This document shows, piece after piece, positions 1-64,000 of a stretch of DNA of 64,000 nucleotides (within the stretch, counting starts at the first letter, position 1; each line of letters begins with the position of its first letter). Below the pieces are notes generated by a model that saw only the letters and a program-made list of their open reading frames with translations, was not told the DNA's origin and did no database searches. Source of the stretch: Eledone cirrhosa (Eukaryota); the NCBI GenBank assembly GCA_964016885.1, contig OZ024741.1, positions 226,610,001 through 226,674,000 on the forward strand. The letters are read 5' to 3'. The translations under genes and the position numbers were made by a program.

Positions 1-2119
1 TTACCGTGTTCAAATAAATCCCACAAAATATGTTGTCGGTGCGGAATCACTGAATTTTTTAGGTTATGTCATTGACTCTGACGGTATTCGACCTATTCCT
101 GAGAGACTTAAAGCTATAGAGGGTTTGCCTTCGCCAACCTCACTCCGTCAGTTGCGCCAATTCTTGGGGCTGATTAATTTTTATAGGCGGTTTGTGCCTA
201 ATTGTGCTAAGCTACTCTTCTCTTTGACGGAAATTTTGAAAAATTGCCGAAAGAAAAATAAAGACATTTCTTTGAATGAAACTCAGCTCGAGGATTTTGA
301 GAATGCGAAAATTGCTCTAGCCAATGCATCTTTGCTGGCTCAACCAGTGTCCAATGCTAAGCTTTCGCTTTGTGTTTATGCGTCGGATACTGCCGTGGGC
401 GCAGTTTTGCAACAAAGTAGGAATGTCAACAGCAACCGTTGGAATTTTTCTCCAGGAAGCTGAAACCTGCCGAAACCCGCTACAGCACCTTTGGACGGGA
501 GTTGTTAGCTATATACTTATCGGTGAAGCATTTTTCGCACATGCTTGAAGGAAGAACGTTTACCATCTTCACGGACCATAAGCCATTGACATTCGCCTTG
601 CGAGCAAAGGCCGACAAATACTCGCCCAGAGAAACTAGACATCTCGACCTCATCTCTCAATTTACTAATGATATTCAACATATTCCGGGTTCTATGAATA
701 CAGCGGCCGACGCCCTGTCTCGTTTGCCGATGGCTTCGATCTCGTCGTCCGATGACATAGATTTGAATCTCTTGGCAGCCGATCAGCCTACCCTCGAATC
801 GTTGGATGTTACATCGTCTGAATTTGTGAATTTCAGGATGAAATACCAACCATTATCGACCGCAGACCGACGGATCCTCTGCGACGTCTCTTTGGATGCA
901 CCAGGCCCTTTTGTTCCGTTGAACCATCGTCGAACTGTGTTTCTTGTTTTACACGGCATTTCACATCCAGGATCTTCTGCCACAATAAAACTCATAACGG
1001 CCAGATTCTTCTGGCCAAATATGAGACGTGATATTACTGTTTGGTGCCGTTCCTGTGTTGCTTGCCAAAAAGCAAAAGTTCACAGGCATGTTAAGACTCC
1101 TCTAGGTACTTTTAGTAACCCGGACCCTCCGTTTCGCCACATTCATGTGGACATCGTGGGACCTTTGCCAATCAGCGGTGGTCATAATTACATATTGACT
1201 GTTATCGATCGTTTTTCGCGATGGCCTGAAGCCATCCCCTTGAAAGATATCACTGCTGAGACGACAGCGCGTGCCCTTGTGTCTAGATGGATCGCTCGAT
1301 ATGGAGTACCAATGTCAATTACCACGGACCATGAAAGGCAGTTTGAATCGAATCTCTTCCATGAATTAACAAAAATCATCGGCGCTAAACGCATCCGAAC
1401 GACTGCATATCATCATGTCTCTAATGGAATGGTGAAGCGCTTCCACCGACTACTAAAAGCCGCTCTACGGACTTCTCCTGGTGCTACGCGTTGGAGCGAG
1501 GACCTCCCTATTGTGTTGTTGGGGGATTCGGTCAACAATAAAGGAGGACCTTGGGTTCTCCCCGGCCGAATTATTGTATGGTGCTTCTCTAGCGTTACCT
1601 GGGAAAATGCTTGCCCCTGTCGATCTTACTGCACAGGATCCACTTTCCAACGTATCCCGTCTGCGTTCCTATTTTCAGGACCTGCCGCCGATGGATACGA
1701 GGAAGCAAACTGTAAAATCTGCAGTTCTGAGGGATATTGCCTCGTGGACCCATGTGTTCGTGAGAAACGATGCTGTGAGATCACCTCTCACACAACCGTA
1801 CTCTGGACCCTACCGTGCATTAGCTCGTTCCGAGAAACATTTCACTGTAGATATTAAGGGTTCCAGAGAGACGGTTTCTATTGATCGACTCAAACAAGCA
1901 CATTTAGACACATACGCTATCACACCTGAGCCACATACACCCCCATCTTTCTCTTTTGCACACACACCTGTATCTTTGCCCCCCCCCCTCCTCACCAAGA
2001 TACAAGACCACGACCCGTTCCGGTCGAAGAGTCCACTGGCCCAAAGAACTCTTCCAAACTTTTATTATATGAACTGGCCACTGGACCCTTTTTGCAAAAA
2101 ACTGTGTAGTACTGTATAA
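1..2119 (+). pseudogene. pol: Ty3/Gypsy LTR retrotransposon pol remnant (RT C-terminus, RNase H, integrase), frameshifted
   Basis: FLGYVI..GIRP (frame from nt 2), [48 protein letters not shown] zinc finger (HGISHPG..CRSCVAC), integrase core [20 protein letters not shown]; split over three ORFs (frameshifts near 440 and 1525). Confidence 0.95.
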
Positions 2120-2384
2120 TTTTAAGCTGCTATTGTGCGGCGCTTTAATCCTGTATTTTCTATTTGAACTATTTGAAAATTTAAAAATTGTATTTACATT
2201 TTATTATATTTTCTTTTTCTTTCTTGTTCTTGCATGCTTTTTTCACATGTTCTTTTGAAATTTGTTGTGCCCTTCATGCTCAGTTGGGCTGATTGCTCCT
2301 TGGTTTGGGGTTTTTGCTCGTTGCTCATCGTTTTTCTACATACATGGTCCGATGAACCGATTTTTATTTCTTTTTCTAAAAATC

Positions 2385-2540
2385 TGGTGGGAGGTCATGT
2401 AGAAGATCACGCCACCGAGCTTTGACTTTGGAGGCAGTCGATTAACTGCCCTTAGTTCTGACGTCACGTTCTGACGTCAGTAGCTGAATACACCCTCTTC
2501 TCAACTTGGTGTGTTGATGCGAGTAGACGCGTTTCACGGT
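2385..2540 (+). mobile_element. Polypurine tract and start of Gypsy 3' LTR (right end uncertain)
   Basis: tggtgggagg at 2385-2394 followed by TGTAG at 2398, downstream of the integrase. Confidence 0.6.
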
Positions 2541-2961
2541 GGCGAAACCGCGACTAAGCACCATGCGGTCACGGGATATTTAAACACCGCCACTTAATGA
2601 TAATTACGAATTACCAATCAAGTAGCAACTGATATGATAACCTGTTTTGTTTATTGCTCTGATTAAAATGCTCATGTACATATAATCTCGATGTATGTTC
2701 TTTTTGCTTAATTGTTTACCTACACCTAACAACAAATAGAAGAGATGTTCTAGCAACCAAGCTAGAGAAACGAATTCCCTTCTAAATCGTAAAACAACGC
2801 AGCCTTCTAAATTGGTGACCATCTCTCCTAAAATATCATTTATCATTACATAGAGCAATAGCCTGATTTGTGGTCCTACGCCAGTAGTTTATTCCAGCTA
2901 AAGGTTGGTTGGTGATTAGGAGTGACGAAGTATTCATTTATTAATTAAAAGTTAAGACGGG

Positions 2962-3200
2962 ATTACTTTACCATAATTTCTAGATGTGCATGATATATAT
3001 ATTTCTGTTATATATACTTCATCGTATATGCTCATGCAATCATTAGGTAATTACTAACTGGATAGTAATACATGACCAGTGACATATCCCCATGATTGCA
3101 TAACTGCATCTAATGATTGTATGAGCATCGAATGAAGTTACATGCATAACCATGTCACAGAAATATATATCATGCAATAAAGCAATTATAGTGAAGCAAC
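2962..3200. repeat. Degenerate inverted repeat, MITE-like
   Basis: tgcatgatatatatatttctgt..atgctcatgcaatcattag mirrored by ctaatgattgtatgagcat..acagaaatatatatcatgca. Confidence 0.55.
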
Positions 3201-3789
3201 TTTTAATTTATATATATATGTACATAAATATACATATATATATATATACATATGTGTGTGTGTGGGGGTGGGGGGTATTCTGCTATCATTGGATTCACCA
3301 GATATCTTCCTTCACTCGTTCCCAATTCTGAAATATCATCCTGAAATACTAAATTAAGATGAGTAATAAAGCAGAAATAGAGCTGCCAACTTCAATATAC
3401 TTCATAATTTCTTCGACTATGGCTTCTAGCAAACGTCAGTTAATTCCTCTTTCAAGCTTTCTCGAGAAATACTTACATATAAGGAGAGATTCTACCCTCC
3501 GGACGATCTTCTCTCGGTTTAGGTAATATATGTATATTATATCGTCATTTTGTATATTTCGAAATACATTATATAATTTGTCCTTCCATAATTAAAGATG
3601 CTTCTTTTTATTTGTTTTTCATAATTGTATGGTTTAGTTAGGGAAAGAACACAGCTTATGGCTATTTTCATTGATTCTGAAGGAATTTTTCTTAATCCAA
3701 ATATTTATGTTTGCAGCAGATGAACTCCAGTATATGTCCAAATGGTTTTGTTTAATCAGACATCGGATTACTTCTACCATCTAATAACG

Positions 3790-3955
3790 AGGATGGTATT
3801 TCCAATAGACATCCACGCGTTTTCCTTTCACCAAATTTCTCTCACAGACTTTTAGCGACCCGATGTTATGGTATGATAAAAGGAATTTACTTAAGTTATC
3901 GCACAGTGGAATTAAGCACGAAACCACATAGCTGCAAAACGAACTTCTTGAGCCT
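3790..3955 (-). mobile_element. Degenerate tRNA-derived (CORE-like) SINE
   Basis: Reverse strand aagaagttcgttttgcagctatgtggtttcgtgcttaattccactgtgcg resembles a decayed SINE head. Confidence 0.4.
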
Positions 3956-4089
3956 AGTTAGAGTCTTATATAGAACTGTGGTACAATTAAACCAGCACGA
4001 AGTAAACAAAATTTGAATGTTATACCCAATCGGTTTATGCATAAAAAAATTGTGTATGAAGACGTTGGGGATGACTTAATATATGTATA

Positions 4090-4290
4090 TTGATTTCTAA
4101 TTTAGGCACAACTTCAGTGAATTTCAGGAAGGGTAAATTTAATTAAATTAGCTCCAGTACTTGATCAGCACTAATTTCAACCAGCCCGGAATGATGAAAG
4201 GCAAAGTTGACCTACGCAGGATTTGAATTCAGTGTGTTAAAAGCCATATCAAATATCACAATGGCATTTTAGCCAATGCTTTACCAATTC
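4090..4290 (-). mobile_element. Degenerate tRNA-derived SINE (same family as 8841-9024)
   Basis: gatgaaaggcaaagttgacct..ggatttgaattcag and ttaggcaca match the family consensus seen elsewhere in the window. Confidence 0.75.
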
Positions 4291-4600
4291 TACTTCATCC
4301 CCCCAATAATTCATTCGTTCGCTATTTCAAATGAGCTTCTTAAATCAGATATTATTGAATTTGAATACTTGAATGCCACTTAGTTCGCACACTAGGCTGC
4401 TGTGATCACATTAATTACTACGAAAGTCTGTAGTAACGTGCAAAACATAAGTTGTTTCCGCCATCGTTGTTATTGCTGTTAATACTAATCATGATACAGT
4501 TATCAGTGAGAACAAGAAGTATTCAATTTATAGATGATACACATTCAAGTATTTATTCTCATATAATGCGACAATTTAACTTTTTTATTTTATTTAGATA

Positions 4601-4630
4601 CTAGAAGAGTACATGGCGTTACGCAAGAAA
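4601..4630 (-). mobile_element. Possible Helitron 3' terminus
   Basis: a-CTAG-aagagtacatggcgttacgc resembles the termini at 11290 and 13701. Confidence 0.35.
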
Positions 4631-5351
4631 TAATGCACTGAATTGGTGACCATTTTATCAAAGGAGAGTAATGTTTTATCTACTGGATTATCACGTTTGG
4701 AAAACCTTAATAACAGATTCGGATGGAGGGTACATGATCCCAGTGGAGTTGTGAAATCAGTGAACATGTTTTGATCTTATTAGAACTCAACGACATTGTT
4801 TGAGAAAGCCTAACACTTTGGGCCAACACAGGTTACAGGAGTTTTCTCCTTGTGAGCTCCTCAGTAACTAAACGCCCCTAAAGGGAGTGTCGGTCTTAAA
4901 ATTGCGAGGATAGACTAGATCCTTTGAAGTTTTTCCACACTATTTGCATGGATACATTTCATCTATTGACTGATATATTTGGTGCATAATTTCGCCTTTC
5001 TTACATATATATTGTTGTAGGGGGAAAAGTCTGATCAACTAAAAGTGGACTAGGCGAAATGTCTTTAAATAATAACTAAAGTGAACTGTCAGTAGTCTGT
5101 GAAAACAGTCTCATTGCAGTGATCTCGCAGGTAGTTCGAAATTACGTCTGGTGAATACTTTGGTTTTACCTTCGTTTACAGATATACTAACAGGTGTGAC
5201 ACACCATTATAACACACACACACACAGACACACACACTCACACACATACATATATATAATGTGTATGTATATAAGTGTGTGTGTGTATGAACGCGAAACA
5301 TTACAGACATTTCTATGCTTTGTGTGTTCATTCTGTCATTACAACAGCAGA

Positions 5352-5436
5352 GGTCCGACGAGCTTTTGATTCCAGAGTCGGGCCAGATCGATACAGATCG
5401 AAACTTGAGCTGTTCAATAGCGAAACACGCGTCACC
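5352..5436 (+). ncRNA. Type I hammerhead ribozyme motif with long stem II (core mutated to CCGACGA)
   Basis: ggt-ccgacga-gct[~55 nt]agc-gaaac-acgc-gtc-acc, then aataaa. Confidence 0.6.
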
Positions 5437-6330
5437 AATCAATAAACGCAATGAAGGCTTAACAAATTGTCCTTGTACTATATAAATTTATATGTATATA
5501 TATATATGTTTTCTGTTGTTGTTGTAACTGTTTACTGTAGTTGTTGCTTAGGTTGTTGTTGTCAGTAGGGTAGTAATATCACTACGACTGATGCGGCCAG
5601 TGTGGACGATATTGGTCGACGTTTTGCTGTTATTGTCGTTATTGTTGTTGTTGTTGTTGTTGTAATTGTTGTTGTTGTTGTTGTTGTAATTGTTGTCTAT
5701 AGGTGGTTGTCAACAAAATGTATACCCCCACCCTCCCTCAGATCTCCATTTATTGCTGCCACTATCTACTGGGTTTTTGGCTACACACAGTTTTTTCGTT
5801 TTTTCGTTGATAGTTTTTTGTAGCAACGCAACGGCTGGCAAACCCTTCAAGGAACTCATATGTCTGCTGGGCACACAAGCAATAGGACGTGTGTTTTTTT
5901 TTTCTGCCAGCGACATATCAAACATATCGGGTATTTATCTGAGGATACCGTTCTCATAATCAACAGCAAATGGATGAAGGGCATCCCGATTGCCTGGAGA
6001 CCCGTGGAAATAATTATTACGATTAAACGATATATGTAACCTCAGCATTTTATTTTGTTATTTTTATATATGGTTGTTGTGAGACAGGTAAATCCCACCT
6101 GGTTGTTGTGAGACAGGTAAATTACACCTGGTTGTTGTGTGACAGCAACAATAGAACTGTCTCCTTAGCTACAACATAGCAACAGTGAACTGTCTCCTTA
6201 GCTACCCTGTGTAACAAGGGGCTGGTTACATGACTACCCACTCTGACCACAAGGGCAGTGCCCCAGCATGGCCTCAGCCGGATGGCTAGAACATGTAAAA
6301 GAGAAAATATATATATACATACATACATAC

Positions 6331-6377
<47 letters not shown>

Positions 6378-6379
6378 CG

Positions 6380-6860
6380 AAAAATAAACTGATAAACAAC
6401 ACAAGAAACGATACTGAACAATAACGATATATATTACCTTAACACTTGATATAATAGGAAAAGAATCTTGAGGTTTCGGACATTAGTCCTTATCAGGAAA
6501 TAGAATGAGAAATAAAAGACGAAATGAGAATATAGACGAGAGTGAAAAGCGGAAGGAACAGAAAATAAGTGTTTGGTGAGAAAGACCGTGTAATTTTAGT
6601 TAGGCATTTTAGGGAGTATAAATATATATATATATATATATGTATTCTCTCTCGTCTACAATTTCACAGAACTTATGTTCATCGATTTCCGGGACTTGAC
6701 TCCTTCTTCCTCACTTTTCATTGCATTACCATCTTTGTTTGTTTACTGTCTCGCTCGTTCCCCCTATTTAGTGTCCCAACGACTTTCTTTAGCCGTTGCT
6801 CGCAAACGATGAAATACCAACGAAGGCTGGAAGATCACTGATGAAGGACTAAATTTATTT
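6380..6860. mobile_element. PLE 3'-end fragments in opposite orientations with degenerate hammerheads
   Basis: Minus strand 6466-6498 reads ctgataaggactaatgtccgaaacctc; plus strand 6838 has truncated ctgatgaaggacta; similar to 25142-25260. Confidence 0.6.
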
Positions 6861-7472
6861 ATATATATATATATATATATTAAATTAAAATAAAAAGTTG
6901 AATGACATATATATATATATAAGATAAACACATCAAATGATTACAGGGGATAATCTGTAAAGAATGTAAACACACAGAGTTACGGAGGTAACATATTAAA
7001 AATTAACAAGAACCTTAAATATAGATACTTGGCAATAATGATTAATCTCCTTTGTATATATTCCATTGAAGAAATATATTTCAACATTAATCAGTGAATT
7101 ATAGATGTCAAATGTTGGATCATCGGCAAAGGAGAAAATTTAACTATCTATGATTAAATGCAAATCAGGGAAAATAACGACGAAAAGCACGTGGTTTAAA
7201 AATCTAGCCAAATACTTAAATGAATATATTTCGCTAAGGAGGTTTAATTAGATCTAAACATACATGTCTGCTGACTTCACTAATTTGGCATAATATAAGG
7301 TCCATTTCCACTGCATTATCTAAAATTGTTCCAAAGGAAATTGGACCAGCTTCACAGTATCACAACACCGTCAGAGAAAGTTTCCATCTTGAAACTGAGA
7401 GGAAAGTCACAGTTGTTTGAAATGTACCCCCTGGTCATATTTAGAATACGAGACTAAATATTTATATATACA

Positions 7473-7560
<88 letters not shown>

Positions 7561-7564
<4 letters not shown>

Positions 7565-8440
7565 AATACGATTGCCCCTGCATAATTCCAAGGACAGGAA
7601 TTTTGTAAATTGTGTAATATGGAAATATTTTGTATTATGAAATCCAAAACTATTTTATTAAATAACAGAATAGAGCGATCGTTATACTGTAACCATCGCT
7701 TGAAATCTACATTTTCATATTACAAACGCTACCAAGATTGAACGCCTGTCTCCATCTCCGTTTGATTATCAAAATACATATTGACATTCTCTATTAGTCT
7801 TAATTCTATCAACTCTTCTATTCTTTACCATTTAATATAAACTGCTATAGATAACATGAGATTTTTTAATTCAATTCCCTAATGCATATACCAGCAGGCT
7901 ACCAGCATTGTTATACAGTAGCAGTGAAAATCTCTCTCTTCCTTACTTGACACTTTATATCTGTATTAATACTACTACACCAAACGACCAGCCCTGTCCA
8001 TTGTTCAATTGGTCAAATATAGATTAAAATAGGCACTCACAAAAATTCTTATTTAGATAAAATAAACCATATACTCATTGTATTCTCATTAAAAACCTTC
8101 TATATACTTGTTTACCAGAAGATTGAATTGCCATCTGTCATATACTATCGCTTCTCTTCTTCCTTTCTTACAACTAATATAAATACTTTGATTTTTTTTG
8201 ATTTTTTCCAATTTATCCAATATCTCTGAAGAAGTGACAACTGATTATACATTTGCTATCGAATACTTGCTAACATTATATGATTACGCAAGCAGCGATA
8301 CATAGGTATTCCGTCTGTTACAGAAACATATGTCAATACCTAATAAATTCCTTTATAAAAGCACTTTCATTTTATATTGATCTCTTCTACATTTTCTCCG
8401 GAATATAATTTATACTCGTTGAGCAAACCTACACGTACGC
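7561..8440 (+). mobile_element. 5'-truncated PLE (Naiad-like) 3' end
   Basis: About 7589-7740 translates QGQEFCKLCNMEIFCIMKSKTILLNNRIERSLYCNHRLK (CxLC..E..LNxRxE..CxH end of GIY-YIG region), then AT-rich UTR and a hammerhead. Confidence 0.75.
8221..8339 (+). ncRNA. Hammerhead motif with roughly 90 nt stem II region
   Basis: ctgaaga-agtgaca...tgttaca-gaaac-atat-gtc; palindromic stem III (acatatgt); stem I weak. Confidence 0.55.
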
Positions 8441-8560
8441 TGTTCATCTCTAACGTGACGATATATTATCACTACATTATTAATAACTTGAAATTTATAT
8501 ATATATATATATATATTTATTTATACAGAGAGGGAGAGAGAGATATAGATAGATAGAAAG

Positions 8561-8610
<50 letters not shown>

Positions 8611-8840
8611 GTGTGTGTGTGTAAAGCGAGAGAGAATGAGAGAGAGCTGTTATTAAAATGTCAATCTAGACTTTATCACTTACTTTAATATCTACAATTA
8701 TATTTTCACAATAAATGTTGTACCATTTTCATTATATCTAATAAAAGTTTCTTTAATAAGATCTGTTTTATTACATTTGATTAATTGAAGCGTTTAAACA
8801 TAGAAAAACATTAACCCGATCCTCATATAATCTATTTAAT

Positions 8841-9024
8841 TGTCTCTACTTTAGGCACAAGGCCAGCAATTACCCAGTGCATTACTGGTACTTTATTTTA
8901 TCGACCCCGTAAGGATGAAAGGAAAAGTCAACCTCGGCGGGATTTGAACTCAGATCGTAAAGGGACGTAACTATGCTGGAAAGCATGGCGTCCGACCCTC
9001 TACTGATACTGCCAATCCACCGCC
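8841..9024 (-). mobile_element. tRNA-derived SINE with target-site duplication
   Basis: A-box-like tggcagtatcagtag, B-box gagttcaaatcc, body ttcatccttacggggtcgataaaataaagtacc (resembles the Nin/Deu-type domain); flanked by ctcatataatc(t/a)atttaat on both sides. Confidence 0.85.
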
Positions 9025-9309
9025 CTCATATAATCAATTTAATGAATCACAACACTTACCTAGTACTTATTTTTCTAAGCCAACATGTCTGAAGACGAAA
9101 GAATTGAAAGTGGGACTCAGTATTTCAAGACATTAAACTACTCTGTTGTCTATTTATTCACATATCATAATAATAAACAACAAAACTTTATGGAAGTTCC
9201 GAAGAAAATCGTGTTTTGTGATTTTTATAGTCACAAATATTATATATATCAATAAAAAATAATGAAAATTTGACACCTCGATCGAAAATTAAAAATATTT
9301 TAATAAATC

Positions 9310-9359
<50 letters not shown>

Positions 9360-9500
9360 GTTTAGACAACAGAACGTGTGTATAAGATACAGGCGTCCTG
9401 TCGAATTTATGACAGTATTTAATTAGATCAATGCTTGAAAGCAGAGCCGTTATATGAAACAAAAATAAAGAGCGCTTACATCATCAATTAATCTTTATTT

Positions 9501-9545
9501 GCTGACAGTGTTTCATCGTTGCATAATTGCAGGACTCATCAGAGC
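9501..9545 (-). ncRNA. Type I hammerhead ribozyme
   Basis: gct-ctgatga-gtcctgcaattatgcaacgat-gaaac-act-gtc-agc. Confidence 0.8.
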
Positions 9546-10552
9546 GTTATAAAGAGGTTTTAGATCAATAGTATAAACTCTACCGACCTATATCACAAGA
9601 ACGATCCATATGTAGCACAGAGGACTAAGAAGAGTGGGGTGCTTGGACGACGCGTCACCGCTAAATCAGTTACAATAATTAAAGATAAGGAAAAATAAAA
9701 GATAAGGAAATTAAAGATAAGAGATAAAACGTAAAGGGTTGAGTCTATAAGTAAGGATGAAATAAAGATAACAATAAAGTGATGATAATATAAGAAAATA
9801 TAAAAAAATAATAAAAAATAATAAAAATAAAAATGAGAATAAAATATGAGAATAAAAATAGGAGGTGATAAAAATAAAGATAAATATAAAAATGAAACAT
9901 AAAAGATAACACATTATATAGAGGGCAACTATCTCTCCGCCTACAATTACAGTTGCGGGTTGTGTCATTCAACATGCGTCGAAACGAGTGGCTGTTTGCA
10001 CTATCCCGAAGCATTGTTGCCATACTTGTTGCCATACTGTGATGGATACATGGAATTCCACTATATGATCGCTTTATCTGGCTCCCGCTATATCTGACTC
10101 TGCCTACATCATTCACTTTCGTTGATATTGTTCTTAAACTGTCACCTCTGAAATCCTTTACTGTCTACAACTACATTTATTTGCATTTATTTGCATTTAT
10201 TTGCATTTATTTGCATTGCTTATATAATGTGTTATCTTTTATGTTTCATTTTTATTTTTATCTTTGTTTTTATCACCTCCTATTTTTATTCTCATATTTT
10301 ATTCTCATTTTTATTTTTATTATTTTTTATTATTTTTTTATATTTTCTTATATTATCATCACTTTATTGTTATCTTTTATTTTTCCTTATCTTTAATTAT
10401 TGTAACTGATTTTGGTCTTATATGTATCGGCTTCTAGCAGTGACGCGTCGTCCAAGCACCCCACTCTTCTTAGTCCCCTGTGCTACATATGGATCGTTCT
10501 TGTGATATAGGTCGGTAGAGTTTATACTAGTGATCTAATTCCTCTTTATAAC

Positions 10553-10597
10553 GCTCTGATGAGTCCTGCAATTATGCAAGGATGAAACACTGTCAGA
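10553..10597 (+). ncRNA. Type I hammerhead ribozyme (second arm)
   Basis: gct-ctgatga-gtcctgcaattatgcaaggat-gaaac-act-gtc-aga. Confidence 0.78.
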
Positions 10598-10785
10598 TTA
10601 ATTGATGATGTAAGCGCTCTTTGTTTTTGTTTCATATATATATATATATATATATAGGAACCAGTAAGACCCCGACAGCTGAGCTCAAGCCGTTTCGACG
10701 GCTAATTCTGGACTAAAAAAAAAATAAAAGTATTGAGTACTTTGGTGCGTTATGGTCCACCTGGTTCCTTACCACATTTCCTTCG

Positions 10786-10854
<69 letters not shown>

Positions 10855-10857
<3 letters not shown>

Positions 10858-11747
10858 TATAAAGCTGACGGCAGTATGTAGGTAACAAACTTTCCGCCAA
10901 AGGGCTGGACCAAACAGCACTAAATTTGCACCATAGATGTAACTTTTTCCAAGTAAAACAGTGAGGATATTTTTGTCTACTGAATTTTGTTAAAATATTA
11001 AAGACATTATTTAAATATTCACTTCTTTAAAATTTCAAATGTCAACACTTCCGGTTATACGTCATTCCTCACTTTTTCTTATGGCGTCGCACAACATTCA
11101 CCTCTTTTTCTTAGTCTGTCTTTTTAGATAGACACATTGCTCTCTATCTCTGGATATCTGCATTAGATAACGTTTTTCAAAATATTTACTTCTACGTTCA
11201 CAGACGGATTTTTTGAGTTTCAGAAGATCCCGTTAAGGGTGAAAGCAGCAATTCTTTGCTTAAACTATAATCTGTTATTTTAATATATACTAGCAGAATG
11301 GCCCGGCGTTGCTCGGTAAGAATTATAGAGAAAGATTGCTAATTCGCTTAATGCGGTAGCTAGGGCATTGAAAATTTGAAATATTCTTTGCTCAATACAC
11401 TCAAAGGACCATAAGTATTACATGTGTAAAGTTTGAAAACAATCGGTTGGGTGGTTCTCGAATGGTTCGGCGTTGCTCGGGATTTGCTCTCGAGCCTCGT
11501 GAAGTAAATACGTTTGTTTATAATTTGTTATTGTGTATGCAAAAATATATGTACACGAATATATAAATAACAGTACAGAGAAGTACGGAATACCTCGGCC
11601 TCGGGTTGGTGTCTACATTTTGTGCTTATAAAAAATGTTCGTCGTACATTACCAGGATTTTTTTCCGTTCGAAGAAAATCAATACTTCATCGCGAAATAA
11701 ATGCTTTTGTTTATATGTGTATGCAAAAATATCTGTACACGAATATA

Positions 11748-11785
<38 letters not shown>

Positions 11786-12804
11786 TATATATATTAAAAT
11801 AACAGATTCAGGTTTAAGCAAAGAATTGCTGCTTTCACCCTTAACGGGATCTTTTGAAACTAAAATAATAAATCTGTGAACGCAGAAGTAAATATTTCGA
11901 AAAACGTTACACATAATATATATATATACACACACTATATACACATACACCCCCCCCCCCCCCCCACACACACAGCGTCATAATGACGTAATGCAGACAG
12001 CCAGGCATACAGACAGATATTGTAAGGGCGCGACGTAATATCTATGTATCTATCTAAAAAGAGAAAGCCTAAGAGAGAGAGAGAGCGATCTCTAAATAGC
12101 CTAATATTGGCACTTCACCCTGCAAGAAGCAACAATTGCTAATGTCCCTTCTCAACAATTGCTAATGTCCCTTCTCTGCAAAAACGTTTTGCTATTATGC
12201 TGCACAACTGCGATCTCGCCGACCCTCTCGCACTGTGGAACAACCACCGTGAAAGTCTAGCTGAGGACATCCTCCACCGCACACGCAGACACAATCCAAA
12301 CGTAACATACGATGTCGTTTTTAATGAGGCGCTCATTTGTCTTGAAAACCGTCTCCTGGAGATTAGTGGTAGGCCTCTAAGTCACTACAGCTTACCTGCT
12401 CCTGACAGGAGTGTCCAGAGGTCAACGTCTACAGAGCTTATCCGCGAGACGAGCTACGAAATCAGTGATTCTCCCATGGTCAATTGTATGTAGGATGCTC
12501 TAGGGTGAGCTCGCCAAACAATCTCTTCATCTTTGCTCCGGAGGGCCGAACAAACGATATTGTATACTCTGAGGCTCTAACTATGTAATTTAAATATTTT
12601 CTGTTACTTGGAATTTCCATTATGGTTGTACTGGGGAATCCTAAAAACTATTCAAACCCAACATCAGAGCACGTTACCCCCCCCCCCTCCCCCTCGGTGA
12701 CTTGAGAGGGCGTGCGGTATCTTTGCACTGGAGTGTAGGCGGAATTCCCGAAAAGATAAAATGCCGGTATACCTAGAGGGGTGCCAACCGGACGGGACAG
12801 CTAG
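10855..12804. mobile_element. Helitron-derived mosaic
   Basis: 5'-like tatactataaagctga at 10853; minus-strand CTAG end at 11290; about 11170-11290 inverted at about 11793-11910; segments shared with 13701-14609; plus-strand CTAG-t end at 12801-12804. Confidence 0.7.
12150..12582 (+). pseudogene. Internally deleted Helitron Rep/helicase fragment
   Basis: DPLALWNNHRESLAEDI..NEALICLE..LPAP joined to the Pif1 C-terminal motif FSHGQLYVGCSRV. Confidence 0.85.
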
Positions 12805-12820
12805 TGTGTATATACATATG

Positions 12821-12863
<43 letters not shown>

Positions 12864-12878
12864 ATATATATACATATG

Positions 12879-13013
<135 letters not shown>

Positions 13014-13021
13014 ATATATAC

Positions 13022-13065
<44 letters not shown>

Positions 13066-13111
13066 GAAATAACAGGAGGCTGGACTGGTGTATATGCTTG
13101 AAAGGTTTATT

Positions 13112-13169
13112 ATACTATGATCATTTCAGTGACCGGGTTCCATATGAATCCGGTGATATCATCAGGTAT
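13112..13169 (-). ncRNA. Type I hammerhead in a ~210 bp island (13063-13273) between (TA)n tracts
   Basis: atac-ctgatga-tatcaccggattcatatggaacccggtcact-gaaat-gatc-ata-gtat. Confidence 0.75.
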
Positions 13170-13271
13170 TGGAATATAACAAAGGAATATGTAAAAAGCC
13201 TTGGGTCCGAAAAACCATGGGTCCGAGAAACCAGAGACAGAGAGGGCGGCTGACCAACTAGCTTCACAGCC

Positions 13272-13340
<69 letters not shown>

Positions 13341-13345
<5 letters not shown>

Positions 13346-14868
13346 AGGGCTTACTGAAAAAAACAACACAGTACCTTTGAAATATATATAATAAAGTATA
13401 TACTTTGATTATGAGAATATTTTTCATTTCTTAATATTTTGAATAATATTAAAAACTCCAGGAAAACCACTCTTGAGTGCTTCTAATCTATTGTAAAATT
13501 GTATTCATTGAGTAATTGACTAATCTTTGGTCATATATATATGACCAAAGATTAGTATGGTTCGTTGATTACTCAATGAATACAATTTTACAATAGATTA
13601 GAAGCACTCAACAGTGAGTTTTCCTAGAGTTTTTAATATTATTCAAAATATTAACAAATGAAAAATATTCTCATAATCAAAATATATACTTTATTATATA
13701 CTAGCAGTGGTACCCGGTATTGCACGAGATAAGGTATTTTGGAACGCGGGCAGCCAACAGACCTAATCGTGGAAAAACTGCATGGCAGAACAATATGTAA
13801 AGAAAATATACCGAATACTCTGATGGCTGGATAATCTTTAAGATTTTCCTCGATGAAGCAGGAAAAGTGCAGGTTTTCACCTAATGCGGGCCCTAGCGGA
13901 TCAAGAAAATTAATTTTTTTATGTGCATAATATACCTTGAAATTTCGGGAAAATCAGCTAGATGTATCGCCTCCAAAACGCCCTAAAAAGCTGAAAAAAT
14001 CAAGTTTTTCACCTAATGCCATACAAATTTGGATTTTCTTTGCTCGCGGTATGAAGAAGAGACTGACTAATACATAGTTATAATTTCAAGGAAATCGGTC
14101 TGACGTAACGCCTGAAAAACCCCTAAAAACTTTTTAAATGTAGTTTTTCACCTAATGCGGGCCCTAGGAGACCAAAAAGTTGAATTTTTTAATGTGCATA
14201 ACACTCCCTGAACCATAAGTAACACACATGTAACGTTTGAAAAAAATCGGTTGGGTACTTCTCGAGGCTTAGGGATTCAAACTCACACACACACACACAT
14301 ACACACACACGGACAGACATCCTCAGGGAAGTGACGCAATGCAGACAGCCAGACATACAGATAGATATTATAAGGGCTCGACGTTATATGTATGTATCTA
14401 TCTAAAAAGAGAAAGACTAAGAATTATAGAGATCGCTAAATCGCCTAATGCGCCTAGGGCATTGACAATTTGGAATTTTCTTTGCTCAGACCACTCCCGG
14501 AAATATAAGTATTACATGTGTAAAGTTTGAAAACAGTCGGTTGGGTGCTTCTTGAGTTTTAGGGATTCAAACTCACGTACACACAGACAGACATCCTCAG
14601 TTTTATAGATATTTCAAAGGTACAGTGTTGTTTTTTCCCTACGTCCTCATCAGACAAAATATATGATTTGATATATGACATACAGCTATGGTCTTGATTA
14701 TTTTGTTCCAGTATTCAAGACCGTAGTGTTATCTCATATATCAAATCATATATTTTGTCTGGCGAGGAGGTACTGAAAAAAAACAACACAGTACCTTTGA
14801 AATATATATAATAAAGTATATATTTTGATTATGAGAATATTTTTCATTTGTTAATATTTTGAAGAATT

Positions 14869-14870
<2 letters not shown>
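13341..14870. mobile_element. Three alternating (+,-,+) copies of a hammerhead-bearing PLE 3' segment
   Basis: Palindrome centres near 13537 and 14705; motif ctg(a)tga-ggaggtactg..cagtaccttt-gaaa-tatat-ata at 13341-13396, 14754-14815 and on the minus strand split by a Helitron. Confidence 0.8.
13701..14609 (-). mobile_element. Non-autonomous Helitron
   Basis: Minus strand starts TCtataaaactgaggatgtctgtctg and ends cgtgcaataccgggtaccactgCTAG; sits between A and T with no TSD; removing it restores the interrupted repeat. Confidence 0.88.
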
Positions 14871-14934
<64 letters not shown>

Positions 14935-14967
14935 GGTTGAAAAGTTAGAAAATTCTAATAAATCTGC

Positions 14968-15032
<65 letters not shown>

Positions 15033-15190
15033 TATATAAATTTTGAGTATATGTTGGTTGTTTACCGACACCTCAATATGCAGTTGAAGCACTCGACGCA
15101 GTGCGCAGGGTGGTTTGGTTACTCCGCAGTAATACAAAATAAAATGATTAAGTCAAATATTTAAAATTTGGCTTCGTTTATTAAAGGTGT

Positions 15191-15245
15191 ACTGCTATAT
15201 ATATTTCGGTGACAGCCATCCTTGGCTGTGACCTCTACAGGCAGT
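15191..15245 (-). ncRNA. Hammerhead motif (core CUGUAGA, degenerate)
   Basis: actgc-ctgtaga-ggtcacagccaaggatggctgtcacc-gaaa-tatat-ata-gcagt. Confidence 0.65.
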
Positions 15246-16685
15246 CCGAATTGCTGTGGTAGAGACGGGTACACATGTTGTTGAAGTGTTTAACTCCGTC
15301 AATGCTCCGATATGTCCAGTTCCTGGTTGGGTTGTTATTTCTCTGAGGAACTGTAATCATATGAATTCGAACAAACGAATTTCGGCGTCAAAGGACACTC
15401 TCTCCTCCCATTGGTCAGTTGTGAGAACATTCCTCAGTCAAAATTCTATAGAAATTTTTTCTGAGGTAAGGCAATCTGTTGTTGTTGTTTTTGTTAAGTA
15501 CAGCTGACCTCCTCCCTTGTGTTGGTAGTGGTGTTGGTGTTGGAGGTCATTAGCCAGGTCAGCTTTAGTTCCGCTGCTGCTATTTTTAGAAGAATTTGTG
15601 TAGCCACCATTTCTCGTGGTGGTGGGGGAGTGCCAAACTGATGAAGAAATAAGATCAAGTAAAATGGAGAAATAAAAGAATATAAGGCAATAAAATGATA
15701 AAATAAAAAAATAAATAAATAAATAAATAAAATAAACGAAAAAATAATAAAATAGAATAAGATAATAAAACAATAAAATAATAAAATAAAATGCGGGTGT
15801 GTTATAACCAATCTCAAAGTTTGAAAGATTTGGAAGATATTGACAGAAGTAGAAAGTCTGTGTCAGAATCAAGAAGTGCAAAGGATCACAATCTTTACAC
15901 TATCATTGTGTGGTGCGTTTTAAGAGCAAATGAGACAAGGGTGGAGTGTAAAACACCGGAACTCGAGTGTTAAAATCCGGAAATCCAGAGGACTACAGTT
16001 CCTATTTCGGTATAGGGTACATATGCGTGTATGTCAACTCACATCGTTCCAAGCACACACACACAGGCACAGGCCCAGGTGCATCCCCTATGCACACACA
16101 CGCACGCACACACACACACACATACACACACATTATAAACCCCCAAACCCCCACCCACATACACCCCCACCCCCACCCCCACGCACACACCCACACCCAC
16201 ACACACACATGTAAGTAAATGTGCAAGTACAATCTTAAATAACAGTATCTATGTATGGACATATGCATAAGTATGTGTTGTCACAGGAGTCGATCGAGGC
16301 AGGGGTAGAGGTGGTGACTGTGCAGGAGGTGGTTTACCGTGGGCTCGGTGTGGTGGGGCTGCTGTTTATCAGGCTGCTTCCACCTCTGAGTATCTCGAGG
16401 GTCTCGCTCAGACATAGTTTGCAGATGCCAGATCCCTCTTTATCGGGTGGTACTTTCCTGATTTTGGACCAGGCCAGAGAGTACGGGGTCCTGTCCAGCT
16501 TGAGCTTCCAGATCAGTTGAGAAAGAGCCGTACTTTTCCTTTTGTCCTCCCTATTAAAGGAATGGTGATGGTTATAACATCGGTCTTTAAAGCTCGTTGA
16601 CGTGGCTCCTATGTAAAGGTGTTCAGAGTTGGGGGGTTTTACTCTACATCCCTATATTAAGTTCTTCCTAAGGCATTCATTACTA

Positions 16686-17060
16686 AAGAACTTAATATAC
16701 GGATGTAGAGTAAAAAACCCCAACTCTGAACACCTTTACATAGGGGCCACATTAACGAGCTTTAAAGGCCGATGGTATAACCATCGCCATTCCTTTAATA
16801 GGGAGGACAAAAGAAAAAGTACGGCTCTTTCCGAACTGATCTGGAAGCTCAAGCTGGACAAGACCCCGTACTCTCTGCTATGGTCCAAAATCAGGAAAGT
16901 ACCACCTGATAAAGTGGGATCTGGCATCTGCAAACTATGTCTGAGCGAGACCCTCGAGATACTCAGAGGTGGAAGCAGCCTGATAAACCTCAGGACTGAC
17001 TTCTTCGGGACATGTAGACACCTCAGGGCCGGGACCGTCCTCAAGCTATATGGACAGTAA
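16686..17060 (+). pseudogene. GIY-YIG endonuclease C-terminal fragment of a PLE
   Basis: NLIYGC..LYIGAT..FKGRWYNH..STALSELIWKLK..CKLCLSE..INLRTD..CRH; antisense twin at about 16365-16680. Confidence 0.9.
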
Positions 17061-17500
17061 CAACACATTGGGATGGGAACTTCCCTCAAGCTATAGGGAC
17101 TTCTCCGGAACATGTAGACATCTCAGGGCCGGGACCCTCCTTAAGCTATATAGACAGTAACAACACATTAAGATGGGAACTCCCCTCCAGCTAGAGGGAC
17201 TTCTCCGGGACATGTATACACCTCAGGGCCGGGACCTTCCTTAAGCTATATGGACAGTAACAACACATTGGGATGGGAACTCCCCTCCAGCTATAGGGAC
17301 TTCTCCGGGACATGTAGACACCTCAGGGCCGGGACCTTCCTCAAGCTATATGGACAGTAACAACACATTAGGATGGGAACTTCCCTCCAGCTATAGGGAC
17401 TTCTCCGGGACATGTAGACACCTCAGGGCCGGGACCTTCCTCAAGCTATATGGACAATAACAACACATTGGGATGGGAACTTCCCTCTAGCTACTAGGAC
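17001..17500 (+). repeat. Tandem array, 5 x 100 bp
   Basis: ttctycggracatgtagacacctcagggccgggacc.. recurs at 17001, 17101, 17201, 17301 and 17401. Confidence 0.95.
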
Positions 17501-18649
17501 AGCAGCCCCACCACACCGAGCCCACCGTAAACCACCTCCTGCACAGTCACCACCTCTACCCCTGCCTCGATCGACTCCTGTGACAACACATACTTATGCA
17601 TATGTCCATACATAGATACTGTTATTTAAGATTGTACTTGCACATTTACTTACATGTGTGTGTGTGGGGGGTGCATGTGGGTGTGGGTGTGTGCGTGGGG
17701 GGTATGTGGGTGTGGGTTTGGGGGTTTATAATGTGTGTGTGTGTGTATGTCTGTGTGTGTGCGTGCGTGTGTGTGCATAGGGGATGCACCTGGGCATGTG
17801 CCTGTGTGTGTGTGCTTGGAACGATGTGAGTTGACATACACGCATATGTACTCTATGCCGAAATAAGAACTGTAGTCCTCTGAATTTCCGGATTTTAACA
17901 CTCGAGTTCTGGTGTTTTACACTCCACCCTTGTCTCATTTGCTCTTAAAACGCACCACACCATGATAGTGTAAAGATTGTGATCCTTTGCACTTCTTGAT
18001 TCTGACACAGCCTTTCTACTTCTGTCAATATCTTCCAAATCTTTCAAACTTTGAGATTGGTTATAACACACGCACATTTTATTTTATTATTTTATTTTAT
18101 TATTTTTACTATTTTATTATTTTTTTGTTTATTTATTGTTTTTTATTTTATTTTATTGTTTTTTTTTCTTCATTTTATTGCCTTATATTCTTTTATTTCT
18201 CCATTTCCCTTTATCTTATTTCTTCAACTGCTTGCCTCCCCCCCCCCCCCCACCACCACCACGAGAAATGGTAGCAGGATAGATGCCAACACACACAAAG
18301 TCTTCTAAAAATAGCAACAGCCGAACTGAAGCTGACCTGGCTAATGACCCCCCAACGTCAACACCACTACCAACACAAGGGAGGAGGTCAGCTGTACTTA
18401 ATAAAAACAACTACAACAGATTGCCCTGCCTCGGAAAAATTTTCTATAGACTTTTGACTGAGGAATGTTCTCACAACTGACCAATGGGAGGAGAGAGTGT
18501 CCTTTGACGCCGAAATTCATTTATTCGAATTCATATGATTCCAGTTCCTCAGAGAAATATCAACCCAACCAGGAACTGGACATATCGGAGTATTGACAGA
18601 GTTAAACACTTCAACAACATGTGTACCCGTCTCTACCACACTATTTCGG

Positions 18650-18704
18650 ACTGCCTGGAGAGGTCACAGCCAAGGATGGCTGTCACCGAAATATATATAG
18701 CAGT
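18650..18704 (+). ncRNA. Hammerhead motif (core CUGGAGA, degenerate)
   Basis: Same architecture as 15191-15245; stem I actgc/gcagt. Confidence 0.65.
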
Positions 18705-18753
18705 ACACCTTTAATAAACGAAGCAAAATTTTAAATATTTGACTTAATTATTT

Positions 18754-18829
<76 letters not shown>

Positions 18830-18835
<6 letters not shown>

Positions 18836-19543
18836 AGTATGTATACGTACATACATATATGTGTACAGACGCACAGTAGTATGTATATATATACATACAT
18901 GCACACATATATATATGTACGTATGGGTTTACCGAACATTTATTATAATGTTCGGTTTGTTTGTAAGCAAACAGCCCGAATTACGCCGTACAGTGCTCGG
19001 CAACCATCGTCGCCCTTTTGTTCAACAACTGACACATGAACGATGTACTAGTTTCAAGCTTATTAGCTATCGTCAGCATCGTATACCTTTCTGTCAGATG
19101 ATTGAACGTCTGAAAGTATATACTTTCCTTATGCATATTATCGGCTGAACAGCCTAATTTGCATATCGAGTGAGTTAGTCGGCCGGGCACACCGAAAACG
19201 ATAAATGGAAAAGAATGAAACGAAATTTCATTTCTCATTCTTAGTACGGCTGATACCTAAATATAAGTATGTATACGTACATACATATATGTGTACAGAC
19301 GTACAGTAGTATGTATATATATACATACATGCACACATATATATATATGTACGTATGGATTTACCGAACATTTATTATAATGTTCGGCTTGTTTGTAAAC
19401 AAACATCCCGAATTACGCCGTACAGTGCTCGGCGTACTACTGTGCGTCTGTACACATATATGTATGTACGTATACATACTTATATTTAGGTATCAGCCGT
19501 ACTAAGAGTGAGAAATGAAACCTCGTTTCATTTTTTTCCAAAT

Positions 19544-19545
<2 letters not shown>
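18830..19545. mobile_element. Non-coding hammerhead unit (~430 bp), partial tandem plus inverted arm
   Basis: 18830-19001 repeated at 19260-19433; 19434-19540 is an inverted copy of about 19205-19310; (TA)n on both sides. Confidence 0.85.
19040..19082 (-). ncRNA. Minimal type I hammerhead ribozyme, intact core
   Basis: acgatg-ctgacga-tagctaataagctt-gaaac-ta-gta-catcgt; 6 bp stem I. Confidence 0.85.
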
Positions 19546-19632
<87 letters not shown>

Positions 19633-19637
<5 letters not shown>

Positions 19638-19868
19638 AAAGAATAGAGGTGTAACACACAAGTTATTATATATTGGTAAACGGAATAGAAAATGCTGACA
19701 AATTGTTCACAGTTGAAAAATGGTTTAATTAGGAATAAAAGAGTATTAGTGATTGTATGGGTTAGTATTCAGTTGTGGTTTTAAGTTTTAAAGTTTCTAC
19801 CGGTTGCGCATTTCTAAATGCTTTTCAAAAATAATTTTGAGATAGAGTGTCCGTGTTGTTTGCTCTGA

Positions 19869-19872
<4 letters not shown>
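19633..19872 (-). mobile_element. Solo 3' fragment of the PLE family at 42219-46640
   Basis: Near-identical to 42219-42458; embedded in (TA)n. Confidence 0.9.
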
Positions 19873-19930
<58 letters not shown>

Positions 19931-20214
19931 GATTTATTAGAATTTTCTAAATGTTCAACCTCTCGTTATTTCAATCCTACCTCGTACTTTAAATGAGTTT
20001 GTTATATGATATGCTATTGAATTTGAATACTTGATAGACACGAAGGTCACATACTAGGCTGCAGTGAGGACATAGATTAGTACGAAGGCCTTTTTAACAG
20101 TTGTAATAATGCGACAAAACTAAGTTGTCGCTGCAACAATATTTTATAGAATTCTATTTTACTAGTACCGTATATTTTCCAAACATTGTTTAGGAATGTT
20201 TATACTCACAAATA

Positions 20215-21505
<1,291 letters not shown>

Positions 21506-21506
<1 letters not shown>

Positions 21507-22430
21507 TACAGAACTGCTAAATCTTTGAGGGCATTGCATGAATGTTGTAAAGGATCTCATGGTAAAGGATGCAGAAGTTATGAAAATAGAAATTTATTTC
21601 AGAAGAAAATTGAATGATTAATTTTTATATTCTTCCTGGTGCATCTATTCAATGAATCCTCCGTTAGAATCCCTGACCACTTCAACACAAGGTCTAAAGC
21701 GTTCACGTGCCTAATCAGTTGATCTTTATCTATTTGACGCATTGTACTTGTTATGGCGGACTTTATTTTGATATAGGGATGTTGATTGACTTCTCTTTCG
21801 ATTACGTCCCGCAAATAGTAGTCCAACGTATTCATTCATGTCTGGAGAGTTAGGTGTCCATATGTTTGGGGTGAGGTCATTTTGGCCTTTTGAGACGGTG
21901 CAGGGTCTTGTTGGTAGGTATCGATCTTCCTTTCTTGACGTTCTCTACCCAAAGACTGACAACCCTTTCCAACACCTCCTTATAGTCAGATGCAATGATT
22001 AGTTTCAAAGATCTTCCTGCACGATTCTTCCGATAAAGTGCTTGAAACCTTGCTCTCCTTAGCAATGATGTTAATTGACTTTCTGATGTTATTATCCATA
22101 CTTTCTGTGCCTTTCACACAGATTTCTGTGTTCTAATGTTATTAGGAACCTTAAAGTCTTAGAGGCGTTTTATGTTTGGCTACTTCTGTAGAATCTCGTT
22201 CAGCAGCTTCCAGCTTTTTGCAAACATTGACAACAAACTAACCATGCAACTTCCAAGAAACGAGCAATCGTGTTTAAGGCAATGATTACTGCACGCCTAC
22301 TTTCGTTTTCTGAGTTAGATTGATGTCTATCATAATTTATTTAAAAAAGAAATGATGATCAGTACAAGTTAGAAAAACGATAGAGCTATTAAAAGAGGTG
22401 TCCTCAAAAATCTGAAAAGCTCTTTTATAT
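21506..22430 (-). mobile_element. Decayed Tc1/mariner (maT-like) transposon
   Basis: Minus strand SPDMNxLDYY..IEREVNQHP..DGGFIE-like transposase C-terminus; diverged termini (tctttgagggca versus tttttgaggaca). Confidence 0.75.
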
Positions 22431-22442
22431 ATATGTACATAT

Positions 22443-22538
<96 letters not shown>

Positions 22539-23555
22539 CATATATACCATATACACACATACACATCTATATATATATTTATATGTACATATATATAAAA
22601 GAGCTTTTCAGATTTTTGAGGACACCTCTTTTAATAGCTCTATCGTTTTTCTAACTTGTACTGATCATCATTTCTTTTTTAAATATATATATACAAAATT
22701 AAATTAAGTGTGTCATGTCAGAGAGACATACACCATATCCAATGTAGAATATGCTCCAAGATTCTAATGAATAGATCCGAGCATTTAATATCAACTAGAA
22801 ATTGATTGACTTATATATATATATCTAAAATAAACATATGAAACAATCACAGGGAATAATTTGTAAAAATCTGTAAGCACACCTAGCTAGGTAGGTAACT
22901 AATTAAAATTTAACTAGAACTTTAAAAATAGATACCTTATAAATTGATTAATCTTCCTTGTATATATTTCATTAAAGAAATTTATTTCACCATTAATCGA
23001 TCGGTAAACCACAGTAGCAAAATCCGAATTTTCAACAAGGGAGAAGATCCAACTATCTGTGTTTACACAGCAAATTCAACTCTGCGAATAACTAATATGG
23101 AAAACGAAAAATGAGTGATGCATCGGAACACAATTTATTGTTTCTCCAGCTCGAGGTGCGATGTGTTTGTGGATCGAACCTGACTCTGGATTCGCAACTT
23201 CCTCAGATACGTCTAGTGGTTTCGAAGTAAATTCTCTTTCTGCTGGACCCCGACCCTTCAAATTTTTATCATCAGCCATCATCCTGTGTGCGGCACTTAG
23301 ATTGGTTGATAGTTCGTGACGTCATCATAGTGCTTGACCACTGAAATCTGCCCACTGGCCATTTCCATTCAGGCGTGAGCTGTCACTCACCCCAATCCCT
23401 TCGCCAACATTACTGCTGTGTGTAGGAGAGTTTTTATGAATTCCCATGCCAATCCCTTGCTTGCCTGCCTCCCCTTACATATACACCCACACGCACATGT
23501 TCTCACACCTATATACAGGCATTCCGAGCCTTTAATCGTACACTTTTTTGTGGAG

Positions 23556-23616
<61 letters not shown>

Positions 23617-23797
23617 GAGCTTGCGTGTTTGCGTTCACACATGTACATACATATATATATATATATATACACACATATATGCTCACCAATACATACACAG
23701 ACGCGCTTACATATGCATTCATTCAAGCCTACTCTTACACACATATATACACACATATATACATATATGTATATTTATATATATATATATGTGTGTG

Positions 23798-25260
23798 TAA
23801 ACCAACAGACTCCCAATCTTATCTCGACTTCACCTCCTCCCATCCAACCCACACCAAACACTCCATACCCTATTCTCAATTCCTCCGTCTTCGTCGACTC
23901 TGTAGCCAGGACGACGATTTCGAAACCCGTTCCCTTCGTATGGCGTCATCCATCGTGGATATTCCCCACCTCGATCCAAGCTGCTCTCACCCGCGCCCGT
24001 GAAACAGACCGCACCACAGCCCTCTTACCTCACCCCCGCCCTACCAACACCCGCGTTCCTTTCCCTCTCACCTACCACCCCATTACCCTACCACTCCGGT
24101 GACATATCCTCCGTTTCTCCGTATCCTCTCTTCTGACCCCGTCACTTCTCGCTTTTTTCCAAACCCACTCATTACTGCTTTTAAGTGCGCCCGCAACCTC
24201 CGTGACCTCTTGGTTCGCAGCTCCTTTTCGTCCTCTCCCACGACTCCACCCGGCTCTCACCCTTGTTCCCGTTCCCGCTGCAACACTTGTCCCTTTATTT
24301 CCACTCTCACTAATCTTACAGGCCCTTACAGGTCTTTCGGTATCCGCCATTCCTTCACCTGCACATCCACCCACGTTGTCTATGCCCTCCGGTGTTCCCT
24401 TTGCGGTGTTCCCTTTGCGGGTTTTTATATATCGGACAAACGGGACGCCGTATGGCGGACCAATTTACCGAACATTTGAGGGACATCAGACTCGGTTTGG
24501 ATACTCCTGTCGCCCGTCATTTCTGTTCTCCTGGTCATTCTTCCCTACATGTTTCAGTCCTAGGTGTCCTTTTACATCATGGATCACAGGCCTCACGCAC
24601 CAGGACTGTACAAAGTCTGATTCACCGCCTTGGGTCCTATTCCCCTCTTGGACTCAACTCACCTCCCCAATTTCTCTAATACCCCGTCCATTATCACACC
24701 CCTAGATTCCTATCGCTTTCTCTTGATCATTAGCAGCTTCTCTTACAACTAATACATGCCGATACACACCCTTATATTAACATACTTTTGCTCATAGATT
24801 TGTACTTACATGCACACACACTCTTTTATTCATATATACACACACATTTCTTCTTAGCTTCGTACGGACCTATAATAACACACACACACACATACACACA
24901 CACACACACACATGCTTACGCACGTGCTCAAGTATAGCTTTTTTTTACAAAACGTTTTTTCTCCATTTCAGGTAGACGCGCTCCATCATCCACTTTTCTA
25001 AAAGACAAACCATATACAAAACGCCAGCACCAACAGTTTTGCAAGAGATGTCAACATGAATGGACCTGTTATTTTTATCTAAAGACATTTATTTCAATTC
25101 CATCCCGCCCGTCCCTTCAATCTATTTTATTTCTCATTCTTTCTTTTGATGAAGGACTAGCGTCCGAAACGTAAAGACCCCCTTCCTTCTATATCAAGCG
25201 TTAACCTAATACATCCCTTCCATATACTGTACCAATTGCGTTGTTATTTCTATTTACCTT
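23798..25260 (+). mobile_element. 5'-truncated Neptune-like PLE (thumb plus GIY-YIG), frameshifted
   Basis: KPTDSQSYLDFTSSHP..SIPYSQFLRLRRLCS, CSRSRCNTC, FTCTSTHVVY, LYIGQTGRR..EHLRDI..PVARHF. Confidence 0.92.
25142..25177 (+). ncRNA. Minimal hammerhead ribozyme
   Basis: tctt-ttgatga-aggactagcgtcc-gaaac-gta-aaga. Confidence 0.75.
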
Positions 25261-26929
25261 TTACATATATATATATGTGTGTGCGTGCATGCACACGCAC
25301 ACATACACACACACACACACACACACATACGTGTGTGTACTTATGCATACACACACAAATATATACATATGTATATACACACACGCCCATATATGCACTC
25401 ACACCCAGACAGATATACACACACACTCGTATGCACATATTTAAAATAAACAGTATAAAATATTTGGAAAGTGCATATAAGCATGCACATGCTGCTGTAC
25501 ATCATTTAGTGCACATCGAAATATTACGTGGGGGAATACGTGAAAAGTACAAAAAAAAGTACATATGGAGGATACGTCAATAAATGCATGCAGCATCTCG
25601 CATAACGGTATATACTTATATGCAGACACATTTTGATGCACATGTTGACTGGGTTGGCATTATGGTACTAACTAATCCACATATAGAAACCTTAAACAAA
25701 ATTACATATGGGAAGCTCATAAGAATAATGTAAAGGGTATACCCAAAACATATATAAAATATATAAAGAATATCTAAAAATATCTAAAAATATATAAGAA
25801 ATATATAAGAAATACACATGGGGTTGTACATGAAAATATACATAAAGTGTTAAATAATGGAATACGTAGAGAAAATACACACACTACTTAAAAAATACAT
25901 ATGTAGGGAGTGCGGAAGAACAGCTTATAATGTACTATGTTACTGTGGCTGAAATAGAGTGCGTTAGTGATGTATGATACGGGATTGTCTATACCCATGG
26001 AAATTGAGCCGCCGTGTCCTGGCTACTGCGACGGCGGTGTTTAAGATGAGGTGCAGAGTAAAATGAGCAGCATTGATTGTGTCGACCTACCCCACAGGGG
26101 GGCATACATAGTCATCACAGTATGGTGTCGGTTCCCATGGACTCACGCCGTCACCCCGACTGACGTCCGCTTCCCCGTATGGCTTTAGTTTGGGCCATCC
26201 GAGGATATCTCTGCGTAGAGTGTGCACCTTCGCTGGTGTCCGCATGTCATGATGATCTCCGATTTCAGGTTGACTGCGTCATCCTTTATTCTCACTATCT
26301 CCATGGCCTCTTGCCGGCCGAATATGCACTGGCACATTGAAGGTGCGCTTGGTGTTGGGCGTGTTAACCACACATTTATAGACGACGCCCTTCGTTAGGC
26401 GTCTTCCCTGCAGAGGGCATTGTGTGCCTACTCTGCAGTTGCAGGTTCGGTCGGTTGCTCATTCCTTACGCTGGGTACTGGCCTGAGTACTGCGTTCTCC
26501 CGATTCTCCGGGTGTTGTTCTGCCGGTGCGGTGGGCTCCTTTCTGTCTTTCAGTGCCACCTGGTAGTCGAGTATTGTGTCTTCCGCGGGTATGTCGGCTA
26601 CTGTGGGCACCGGGCTATAGTTGGTAACCCTGCATCCATGTGGTCCTCCCGGCCCCCCAGGATCGTCGGCCGCCTGCTGTAGTTGGCCGTCGAGTTTCCC
26701 CAACTTCACCGCATTGGTTTTGGCCATATAGTCTGCCATGTTAGGTGCTGTGGAGAAGGAGAACTTCACTGTGTGGCAGTTGAATATCTTGTGGTATCTG
26801 TTCGATGCCGGCAAGCACTCGTCCAATGCTCTGAAGAAGAGGCCTGGTACATTGTGGCATACATGTTTCATATACGGTGCATTAAACCACGTAATAGTCT
26901 TAGACCTTGTCCTATTCCGTCCTCTGTGT

Positions 26930-27943
<1,014 letters not shown>

Positions 27944-28638
27944 ATGTGTGTTGGGTCTGGTATCCCTCCCGGGTTGTGTCTACCCGTTAGTTCATCCCCT
28001 ATGTTACTCCTATCTATATAGCTATCATGTGCGTCCGGATTACACCGTTCGCTTACTAAAATATTCTGTTCTATAGTGTCGGCCCTACTGGTAATCCCAT
28101 TATTGCTATCTGGTGCTTCTGTCGGGGCTATGCCTATGCTATTGATCCGGGTATTCCCCCTATCTGGTTCCACGTCCAGAGCTGCCTTTACTCTGTCACT
28201 AGTTCTAGTTCCCCCATCGCGTATTGTGTCTGTGTTGTGATTCAGTCTGCGTGTACTATGTGGTCTACCGTCCCCGTGTGCCTTCGTCTATCTAAGTGTC
28301 AGTTGTGTGTCCTTGTGGTAACCTATATCTAGCCATATTTTTAGATGCGTGTTTCCGGGTTTTCTGCCTACCTATGGAAGTACTATTGTTATCCTCATAT
28401 GCGTGTTTCTCACCGCTGGGCCCTTCCCTGTCTGGGATGTACACTATGGCTTCTGTGTAACCGGCCCTGCGCAGTGCCAATTATAATAATCGGCGTGCTG
28501 GTTAAACACGTCTGCGTTAGCCGACAGGGTGGATACGCGGTTGGATCCCCCTTTTACTATGGCGTCTATTACGGACATGGGGTGGTTCGAGTGCCTGTTT
28601 ACATATTGCAGGTTCTCGTTGGGCTTCGAAACCACTAG

Positions 28639-28730
28639 ACGTATCTGAGGAACTTGCGAATCCAGAGTCAGGTCGATCTACAAACGGATCGCACCTCGAG
28701 CTGTTCGCCGGAGAAACACTTGTAATACGT
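28639..28730 (+). ncRNA. Hammerhead with long structured stem II
   Basis: acgtat-ctgagga-[~60 nt]-gaaac-actt-gta-atacgt. Confidence 0.75.
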
Positions 28731-28880
28731 AATAAATTGTGTTCCGATGCATCAATGATTTTTCGTTTTCTATATTATCATACTCTGTTCCGAAAGAGCA
28801 TAGAGTGCTCAACCAGCATACCACCTATGGACGCATCCTAGCAACCATGCTACACACACATATATATGTATGTCTACGTC

Positions 28881-28911
<31 letters not shown>

Positions 28912-28980
28912 TATATATATTTATATATATATATATATATATTTGTTTCGACACACGATTTCATATAAAAAACCTCGCAA

Positions 28981-29052
<72 letters not shown>

Positions 29053-29356
29053 AGATCAAAAGATGGTTAAAGGAGTTCCATATATTTTATTATGCGCATT
29101 TCAAAAACAAACATCATCAAGCAATAATATTTGTGTTTTCATCAGATAAAACAGGAGAACATGATATGAAGGCTAAAAAACACTTGTGGATAGTGCAGTT
29201 TTAAATCAACATCTATATATATATATTGTTATACTTTGGGAGGGTCATGTTGCCAATAAGAAACACACGCACCAGTTGCTTTCACTTCAATTTATTATAT
29301 ATTTATAAATTTCTGGTTGGTTGGTTGGTTCCACAACCAGATAGTTGTTTATATAT

Positions 29357-29401
29357 AGTCATAGTTCTTTCGTCACACACTCTGTGACCTCTTCAGTGAC
29401 T
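29357..29401 (-). ncRNA. Type I hammerhead ribozyme
   Basis: agtca-ctgaaga-ggtcacagagtgtgtgac-gaaag-aa-cta-tgact. Confidence 0.82.
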
Positions 29402-29681
29402 GGGGATTCCTTTCTTTGTTTCTGTGCCTCTCCTTTGTTCGGTCCTACGCCATTTTGTTTGTGTGTGTGTGTTGTGTGCTCAGTCTGCGCATGGGCCACA
29501 TCCGGGTGTCTGTGTGTGTTTACGTTCATTTATCTATTTGTTTATTTACATGTTACTGGTTGGTTGTTTGTTCTATGTATGTGTGTGTTTTCATTTTGTC
29601 CTTAATTGTAAGTTGTGATGTTGCTGTTCCACTCATATTTTCTATTTAATTTTGGTTGTAATTCTTTTGTTTATTCTATTA

Positions 29682-31968
29682 TGCTTCTTGATGAACAAAC
29701 AGAAGCACAATTTAGTATAGCTAGATCTGAACTTAGAAATATTATAGAACAGTATAGCAAGAAGCATAATAGAATGGAGGCCCAGCAACTGGGAGAAAAA
29801 TCTGCAAATGGCTTGCGTAAGCTCATGCAGCGCTCACGTAATGGAGAGATAGCATGCTTTCCAACAGACAAGTCTGGCAGAATGTCGGTTGACAGCCTGC
29901 CAAACTACATCCAGGCAATGCAACCCCACATCACTAACACAAGAGAGGTAACACCACAGGAGCATGAGGATAGAGAAAAAGCCCTCAATGCCCATATGGT
30001 GATGTGGACGAATATAATGCAGCCCAACAAAAGGACTGCCAACAACTTCCAGGCCTGGAACAATGACGTGCCGGCGTTGTATGGGCTTCGAAAAGACCAT
30101 AAAACGGGCTGTGACCCTGTCGCGGGACCACCAACACGGCCAGTCTGTGGAGCTAACATTGCTAGTAATTACAGACTGTCCTACTTCCTCTCCCTGATCA
30201 TACGCCCCATCATTGAAATGTCCCCAGATGTATGTGACAGCACGGAGGACCTCCTCAGCAGAATCGGCGTGAGTAACCGATCTGGGGACCTAACAAACTG
30301 CATAATAGGCAGTATGGATGTTGTGTCCCTGTATCCATCTATTGACGTGGATTTTGCTGTGGAGAAATGCGTAGAAATGATCAGTGAGAGCAAGGTTGAG
30401 TTCCGTGGGATTGATACCAGTGAGCTGGGACTCCTACTTAAGCTTACCTATAGTAATAGTTACCTAGACACTTATGACCTTAGCAACCTGTGCCCTACAA
30501 GACCAGCAAGAGGCAGACCACCTACCATTACCTCAATGGCCAAGAAAACCCACACAGTTAGATGGAACGGGTGGACCAGAGCCATATGGACACCCGAAAA
30601 CCACGATGAACTGAAGAAAATGATTGCACATGCGGTAGGGGCCAGCATAAAACTAACCCTTAAGGAACATATGTTCAAATTTAATGGAAAAACATATGCC
30701 CAAGAGGAAGGAGCAGCCATTGGTGTTAGCATTGCAGGCGACATAGCTAACTTATTCATGGTATGGTGGGACAGTAGACTTAAAATTAAACTTACAGAAC
30801 AATTAGAAGACCCCTTAACCCTGATAATGTACTCCCGCTACGTAGATGATATAAACATCGTAGTTAAGACACCCCCACTAGAGAACAGTCAGGAACTAGA
30901 GAAAAACACAATGGAAAGCATCCAGCAAATAGCAAACTCCATCCACCAGAGCATTAGAGTTACTATAGACTACCCAAGTAAACACCCCAACCATCGATTA
31001 CCTGTACTAGACACAGAGCTCTGGTTAGATACCGTTAACAACAAAAAACAAATCCTCCATTCCCATTATGCCAAACCCATGACTTTCAAACATCTGATCC
31101 ACCGAAACTCGGCCATTTCGGACCATACCAAAATCAACATACTGATTGCGGATTTGGTACGGGTGATGAGAAATGTGTCCCGCATGTGCAACCCCGAAGA
31201 ACTAGAGAGACACATACAACACTTCATCCACCGTATGCAGTTCTCTGGCTACAATCAGAGAGATAGAATCAGAGTGTATAGAGGAGCCAGAACCAAATGG
31301 GAAAAAATGGTAAATAATGACATAAATGGGACCTGCCCCTTGTATAGGAGCAAATTTTGGAATAGAATAGAAAGAACTAGGAACAAGGCTAATAGAATAA
31401 ACTCATGGTATGATAGCAATAAATACCAGAGTGTAATGTTCATCGATACAACCCCTAGAGGTGAACTACCTTACAAATTTAGAAGGGCCCTAAATAAACA
31501 TAAACTCAATATTAAGATAGTAGAAAGACCAGGTACCTCCGTAAAAACACTTATTAGCAAGACATACCCTTTTCAAAGACCCTCATGTATAGATAAGAAA
31601 TGTGTAACCTGTAAAATAAGCCCCCATATTAACTGTAAAACTAGAAATGTAGTGTATAGCATAAGATGTACTGAAGGACAATGTAGAGACAAAAATATAG
31701 TGTACATAGGTGAGATAGCTCGTAGTGTAGGGGAACGGATAAATTAACACTGGCGAGACCTTCAAGATAATAAAGAATCATCTGTACTCTACCAACATGC
31801 TAAGATAGAACACAAGGGTAAATTAGAGAACATAGAAATAAAAATAGAATCTACAAACAGAAAAGACGCAATGTTTAGACAAATTACAGAGGCAATAAAC
31901 ATAAAAGAATTACAACCAAAATTAAATAGAAAATATGAGTGGAACAGCAACATCACAACTTACAATTA
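29682..31968 (+). pseudogene. PLE reverse transcriptase plus GIY-YIG endonuclease, 5'-truncated, one premature stop
   Basis: TDKSG, MDVVSLYPSI, GAAIG, RYVDD, LPVLD, CIDKKCVTC, NVVYSIRC, VYIGE; TAA at 31745-31747 (RIN*HW), frame continues RQITEA..LNRKYEW. Confidence 0.92.
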
Positions 31969-32169
31969 AGGACAAAATGAAAACACACACACACATAGAA
32001 CAAACAACCAACCAGTAACATGTAAATAAACAAATAGATAAATGAACATAAACACACACAGACACCCGGATGTGGCGCATGCGCAGACTGAGCACACAAC
32101 ACACACACACAAACAAAATGGCGTAGGACAGAACAAAGGAGAGGCACAGAAACAAGGAAAGGAATCCCG

Positions 32170-32214
32170 ACTCACTGAAGAGGTCACAGAGTGTGTGACG
32201 AAAGAACTATGACT
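32170..32214 (+). ncRNA. Type I hammerhead ribozyme (second arm)
   Basis: actca-ctgaaga-ggtcacagagtgtgtgac-gaaag-aa-cta-tgact. Confidence 0.8.
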
Positions 32215-32550
32215 ATATATAAACAACTATCTGGTTGTGGAACCAACCAACCAACCAGAAATTTATAAATTTGTAAATTTATAAATATATAATAAATTGA
32301 AGTGAAAGCAACTGGTGCGTGTGTTTCTTATTGGCAACATGACCCTCCCAAAGTATAACAATATCGGTTTCAACACACGATTTCAGATAAAGAATCTTGC
32401 TAAACAAATTCAGAAACGAAATATATATATATATATATATGGACGTAGACAAGTCCCCAGCAGGACTAAAAACCCACGTCCGTGATGCTCATGCTTAAGT
32501 ATCAAGTGATGGCATTACTCGAAATCGAGTTCGAGCCATCATCATCATCA

Positions 32551-32638
<88 letters not shown>

Positions 32639-32824
32639 ATATACTGGAATATATTTATTATTTAGAAGTTAAGTTTTCACTCACTTCCTATTTTAAACTT
32701 TTATTCTTGGCGATACGACACCCTTAAAAAAAACAGAGCGAAATCCAAAGATAGATTGTGCTGTTTGGCAGGAATAAGCTTCGATCACCAATGTTTGTTC
32801 GATTTGATTGGTCCTATATACAAT

Positions 32825-32914
<90 letters not shown>

Positions 32915-33056
32915 ATTTCTCTCAACCTATCTATCTCTCATAATGTGTATGTAGCTATATATTAAGTTAACTCTGCACTATATATATACGTATGTAGATA
33001 TAAATCTATCGCGCGCACCACACACACAGTGTGGAGGGCAAAAATAATGGTGTAAA

Positions 33057-33238
33057 TAATTGTTTCTACTTTAGGCACAAGGCCAGCAATTTCCCAGTAC
33101 ATTACTGGTACTTTATTTTATCAACTCCGTAAGGATGAAAGGCAAAGTTAACCTCGGCGGGATTTGAACTCAGAATGGCAAGGGCCGTAACTCTATGCGT
33201 CAAAGCATGGCGTCCAACCCTCTACCGATACTGCCAAT
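33057..33238 (-). mobile_element. tRNA-derived SINE
   Basis: Close match to 8841-9024. Confidence 0.85.
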
Positions 33239-33375
33239 AGTGTGTACTAGGTGCTAACATTTCGAAGCGACAGATTGAACTCAATACATATGTAGAGTTG
33301 CGAGGATCACGTCTAGAATGAAGCGACTAATCACTGTGGGTATTGAATTTTCAAATACCAATAATTGTTCCCCGC

Positions 33376-33836
<461 letters not shown>

Positions 33837-33949
33837 AATAGTTCCACAACAGTTAGTTCAACATACCGAGAACAAATGTTTCACCTTATTCGGATCCTCA
33901 GCTCTGTCTAAAATATATATATATTTGTATACATACGTAGCTATATATA

Positions 33950-34024
33950 CAGGATGTCCCCAAAAATGTATACACACTTTAAATACCATTCTGATATGTG
34001 TGTACAATTTTTGGGGACAGCTTG
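33950..34024. mobile_element. Tc1/mariner-type MITE
   Basis: TA-caggatgtccccaaaaatgtatacac..gtgtacaatttttggggacagcttg-TA. Confidence 0.75.
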
Positions 34025-34042
34025 TATATATATATAGAGAGA

Positions 34043-34116
<74 letters not shown>

Positions 34117-34164
34117 TAGAGATTTACATAAATGCATACAAACACACCCACACATTTATATATA

Positions 34165-36052
34165 TATACCGACTCCCACTCCTACCACTCCACCGCACCA
34201 TCCTCCGCCTCTTACGACGCCTCCACACATCTTCCTATCCTCATCCCTCCTTCAAACGCGCACGCAATCTCCGCACCCCCTCGTCCGTACCCCCCCCCCC
34301 CCCCGGATCCCTTCCCTGCTCCAGGTCTCGTTGCCACACTTGCCCCCCAATCACCAACACCACCCCCTTCCAACGGCCACTCTCTCTCTGTCCGGCACGC
34401 CTTCCGCTGCACCTCCTCCAACCTAGTCTATGGACTTCGCTGCACGGAGTTCAGCGCAACATACGTCGGGCAGACTGGACGTCGCCTGGCGGACCGTTTC
34501 ATTGTGTACCTCCGCGATATTCGTCCCGACGGGAGTCCCGCATCGCCTGCCACTTTGGCTCCCCTGGGCATTCCGCCCACCACCTCACAGTCTGTAGCCT
34601 ACTCAAATGCCATGGAACACCCGCCACCCGACTCATGGCCTCAACTCCCCACCCCTATTCCTTTAGCCTTCGACCAGCCTGTCCCCCCACACACATATCT
34701 CCCACTAACACCACTAACACCACTAACACACTCCTCCTTTTCACCGCCCCACCCCCTTGGTCCACCCCACAGCTAACAATACTAACACCCCCACCCCACC
34801 CGCCACCCGCCCCAATTAACAATACTAACATCCCCACCCCTCCCCCTATCACGCACACACCCACCTGTATATATATACACGCACTACACTATCCACACAC
34901 CCTATAACCACTACTAACCCTCACCCACACATCCACTCCAACCACCCCACAACTAGTATCACTAACATCCCCCGACCACATGCACACGAACACACACCTT
35001 CACACCTACATACACCACCCACTCCACACACCCAACCCCCACTAACCCCCACTTACTCACCCGCATTCAACCCTTTCCCCCACCACCAGTATACTAACAC
35101 CCACTAACACCCCTTTACCACACACACACTCATCCAAACACGCACACACACACCAGTACACTACACTCCCTCCTCCGTCCCCAGCACCTTTTCTCTCCCT
35201 CTCCCTCTACCCGCTCCACCTATACCCGTTCACACACACACATCCCACTAACACCTCTACTAATACACACCCCATCCCCCCACATCACCAACTTGACCCT
35301 GTGACCACTTCCTGTTGCGCACGAACCCCACATCTCTCCACTTCCGACCACCACAACCAATGGATTCCACACAACCGGTCATCGTTCCAGCTATCCACTC
35401 CATAACATGAACATATCCAGTACTCATCGCACACTCCACGGAACTTACCTTACGAACTTACCCACGGTCATACACTCACATTTTTTTCGAACCACGCCAC
35501 CTACACCCACACCACGTATAAACACCAACACACACGTGCGTACCCCCACATATACACACTCAGCCTCCATCTACACGCACGCACACACCGACCTACACCA
35601 CACCCCACGCACACACCTTTTCCTGAACATGGAACCTCGTTCTTCCCCCAACTCTCACATTCACATACACACGCACACACACACGTACACCTATACACAT
35701 ACACAAACACCACCTTCAGCCCTCCCCGCTCAGACCCCCCGCTTCCCCCTCCCAAATCCACCCGCCACCACCCCTACACGCCTCACACCCTTCCTCCACT
35801 TGTTTATCTTTATGTTTATTTTTATTTGTACCCCTTCCACCGTTTTTCCTCCCTTTTCTCCCCCCTCTTTTTTCTAAATGTCTCTCCACCACTGCCCCAC
35901 ACACCCTCGGAACTCTCTTCCTACCCACTTTTCTCTTGTTGAAGGGCTTATGCCCGAAACGTCGTTCCCCACCCACCTCACTCTCAAGACCGTCAACCTA
36001 ATAAACTTTTATTTGTACTGCCTCTCTGTTTTTGTTCCCGTACAAGTTTTCA
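34165..36052 (+). mobile_element. Decayed Neptune-like PLE 3' part with C-rich UTR
   Basis: TDSHSY, FRCTSSNLVYGLRC..YVGQTGRRLADRF; degenerate hammerhead ttgttga-agggcttatgccc-gaaac-gtc at 35936-35963. Confidence 0.85.
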
Positions 36053-36053
36053 C

Positions 36054-36161
<108 letters not shown>

Positions 36162-36223
36162 CGCGTATGTGTTAATGAATTAACAGTTAGACTTATCATT
36201 GCATTACCATTATTTTCGTAAAC

Positions 36224-36284
36224 ATATATGTTTAAGACTACTCTAAACCAAGGATAGGAGAAACTCTTAATATATTGTTTGTGA

Positions 36285-36318
<34 letters not shown>

Positions 36319-36378
36319 TCACAAACAATATATTAAGAGTTTCTCCTATCCTTGGTTTCAGTAGTCTTAAACATATAT
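36224..36378. repeat. Palindrome with ~65 bp arms centred on (TA)n
   Basis: gtttaagactac..tgtgagga-(ta)n-tcctcaca..gtagtcttaaac. Confidence 0.92.
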
Positions 36379-36416
36379 ATATATATGTGGGGGGGGGGTA
36401 TTATACATTTTCCCCT

Positions 36417-36417
<1 letters not shown>

Positions 36418-36456
<39 letters not shown>

Positions 36457-36463
36457 CAGCAAT

Positions 36464-36494
<31 letters not shown>

Positions 36495-36764
36495 GCGGAA
36501 GAAGAAGAAGAAGAAGACGAAGAAGAAGAAGAAGAAGAAGAAGAAGAAGAAGAAGAAGAAGAAGAAGAAGAAGAAGAAGAAGAAGAAGAAGAACTGTACC
36601 TTTCGTTGCAAAAGAAAAAGAAATCAATATATTTTCATTCAAAAACAACATTAACTAAAGATACTCTCTTTCTTCTATCTATCTTTACTTTCTTCTACTT
36701 CGGCTTCTTCCATTTCTTTATTTTTCATTTATTCCTTCTTCATTACTTCTTCTTCTTCTTCTTC

Positions 36765-36829
<65 letters not shown>

Positions 36830-36830
36830 G
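36418..36830. repeat. Compound trinucleotide microsatellite (TAG, CAG, GAA, TTC, TTA)
   Basis: Directly visible. Confidence 0.95.
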
Positions 36831-37142
36831 TTCTTTGAGTCTCAGTCATTGATGTTAGTTAACTGGAAAGTTTGTTGAAATGAATATCAAGCCACTACCT
36901 GCAGCCTCATATATTCAGGACGTATCGGAAGGTTCTTGCTGTTCCCAGCAAGCATGCCTTTTGAAGCGTTCCAAAAAGCGTAGCGGGGCCAATTTTCTTT
37001 AACCATCCCTGGAAACCTTTTGAGATAGTACCTAGTGCGCCTATGACAATCGGGACCACTTTGACTTCATGGCAGTTCCAAATCCTTTTTACCTCCCACT
37101 TTAAGTCCTGGTATCGGTTAATTTTCTCCCTCTCGTGTCGAA
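36830..37142 (-). mobile_element. 3' end of an R4/Dong-like LINE (restriction-like endonuclease C-terminus)
   Basis: EKINRYQDLKWEVKRIWNCHEVKVVPIVIGALG..LQKACLLGTARTFR; (TTA)n on both sides. Confidence 0.88.
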
Positions 37143-37216
<74 letters not shown>

Positions 37217-37317
37217 GAGGTCGATAAAATAAAGTACCAGTAATGTACTGGGTATTTGCTGGCCTTGTGCCAAAAGTAGAAACAATTATTATTATTATTA
37301 CTATTATTATTATTACT

Positions 37318-37377
<60 letters not shown>

Positions 37378-37759
37378 ATCCTTCATCTTTCTCTTCTATT
37401 TCCATGATACAGAACCTCAATTGCTGCTTTGATATTCTTTCCAATAACAATTCATTTTGCTATCACGATATTATGATCCGCTCCTTAGATTTCACTACAA
37501 AAATTAATCTGTGCCGGTGTGGCGTCTTTGATAATGTCTTATCGATTTAGTGTTGTATGTGAAAGAAAGAAAAGAACAGACATGCCGATATTGCTTGGCA
37601 AATTGCTATCATATTTAGAATATTAGTTCAACACTGAAACATCATTGATAAAGAAGCTAAATACAGAAAGGTGGAAAAGTCATATCATGTTATAAGTCTG
37701 ACACTATTGATAGAATACATTTGTCATGTAGGTGAAGGAATACTAACAGACTGAACGAG

Positions 37760-38110
37760 ACTGGCTGTGGTTAACATGATAATAATTATTGAGATCTGGT
37801 GCTAGACCTCCGTCAATTCCGACTACAGCTATTCCAGATGTTTCGATCAATAGAACAGTTTGCTCATGAAATGAACGTGTAAGTGACTAAACATTTGAAA
37901 GACACGTGTACCGTAGTTCTCAGTGAGAATCAACCTGACGCAGAGGATGACAAGGTTGGCTCTTTGAATTACAAATGAAACTCATTTTTGTCAGCTGAGT
38001 CGACTGGAGCAGCGTGAAATAACGTATCTTTTTCAAGAACACAACGCGTCATCGGGAACCAAACTGGCGATCTTACGATCCTGAGACGAACTCCCTAAAC
38101 ATTAAGCCAT
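37760..38110 (-). mobile_element. CORE-like tRNA-derived SINE
   Basis: Minus strand tggcttaatgtttag..gttgtgttcttgaaaaagatacgttatttcacgctgctccagtcgactcagctg. Confidence 0.65.
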
Positions 38111-38144
38111 TCTGCTTCGATTATCATGATTATTATCGGAATGA

Positions 38145-38560
38145 GAGCGGCGGATCGGCAGTATCGGTATCACGTCAGACAATATTGTTAGCCGCATAGA
38201 GTTACGACCCTTTACGTTCTGAGTTCAAATCCCGCCAATGTTAGCTTTACCTTACGATGTCGATAAAATTACATCAGTATCGAACTGGGGTTGATTTAAT
38301 CAATTTCCTCAACACTTTTAATTGCTGGCATTGTGCCAAATGTTGAGACAATTATTATTATTAGGGGGATGCATTGACAGTATCGGTGGAGGGTCGGACG
38401 CCATGCTTTCCAACATAGAGTTATGTCCTTTTACTGTCTGAGTTCAAATCCCGTCGAGGTTAACTTTGCCTTTCATCCTTTCGGGGTCGATAAAATAAAG
38501 TACCAGTAATGCACTGGGATAATTGGTGGCCTTGTGCCAAAAGTAGAAACAATTATTATT
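38145..38560 (+). mobile_element. Two adjacent tRNA-derived SINEs (38145-38360, 38364-38560)
   Basis: gagttcaaatcc B boxes, gtcgataaaat, tgtgccaaa..acaattattatt tails. Confidence 0.85.
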
Positions 38561-38819
38561 AGGATTTAATAACGAGAGAATTGTTACAATGCTCTTGTAC
38601 AATGTGAACGGATAGTATTGGTATCAGTGACACCGAACTAATAATTGGGTTTTCAAGTTATATTAATGGCAATCAGTGTAATACGGTAGATGTATTTGAA
38701 TATTAATATATATATAGAGTGAGAGGGTGACCCAAAAACAATTGGCTCTGCACTGTGTTTCACTATATATTCATTTTCATGATAATTTATTTATGATACA
38801 AGCTGTATAAACATGATAT

Positions 38820-39630
38820 TATTTACAGTAAAAAGTGACAACTACAATGACGGCAATAATAAAAAAGGGTGGGGGACAAAAGGAAAGAAAGTATAGGGGA
38901 AATATAGAGAAAAAAGAGAGAAAGAAAGAAGATAAAGAACGGGAAGGGTAAGGGGTGGCAAGAGTTCTGGTGTCGCAGAAGAGACGGGAGTGTGAAGAGG
39001 AGGGTGATTGGGCTTTGGGCCTAGGGCAAGAGGGCAGAAGTGCTGCACCCCGTGGACAAGACGGCAAAAGCATTCCCGCGGACGATGGCCAGTGACACCC
39101 GCTGCAACAGCCACCCAATCTTGCGGGGCTCCCTCCTCAGATGGGCCACCGACGCTCCGATCTTGCGGAGGAGCTCGGCAGTACGGGGTCCAAGTACGGC
39201 TGAAGTCTCGTCGGTGTCCGGTGCGAAGAGGAGTTGAGTAAGGTGGAGAATGAATTGGACGATGGATTAGGCGAGGAGAGAATGGCAAGTTAAGGAGACT
39301 TTGGGGAGATCTCTGTCAGAAAACGGATTTAAGAGAGGGTGGAACGGAGGGTCGCCCGCATGAGATGGCGAGAGGAGCGGGTAAGGATTGATTCAGTGGT
39401 GGGAACTGTGTAGGAAGGGGGGGGTTGAGGCGAAACCTGGGGAACGAGGTGGTGGTGAAGACCGGCTGAGAAATGTGACGTCATTGTCATAGCGGATGTT
39501 GATGAAGTGGAGTTTGAGGAGATGCAAAGAAGACTGGATGAAAGTGGGGGGAAAGAGTGGAGGAAACGTTTCGGGGGAAATGGGGCTGGTGGAGGAAATA
39601 TTTGTGATTGGGCATGATACTCTTTCTAAC
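38820..39630 (-). mobile_element. Probable 5' region of a Neptune-like PLE, decayed
   Basis: Minus strand gives YDNDVTFLSR..HHHLVP.GFRL-like text resembling PLE N-termini; C-rich like 34165-36052. Confidence 0.45.
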
Positions 39631-39699
39631 ACATGCTAGCGAGAAAAATAGATGTTGAAACGATGATGACGATGTTGAGAGAGATGAGTATAGGGAGAA

Positions 39700-39860
39700 G
39701 GTGGAGAAGCGAAAACCGGCAATATCGACCCAGGTAATTAACTGGAACTATAGCAAAGCTAAACTCGACGAGATTTGAACACAGAACGTAGGAAGTCGTA
39801 ACTAAATATCTCAAAGCTTTTGTCCCACGCTTTAACGATACTGCCAACCCAACGCCCTAT
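39700..39860 (-). mobile_element. Degenerate SINE
   Basis: gcaaagctaaactcgacgagatttgaacacagaacgta..cgatactgccaa. Confidence 0.65.
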
Positions 39861-39956
39861 TAGTAACTGATAATTGTGTTATTTAAATAATGAATTAAAC
39901 ATTTCTGTAATTTCAACATTAAACTTTAAAACTCGATTATTACTCTAGACTGAATC

Positions 39957-40023
<67 letters not shown>

Positions 40024-40030
40024 AACAAAC

Positions 40031-40065
<35 letters not shown>

Positions 40066-40088
40066 TATATATACATATATATAAATAC

Positions 40089-40159
<71 letters not shown>

Positions 40160-40168
<9 letters not shown>

Positions 40169-42169
40169 CGTAAAATAAGAAAATTAAAAAAAAAATATTT
40201 TTAAAAATTAACATACTTACTTAAATTTTCACTCCAACTAATTAGTTTCTGCAATGGGATAAAGACAGTTACGTAATGAACTGTTGAGAATTTCATTGCG
40301 TCATCAGGGAGGTCTATTCTCAGCCAAGTCTCCAGGCAATGCGCGGACACTGGGGACTCGTATAAAAATGATAATAATTCGGTAAATGGAACAGCTATCG
40401 AGGACTGGATTCCAGGTACTGAAAATTCTCACTGCTACTGGTCATATGGCCGATTCTAAAGAATCAATCACGTGACACAGAGGCTAGTCAGTAGGAATGG
40501 GATGGTAAGATGACAGACGCCTACTAACACCCCCAAAAAATTTAGAAGTGGTTTTGGCAAGTTTGCTCGACAAATCAGTGATTTGGAGATAAATATAGAT
40601 AATTTAATATATCTACTAACATAAGCGCACAGATGTACGCTAATGCCAGCAAATACACAGGTTATGTCATAGTACCTAGGTGGTTCAATGCAGGAGGATG
40701 CAGAACAATAATATAAAAGACGTAAAATAAGAAAATTTAAAAAAAAATTTTTTTTAAATTAACTTACTTACTTAAATTTTCACTCCAACTAATTAGTTTC
40801 TGCAATGGGATAAAGACAGTTACGTAATGAACTGTTGAGAATTTCATTGCGTCATCAGGGAGGTCTATTCTCAGCCAAGTCTCCAGGCAATGCGCGGACA
40901 CTGGGGACTCATATAAAAATGATAATAATTCGGTAAATGGAACAGCTATCGAGGACTGGATTCCAGGTACTGAAAATTCTCACTGCTACTGGTCATATGG
41001 CCGATTCTAAAGAATCAATCACGTGACACAGAGGCTAGTCAGTAGGAATGGGATGGTAAGATGACAGACGCCTACTAACACCCCCCAAAAATTTAGAAGT
41101 GGTTTTGGCAGGTTTGCTCGACAAATCAGTGATTTGGAGATAAATATAGATAATTTAATATATCTACTAACATAAGCGCACAGATGTACGCTAATGCCAG
41201 CAAATACACAGGTTATATTTAGAATCGGCCATATGACCAGTAGCAGTGAGAATTTTCAGCACCTGGAATCCAGTCCTCGATAGCTGTTCCATTTACCGAA
41301 TTATTATCATTTTTATATGAGTCCCCAGTGTCCGCGCATTGCCTGGAGACTTGGCTGAGAATAGACCTCCCTGATGACGCAATGAAATTCTCAACAGTTC
41401 ATTACGTAACTGTCTTTATCCCATTGCAGAAACTAATTAGTTGGAGTGAAAATTTAAGTAAGTTAATTTTTAAAAAATTTTTTTTTAAATTTTCTTATTT
41501 CACGTCTTTTATATTATTGTTCTGCATCCTCCTGCATTGAACCACCTAGGTACCATGACATAACCTGTGTATTTGCTGGCATTAGCGTACATCTGTGCGC
41601 TTATGTTAGTAGATATATTAAATTATCTATATTTATCTCCAAATCACTGATTTGTCGAGCAAACCTGCCAAAACCACTTCTAAATTTTTTGGGGGTGTTA
41701 GTAGGCGTCTGTCATCTTACCATCCCATTCCTACTGACTAGCCTCTGTGTCACGTGATTGATTCTTTAGAATCGGCCATATGACCAGTAGCAGTGAGAAT
41801 TTTCAGTACCTGGAATCCAGTCCTCGATAGCTGTTCCATTTACCGAATTATCATTTTTATATGAGTCCCCAGTGTCCGCACATTGCCTGGAGACTTGGCT
41901 GAGAATAGACCTTCCTGATGACGCAATGAAATTCTCAACAGTTCATTACGTAACTGTCTTTATCCCATTGCAGAAACTAATTAGTTGGAGTGAAAATTTA
42001 AGTAAGTTAATTTTTAAAAAAATTTTTTTTAAATTTTCTTATTTCACGTCTTTTATATTATTGTTCTGCATCCTCCTGCATTGAACCACCTAGGTACCAT
42101 GACATAACCTGTGTATTTGCTGGCATTAGCGTACATCTGTGCGCTTATGTTAGTAGATATATTAAATTA

Positions 42170-42175
<6 letters not shown>
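40160..42175. mobile_element. Head-to-head tandem arrays of a ~550 bp non-coding hammerhead unit
   Basis: About 1.9 minus copies (40160-41216) then about 1.75 plus copies (41218-42175); long (TA)n on both sides. Confidence 0.93.
41367..41446 (+). ncRNA. Hammerhead with extended stem II (copies at 41911-41990 +, 40232-40311 -, 40783-40862 -)
   Basis: ctcc-ctgatga-cgcaatg[..acagtt..aactgt..]cattgca-gaaac-taatta-gtt-ggag. Confidence 0.85.
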
Positions 42176-42218
<43 letters not shown>

Positions 42219-42223
<5 letters not shown>

Positions 42224-45200
42224 AAAGAATAGAGGTGTAACACACAAGTTATTATATATTGGTAAACGGAATAGAAAATGCTGACAAATTGTTCACAGTT
42301 GAAAAATGGTTTAATTAGGAATAAAAGAGTATTAGTGATTGTATGGGTTAGTATTCGGTTGTGGTTTTAAGTTTTTAAGTTTTTACCGGTTGCGCATTTC
42401 TAAATGCTTTTCAAAAATAATTTTGAGATAGAGTGTCCGTGCTGTTTGCTCTGATCTGATTAGTTTTGGGAATTCTACCTGTTTTTATGTTAAAAAAATT
42501 GGCTCCAGCGTTATTTTTGTGTTGCAAAAATGCTTGTGGTCAAAACAATTTTGATTGGTCGGTAGAGGTCATGTGGATAAAAAATTGGTTTTGCGCCAAG
42601 ATTGAGAAATGACTCTTTCACAACAAATATGTGTGTGTGTGTGTGTAGTAAGGTATTCGATGCTGCGACAATAAAGTGCCGCTTGGTTCCTACACTATGA
42701 ATCGACTTTTCAAACGGATTACACCTCCAATAACCCGTTCATAAAAATAGGAAAACCCATAACTGAACCGCACAACAACTTCTCAAATCCCCAAGCCTCA
42801 AACAAACGAAGAAGGAAGCACCACACCGAAGATGAACTTCCCAACCTCGCTACCATAAGAAGGAACAAAAACCCAAGAAATCATCTCCCCCAGAATGACA
42901 TTTACAACTTTCCCCCTTCAAGGAGACACCATACCAAATCACTCAACTACTACGCGGATTCCTCATCGTCAAACATAGGGAAAAGATACCACCGCCATGA
43001 TAGATGCAACAACTTCCCCGTCTCAAGGGGACAGCAAGGTAATTACCATTTTCTCAACTCTCACTTCCACAATGCACAACAAACCCATACCACACGATAC
43101 AACCAACAACGTAGGCCACTTATAACACCACAATACAACAGGGCACATAGAAACACACACCCATACTCGCAGTACAAGTACACCCCATTCAATCTACAAC
43201 CACCAACCCGAACCACATTTTACAACAACAAGAAATATAACAAACACAGGAGACCACTTAACATCAGCAGACAACCCCTCTACCCCAACCATTTTTTAGA
43301 CACAGCACACAGATATAGGCAAACAAAATAACACAAGACAGGGAGGAGAAACCGATAGTAATAAAAATTATCAATCTTACTAGTGCAGAACCAACACCCA
43401 ACCTTATCAACTTACTCTCCAAAGCTCTTAAATTCACACCGACCCCACTACGTCCTAACTACTATGAAATGAAGGAAGACATCACAGACTTCTGTAGAAA
43501 GTTACGACTTAGTGAACAACTATTCGACCAGTACAATGAGGATGAATCATTAGCCAGAAATAGAAGCAATTACACCCCTTCAAAAGGTAGAAATAAAATC
43601 CTGGACGAATTCTGTGAACACATCACAAACTTCCCTTACCAACACTTGCACAGACAAAAACACAAGCCAAACCTCAACAAGAAAGAATGGGAAGAATTAA
43701 ATAGATTAAAAACCGACAGAACCATTACAATTAAAGAGGCTAATAAAGGGAGTACAGTAGTCCTAATGGAGACAGAATTCTATATCAACTTAGCGCTCTC
43801 CACTCTGGAAAACGAAACATACTACGAAAAGGCTGAACACTACAATCAACAGAAAATTATGAGAAACCTAAAAACTCTAATCAACCAATACAAAGAAGGA
43901 CTCACTAACAAGGAATTCAGCTTCATCACAGACTTCACAAGTAAATCCAGCCTTTTCTACGGTATCCCTAAAGTACATAAAAGCGAATCAATCAGTAAGG
44001 CATGCAAGGAAGCCACAGACATAGTCATCAATGTCCCCTCACCCAATGATCTTAAATTAAGACCTATAATAGCAGGCCCCGCTTGCGAAACGCACCGTCT
44101 TAGCAACTTCATTGATACCCTTCTCAAACCCTTCCTCAAGCACATCAAAAGCTATATAAGGGACGACCTAGATATGCTCAATCACCTCCCTAATATGCCA
44201 CTTTCTGAACAAACCCTACTAGTGACGTTCGATGTAGTCAACCTATACTCCAACATCCCCCACAACCTAGGAATAGAAGCTATCCAATTCTGGCTGGATA
44301 ATTTCCACAATGAACTCCCACAACGCATCAAAAAAGAATTCGTGATAGAGGGACTCAAATTTATCTTGGAGAACAATTACTTCGTTTTCAATAACAAACC
44401 CTACAGGCAGAAATCTGGGACCGCTATGGGAACGAAAACAGCCCCTACTTATGCCAACCTAGTCATGGGATACCTGGAAATCACCCTCTACACTAAGGTC
44501 CTAAACAAATTTGGAAACACCCTCCACTTACACATTGAAAGGAACTGGAAGCGATATCTAGATGACTGCTTCATCCTTTGGCACGAAAACATCGAAAAAC
44601 TTAAAGAATTTCACACCCTTATAAATGGGCTCAACACAAATATTAACTTCACGATGGAATACAGCCATCAACAACTCCCCTTCCTCGACATCCTCATTAA
44701 GATCCATAACAAAAAAATAGAAACAGACATATACTACAAGCCCACAGACTCCAAGCAATACCTCTCCTTCAACTCTTGCCACCCTAGACACGTTAAAATT
44801 AATATTCCCTACAACTTAGCCAAGAGAATCTGTACTATAGTCTCCAATAAAAACATCTGCTACTTACGGCTACAAGAACTAAAGGACACACTCATAGGCA
44901 GGGACTACCCTGCATCACTAATTGACAATGGAATCCAACGTGCCCTAAAACTCAGTACCCAGGACCTTAGACACCCTAAAGTAAATCAACCAAAACTAAA
45001 AGCTCTTCCATACATCTCCACACACAACCCCCTCAACAATGAGGCCTTTGACACCATCCTCCAGAACATCCCTGTATTGAAAAAGGACCATAGAATGAAC
45101 CAAATTCTACGAACACACGATATCATAAAGAGCAAAAGACAATCCAAGTCAATGAAAAACATCTTAACACATGCCAAAGTACTGCCAACCACAACAACGA

Positions 45201-45758
45201 AACCCACAGTAAAAAAATGCGATAGACCCAACTGTGGCATTTGCATCAACCTAATAGAGGGTTCGGAATTCTATTTCAAAGATGGACAACGTTTTATAGT
45301 AAAACACAATTTCACATGTGCATCGGAAAATCTAATATATGTATTAACTTGTTCAGGTTGTCGAGAACAATACATAGGCCAGACCAAAAACAGCCTCCGC
45401 CAACGCATGACTGTCCATAGATCCCAAATTAAAATACGGGAATACAGGAAAATACCACTGAGTGAACACATTGATACCTGTGCCGCCCAAAATCATCCCA
45501 ACTTCAGAATCTTTCCCCTCTACAAATTTAAAGATAATGCCACCCACACCCAGCGCATCAGCAAGGAATCTTACTTCATTAACAAATACGGACCCCGCCT
45601 AAACACTTCTCCCTAAGACGAACCCACAACATACATACGTCAACATACATACCTACATCAGCACACATCTCTACCCACATATAAACACAATGACACACGT
45701 AAACACACATGCTCTATGGTGCAATACAAAAAAATATATGTGCATATATATGTATGTA

Positions 45759-45795
<37 letters not shown>

Positions 45796-46084
45796 AATAT
45801 ATGTGTGTGTGTGTGTGTGTATATATATAGTGAATATCATTTCACACCTTTTATTGTTAAGATTTTCGATGTTCTATTAAGAGAACCGATTTTACTGAAA
45901 AAATCGAATAATGTACACCATTTTACCAGGGGGAAAAAATACTGGTCCCCCCCACCCACACACACATATATACACAAACACACGCGTACATCAACATACA
46001 AAGAGACTTATACACACACACACGCACTTCTCCGTATAAGACAAAAGCTGAAAAATATCCTTTGACCTTCGAATGACTCTGCTG

Positions 46085-46169
<85 letters not shown>

Positions 46170-46229
46170 ATCTTAATAGCCATTTGACACACATCGCTGC
46201 TGGCTATTGTCGCAGCATCGAATACCTTA

Positions 46230-46269
<40 letters not shown>

Positions 46270-46640
46270 TTGTTGTGAAAGAGTCATTTCTCAATCTTGG
46301 CGCAAAACCAATTTTTTATCCACATGACCTCTACCGACCAATCAAAATTGTTTTGACCACAAGCATTTTTGCAACACAAAAATAACGCTGGAGCCAATTT
46401 TTTTAACATAAAAACAGGTAGAATTCCCAAAACTAATCAGATCAGAGCAAACAGCACGGACACTCTATCTCAAAATTATTTTTGAAAAGCATTTAGAAAT
46501 GCGCAACCGGTAAAAACTTAAAAACTTAAAACCACAACCGAATACTAACCCATACAATTACTAATACTCTTTTATTCCTAATTAAACCATTTTTCAACTG
46601 TGAACAATTTGTCAGCATTTTTTATTCCGTTTACCAATAT
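42219..46640 (+). mobile_element. Neptune-like PLE with ~430 bp inverted ends
   Basis: About 42252-42673 is the reverse complement of 46206-46640; RT-EN ORF lies between; (TA)n on both sides. Confidence 0.93.
43319..45616 (+). CDS. PLE reverse transcriptase plus GIY-YIG endonuclease (open frame; first ATG at 43469)
   Basis: IINL..LSKALKFTPTP, KEANKGS, FYGIPKVHK, RPII, FDVVNLYSNI, GTAMG, RYLDD, FLD, KPTD, CDRPNCGIC, NLIY..QYIGQT..LRQRMTVH; no stops. Confidence 0.93.
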   Translation, partial: ANKITQDREEKPIVIKIINLTSAEPTPNLINLLSKALKFTPTPLRPNYYEMKEDITDFCRKLRLSEQLFDQYNEDESLARNRSNYTPSKGRNKILDEFCEHITNFPYQHLHRQKHKPNLNKKEWEELNRLKTDRTITIKEANKGSTVVLMETEFYINLALSTLENETYYEKAEHYNQQKIMRNLKTLINQYKEGLTNKEFSFITDFTSKSSLFYGIPKVHKSESISKACKEATDIVINVPSPNDLKLRPIIAGPACETHRLSNFIDTLLKPFLKHIKSYIRDDLDMLNHLPNMPLSEQTLLVTFDVVNLYSNIPHNLGIEAIQFWLDNFHNELPQRIKKEFVIEGLKFILENNYFVFNNKPYRQKSGTAMGTKTAPTYANLVMGYLEITLYTKVLNKFGNTLHLHIERNWKRYLDDCFILWHENIEKLKEFHTLINGLNTNINFTMEYSHQQLPFLDILIKIHNKKIETDIYYKPTDSKQYLSFNSCHPRHVKINIPYNLAKRICTIVSNKNICYLRLQELKDTLIGRDYPASLIDNGIQRALKLSTQDLRHPKVNQPKLKALPYISTHNPLNNEAFDTILQNIPVLKKDHRMNQILRTHDIIKSKRQSKSMKNILTHAKVLPTTTTKPTVKKCDRPNCGICINLIEGSEFYFKDGQRFIVKHNFTCASENLIYVLTCSGCREQYIGQTKNSLRQRMTVHRSQIKIREYRKIPLSEHIDTCAAQNHPNFRIFPLYKFKDNATHTQRISKESYFINKYGPRLNTSP

Positions 46641-46669
46641 ATATATATATGTATATATATATACATACG

Positions 46670-46701
<32 letters not shown>

Positions 46702-46703
46702 CG

Positions 46704-46744
<41 letters not shown>

Positions 46745-46769
46745 ATATATACATACATATACATATATT

Positions 46770-46802
<33 letters not shown>

Positions 46803-46851
46803 ATGTATGTGTATATATATATATGTATATATATAGAGAGAGCGAGAGAAA

Positions 46852-47126
46852 AAGATGAAATCGAAAATGCAACTGGAGTCTTATTTTTTAAAAATATATA
46901 TATTTATTTGGTTCCTTTACCGGTTTCGCAGTTCTTCTGCTTTTCAAAAGTAGAGTTGAGATGGAGGGTCTGTGGTTTTTCTCACATCAGATGTGAGAAA
47001 AATCACAGACCCTCCATCTCAACTATACTTTTGAAAAGCAGAAGAACTGCGAAACCGTTAAAGGAACCAAATAAATATATATATATTTTTTTAAATAAGA
47101 CTCCACTTGCATTTTCATTTCATCTG
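46852..47126. repeat. Near-perfect 275 bp palindrome carrying two hammerheads (46915-46950 -, 47028-47063 +)
   Basis: Centre ctcacatc-a-gatgtgag; motif ctt-ttgaaaa-gcagaagaactgc-gaaac-cg-gta-aag. Confidence 0.88.
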
Positions 47127-47191
47127 TTTTTCTTTATACTTTCACTCGTGTAGGACACCTCGGTTATTTTTCATTTTGTAAAAAACCTCAC

Positions 47192-47238
<47 letters not shown>

Positions 47239-47244
<6 letters not shown>

Positions 47245-48580
47245 GACAAAAATATTAACTATAACATCTCTTGGAGGAAGGTTTGCAACGCCTTTCCTTA
47301 CCGGAATTCTTCCCTATCCAGAACATATAATCTCTGCCTAGCCGAGACATTTACCATTATATCTAATTTTAATTCTATAATAAATAGACGGACGGATTTA
47401 TTTTCACTCAGCTTGCATAAATCCCGTAGAACTTTCCATAAAGTATACAGTTAATATCTCAATACCTAATTAGTTTAAAATCTCCTTTTCTCAAAGGCTT
47501 TTATATCTTTTACAAATATACCCATCTTTCTACCTTATTTTAGTATATTATATTATACAATTTACTCATTCTATGTCGTTAGAGGTCCCCTATCTTTCTT
47601 CTCCTTATCCTTTTTCCTTTCTTCCTCTTTTCTTTTTTAATTTCTAATCTTTAATCTGTAACTTTTACTTCCCAATTACTTCTTAATTCATATTATTACT
47701 CACTATAGCATTTTCCATTTTTCCATTTTTCCTTATATTATTGGCCATAGAATCTATATCTTTTAATATATAATAATATTACCATTAGAAAATTTTATAA
47801 ACATATATACTTTTTGACTTTAAATATTTTTTCTTCCTTAAATTTTCTTTTTTCTTCTCTCCTTCCGTGCTCGTATTAAACCTATTATTTACTTTAACAT
47901 ATTACAATACATAAAAACAAACTTAAACACTAACTAATTCCTCTAAGTTCATAATTCATTCAATCTCTCCTTCTTTTACATTATATCCTTAATATCCTTA
48001 ATATCCTTAATATTTTTATTTTAATAATACATATTAATAAATTCTTTTTTTCGCACATATTACTAAACCCTTCAATTTATAAACCTTAAATAAATACTAT
48101 TCTTAATTCCTTTTTCTTTAATCATAAACATCACCATCCATAAACCTCATTAACTTTTAATTTCAAAATCTTTTTAAATTATCTATTATCTTTCAACGGT
48201 TTTTTTAATTTCTCTCTGTGAGACAATGTTTTCTCAGTTGTAAAGGCTATTTCTCTCTCTCTCTCTATCACTCATTTCTCCTCCTCTCTCATCCTTCCTT
48301 CTTATACTCCTCCCCCGTCATCCTTTATTTTCTTTCTTCCTCTTCCTTACCTTTTCCTATCCCCGCTCCTTTTTTTCCCAATCTCATATATCCATCTTAC
48401 TTTATTTTTCATATGTTGATTTAACACTTCACTGTTGGCAAGTGTTTTTTAAGCTTTATATCATGTCTCTCTATTCTATCTGATGAGAACGCAAATATCA
48501 TCCCATGATGATATTTGTTTTTGAAATGTGCATAATAAAATACTTGGAATTCTTTTAACCATCTTTTTTATCTTATATCA
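47239..48580 (+). mobile_element. 5'-truncated Naiad-like PLE with hammerhead at 48474-48540
   Basis: LKDKNINYNISWRKVCNAFPY..YNLCLAETFTI..INRRTDLF; ctgatga-gaacgcaaatatcatc..gatgatatttg..gaaat-gtgc-ata; (TA)n on both sides. Confidence 0.8.
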
Positions 48581-49349
48581 TATATATACATATATATATA
48601 TATTTAAAACTAACCTTTGTAAAATGTTCTCTCTACTAGAATTATGACACCTCAAAATAATACATTAATTTAGATGACAACTGACTAATAAGAGTTTGAT
48701 AAAGTTTAGTAACACTTGTCTAGTTAAATAACTTTACGTACGAGATACGATACAAATAATACTGACTATTCGCCTGCAGATAAGATCAATATGTGGTTTC
48801 CATTTAAGATTCGTATCAACGAAATATATAATGATTAACATATTCTTTTCTGTCACCGTCAAATTCAAGCTGCGAGATTGAGTTCGCGGAGAAATATGTC
48901 TGACTTTGATGAAACTGCCGATGTAGTAAAGATATAAGGAACCGATTTAAATGATACAATGAAGTATTATTTTTAGAATCTTGGTGAATGAAGATTTATA
49001 TGCAGGTAGAAAAAAGCTATTGTCTACTTCAATCAGTTGAATGTTGCCTTTAAGAGTAATTGCAAAATCTAGTATTATTGCCTATTCTTTGGGTGTTAGG
49101 ATTGCTTAAAGCTACGTTATGAGTACTGTCAGACATCTATTTTGTGCGGATCACAAATAAAGTAAGATAAATTGAACATAATTATGTGATGACGGCAAGC
49201 GCCCAGACAGAATAGCATTATTCCACTTCAAGCGTCTTTGTGTGTGTTTTTTTTTGGGGGGGGACATAAATCTTTAATCTGAGTAGCCGCGTGTTATGAC
49301 TCGATTTTCGCCTCCAGCCTTTTACTTCCACCACAAACTCGGACGCTAC

Positions 49350-49545
49350 AAGCAGAGGAGCAGAAGATAACCAAATACCGGAATTTGACTAACTGCTTCC
49401 TTTTCGTGCCGGTCGCCCACAAGACCTCTGGTGTACTTGGTCCCAGAGTTGTCGTTTTCTTCCACCCGAGGAAGTTGTTGGCTGGTGTAGATGTCGCTGG
49501 CTGTTCTCCATGACAATGCGTTCACCATTTTGTCTGCAGTGTGCA
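49350..49545 (+). mobile_element. CRE-like LINE endonuclease C-terminal remnant
   Basis: AEEQKITKYRNLTNCFLFVPVAHKTSGVLGP..SLAVLHDNAFTIL resembles AExxKxxKY..FVPVAVETLG..SLAIQRGNA. Confidence 0.65.
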
Positions 49546-49619
49546 GTCGAGATATACCACCTAGACAGAATCTGTTCCTCCTATTACCCTTCTTCTTATT
49601 TTCATTATTTAATATTTTC

Positions 49620-49888
49620 AGGGTGGTGGATTGGCAGTATTGGTAGAGCGTCGGACACCATGCTTTGCAGCATAGAGTTATGGCCCTTCATGATCTATGT
49701 TCAAATCCCGCCGAGGTTAACTTTGCCTTTCTTCCTTACGGAGTCGATAAAATAAAGTACCAGTCACGCACTGGTGTCGATTTAATTGACTTTCCCTTGC
49801 CCAAAATTGATGGCCTTTTACCTATATAAGAAACCATTATTTAAATGCACTGGGTAATTGCTGGCCTTGTGCCTAAAGTAGAAACAAT
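49620..49888 (+). mobile_element. tRNA-derived SINE with duplicated tail and TSD
   Basis: Family consensus; ttatttaatattttc on both sides. Confidence 0.85.
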
Positions 49889-50142
49889 TATTTAATATTT
49901 TCTTTCTTCCTTATAAGATTTGCATTCAGTTTCGTATATAATTTTTGATAAACATATTCATTACGTAATAAAAGCGCTTCTAGAAAGTTTTTATATCATT
50001 CAAACAATAAAGTGATGTATTCTTGTACAATATTATATACTATTTCATCAGCAGCATAGCTAGAGGGAACAAAGGGCGTAGGTCGGTTTCATGACACGTT
50101 CATGAGGGTACTACGTTTGTATCTGTTGTATATATTTGAGGA

Positions 50143-50485
50143 TAGGCGGCGGATTGGCAGAGTCGTTAGAACGTCGGATAGAATGCTTTATGGTATTCGT
50201 TTCGTCTCTCTGCTCCCGGAGTTCAAATCCCGCGGAGGTCAACTTTGCCTTTCATCTTTTTGAGGTCTGTAAAAAAAGTACCAGTCTAGTACTGGGTCGA
50301 TTCTTCTTCTATACCTCTTTCTCATTTCTTCTCTCTCAATTTCTATCTTTCTCTGGTAGAAACCTTCTGTACTCAGGCCTGGAGAGGGGTGGGCTCTGCC
50401 AGGCTTAAAATGCCCAAGAAACGCCATATGTCACAATACGGCGCCTCTTCAACTCTATCAGAAGTTACGGGACCATACATACTTA
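50143..50485 (+). mobile_element. SINE subfamily with long 3' tail ending in (CATA)n
   Basis: Same head and tail as the inverted copy at 57655-57985. Confidence 0.8.
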
Positions 50486-51064
50486 CATATATTTGAGTGT
50501 GTGAGGAGGAGTGGCGAAGGAATGGTCCAAGGAAACCCAAGGCCTTTCACGGGACAGCACACACTCTAGCAACGCCACTGCTTTCCACCACAACCCAAGC
50601 ACGCTGAGCAATAACAACTTTATATAATATCATCTGTTAGTGCATGTAGTGTGAAAAAATTCGAAAGGAAAATGTGTAAATATTACTGAAGCCCGAATTA
50701 CTGAAGCCCGAATTTACTCGCAGTTTGTGGAAAATATATATCCAAGCAATGTATAAATTACGCAATACAGAATAATTGAAACATACTTTGTTCAATAGAA
50801 CACACAAAATATCAATATATTTTCCTGTAGTCGGTTGGTTTTCACAAAATATTCATTATTGATCAATAGAAAATGGATTGAAGAAAGCAGTATCGAAGCG
50901 GTATGGACAGGAAATGTTTGATTTAAAAGATGAGAAGGTTGTGAGATCCATAGGTGAGCTATTTTACTTAGATGTTCACATATCAGATATAGCCAAAGGA
51001 TTTGATGGTGTCAAAGACAACCAGCTATGTTGCATTTGTTGAAGTTGTCAATGATGACATACAA

Positions 51065-51087
51065 CTAGTGTGTGTTTCTGTTAGTAA

Positions 51088-51126
<39 letters not shown>

Positions 51127-52016
51127 TGTGTGTGATAGTGTGTGAGTGTGTGAGTGATTGTGTGTGTTTGTGTGTGTGTTATGTGTTATATGTGAGTGGT
51201 ATGTGTTGCGTGTGTTCATGTGTTTGTGTGTATTTATGGGTGCTTGTGTTTCTGTGTATGTTAGTGTATGTGTGTGTGTGTTATATGTTGCGTGTGTTTG
51301 AGTGAGTGTTTATGTCTTTGTGTGTGTATTCGTGAGTGCTTGTGTGTATGTTAGTATGTGTGTGTGTGTATGTGTTGTGTGTGTTTGTGTGAGTGCTTTG
51401 TGTGTGTATTTGTGGGTGTTTGTATTTGTGTGTATGTTAGTATGTGTGTGTGTATGTTAGTATGTTGCATGTGTTTGTGTGAGTGTGTATGTGAGCGTGT
51501 GTGTATATTTGTGTTTGTGTTTGTGTGTTGGTGTGAGTAGGGGGTGATAGCAGATCTAGCATAGATGACATTGTACAATGAAAGAAAACAGTAATGGTGG
51601 TCACAATGTTTTGTATTGGTGTACGCACAATTATCATGTGTACATATATGTGTATGTGAATGTGAGTGCGTGTATATGTTTGTATGTGTGTGTGTATGTG
51701 CGCATCGAAGGTGGGCCAACCAAGTCTCTCTTTTTTATTTCTTCGTACTTATATTGACTCTTGTCTCTCCTCCTACCTCTCCCTCATATTTTCACTCTTT
51801 CCCTCACATTCTCTCGCTCCCTCCCTATTGTGCTCTCTCTTTTCCTCACCTTCTCTCTCTCTCTCTCACCTTCTCTCTCTTTCCCTCTCGTTCTCTCTCT
51901 CTCTCTTACCTTCTCTTTCTCCCTCACATTCTCTCTCTCTCTCCCTCATGTTCTCTCGCTCTCTATCTCTCTGCCTCTGCCTTTTCTTCTTACTCTCGTT
52001 TTCTTGCACGCTATCT

Positions 52017-52062
<46 letters not shown>

Positions 52063-53400
52063 TCTCTCTTTCTTTCTCTCTCTCTGTCGCTCGCTCGCAC
52101 TCTCTCTCTCTCCCATACACACACACACATACCACACAGTCTCTTTCTCTTTCACACACACATACAACACTCCCACACACTCTCTATCTCTCTCCCTCCC
52201 CCTCTCTTTCTCTCTCTCTCTCTTCCTATCCCCTCTCTCTCACACACACTATCGCTTTGGACACGTGTATGTACACATACACACACACATACACACGTAG
52301 CATTCATATGCAAGTACACATTCATGTACCTACACCTATGTTCGAATATACACATGTTCATGCACACATATATACACATCCACATACACATATACACTTG
52401 TATACACGTGCGCACAGACCTACATACAACACAGTCTCTCTCCCTCTCTATCTATCACCCTATATCTCTCTCTCCCTATCTATCTATCAACCTATCTCTC
52501 TCTCTCCCTATCTCTCTCTCTCCCTCTCTATCTATCAACCTATCTCTCTCTCTCCCTATCTATCTATCAACCTATCTCTCTCTCTCCCTATCTCTCTCTC
52601 TCCCTCTCTATGTATCAACCTATCTCTCTCTCTCCTTATCTATCTATCAACCTATCTCTCTCTCTCCCTCTCTATCTATCAACCTATATCTCTCTCTCCC
52701 TATCTCTCTCTCTCCCTCTCTATGTATCACCCTATATCTCTCTCTCCCTCTCTATCTCTCAACCTATCTCTCTCTCTCCCTATCTCTTTCTCTCCCTCTC
52801 TATCTCTCTCCCTATCACCTGCCAATCTCAGACAGCGGTAATCCTCCTCCTCCCCCCACTAGCCACACAAATCAATAACGCCGCCATTTAAAGAGAACAG
52901 TTAATATATGTTGTTAGAAGAAACATTATTTCTCCCTCACACTTCTCTTTAGACCAGCTTCTACAGTTTTCTGCTATTTCTTATTTCTATATTATTCATT
53001 CTTCTGTTATTCTATACCATTTATTAGAGATAAAGATCTCTCTTTTGCATTCTAGCTCTCTCTGACTCTCTCTCTCTCTCTCTCTCTTTCTTTCTCCACC
53101 CCCCCACCCCTTGCCTCTTTCTCTGTTTCTTTCTTTCTTCCTTTCCTTCTCTCCACCCCCTCTCTCGCTAGCTCTATGTATTTCTCTCTTTCGCCCTCTT
53201 TGTTTCTTTCTTTCTTTTCACGACCCCCCTCTCTCTCTCTCTAGCCCCTCTTTATTTATTTATTTCTCTCTTTCACTCTCTTTTTTGTTTCTTTCTTTTT
53301 CTATCCCCCCTCTCTATCCCCCACGCTCTCTCTTTCTCTCTCTCTCTAGCTCTCTTTATCTGTTTATCTCTGTCACCCTCTTTCTTTCTCACACCACTCC
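51065..53400. repeat. Compound degenerate (GT)/(CT)/(CA) microsatellite field with a ctatctatcaaccta minisatellite (52430-52820)
   Basis: Directly visible low complexity. Confidence 0.9.
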
Positions 53401-53689
53401 TGTTGCTTATCGTTTATTCTTATTTCCCACTGTTATTGAAGATGAACTTGTTCATCTTATACTAATTATATATATTATTCAAATGTTCCGGAATATTTGT
53501 CTAGTGAGGTCGATACACTGAGGCCTTGCTGGTTCCTTCTTATATTTTGATGCTTTCGCTCTCTATATTCCTTGAAAACACTTATCAATGTATACATATA
53601 TACATACATACATACATAAATACATAAATACATAAATACATGCATACACGCATGCATACATACATACATACTTGAAACAACTATGCCTG

Positions 53690-56600
53690 TAAGAAACTTG
53701 ACACCACCTGTACCATCTACGTCTACCTCAAATGCTGGGGAAAACACTATCGATAATAATAATAATCGAAGAAATAATAATAATAATCGAAGAAATTTGA
53801 CACCTCGTATACCATCCGAGTCTACCTCGACTGTTGTGGAAAATACTATCGATAATGAAAATCAAAAGTATAAACAATTGAAAATTCCCCTCAGCGAAAT
53901 CTTCCAGAGAGAAATTAATTGATGTATAAATATCTCTTTTGCTGAACGTGTTAAAACGACAATGTTTAATAAAAAAACAAATAATGAAATATTACGTGTT
54001 ATTGACGAAATAGGGGATGAATATTTACGACAGATAAAAACCCAACATTTTGGCAAATCAACACCTGTTTATATGCCTTAGCAACGACAGTGAAGCATTA
54101 TCTTGGTGATAGCAGAGATATTAACAAGAACAGAACACCACCAAAAATACCATCATATATAACTAAAATAGGAACAAAGATTGCTGACCTACGAAAAACC
54201 ATAGGATATGTGACAATGCTCCTTACATACAAACAAACACAAAAAAACCTCACTCCTCATCAACAAAGAGTGAAATATAAAATAGAGACGATGTTTGATA
54301 ACAGTAGAACCAGAACTCTCCAATATAAGCTGATAATCCTCAAACAAGAATTGAGAACTGTTAGCGAAAAACCCCGATACCTGAAGAAGGTAGATGAGAG
54401 AAAAGTGCTTAATAAAAGATTCAGACGAAACCAAACATCAGTCTATAGAGATATGAAGGGCAAAATAATAAGTGTCACTGATGCATAGATTCGTTTTGGA
54501 GCAAAATATGGGGTGAAAAGAAGAATTTTAACCAAGATGCAGTGTGGCTAAGAGAAATCCGAAAGAACTATTGCTCCTACACTACAACAAAAACATACGA
54601 AATAAGTGAGGGTACCCTTGAGACTGTGATAGGAAAACTCCAAGATGAGAAAACACCAGGAAGAGATATGATTGTCGGCTACTGGTACAAAAAACTAATA
54701 TTCTATCAGAGGTATCTTACTGGCCTCTACCAACAAGTTCTTAAGGGAGATACACTTATACCAGAATGGTTGACATTAGCACAACCATTACTGATCCCCA
54801 AGAACAAAGACACCCACTTGGCAAAAAACTACCGACCCATTGCATGCCAGAACCTGATGTATAAGATGTATACAGCCTGCCTGAACCTATTCCTCTAAGA
54901 TCACTGTGAAAATAATAACATCATCACAGATGAACAAGCAGCTGGAAAGAAAGGGGTTTGGGGATGTGCTGAACAACTCCTAATCAACAAAACTGCGATG
55001 TCGGAGGTGCGACAACTTAGGAGGAATATGACTACAGTCTGGCTGGACTACAGGAAAGCTTTCGATTCTGTTCCCCACTCTTGGATGATAGAGGCCCTCC
55101 AACTTGCTAAAGTCCCAGACATTATTGTCAGAGCCATAGAGAGAGACTGTCTTCTTCTTGGGCTACTATCCTATGGTTAAAGACAGAGAGGGAGGACTCT
55201 ATTTTCACTGATAAAATAAAATATCGCAGGGAGACAGTCTCTCTGTGATATTATTCATCTTGTCATTAAACCCCCTGTCCTTTCGGCTCAAGAAATGTGA
55301 GGGATACATCATTGGCTCACAGGAGGACAGAAATACGAACCTAAACCATAATTTCTTTGTGGACGATCTGAAACTCTATGCCAAGAACATGGATGGGATG
55401 AAGAAAAATCTTGACCTGGTTACAACGTTCTCAAAGGATATAGGAATGGAGTTTGGCCAAGATAAATGTTCATACATGACTGTAAAGCGGGGAAAAAACA
55501 ACAACCCAATCTAGCAACATCGTCATCAATGGCCTAACTGCTTCACCGATATCTGATGAGGACTGCTACAGATACCTGGGGATAGATGAGAACATATCCT
55601 ATAATGGAATCTGTAATAAAGAACGCGTAACCAGGGAATACTACACCCGATTAAGAAAGATCTGGTCATCGGAACTCTCTGCGCAAAACAAAACAGTGGC
55701 TCACAATGTGTTTGCTGTGCTTGTCCTAACACCAACGTTTGGAATACTCAATTGGACGATAGACGAAATCCGAGCAGTTGATGTTGGAACTCTAAAAATA
55801 CTAAACAACACCGGAAACTTTCACATCAACAAGACCGCCTTTACTTGTAACGTAAGCAGGGAGGCAGAGGCCTAACATCAGTCCAGACAACATTTGAATG
55901 TGGCATCATATCTCTCCGACATCTACGAACCTCGAAGCGTAGGAGCCCGTTTCTCGAGCAAGTCTATCAGCATGAAACAGATAAGAGTTGGGAAGGAACT
56001 CCTCGAGAGATATTCCCTGTGTGATAATCAAAAACTCACACCTAGGGATGTCGCTCAGCAGTATCGCAGTGAATCCATGGATGAAAAACTGCATGCCTAT
56101 CAGCAAAAAAGCATGCATGGATATGTTGCCAGGAAGCCCCAGAGTGAGAGTAATAAAGATAAGGAAAGTAGTCTATCTTCGACCAACAACCGCTATATTG
56201 GCTCCCACTTTGAAGGATACGCTTTTGCAATCCAGGCACAGGAGATTAACACGAAATACCTGATTCACAAAAGAGATAGGGATGCAGAGGAAAAACACCT
56301 AGATGTGATAACAAGTGCAGACTCTGCAGAACTAACATCGAGGATATTACCCATGTCATCAGCAGCTGTCCAAAGATGTCATCGTGGTACTATCTACCTA
56401 TGAGGCATGATGTAGTGGCCAAAACACTGTACAATGCAGTTCGTAAAAAATATAGCCCCGATAATAAACACATTAAAAGCTACAGCAATATGGAAGACAT
56501 CCATGTACATAATATGAAAGAGTACTGGTGGAATGTCCCAGTAAAAACCCCAATAAAATGCAGGCATAACAGACCAGATATTATGATATGGGACAGGGAG

Positions 56601-57120
56601 AAGAAAGCATGCACAGTAGTGGAAATTAGCTGCCCAGCAGATGCCAATATAATATCAAAGATTAGTGAAAAGGAGAATATTTATGCAGAACTGATGAGAA
56701 ATCTGCAGATACTCCACCCTGATTACACCTTCAGATTTATGCCTGTGATTATTGGGGCACTGGGATATGTTAGCAACTGCCTCAATACAAATCTTGAGAA
56801 GCTAGGCTTCACAGGAACAGAAAGAACACAACTAGTTAGGAAATTACAAGGTCAATCCATTAATGGAACAGTAAAAATATGTAAAACATTCCAAACATTT
56901 TGCATCTAATAACTGCATATACACATGTACAGATACAAAGAATATACAGATGCACACATACAACTCAAAGCATACACATCCACACATACAATAACATCCA
57001 TATCTACACATGCATGCAGACATGCCTATATATCTACCTAGTTGATGTGTAAATTCCAATGAGAGAGTCTCGTGTCTATGTTAGAAACCGACTCTCTCTC
57101 TATTGGTAAAACTTTGTGAA
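53690..57120 (+). mobile_element. Decayed R4/Dong-like non-LTR retrotransposon (RT plus restriction-like endonuclease)
   Basis: YRPIAC, WLDYRKAFDSVPH, FFVDDLKLY, RHDVVAK, HNRPDI..VEISCP, PVIIGALG; many stops and frameshifts. Confidence 0.9.
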
Positions 57121-57157
57121 ATTATAAAACCAGAAGAACATACATATATGTTTGTAT

Positions 57158-57647
57158 ATATATGAATTAGAACCCTGTAACCATTAAGCTCTAAGTATAA
57201 AGTACAAATAAATACTGAGCCGATTAACAATATATAGTAAGAAACACAGTAAACCGTGTGTCTAAAATTACAAGGGTTGAAAAACCACATATGCTTGAAA
57301 TATTTAACCAAGAAACAGACAGAATGACGAAATGAAAATAAAAATATATTATCAAATAATACAAACCGCCTCAATAACCATTATATCTCTCGGACAGATT
57401 ATCCCTAATCTGTTTCGCCCTGAGTGTGTTTGTAACAGATAATCCTGGGCTTCATCAGCGAGAGATTGCGATTAAATGCCACAAACACTATTTGCCAACG
57501 TTCACACAGAAAGATGAATTCATCACCTCGTGCTTCGCCAGCCAAACGTGGTAAACGCGTGTTGAACAGAAATAACAGTCCAACACGCACAACTTAATAG
57601 CTCATCCTGTAAGAGAGCCGAAATATATATATATGAATTAGAACCCT
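57158..57647 (-). mobile_element. ~490 bp non-coding hammerhead-bearing insert with short terminal direct repeat and TSD
   Basis: atatatgaattagaaccct at both ends; tatatgtttgtat at 57145 and 57648; minus strand ctgatga-agccc..gggc-gaaac at about 57403-57460. Confidence 0.7.
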
Positions 57648-57654
57648 TATATGT

Positions 57655-57985
57655 TTGTATGTATGTATGGTCCCGTAACTCCTGATAGAGTCGAGGGGGT
57701 GCCGTATTGACATACAACGTTTCTTGGGCATTTTAAGCCTGGCGGAGCCCATCCCTCTCCAGACCTTAGTACAGCATATTTCTTCCAGAGAAAGATAGAA
57801 AGTGAGAGAGAGGACACGAGAAAGAGATATAGAGAAAGAATCGACTCCAGTACTAGACTGGTAGTTTTTTTATCGGCCTCGAAAGGATGAAAGGCAAAGT
57901 TGAAATCCGAGAGCAGAGAACCAGAACCAATACCATAAAGCATTCTATCCGACGCTCTAACGACTCTGTCAATTCACCGCCTATA
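57655..57985 (-). mobile_element. SINE, same subfamily as 50143-50485
   Basis: Reverse complement similarity over the whole length. Confidence 0.8.
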
Positions 57986-58257
57986 CATACATGTATACAC
58001 TTTTTTTAAAATAAAATATTAATTTATAAAAGCTATTTATATAATTTAAATTACATAACAATATAGACTACAAAATTAAATTTAAATATTAATTTAAATA
58101 AAACAAAAGTACCAACATCATAACAAAAGTTATATATATGTCTATATTACACACGAACGAAATTTAAAAATCCTATTATTTTTTTTTTTTATATTATAGT
58201 ATATATTTAAGAAAAAATAAATATATACATATGTGTGTGTGTGTGTGTGTGTGTGTG

Positions 58258-58385
58258 TAGGCGCAGATGTGGCTGAGTGGTTAATGAGCTCGCTTCGCAC
58301 TCAGTTGGTTCTGTAGCTTTGGGTTGACCAATGCCTTGTGAATGGAAGTTGGTTGACGGAAACTGCAGAATTCCGTCGTATACGT
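58258..58385 (+). mobile_element. Internally deleted SINE
   Basis: ggcgcagatgtggctgagtggttaa A-box-like head; gccttgtgaatgga..gacggaaactg tail. Confidence 0.6.
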
Positions 58386-58561
58386 ATATGTGTGTGGCCG
58401 TGTTTATTATTATTTTTTGGGTTTTTTTTATATGTCCCATAATACAGCGATTCTTGAAATAACTAGAAAATCAAGGTGGTACTCCAGCATGGTCGTTGTC
58501 TAGTGATTCAAACAAGTAAAAGAAGAATATATAAACATACACATACAAACACACACACACA

Positions 58562-58679
<118 letters not shown>

Positions 58680-59370
58680 TGCCTCCCGCTTACAACAAAA
58701 CTCTAGAAGCAAGCGGATTCAATGAGAGAATCAGCTACAAATGTAAACCAGCAAAGACGAAAATTCCAGAGCCCGAATAACAGTCTGGTTCACGCCTCCT
58801 TCTCTCTGAACATCAACACCAACATCGGCAGAACATTCTTAGCTCAGTTGACAAAAACTTCCCAACTAGCTACCCTTACAAGAACCTACTCAACTGACAT
58901 AACCTTAAAGTCATTTTTAACTCAATTCCCAAATTTAAATTCATTATAACCAGTAAGACACCACTACCCAACATAATTGACTGCTCATGTAGGTTCAGAA
59001 ATTCATGTCTTCTAAAGGGGGCATGCAAAACAGAGGCCATAGTCTATCAGGTAACAGTGAAGTTGTCAAACCCAGACCACGCTGCCAATCTCAAGCAGTA
59101 CAATTGTCTTACGGAACTACAGCTTAAAGAACGGGAGAAAAAGTTCATGTCTAAGCTCTCCAACCCTGTATGGAAGCTGAAAGAGGATTTTACTGATTAC
59201 AACATCAGCTGGAATATAGCAGAAAGATTTAAATCCCACGTCAATGCTTCTAAAAGGTGCAGACTCCAAGAGATGGCTTATAGAGAAAAATTCACAGGAC
59301 CCAAGGACTCGTACTTCAAATCGGGAAACGAAAAATGTCAATATAGCACAATATATGTACTCTGGTTTTA
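58680..59370 (+). pseudogene. Decayed Naiad-like PLE fragment (linker plus GIY-YIG)
   Basis: VWFTPPFSLNINTNIGRTFL, CSCRFRNSCLLKGAC..IVYQ, SKLSNPVWKLKE..YNISW..SKRC. Confidence 0.85.
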
Positions 59371-59610
59371 GTCACCAAATATCCAGCCACACACCAACAA
59401 CCATCGATAACATGCTTAAAGTCCACCGGATATCCACACTGAACTTTTGGGGCACCAAATATCGAAATATTCCAGATCAAAAAAGACTGAGCAAGTTTTA
59501 CCTCTCCTGCACCGACCACAAAAATTATGCATACACACACACTCACATACACACACATATAAACACACACGCACACGCGCACACACACACACACATACAC
59601 ACACACACAT

Positions 59611-59690
<80 letters not shown>

Positions 59691-59691
<1 letters not shown>

Positions 59692-59742
59692 GCTTCTACA
59701 GGATTAGAACTGTTTCATTCGGGAAAAAATCATCAGGAAGCC
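59691..59742 (-). ncRNA. Hammerhead motif with full stem III and weak stem II
   Basis: ggcttc-ctgatga-ttttttcccgaat-gaaacag-ttctaatc-ctgta-gaagcc. Confidence 0.65.
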
Positions 59743-60518
59743 TGTGATAAACTTATATATATTTATATATATATATATAAAATACAATATGTTGAAAATG
59801 TAACACACCAGAGAGAGAGAGAGAGATCGTGTGCCATCAATAAAACAGGGAAAAGCACCAGTGTATGGAATCTGTAACCTATGGGAGGCAGGGTAGACAA
59901 TAATTAAAAATATAAATTAAAATGTATATACGCACCTCTATAACTATATAACTCACACGTACAAATCCAAAGAGATCTGTTTCGCCAGGAAATTGTTGAC
60001 TGAAATGGAATCGCCTATGGGTCATCGCCTCCATCTCTCTCACCCACCCCATCTCTCCGTATGGTAAGCAAATGGGGTCCCACGTGCTGGCCTATCCACA
60101 GCCCCGGCGGACAGAATGGGGAAGGCGTTTCTCCGGAGGATGGTAAAGTTGGTTGGCAGAATTGTTAGAGTAGAGCGAACTTATGACGTGATACTTTGCT
60201 ATATCTACTTCGGCTTTGTGCGTCCCGGGTTCGGCAGCGATGTCTGCGGTATCTAATCGTATCAACGCTTGCTTTTCCCTCGGACAATGTCAATAGCGTC
60301 CACAGACGAAATTGATATTAATAGGCACAAATTTATTTTTCACAAAAATGTCATCCCTAGCATGCTTCATGAAGGGGAAATTTCCTCGTGCGTATCCATG
60401 GACTTTCGAGACAAATAGAGTTCCCTTGATAATGTTTCTCTTCTACCTATTTTCATCTACTTCACATGGTTTCATAATCTGATTTACTAAATTTAGTTTT
60501 ATTCAATGTTATTTATTA

Positions 60519-60906
60519 CTAGACCTCCCGTGACCTATTGTGTCACGTTCACTTCAAAATGTTTTTTTTAAATCATGGTCACTTAAAAATAATTTTTAAA
60601 TAATTTATATATTCACAGACATAAATAACATGAAATGAAACTGGAAGGCTTATACATGTACATAGGTGTGTATGTATATATATGAATGTGTGTGTGTGTA
60701 TACATTTATATACATGTGTCTATATATATATATGTGGGTGTCTGTGATCTATATACATTCGTCATAGACACACACATACACACACACACATATATATATA
60801 TATATAAACAACACCACCAGCTCTCTCTCTCTTTCATTCTCCTTCTCTGTCTCCTCTCCCTCTCGCCATGTCTCTCTTTCAATCTACTCTCTCACAACCA
60901 CTATCC

Positions 60907-60939
<33 letters not shown>

Positions 60940-61154
60940 ACTCTCTCTCTCTCTCTGTTTATGAAGGTACCCGGAGAAACCCCATATCTCGGGAACCCGT
61001 GGTCCGATTTACGCGAAACTTGTTTTGTTCCATTTGTAATCCCATTTCAAGGTCAATTTCTTTTCAAAGTATTTTCCCATTATGCGCCCTTTTTTTACAT
61101 TACAGAGAAGCAAGCAAGTAAGCAAGCAAGAAATCACAGAGCTTTAGTAGTATA
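60519..61154 (-). mobile_element. Non-autonomous Helitron
   Basis: Hairpin gtgacac..ggtcac plus CTAG at 60519-60522; 5'-like tatactactaaagctc; segments shared with 61155-61800. Confidence 0.75.
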
Positions 61155-61519
61155 CTAGACCACCCGTGACCCGTTGGGTCATGTTCACTTAAAAATAATT
61201 TTTAAATAATTAAAATATACACAAAATGTATATAATGTAAAATAACATTAGAAAGCCAATATATATATACGTGTATGTGTGTGTGTATATGTACGTGAAT
61301 ATATATATATATATGTGTGTTTGTGTGTGTGTATGGGGGGGGGGGTCTGTGGCCTATATACACTGTTTGCAGACACACACACACACATACACTCTGTCCT
61401 AACACAAGTTATCAGATACATATAACTTAATATTCAGTCACCAAATTCCAGCTAGATACAGTAATGCTGTATTCAATTCTTTGAAGTCACCTGTCATGAT
61501 TTCATTCATCAACACCACC

Positions 61520-61611
<92 letters not shown>

Positions 61612-64000
61612 CACACACACAACCACTATCTGCGTTTGTATTCACATTTCAATGGTACCTTACTTTCAAAGAATTTTCCCATTATGCGCTGATTTGGCTA
61701 CTTATAAAGTTACCCGAAAAAACCCGCGTATCTCGGGAACCCGTGGTCCGATTTACGCGAAACTTGTCTTTTCACTGTATTATTCACAAGTATTTTCACA
61801 AAGAAAATATCAAATCATTTTTCACTAATAGCTATCAAATCACTCCACTTCAAAATTCTTTTTTCTATATCTCTATGGATGCTTGACTGTTTGTTCTGAA
61901 AGATTTTTCTGCTTAAAAAGTTGCAATGATAATGAAGAGCTGGTTTTATTTACAAAAATTTGAAAGAAATTATTCTTACTTGTCTTAGTTTTTCCTTTTC
62001 CTTTCATTTTCTGACGTTGGAATCAACATTTTCTCATATTTTCACTGTTAGAGTTTGTTCAAAAGAATGCTTTTGATGACAACATTCTTAGTTGACTGGG
62101 TATCCTTCAGAAACACTCTGACATTTTCTTTTCGTTTTCCGCGGCTAAGGGCTACATACAGTTGACCGTGTTGGAATACAGGTCATTCCAGATAAACCAA
62201 GACGTTTTCCATAGTTTGTCCTTGTTCTTTATGAATAGTCATAGCGAAGCACCATTGAACTGGGAATTGGCTTCGGATAGATTAATTCTTATTCTAGGTA
62301 TCATAACGATCTCATTTCTGAAAGCAGCAGTGTTGATTCTTGCTACTATGAGATTGTTGTGCAGTTCTTCCACGATCATGCGCATTCCATTACAAAGCCT
62401 TGGAGGATTCAAGTTTCTCATAAGAATTATTGGCGATCCTTTTTTCAATACCAGATTATGTGGTGGTAGTCCTGATAGTTCAACCGAATCAAGGAATTCA
62501 GTCGGGAAAAGAGTGGCATTGGCACCATCACTCACAGAATTATAGGATCCGTACTCTTTTATGGTTCCAGGGAAGCGTCTGATACAGGAGAAATTGATGC
62601 TTCATTTCATTGAGAGGTACTAAGATGCAATTCTTCGAAAACACTTCAGTTGGATTGTCGAATGAGGGGTAGATGAAATCAATACATTCTTCCATAGTTG
62701 TTGCTTGAAGAACCATTTCATTTGGCAAAATAATTTCCTCATTTTCATTTTTTTTTATCTTATCTTCTCCAATATCCAATAGGAACTGTGAATAGTCTCC
62801 TGCTCCCCCACCCAATCGCATGTTTGTCTTCAACTGAAATCTTTTGAAGCTTTGCCTTAAGTAGGATCTTTTAATGCAGGCGTTTTCCACGTCCGCTTCA
62901 TTTCCTCTTTTCACTACCGGAAGAAGCTGACGGAAATCGCCACAGCAAATTGTCAAAATTCCACCGAATGCCTCATGGTAGTCGCATATGTGACGCAAAG
63001 TGAGGTCAACAGCTTCGAAGCTTTCCCTCCGAAACATAGGACACTCATCCCAAACAATCAGCCTTGTATGCTGGAAGAGGTTTGCCGTCTTTGAGTTTTT
63101 ATCAATGTTGCACAGATCATTTTCTTTCACTACTATCGGTATTTTGAACCTAGAATGCGCTGTTCTTCCACCAGGCATCAGTGTTGCGGCAATGTCAGAT
63201 GACGCAACAGCAATAGCCACGTCGCCCCTGACTTTTGAAAGAATTAAGTTAATCAGGAATGTCTTTCCTGTTCCACCTGGAGCATCAATGAAAATCAATG
63301 CAGATGTGTTCATCTCTAAACTGTTACAAACGAAGTCATACACGTGTTTTTGTTCACTATTCAATAGAGGCTCCGTCTCCTCTACAACTCGTCGCTGCTC
63401 TCCTATGCTGTATTGCAATTCATGCAATAACTCTAAATTGCCAATATCCTGATTAGCAACAATATTATTTGGCCTTGGCAAGTTAAAGTCACTAAGACTT
63501 TTGCCCAGGTCGTTAAGTTTGTCTTCAAAATACAGAAGACATTGATCATAATGTCTCTCGCTAATCAAAAGGTTAGAGTTTCTGGTGGCGTTTTTTTCTA
63601 TTTGAAGGTAATCCTCAGACAGCGAATGCTTAAATCGAACCCATAAAGCACTGGAATTGTCAATTTCCGTATTTGTGAGGAGCACGATGAATAGATCTCT
63701 CATGGCTTTGGGAAGCCTTGTTCGCTCAGCATCTTCCAGAGTCTGCTGCCAATGATCATCCGATTGAAGCAAACCTTTCTCTCTGCAGACGTCTTTGAAT
63801 AATGGCAGGAGTTCTCCATCACACATTTCAAAGAGATGAAGGATACTGGCCCTTTGACGTGATGCAGAAGGAGTCTTAAATAATACAGGTCACCACTTCG
63901 TGGAGAAACAGTGTATACTTGGCCCAAAACGTTCGTCTCAAAACTCCCTGGATACTGCTCAACTGTTTTCCCCACATTTCTCCTTTCCCATCTCTTATTA
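61155..64000 (-). mobile_element. Helitron (3' part; runs off the window)
   Basis: Hairpin tgacccaacgggtca plus CTAG at 61155-61158, downstream of the helicase. Confidence 0.88.
62048..64000 (-). pseudogene. Helitron Rep/Pif1-like helicase, frameshifted
   Basis: YYLRLLLHHVKGP, FIDAPGGTGKT, GRTAHSRF, IVWDE, GDFRQLLPV, LPPHNL..LMRNL..LCNG, FAMTI, HGQLYVALSR. Confidence 0.95.

Follow-up and report, generated by a model that had tools for sequence, protein, structure and literature searches.

Head-to-head hammerhead retrozymes in (TA)n repeats of Eledone cirrhosa carry two fixed ends that likely record copying by a borrowed Penelope-like enzyme

In the 64,000-nucleotide stretch of Eledone cirrhosa DNA analysed here (the window), the locus at 40160–42180 is composed of two inverted arms built from a repeated unit of 544–551 nt, as delimited by repeat search and self-BLAST (Table 1). 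The arms are divergent, with their 5′ ends meeting at 41217 and both 3′ ends facing outward into (TA)n, and the unit copies differ from one another by indels. An earlier note on this DNA had described nearly two minus copies facing nearly two plus copies, almost identical and flanked by (TA)n; this agrees with the ~1.9 and ~1.8 units that we identified, which are 97–99% alike in the repeat search and self-BLAST, and with the entry of both 3′ ends into (TA)n. Two cleavage sites per arm, one unit apart, had also been claimed, and the predicted sites are indeed 544 nt apart in the right arm and 551 nt apart in the left. The absence of a credible protein was likewise borne out, as the two 96-aa stop-to-stop frames tested gave no Pfam match at E ≤ 0.1. 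The element has no LTR. The RT + GIY-YIG frame is absent from the element and in this locus occurs only in a separate neighbour. A read-through transcript is predicted to fold back with 830 cross-arm pairs. Unit positions are numbered from window position 41503.

Table 1. Features of the retrozyme locus and the adjoining insertion (window coordinates).
Feature	Position	Strand	Basis
Left (TA)n/(CA)n target tract	39955..40161	.	sequence, tandem-repeat search
Left arm, ~1.9 units; 3′ end = start site A, unit position ~12, window ~40162	40160..41216	-	
Type I hammerhead fold, CUGAUGA at -40307; predicted cleavage after 40236	40232..40311	-	script scan
Type I hammerhead fold, CUGAUGA at -40858; predicted cleavage after 40787	40783..40862	-	script scan
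Central head-to-head junction: 1 extra A between unit positions 58 (left) and 263 (right)	41217		
Right arm, ~1.8 units; 3′ end = start site B, unit position ~134	41218..42180	+	
Type I hammerhead fold, CUGAUGA at +41371; predicted cleavage after 41442; order: stem I, CUGAUGA, C·A + 6-bp stem II with inner hairpin, GAAA, palindromic stem/loop III, GUU	41367..41446	+	script scan
Predicted 544-nt cleavage-to-cleavage monomer	41443..41986	+	
GTAAGT, which we take to be splice-donor-like; kept in sister families	41458..41463	+	
Possible internal promoter (weak): conserved GTCACGTGA (presumably E-box-like), TATA-like run near 41855, possible start near 41882	41749..41882	+	
Type I hammerhead fold, CUGAUGA at +41915, one G·U in stem I; predicted cleavage after 41986	41911..41990	+	
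122-nt 'tail' between start sites A and B; on right arm only	42058..42180	+	
Right (TA)n tract, common to retrozyme locus and neighbouring PLE	42176..42219	.	
Coding Penelope-like element (PLE), separate insertion; RT + GIY-YIG frame 43319–45616	42220..46640	+	

Each arm features two consecutive type I hammerhead units, so that the four hammerheads proposed in the earlier note were all recovered by the script scan, which located a single further hammerhead fold in the 64-kb window (+10556). The conserved core (C3 U4 G5 A6 N7 G8 A9, G12 A13 A14 A15, U16 H17) is complete, with U at H17. Two points have to be added to the earlier description: pair 10.1–11.1 at the base of stem II is a non-standard C·A mismatch, next to a G-C pair, and the cleavage triplet is GUU. 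Both are invariant in 16 of 16 aligned hammerhead variants and are therefore family features rather than signs of decay. Loop III and stem III together form a perfect 12-nt palindrome, for which a self-duplex of −10.8 kcal/mol is predicted, and the copy at 41915 carries a C>U change in stem I that gives a G·U pair. A mispair at 10.1–11.1 is used as a rejection criterion in the accessible text of PMC3088659, in which U·U variants are active, and active U·U variants are also described from axolotl (PMC7229834). Eight of nine Xenopus retrozyme dimers showed no cleavage in vitro (bioRxiv 10.64898/2026.07.22.740005). A genome pattern search for hammerheads with the C·A mismatch and another loop III returned five matches against three in controls, which is the level of chance.

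Across the 16 aligned hammerheads, 97.3% of 256 pairing cells were paired, compared with 35–53% in slid controls, scores that kinship of the sequences inflates in a set that was hand-picked to span families. Stem II was paired throughout (100%), with both-sided changes in two of its six pairs, and its inner hairpin showed both-sided changes in three of four pairs; these compensatory changes uphold the extra stem II hairpin noticed earlier. Stem III is invariant and so uninformative on covariation, and stem I is variable on one side only. Taken by itself, the 111-nt hammerhead region shows no better folding than its shuffles (z 0.06), and the active hammerhead fold is predicted to lie 2.8 kcal/mol above the local minimum. 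The monomer at 41443..41986 folds better than its shuffles, with z values of −4.75 as a linear molecule and −5.9 as a circle, the latter against 40 shuffles. No Rfam family reached its gathering score in the window, and relaxation to E ≤ 5 gave only microsatellite-driven miRNA matches.

The earlier note had presented the locus as its best candidate for a new element. It is instead a typical member of a family of ~2,500 insertions in a 3.0-Gb genome, belonging to a published class. An exact 27-nt pattern for the 3′ half of the hammerhead gave 4,266 genome matches and its reversed control 0; the first 100 matches fall in 58 places, which suggests the number of insertions that we estimate. Sister families, 70–82% alike over the whole unit, account for 8,473 further matches, and in several of them (L131, L150, L154 and L160) a C(UUCG)G cap closes the inner hairpin of stem II. 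A similarity search with the unit returned 1,792 genome candidates, 40 of which were scored. The set used below consists of 84 loci including that of the window, 27 of them top similarity matches and 57 taken by position along contig C1, after 16 overlapping entries were dropped from 100 collected. Arrays reach ~5 units, and the head-to-head layout is the commonest, being present in at least 32 of the 57 positional loci. A close relative of the unit was identified in a second organism (three contigs of unrecorded kind), and among five sequence runs matching the unit none was recorded as RNA. Judged from its sequence, the element is a real, high-copy, non-coding non-LTR retrozyme with predicted hammerheads.

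In the 84 loci, 3′ ends are localised to two positions of the unit, A at ~12 and B at ~134, which are 122 nt apart and both UAUA-like. Every classifiable head-to-head insertion joined one A arm to one B arm (47/47). This total comprises 42 of 42 pairs from the 84 loci (27 AB and 15 BA; p = 4.5e-13 against a 50:50 expectation), including 32 of 32 in the 57-locus positional subset, and 5 of 5 pairs from 12 further loci. The same combination was found in 6 of 6 pairs from 20 sister-family loci. A further 46 ends in the 84 loci were single or had an unclassified partner, and inspection of the unclassified partners by eye revealed no A+A or B+B pair. The (TA)n is set off from the element by a (CT)n run at 10 of 60 B ends and 0 of 70 A ends, compared with 8 of 836 background runs. 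As the RNA reads UCU at B, we infer that the RT stuttered at initiation. Short direct repeats of B-site (or 5′-end) sequence occur at junctions in L083 (2786–2830), L028 (2531–2590) and L012 (2219–2250), which suggests repeated aborted initiation. The hallmarks of a PLE passenger, an inverted 5′ copy and a tail at one end, are thus present; any target-site duplication would be masked by the (TA)n. The fixed two-point ends likely record copying by a borrowed Penelope-like enzyme that started on both sides of a cut TA-repeat tract. The earlier note had suggested a non-autonomous retrozyme, (TA)n as the target, copies made on both strands and the involvement of a PLE enzyme, and each of these gains support from the family-wide data.

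Near-identical inverted arms between microsatellites could also be expected from a fold-back artefact of the assembly or from a local satellite rearranged by recombination. The two arms have different fixed ends and arm-specific variants, and the same layout recurs in the sister families as well as at dozens of loci scattered over the genome. The dispersed loci, the A+B ends and the arm-specific variants refute this explanation, to which we give a next to negligible chance.

Comparison of the arms identifies what was probably copied. The arms of one locus differ at 162 of 12,998 sites (1.2%, 35 loci), and tandem units differ at 184 of 18,231 (1.0%, 49 loci). Divergence from other loci has a median of 4.8%, and that from the nearest locus is 0.9%. 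The partner arm is closer than the median other locus in 33 of 35 loci and closer than the nearest in only 8 of 35. In the 28 testable loci an average of 8.5% of other arms are closer than an arm's own partner, which is in turn closer than ~91% of them. Since the nearest locus is surpassed so seldom, a common source for the two arms rests on this rank and on rare variants. Among 76 multi-segment loci, the latter were present in all covering units 19 times (11 of these across both arms), in some units four times and 164 times in a single unit. Their presence in all covering units is what repeated reading of one monomer would be expected to leave. Based on rank and rare variants, both arms of an insertion would derive from the same source locus.

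The window locus itself refines this. Both units of its right arm show two rare T>C changes and the loss of 4 nt, states that are absent from the left arm, which argues against one template molecule, and another rare change is common to all four units. The best fit to this locus is that its arms represent two sibling monomers from one source. Among 37 testable loci, only L077 showed one more rare arm-specific state.

In the 39 pairs that could be mapped (3 of the 42 were unmapped), 62 of 78 arms cross the predicted cleavage site seamlessly and 31 exceed one unit. Only 2 of 78 5′ ends lie near the site, with no pile-up there, so the template is not usually a cut linear monomer. The central junctions comprise 14 that overlap, 7 that are blunt, 7 with 1–10 extra bases and 11 with longer gaps, which are mostly mapping gaps in A/T tracts. 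At the centre of L010 we identified a 61-nt filler, which corresponds to the 3′ end of another repeat also present in its flank and was rejected as a partner. From its motif we take this filler to be LINE-like; a genome search with it returned no match.

The junctions also bear on whether the inverted arm could have arisen by self-priming or fold-back on an antisense template, with the tail produced by endonuclease trimming of the intermediate. Such models are in print for coding PLEs (PMC3846280, PMC8557442), and two loci (L069 and L092) have palindromic junctions with both arms starting at the same position, as this explanation would have it. The arms of L042, L074 and L090, however, share almost no sequence, so that neither can have been copied from the other, and most junctions join unrelated positions. 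The arms in the window carry different variants and the template-like (CT)n stutter is confined to B ends. We consider fold-back very improbable.

A closer rival retains the Penelope-type double priming and places it on uncut linear multimers, with the hammerhead weak or active elsewhere and the arrays regrowing by RT jumps or DNA duplication. The non-consensus hammerhead core would fit this, as would the dominance of uncut RNA for an anole PLE in vitro, for which cleavage was not needed and uncut RNA was the main substrate (PMC11167929). Start sites of the anole PLE were alike on both strands, which weighs against the mechanism proposed below. Seven of 100 5′ ends fall at unit positions 379–383 (p ~0.03), downstream of the TATA-like run, where transcription may begin; this hints at occasional copying of uncut linear transcripts. 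An equally large cluster lies at 343–347, within AT-rich microhomology. Copying of linear multimers, however, predicts in-register unit-specific variants in both arms, and these were seen once compared with the 19 cases that involve all units. Tandem units differ by the 1.0% given above, whereas subfamilies differ by 3–10%. No scar marks the unit boundaries, and the fold is kept with compensation across the sister families despite their divergence. A copy of a linear transcript would also lose the promoter upstream of its start, so that arrays would shrink with each generation unless more-than-unit cDNA were regenerated, which favours circles; regeneration of this kind has been proposed for PLEs (PMC4209133). 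Overall, we regard uncut linear multimers as an unlikely template, while giving them more weight than any other alternative considered here.

The coding PLE next to the retrozyme is near-intact. Its 765-aa RT + GIY-YIG frame contains the CX4CxxC linker of the Neptune/Nematis type; in the accessible text of PMC8557442 a CX2-5CxxC linker is assigned to Neptune/Nematis and tied to (TA)n targeting. The layout of this PLE is the same as that of the retrozyme, with an inverted end copy (42220–42673) and a 36-nt tail. Self-BLAST detected no homology between this PLE and the retrozyme unit, and no canonical hammerhead was identified in it by the standard or a relaxed scan. The tail of its family matches exactly at 3,583 places in the genome, and 15 of 24 tail-anchored loci have an inverted partner end. 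This partner was the short end in 15 of 15, in a tail-anchored sample that cannot see short+short pairs, of which L019 may be one. Other PLE-type families in the genome have tails of ~40–105 nt. The few named homologues of the neighbour's protein are bivalve-associated records. Many arms of its family start at ~46437–46446 in window numbering, likely the transcription start, and a solo end copy with tail lies at 19634–19872. About 4–5 of the 84 retrozyme loci share a TA tract with a member of the neighbour's family; given the abundance of this family and its identical target, we do not take adjacency as evidence of partnership.

The search for a partner enzyme covered 50 GIY-YIG loci (30 + 20) of 10,597 candidates, in which no coding PLE with a unit-homologous end was found. 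Two of the loci contain pieces similar to the unit, antisense in L118 and ~1.9 kb downstream of the stop in L225, which have the appearance of separate insertions and not of PLE ends. At L063 (3078–3090) a coding PLE is joined head-to-tail to a retrozyme 5′ end, ~9 nt short of the PLE's own end, as could result from a nested insertion with deletion or from an RT switch between two RNAs. The earlier note had named one finding that would overturn its interpretation, that the unit is the UTR of a coding PLE; 83 of 84 retrozyme loci and 50 of 50 GIY-YIG loci gave no sign of this. In a related form, the unit would be the terminal repeat (pLTR) of an unsampled coding PLE and the insertions its truncated copies. 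The match of the layout to PLE ends, the join in L063 and the sampling of 50 among 10,597 GIY-YIG candidates speak for it. Against this, the units have no upstream sequence in common and are preceded by a further unit, the opposite arm or unrelated flanking DNA, their 5′ ends are spread across the unit, and the L063 join is one case in 84, involving a PLE family with unrelated ends of its own. We judge this origin improbable, if marginally less so than fold-back.

Based on these observations, we propose, with a probability of roughly 0.7, that a non-LTR retrozyme is written into (TA)n by a borrowed PLE RT-endonuclease that primes from both DNA ends, at two fixed positions of RNA templates that are probably circular monomers. 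Tandem units would be transcribed from the internal promoter, and the hammerheads, probably acting as dimers via the palindromic stem III, are predicted to cut this RNA to monomers of 544–551 nt that are ligated to circles. The enzyme would then cut both strands of (TA)n, and each 3′-OH would anneal to a UAUA-like site, always A for one end and B for the other, in keeping with the A+B pattern observed. Each RT would circle its template for up to several units, and host end-joining would unite the two cDNAs centrally, where we observed blunt, microhomology and filler junctions. The tail of PLEs is a published signature that marks two RT start sites (PMC11167929; PMC8557442). More tentatively, and at somewhat less than even odds, PLE integration in general may be an obligately asymmetric double priming, in which a dimeric enzyme cuts a palindromic TA target on both strands and starts one cDNA at A and the second at B, on hammerhead-made circles of one source locus, the two circles possibly being held together by palindromic loop III.

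The retrozyme class is already known, as are the one-sided tail and inverted copies of coding PLEs. Animal non-LTR retrozymes, as described in the accessible text of PMC7229834 and bioRxiv 10.64898/2026.07.22.740005, likewise consist of non-coding tandem units of low GC with one type I hammerhead each, and they share the thousands of copies, a palindromic loop III suited to dimeric cleavage and co-occurrence with PLEs; the unit described here falls within their 51–972 bp range. They are presented there as head-to-tail arrays, whereas the family analysed here forms inverted insertions with fixed starts and a tail, features not reported in the accessible text of either source ('inverted' is absent from the main text of PMC7229834). 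Mobilisation by PLEs was proposed for them from co-occurrence and pLTR homology; here we found no homologous pLTR in the 50 GIY-YIG loci and a PLE-type footprint instead. RNA circles have been demonstrated for published animal retrozymes; for the present element they are a prediction.

Endonuclease PLEs (Neptune/Nematis, Poseidon and Naiad; PMC8557442, PMC3846280, PMC11167929) likewise show an inverted copy, a tail at one end, 5′ truncation and (TA)n targeting, and two internal RT start sites downstream of the hammerhead are described for them. The retrozyme differs from these in the lack of an ORF, in a tail of 122 nt rather than 30–40 nt and in its multi-unit arms; the strict A+B pairing is counted here, whereas the accessible text of these papers places the tail 'often' at one end. 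Non-autonomous Chlamys PLEs of green algae, such as MRC1, are likewise non-coding passengers and inserted as multicopy head-to-tail arrays, but their 3′ ends resemble those of autonomous partners and the clade is without canonical hammerheads (PMC8557442). The open-access literature that we searched, on hammerheads with GUU and stem II mismatches and on twin priming in PLEs, head-to-head and dimer mechanisms since 2022, cephalopod hammerheads, retrozyme insertion and newer work on PLE mechanism, contained no retrozyme with PLE-type ends and no strict A+B rule. Twin priming of L1 (listed in the abstract of PMC2837659) is comparable in that two target ends prime RT and the resulting head-to-head junction shows microhomology. 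Its second site is chosen opportunistically, and on one linear RNA the two arms have no overlap. In contrast, both sites here are fixed and internal, and a given sequence is often represented several times in the arms.

PLEs were regarded as a strong candidate for retrozyme mobilisation in 2020 (Cervera and de la Pena, PMC7229834), and a 2026 preprint describes the insertion mechanism as still to be worked out (Li, Clavereau and Pollet, bioRxiv 10.64898/2026.07.22.740005). For the inverted copies and one-sided tail of PLEs, three different proposals are in print. A protein-free passenger with a tail, a one-A-one-B rule and rare variants traceable unit by unit ties the questions of retrozyme insertion and PLE copying together, and its insertion footprint yields predictions that can be tested in an existing in vitro PLE system. 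If correct, asymmetric double priming would account at once for the tail of PLEs, for head-to-head copies and for the arrays in which animal retrozymes occur in tandem, and the family would be the first genomic proof that PLE enzymes insert retrozymes. With more than 12,000 copies, the family also offers a natural hammerhead variant that has GUU and, at the base of stem II, C·A; long fold-back RNA could come from about half of its insertions.

The window contains further repeats. An unrelated head-to-head element in (TA)n at 9357–10635 has a minimal type I hammerhead in each arm, at +10556 and in the inverted copy near 9540; one of its arms has a ~105-nt tail, and there are 285 candidates in the genome. 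One locus of this family (L173) has a GIY-YIG-like piece upstream, so the element may be the end of a coding PLE. L181, a 3.6-kb repeat of this second hammerhead family, proved to be a local duplication with no PLE frame. In L222 (5400–5950) a tandem hammerhead-like fold, with two copies 459 nt apart, lies downstream of a PLE frame. Frames resembling a decayed PLE endonuclease region occur in the window at 34132–34776 (+) and 38842–39625 (−), and the one scanned gave no Pfam match. A short inverted pair at 46880–47100 represents the end of another PLE family and resembles the 3′ ends in L115, L119 and L122, and a 100-bp tandem repeat spans 16998–17498 in five copies with 93% matches.
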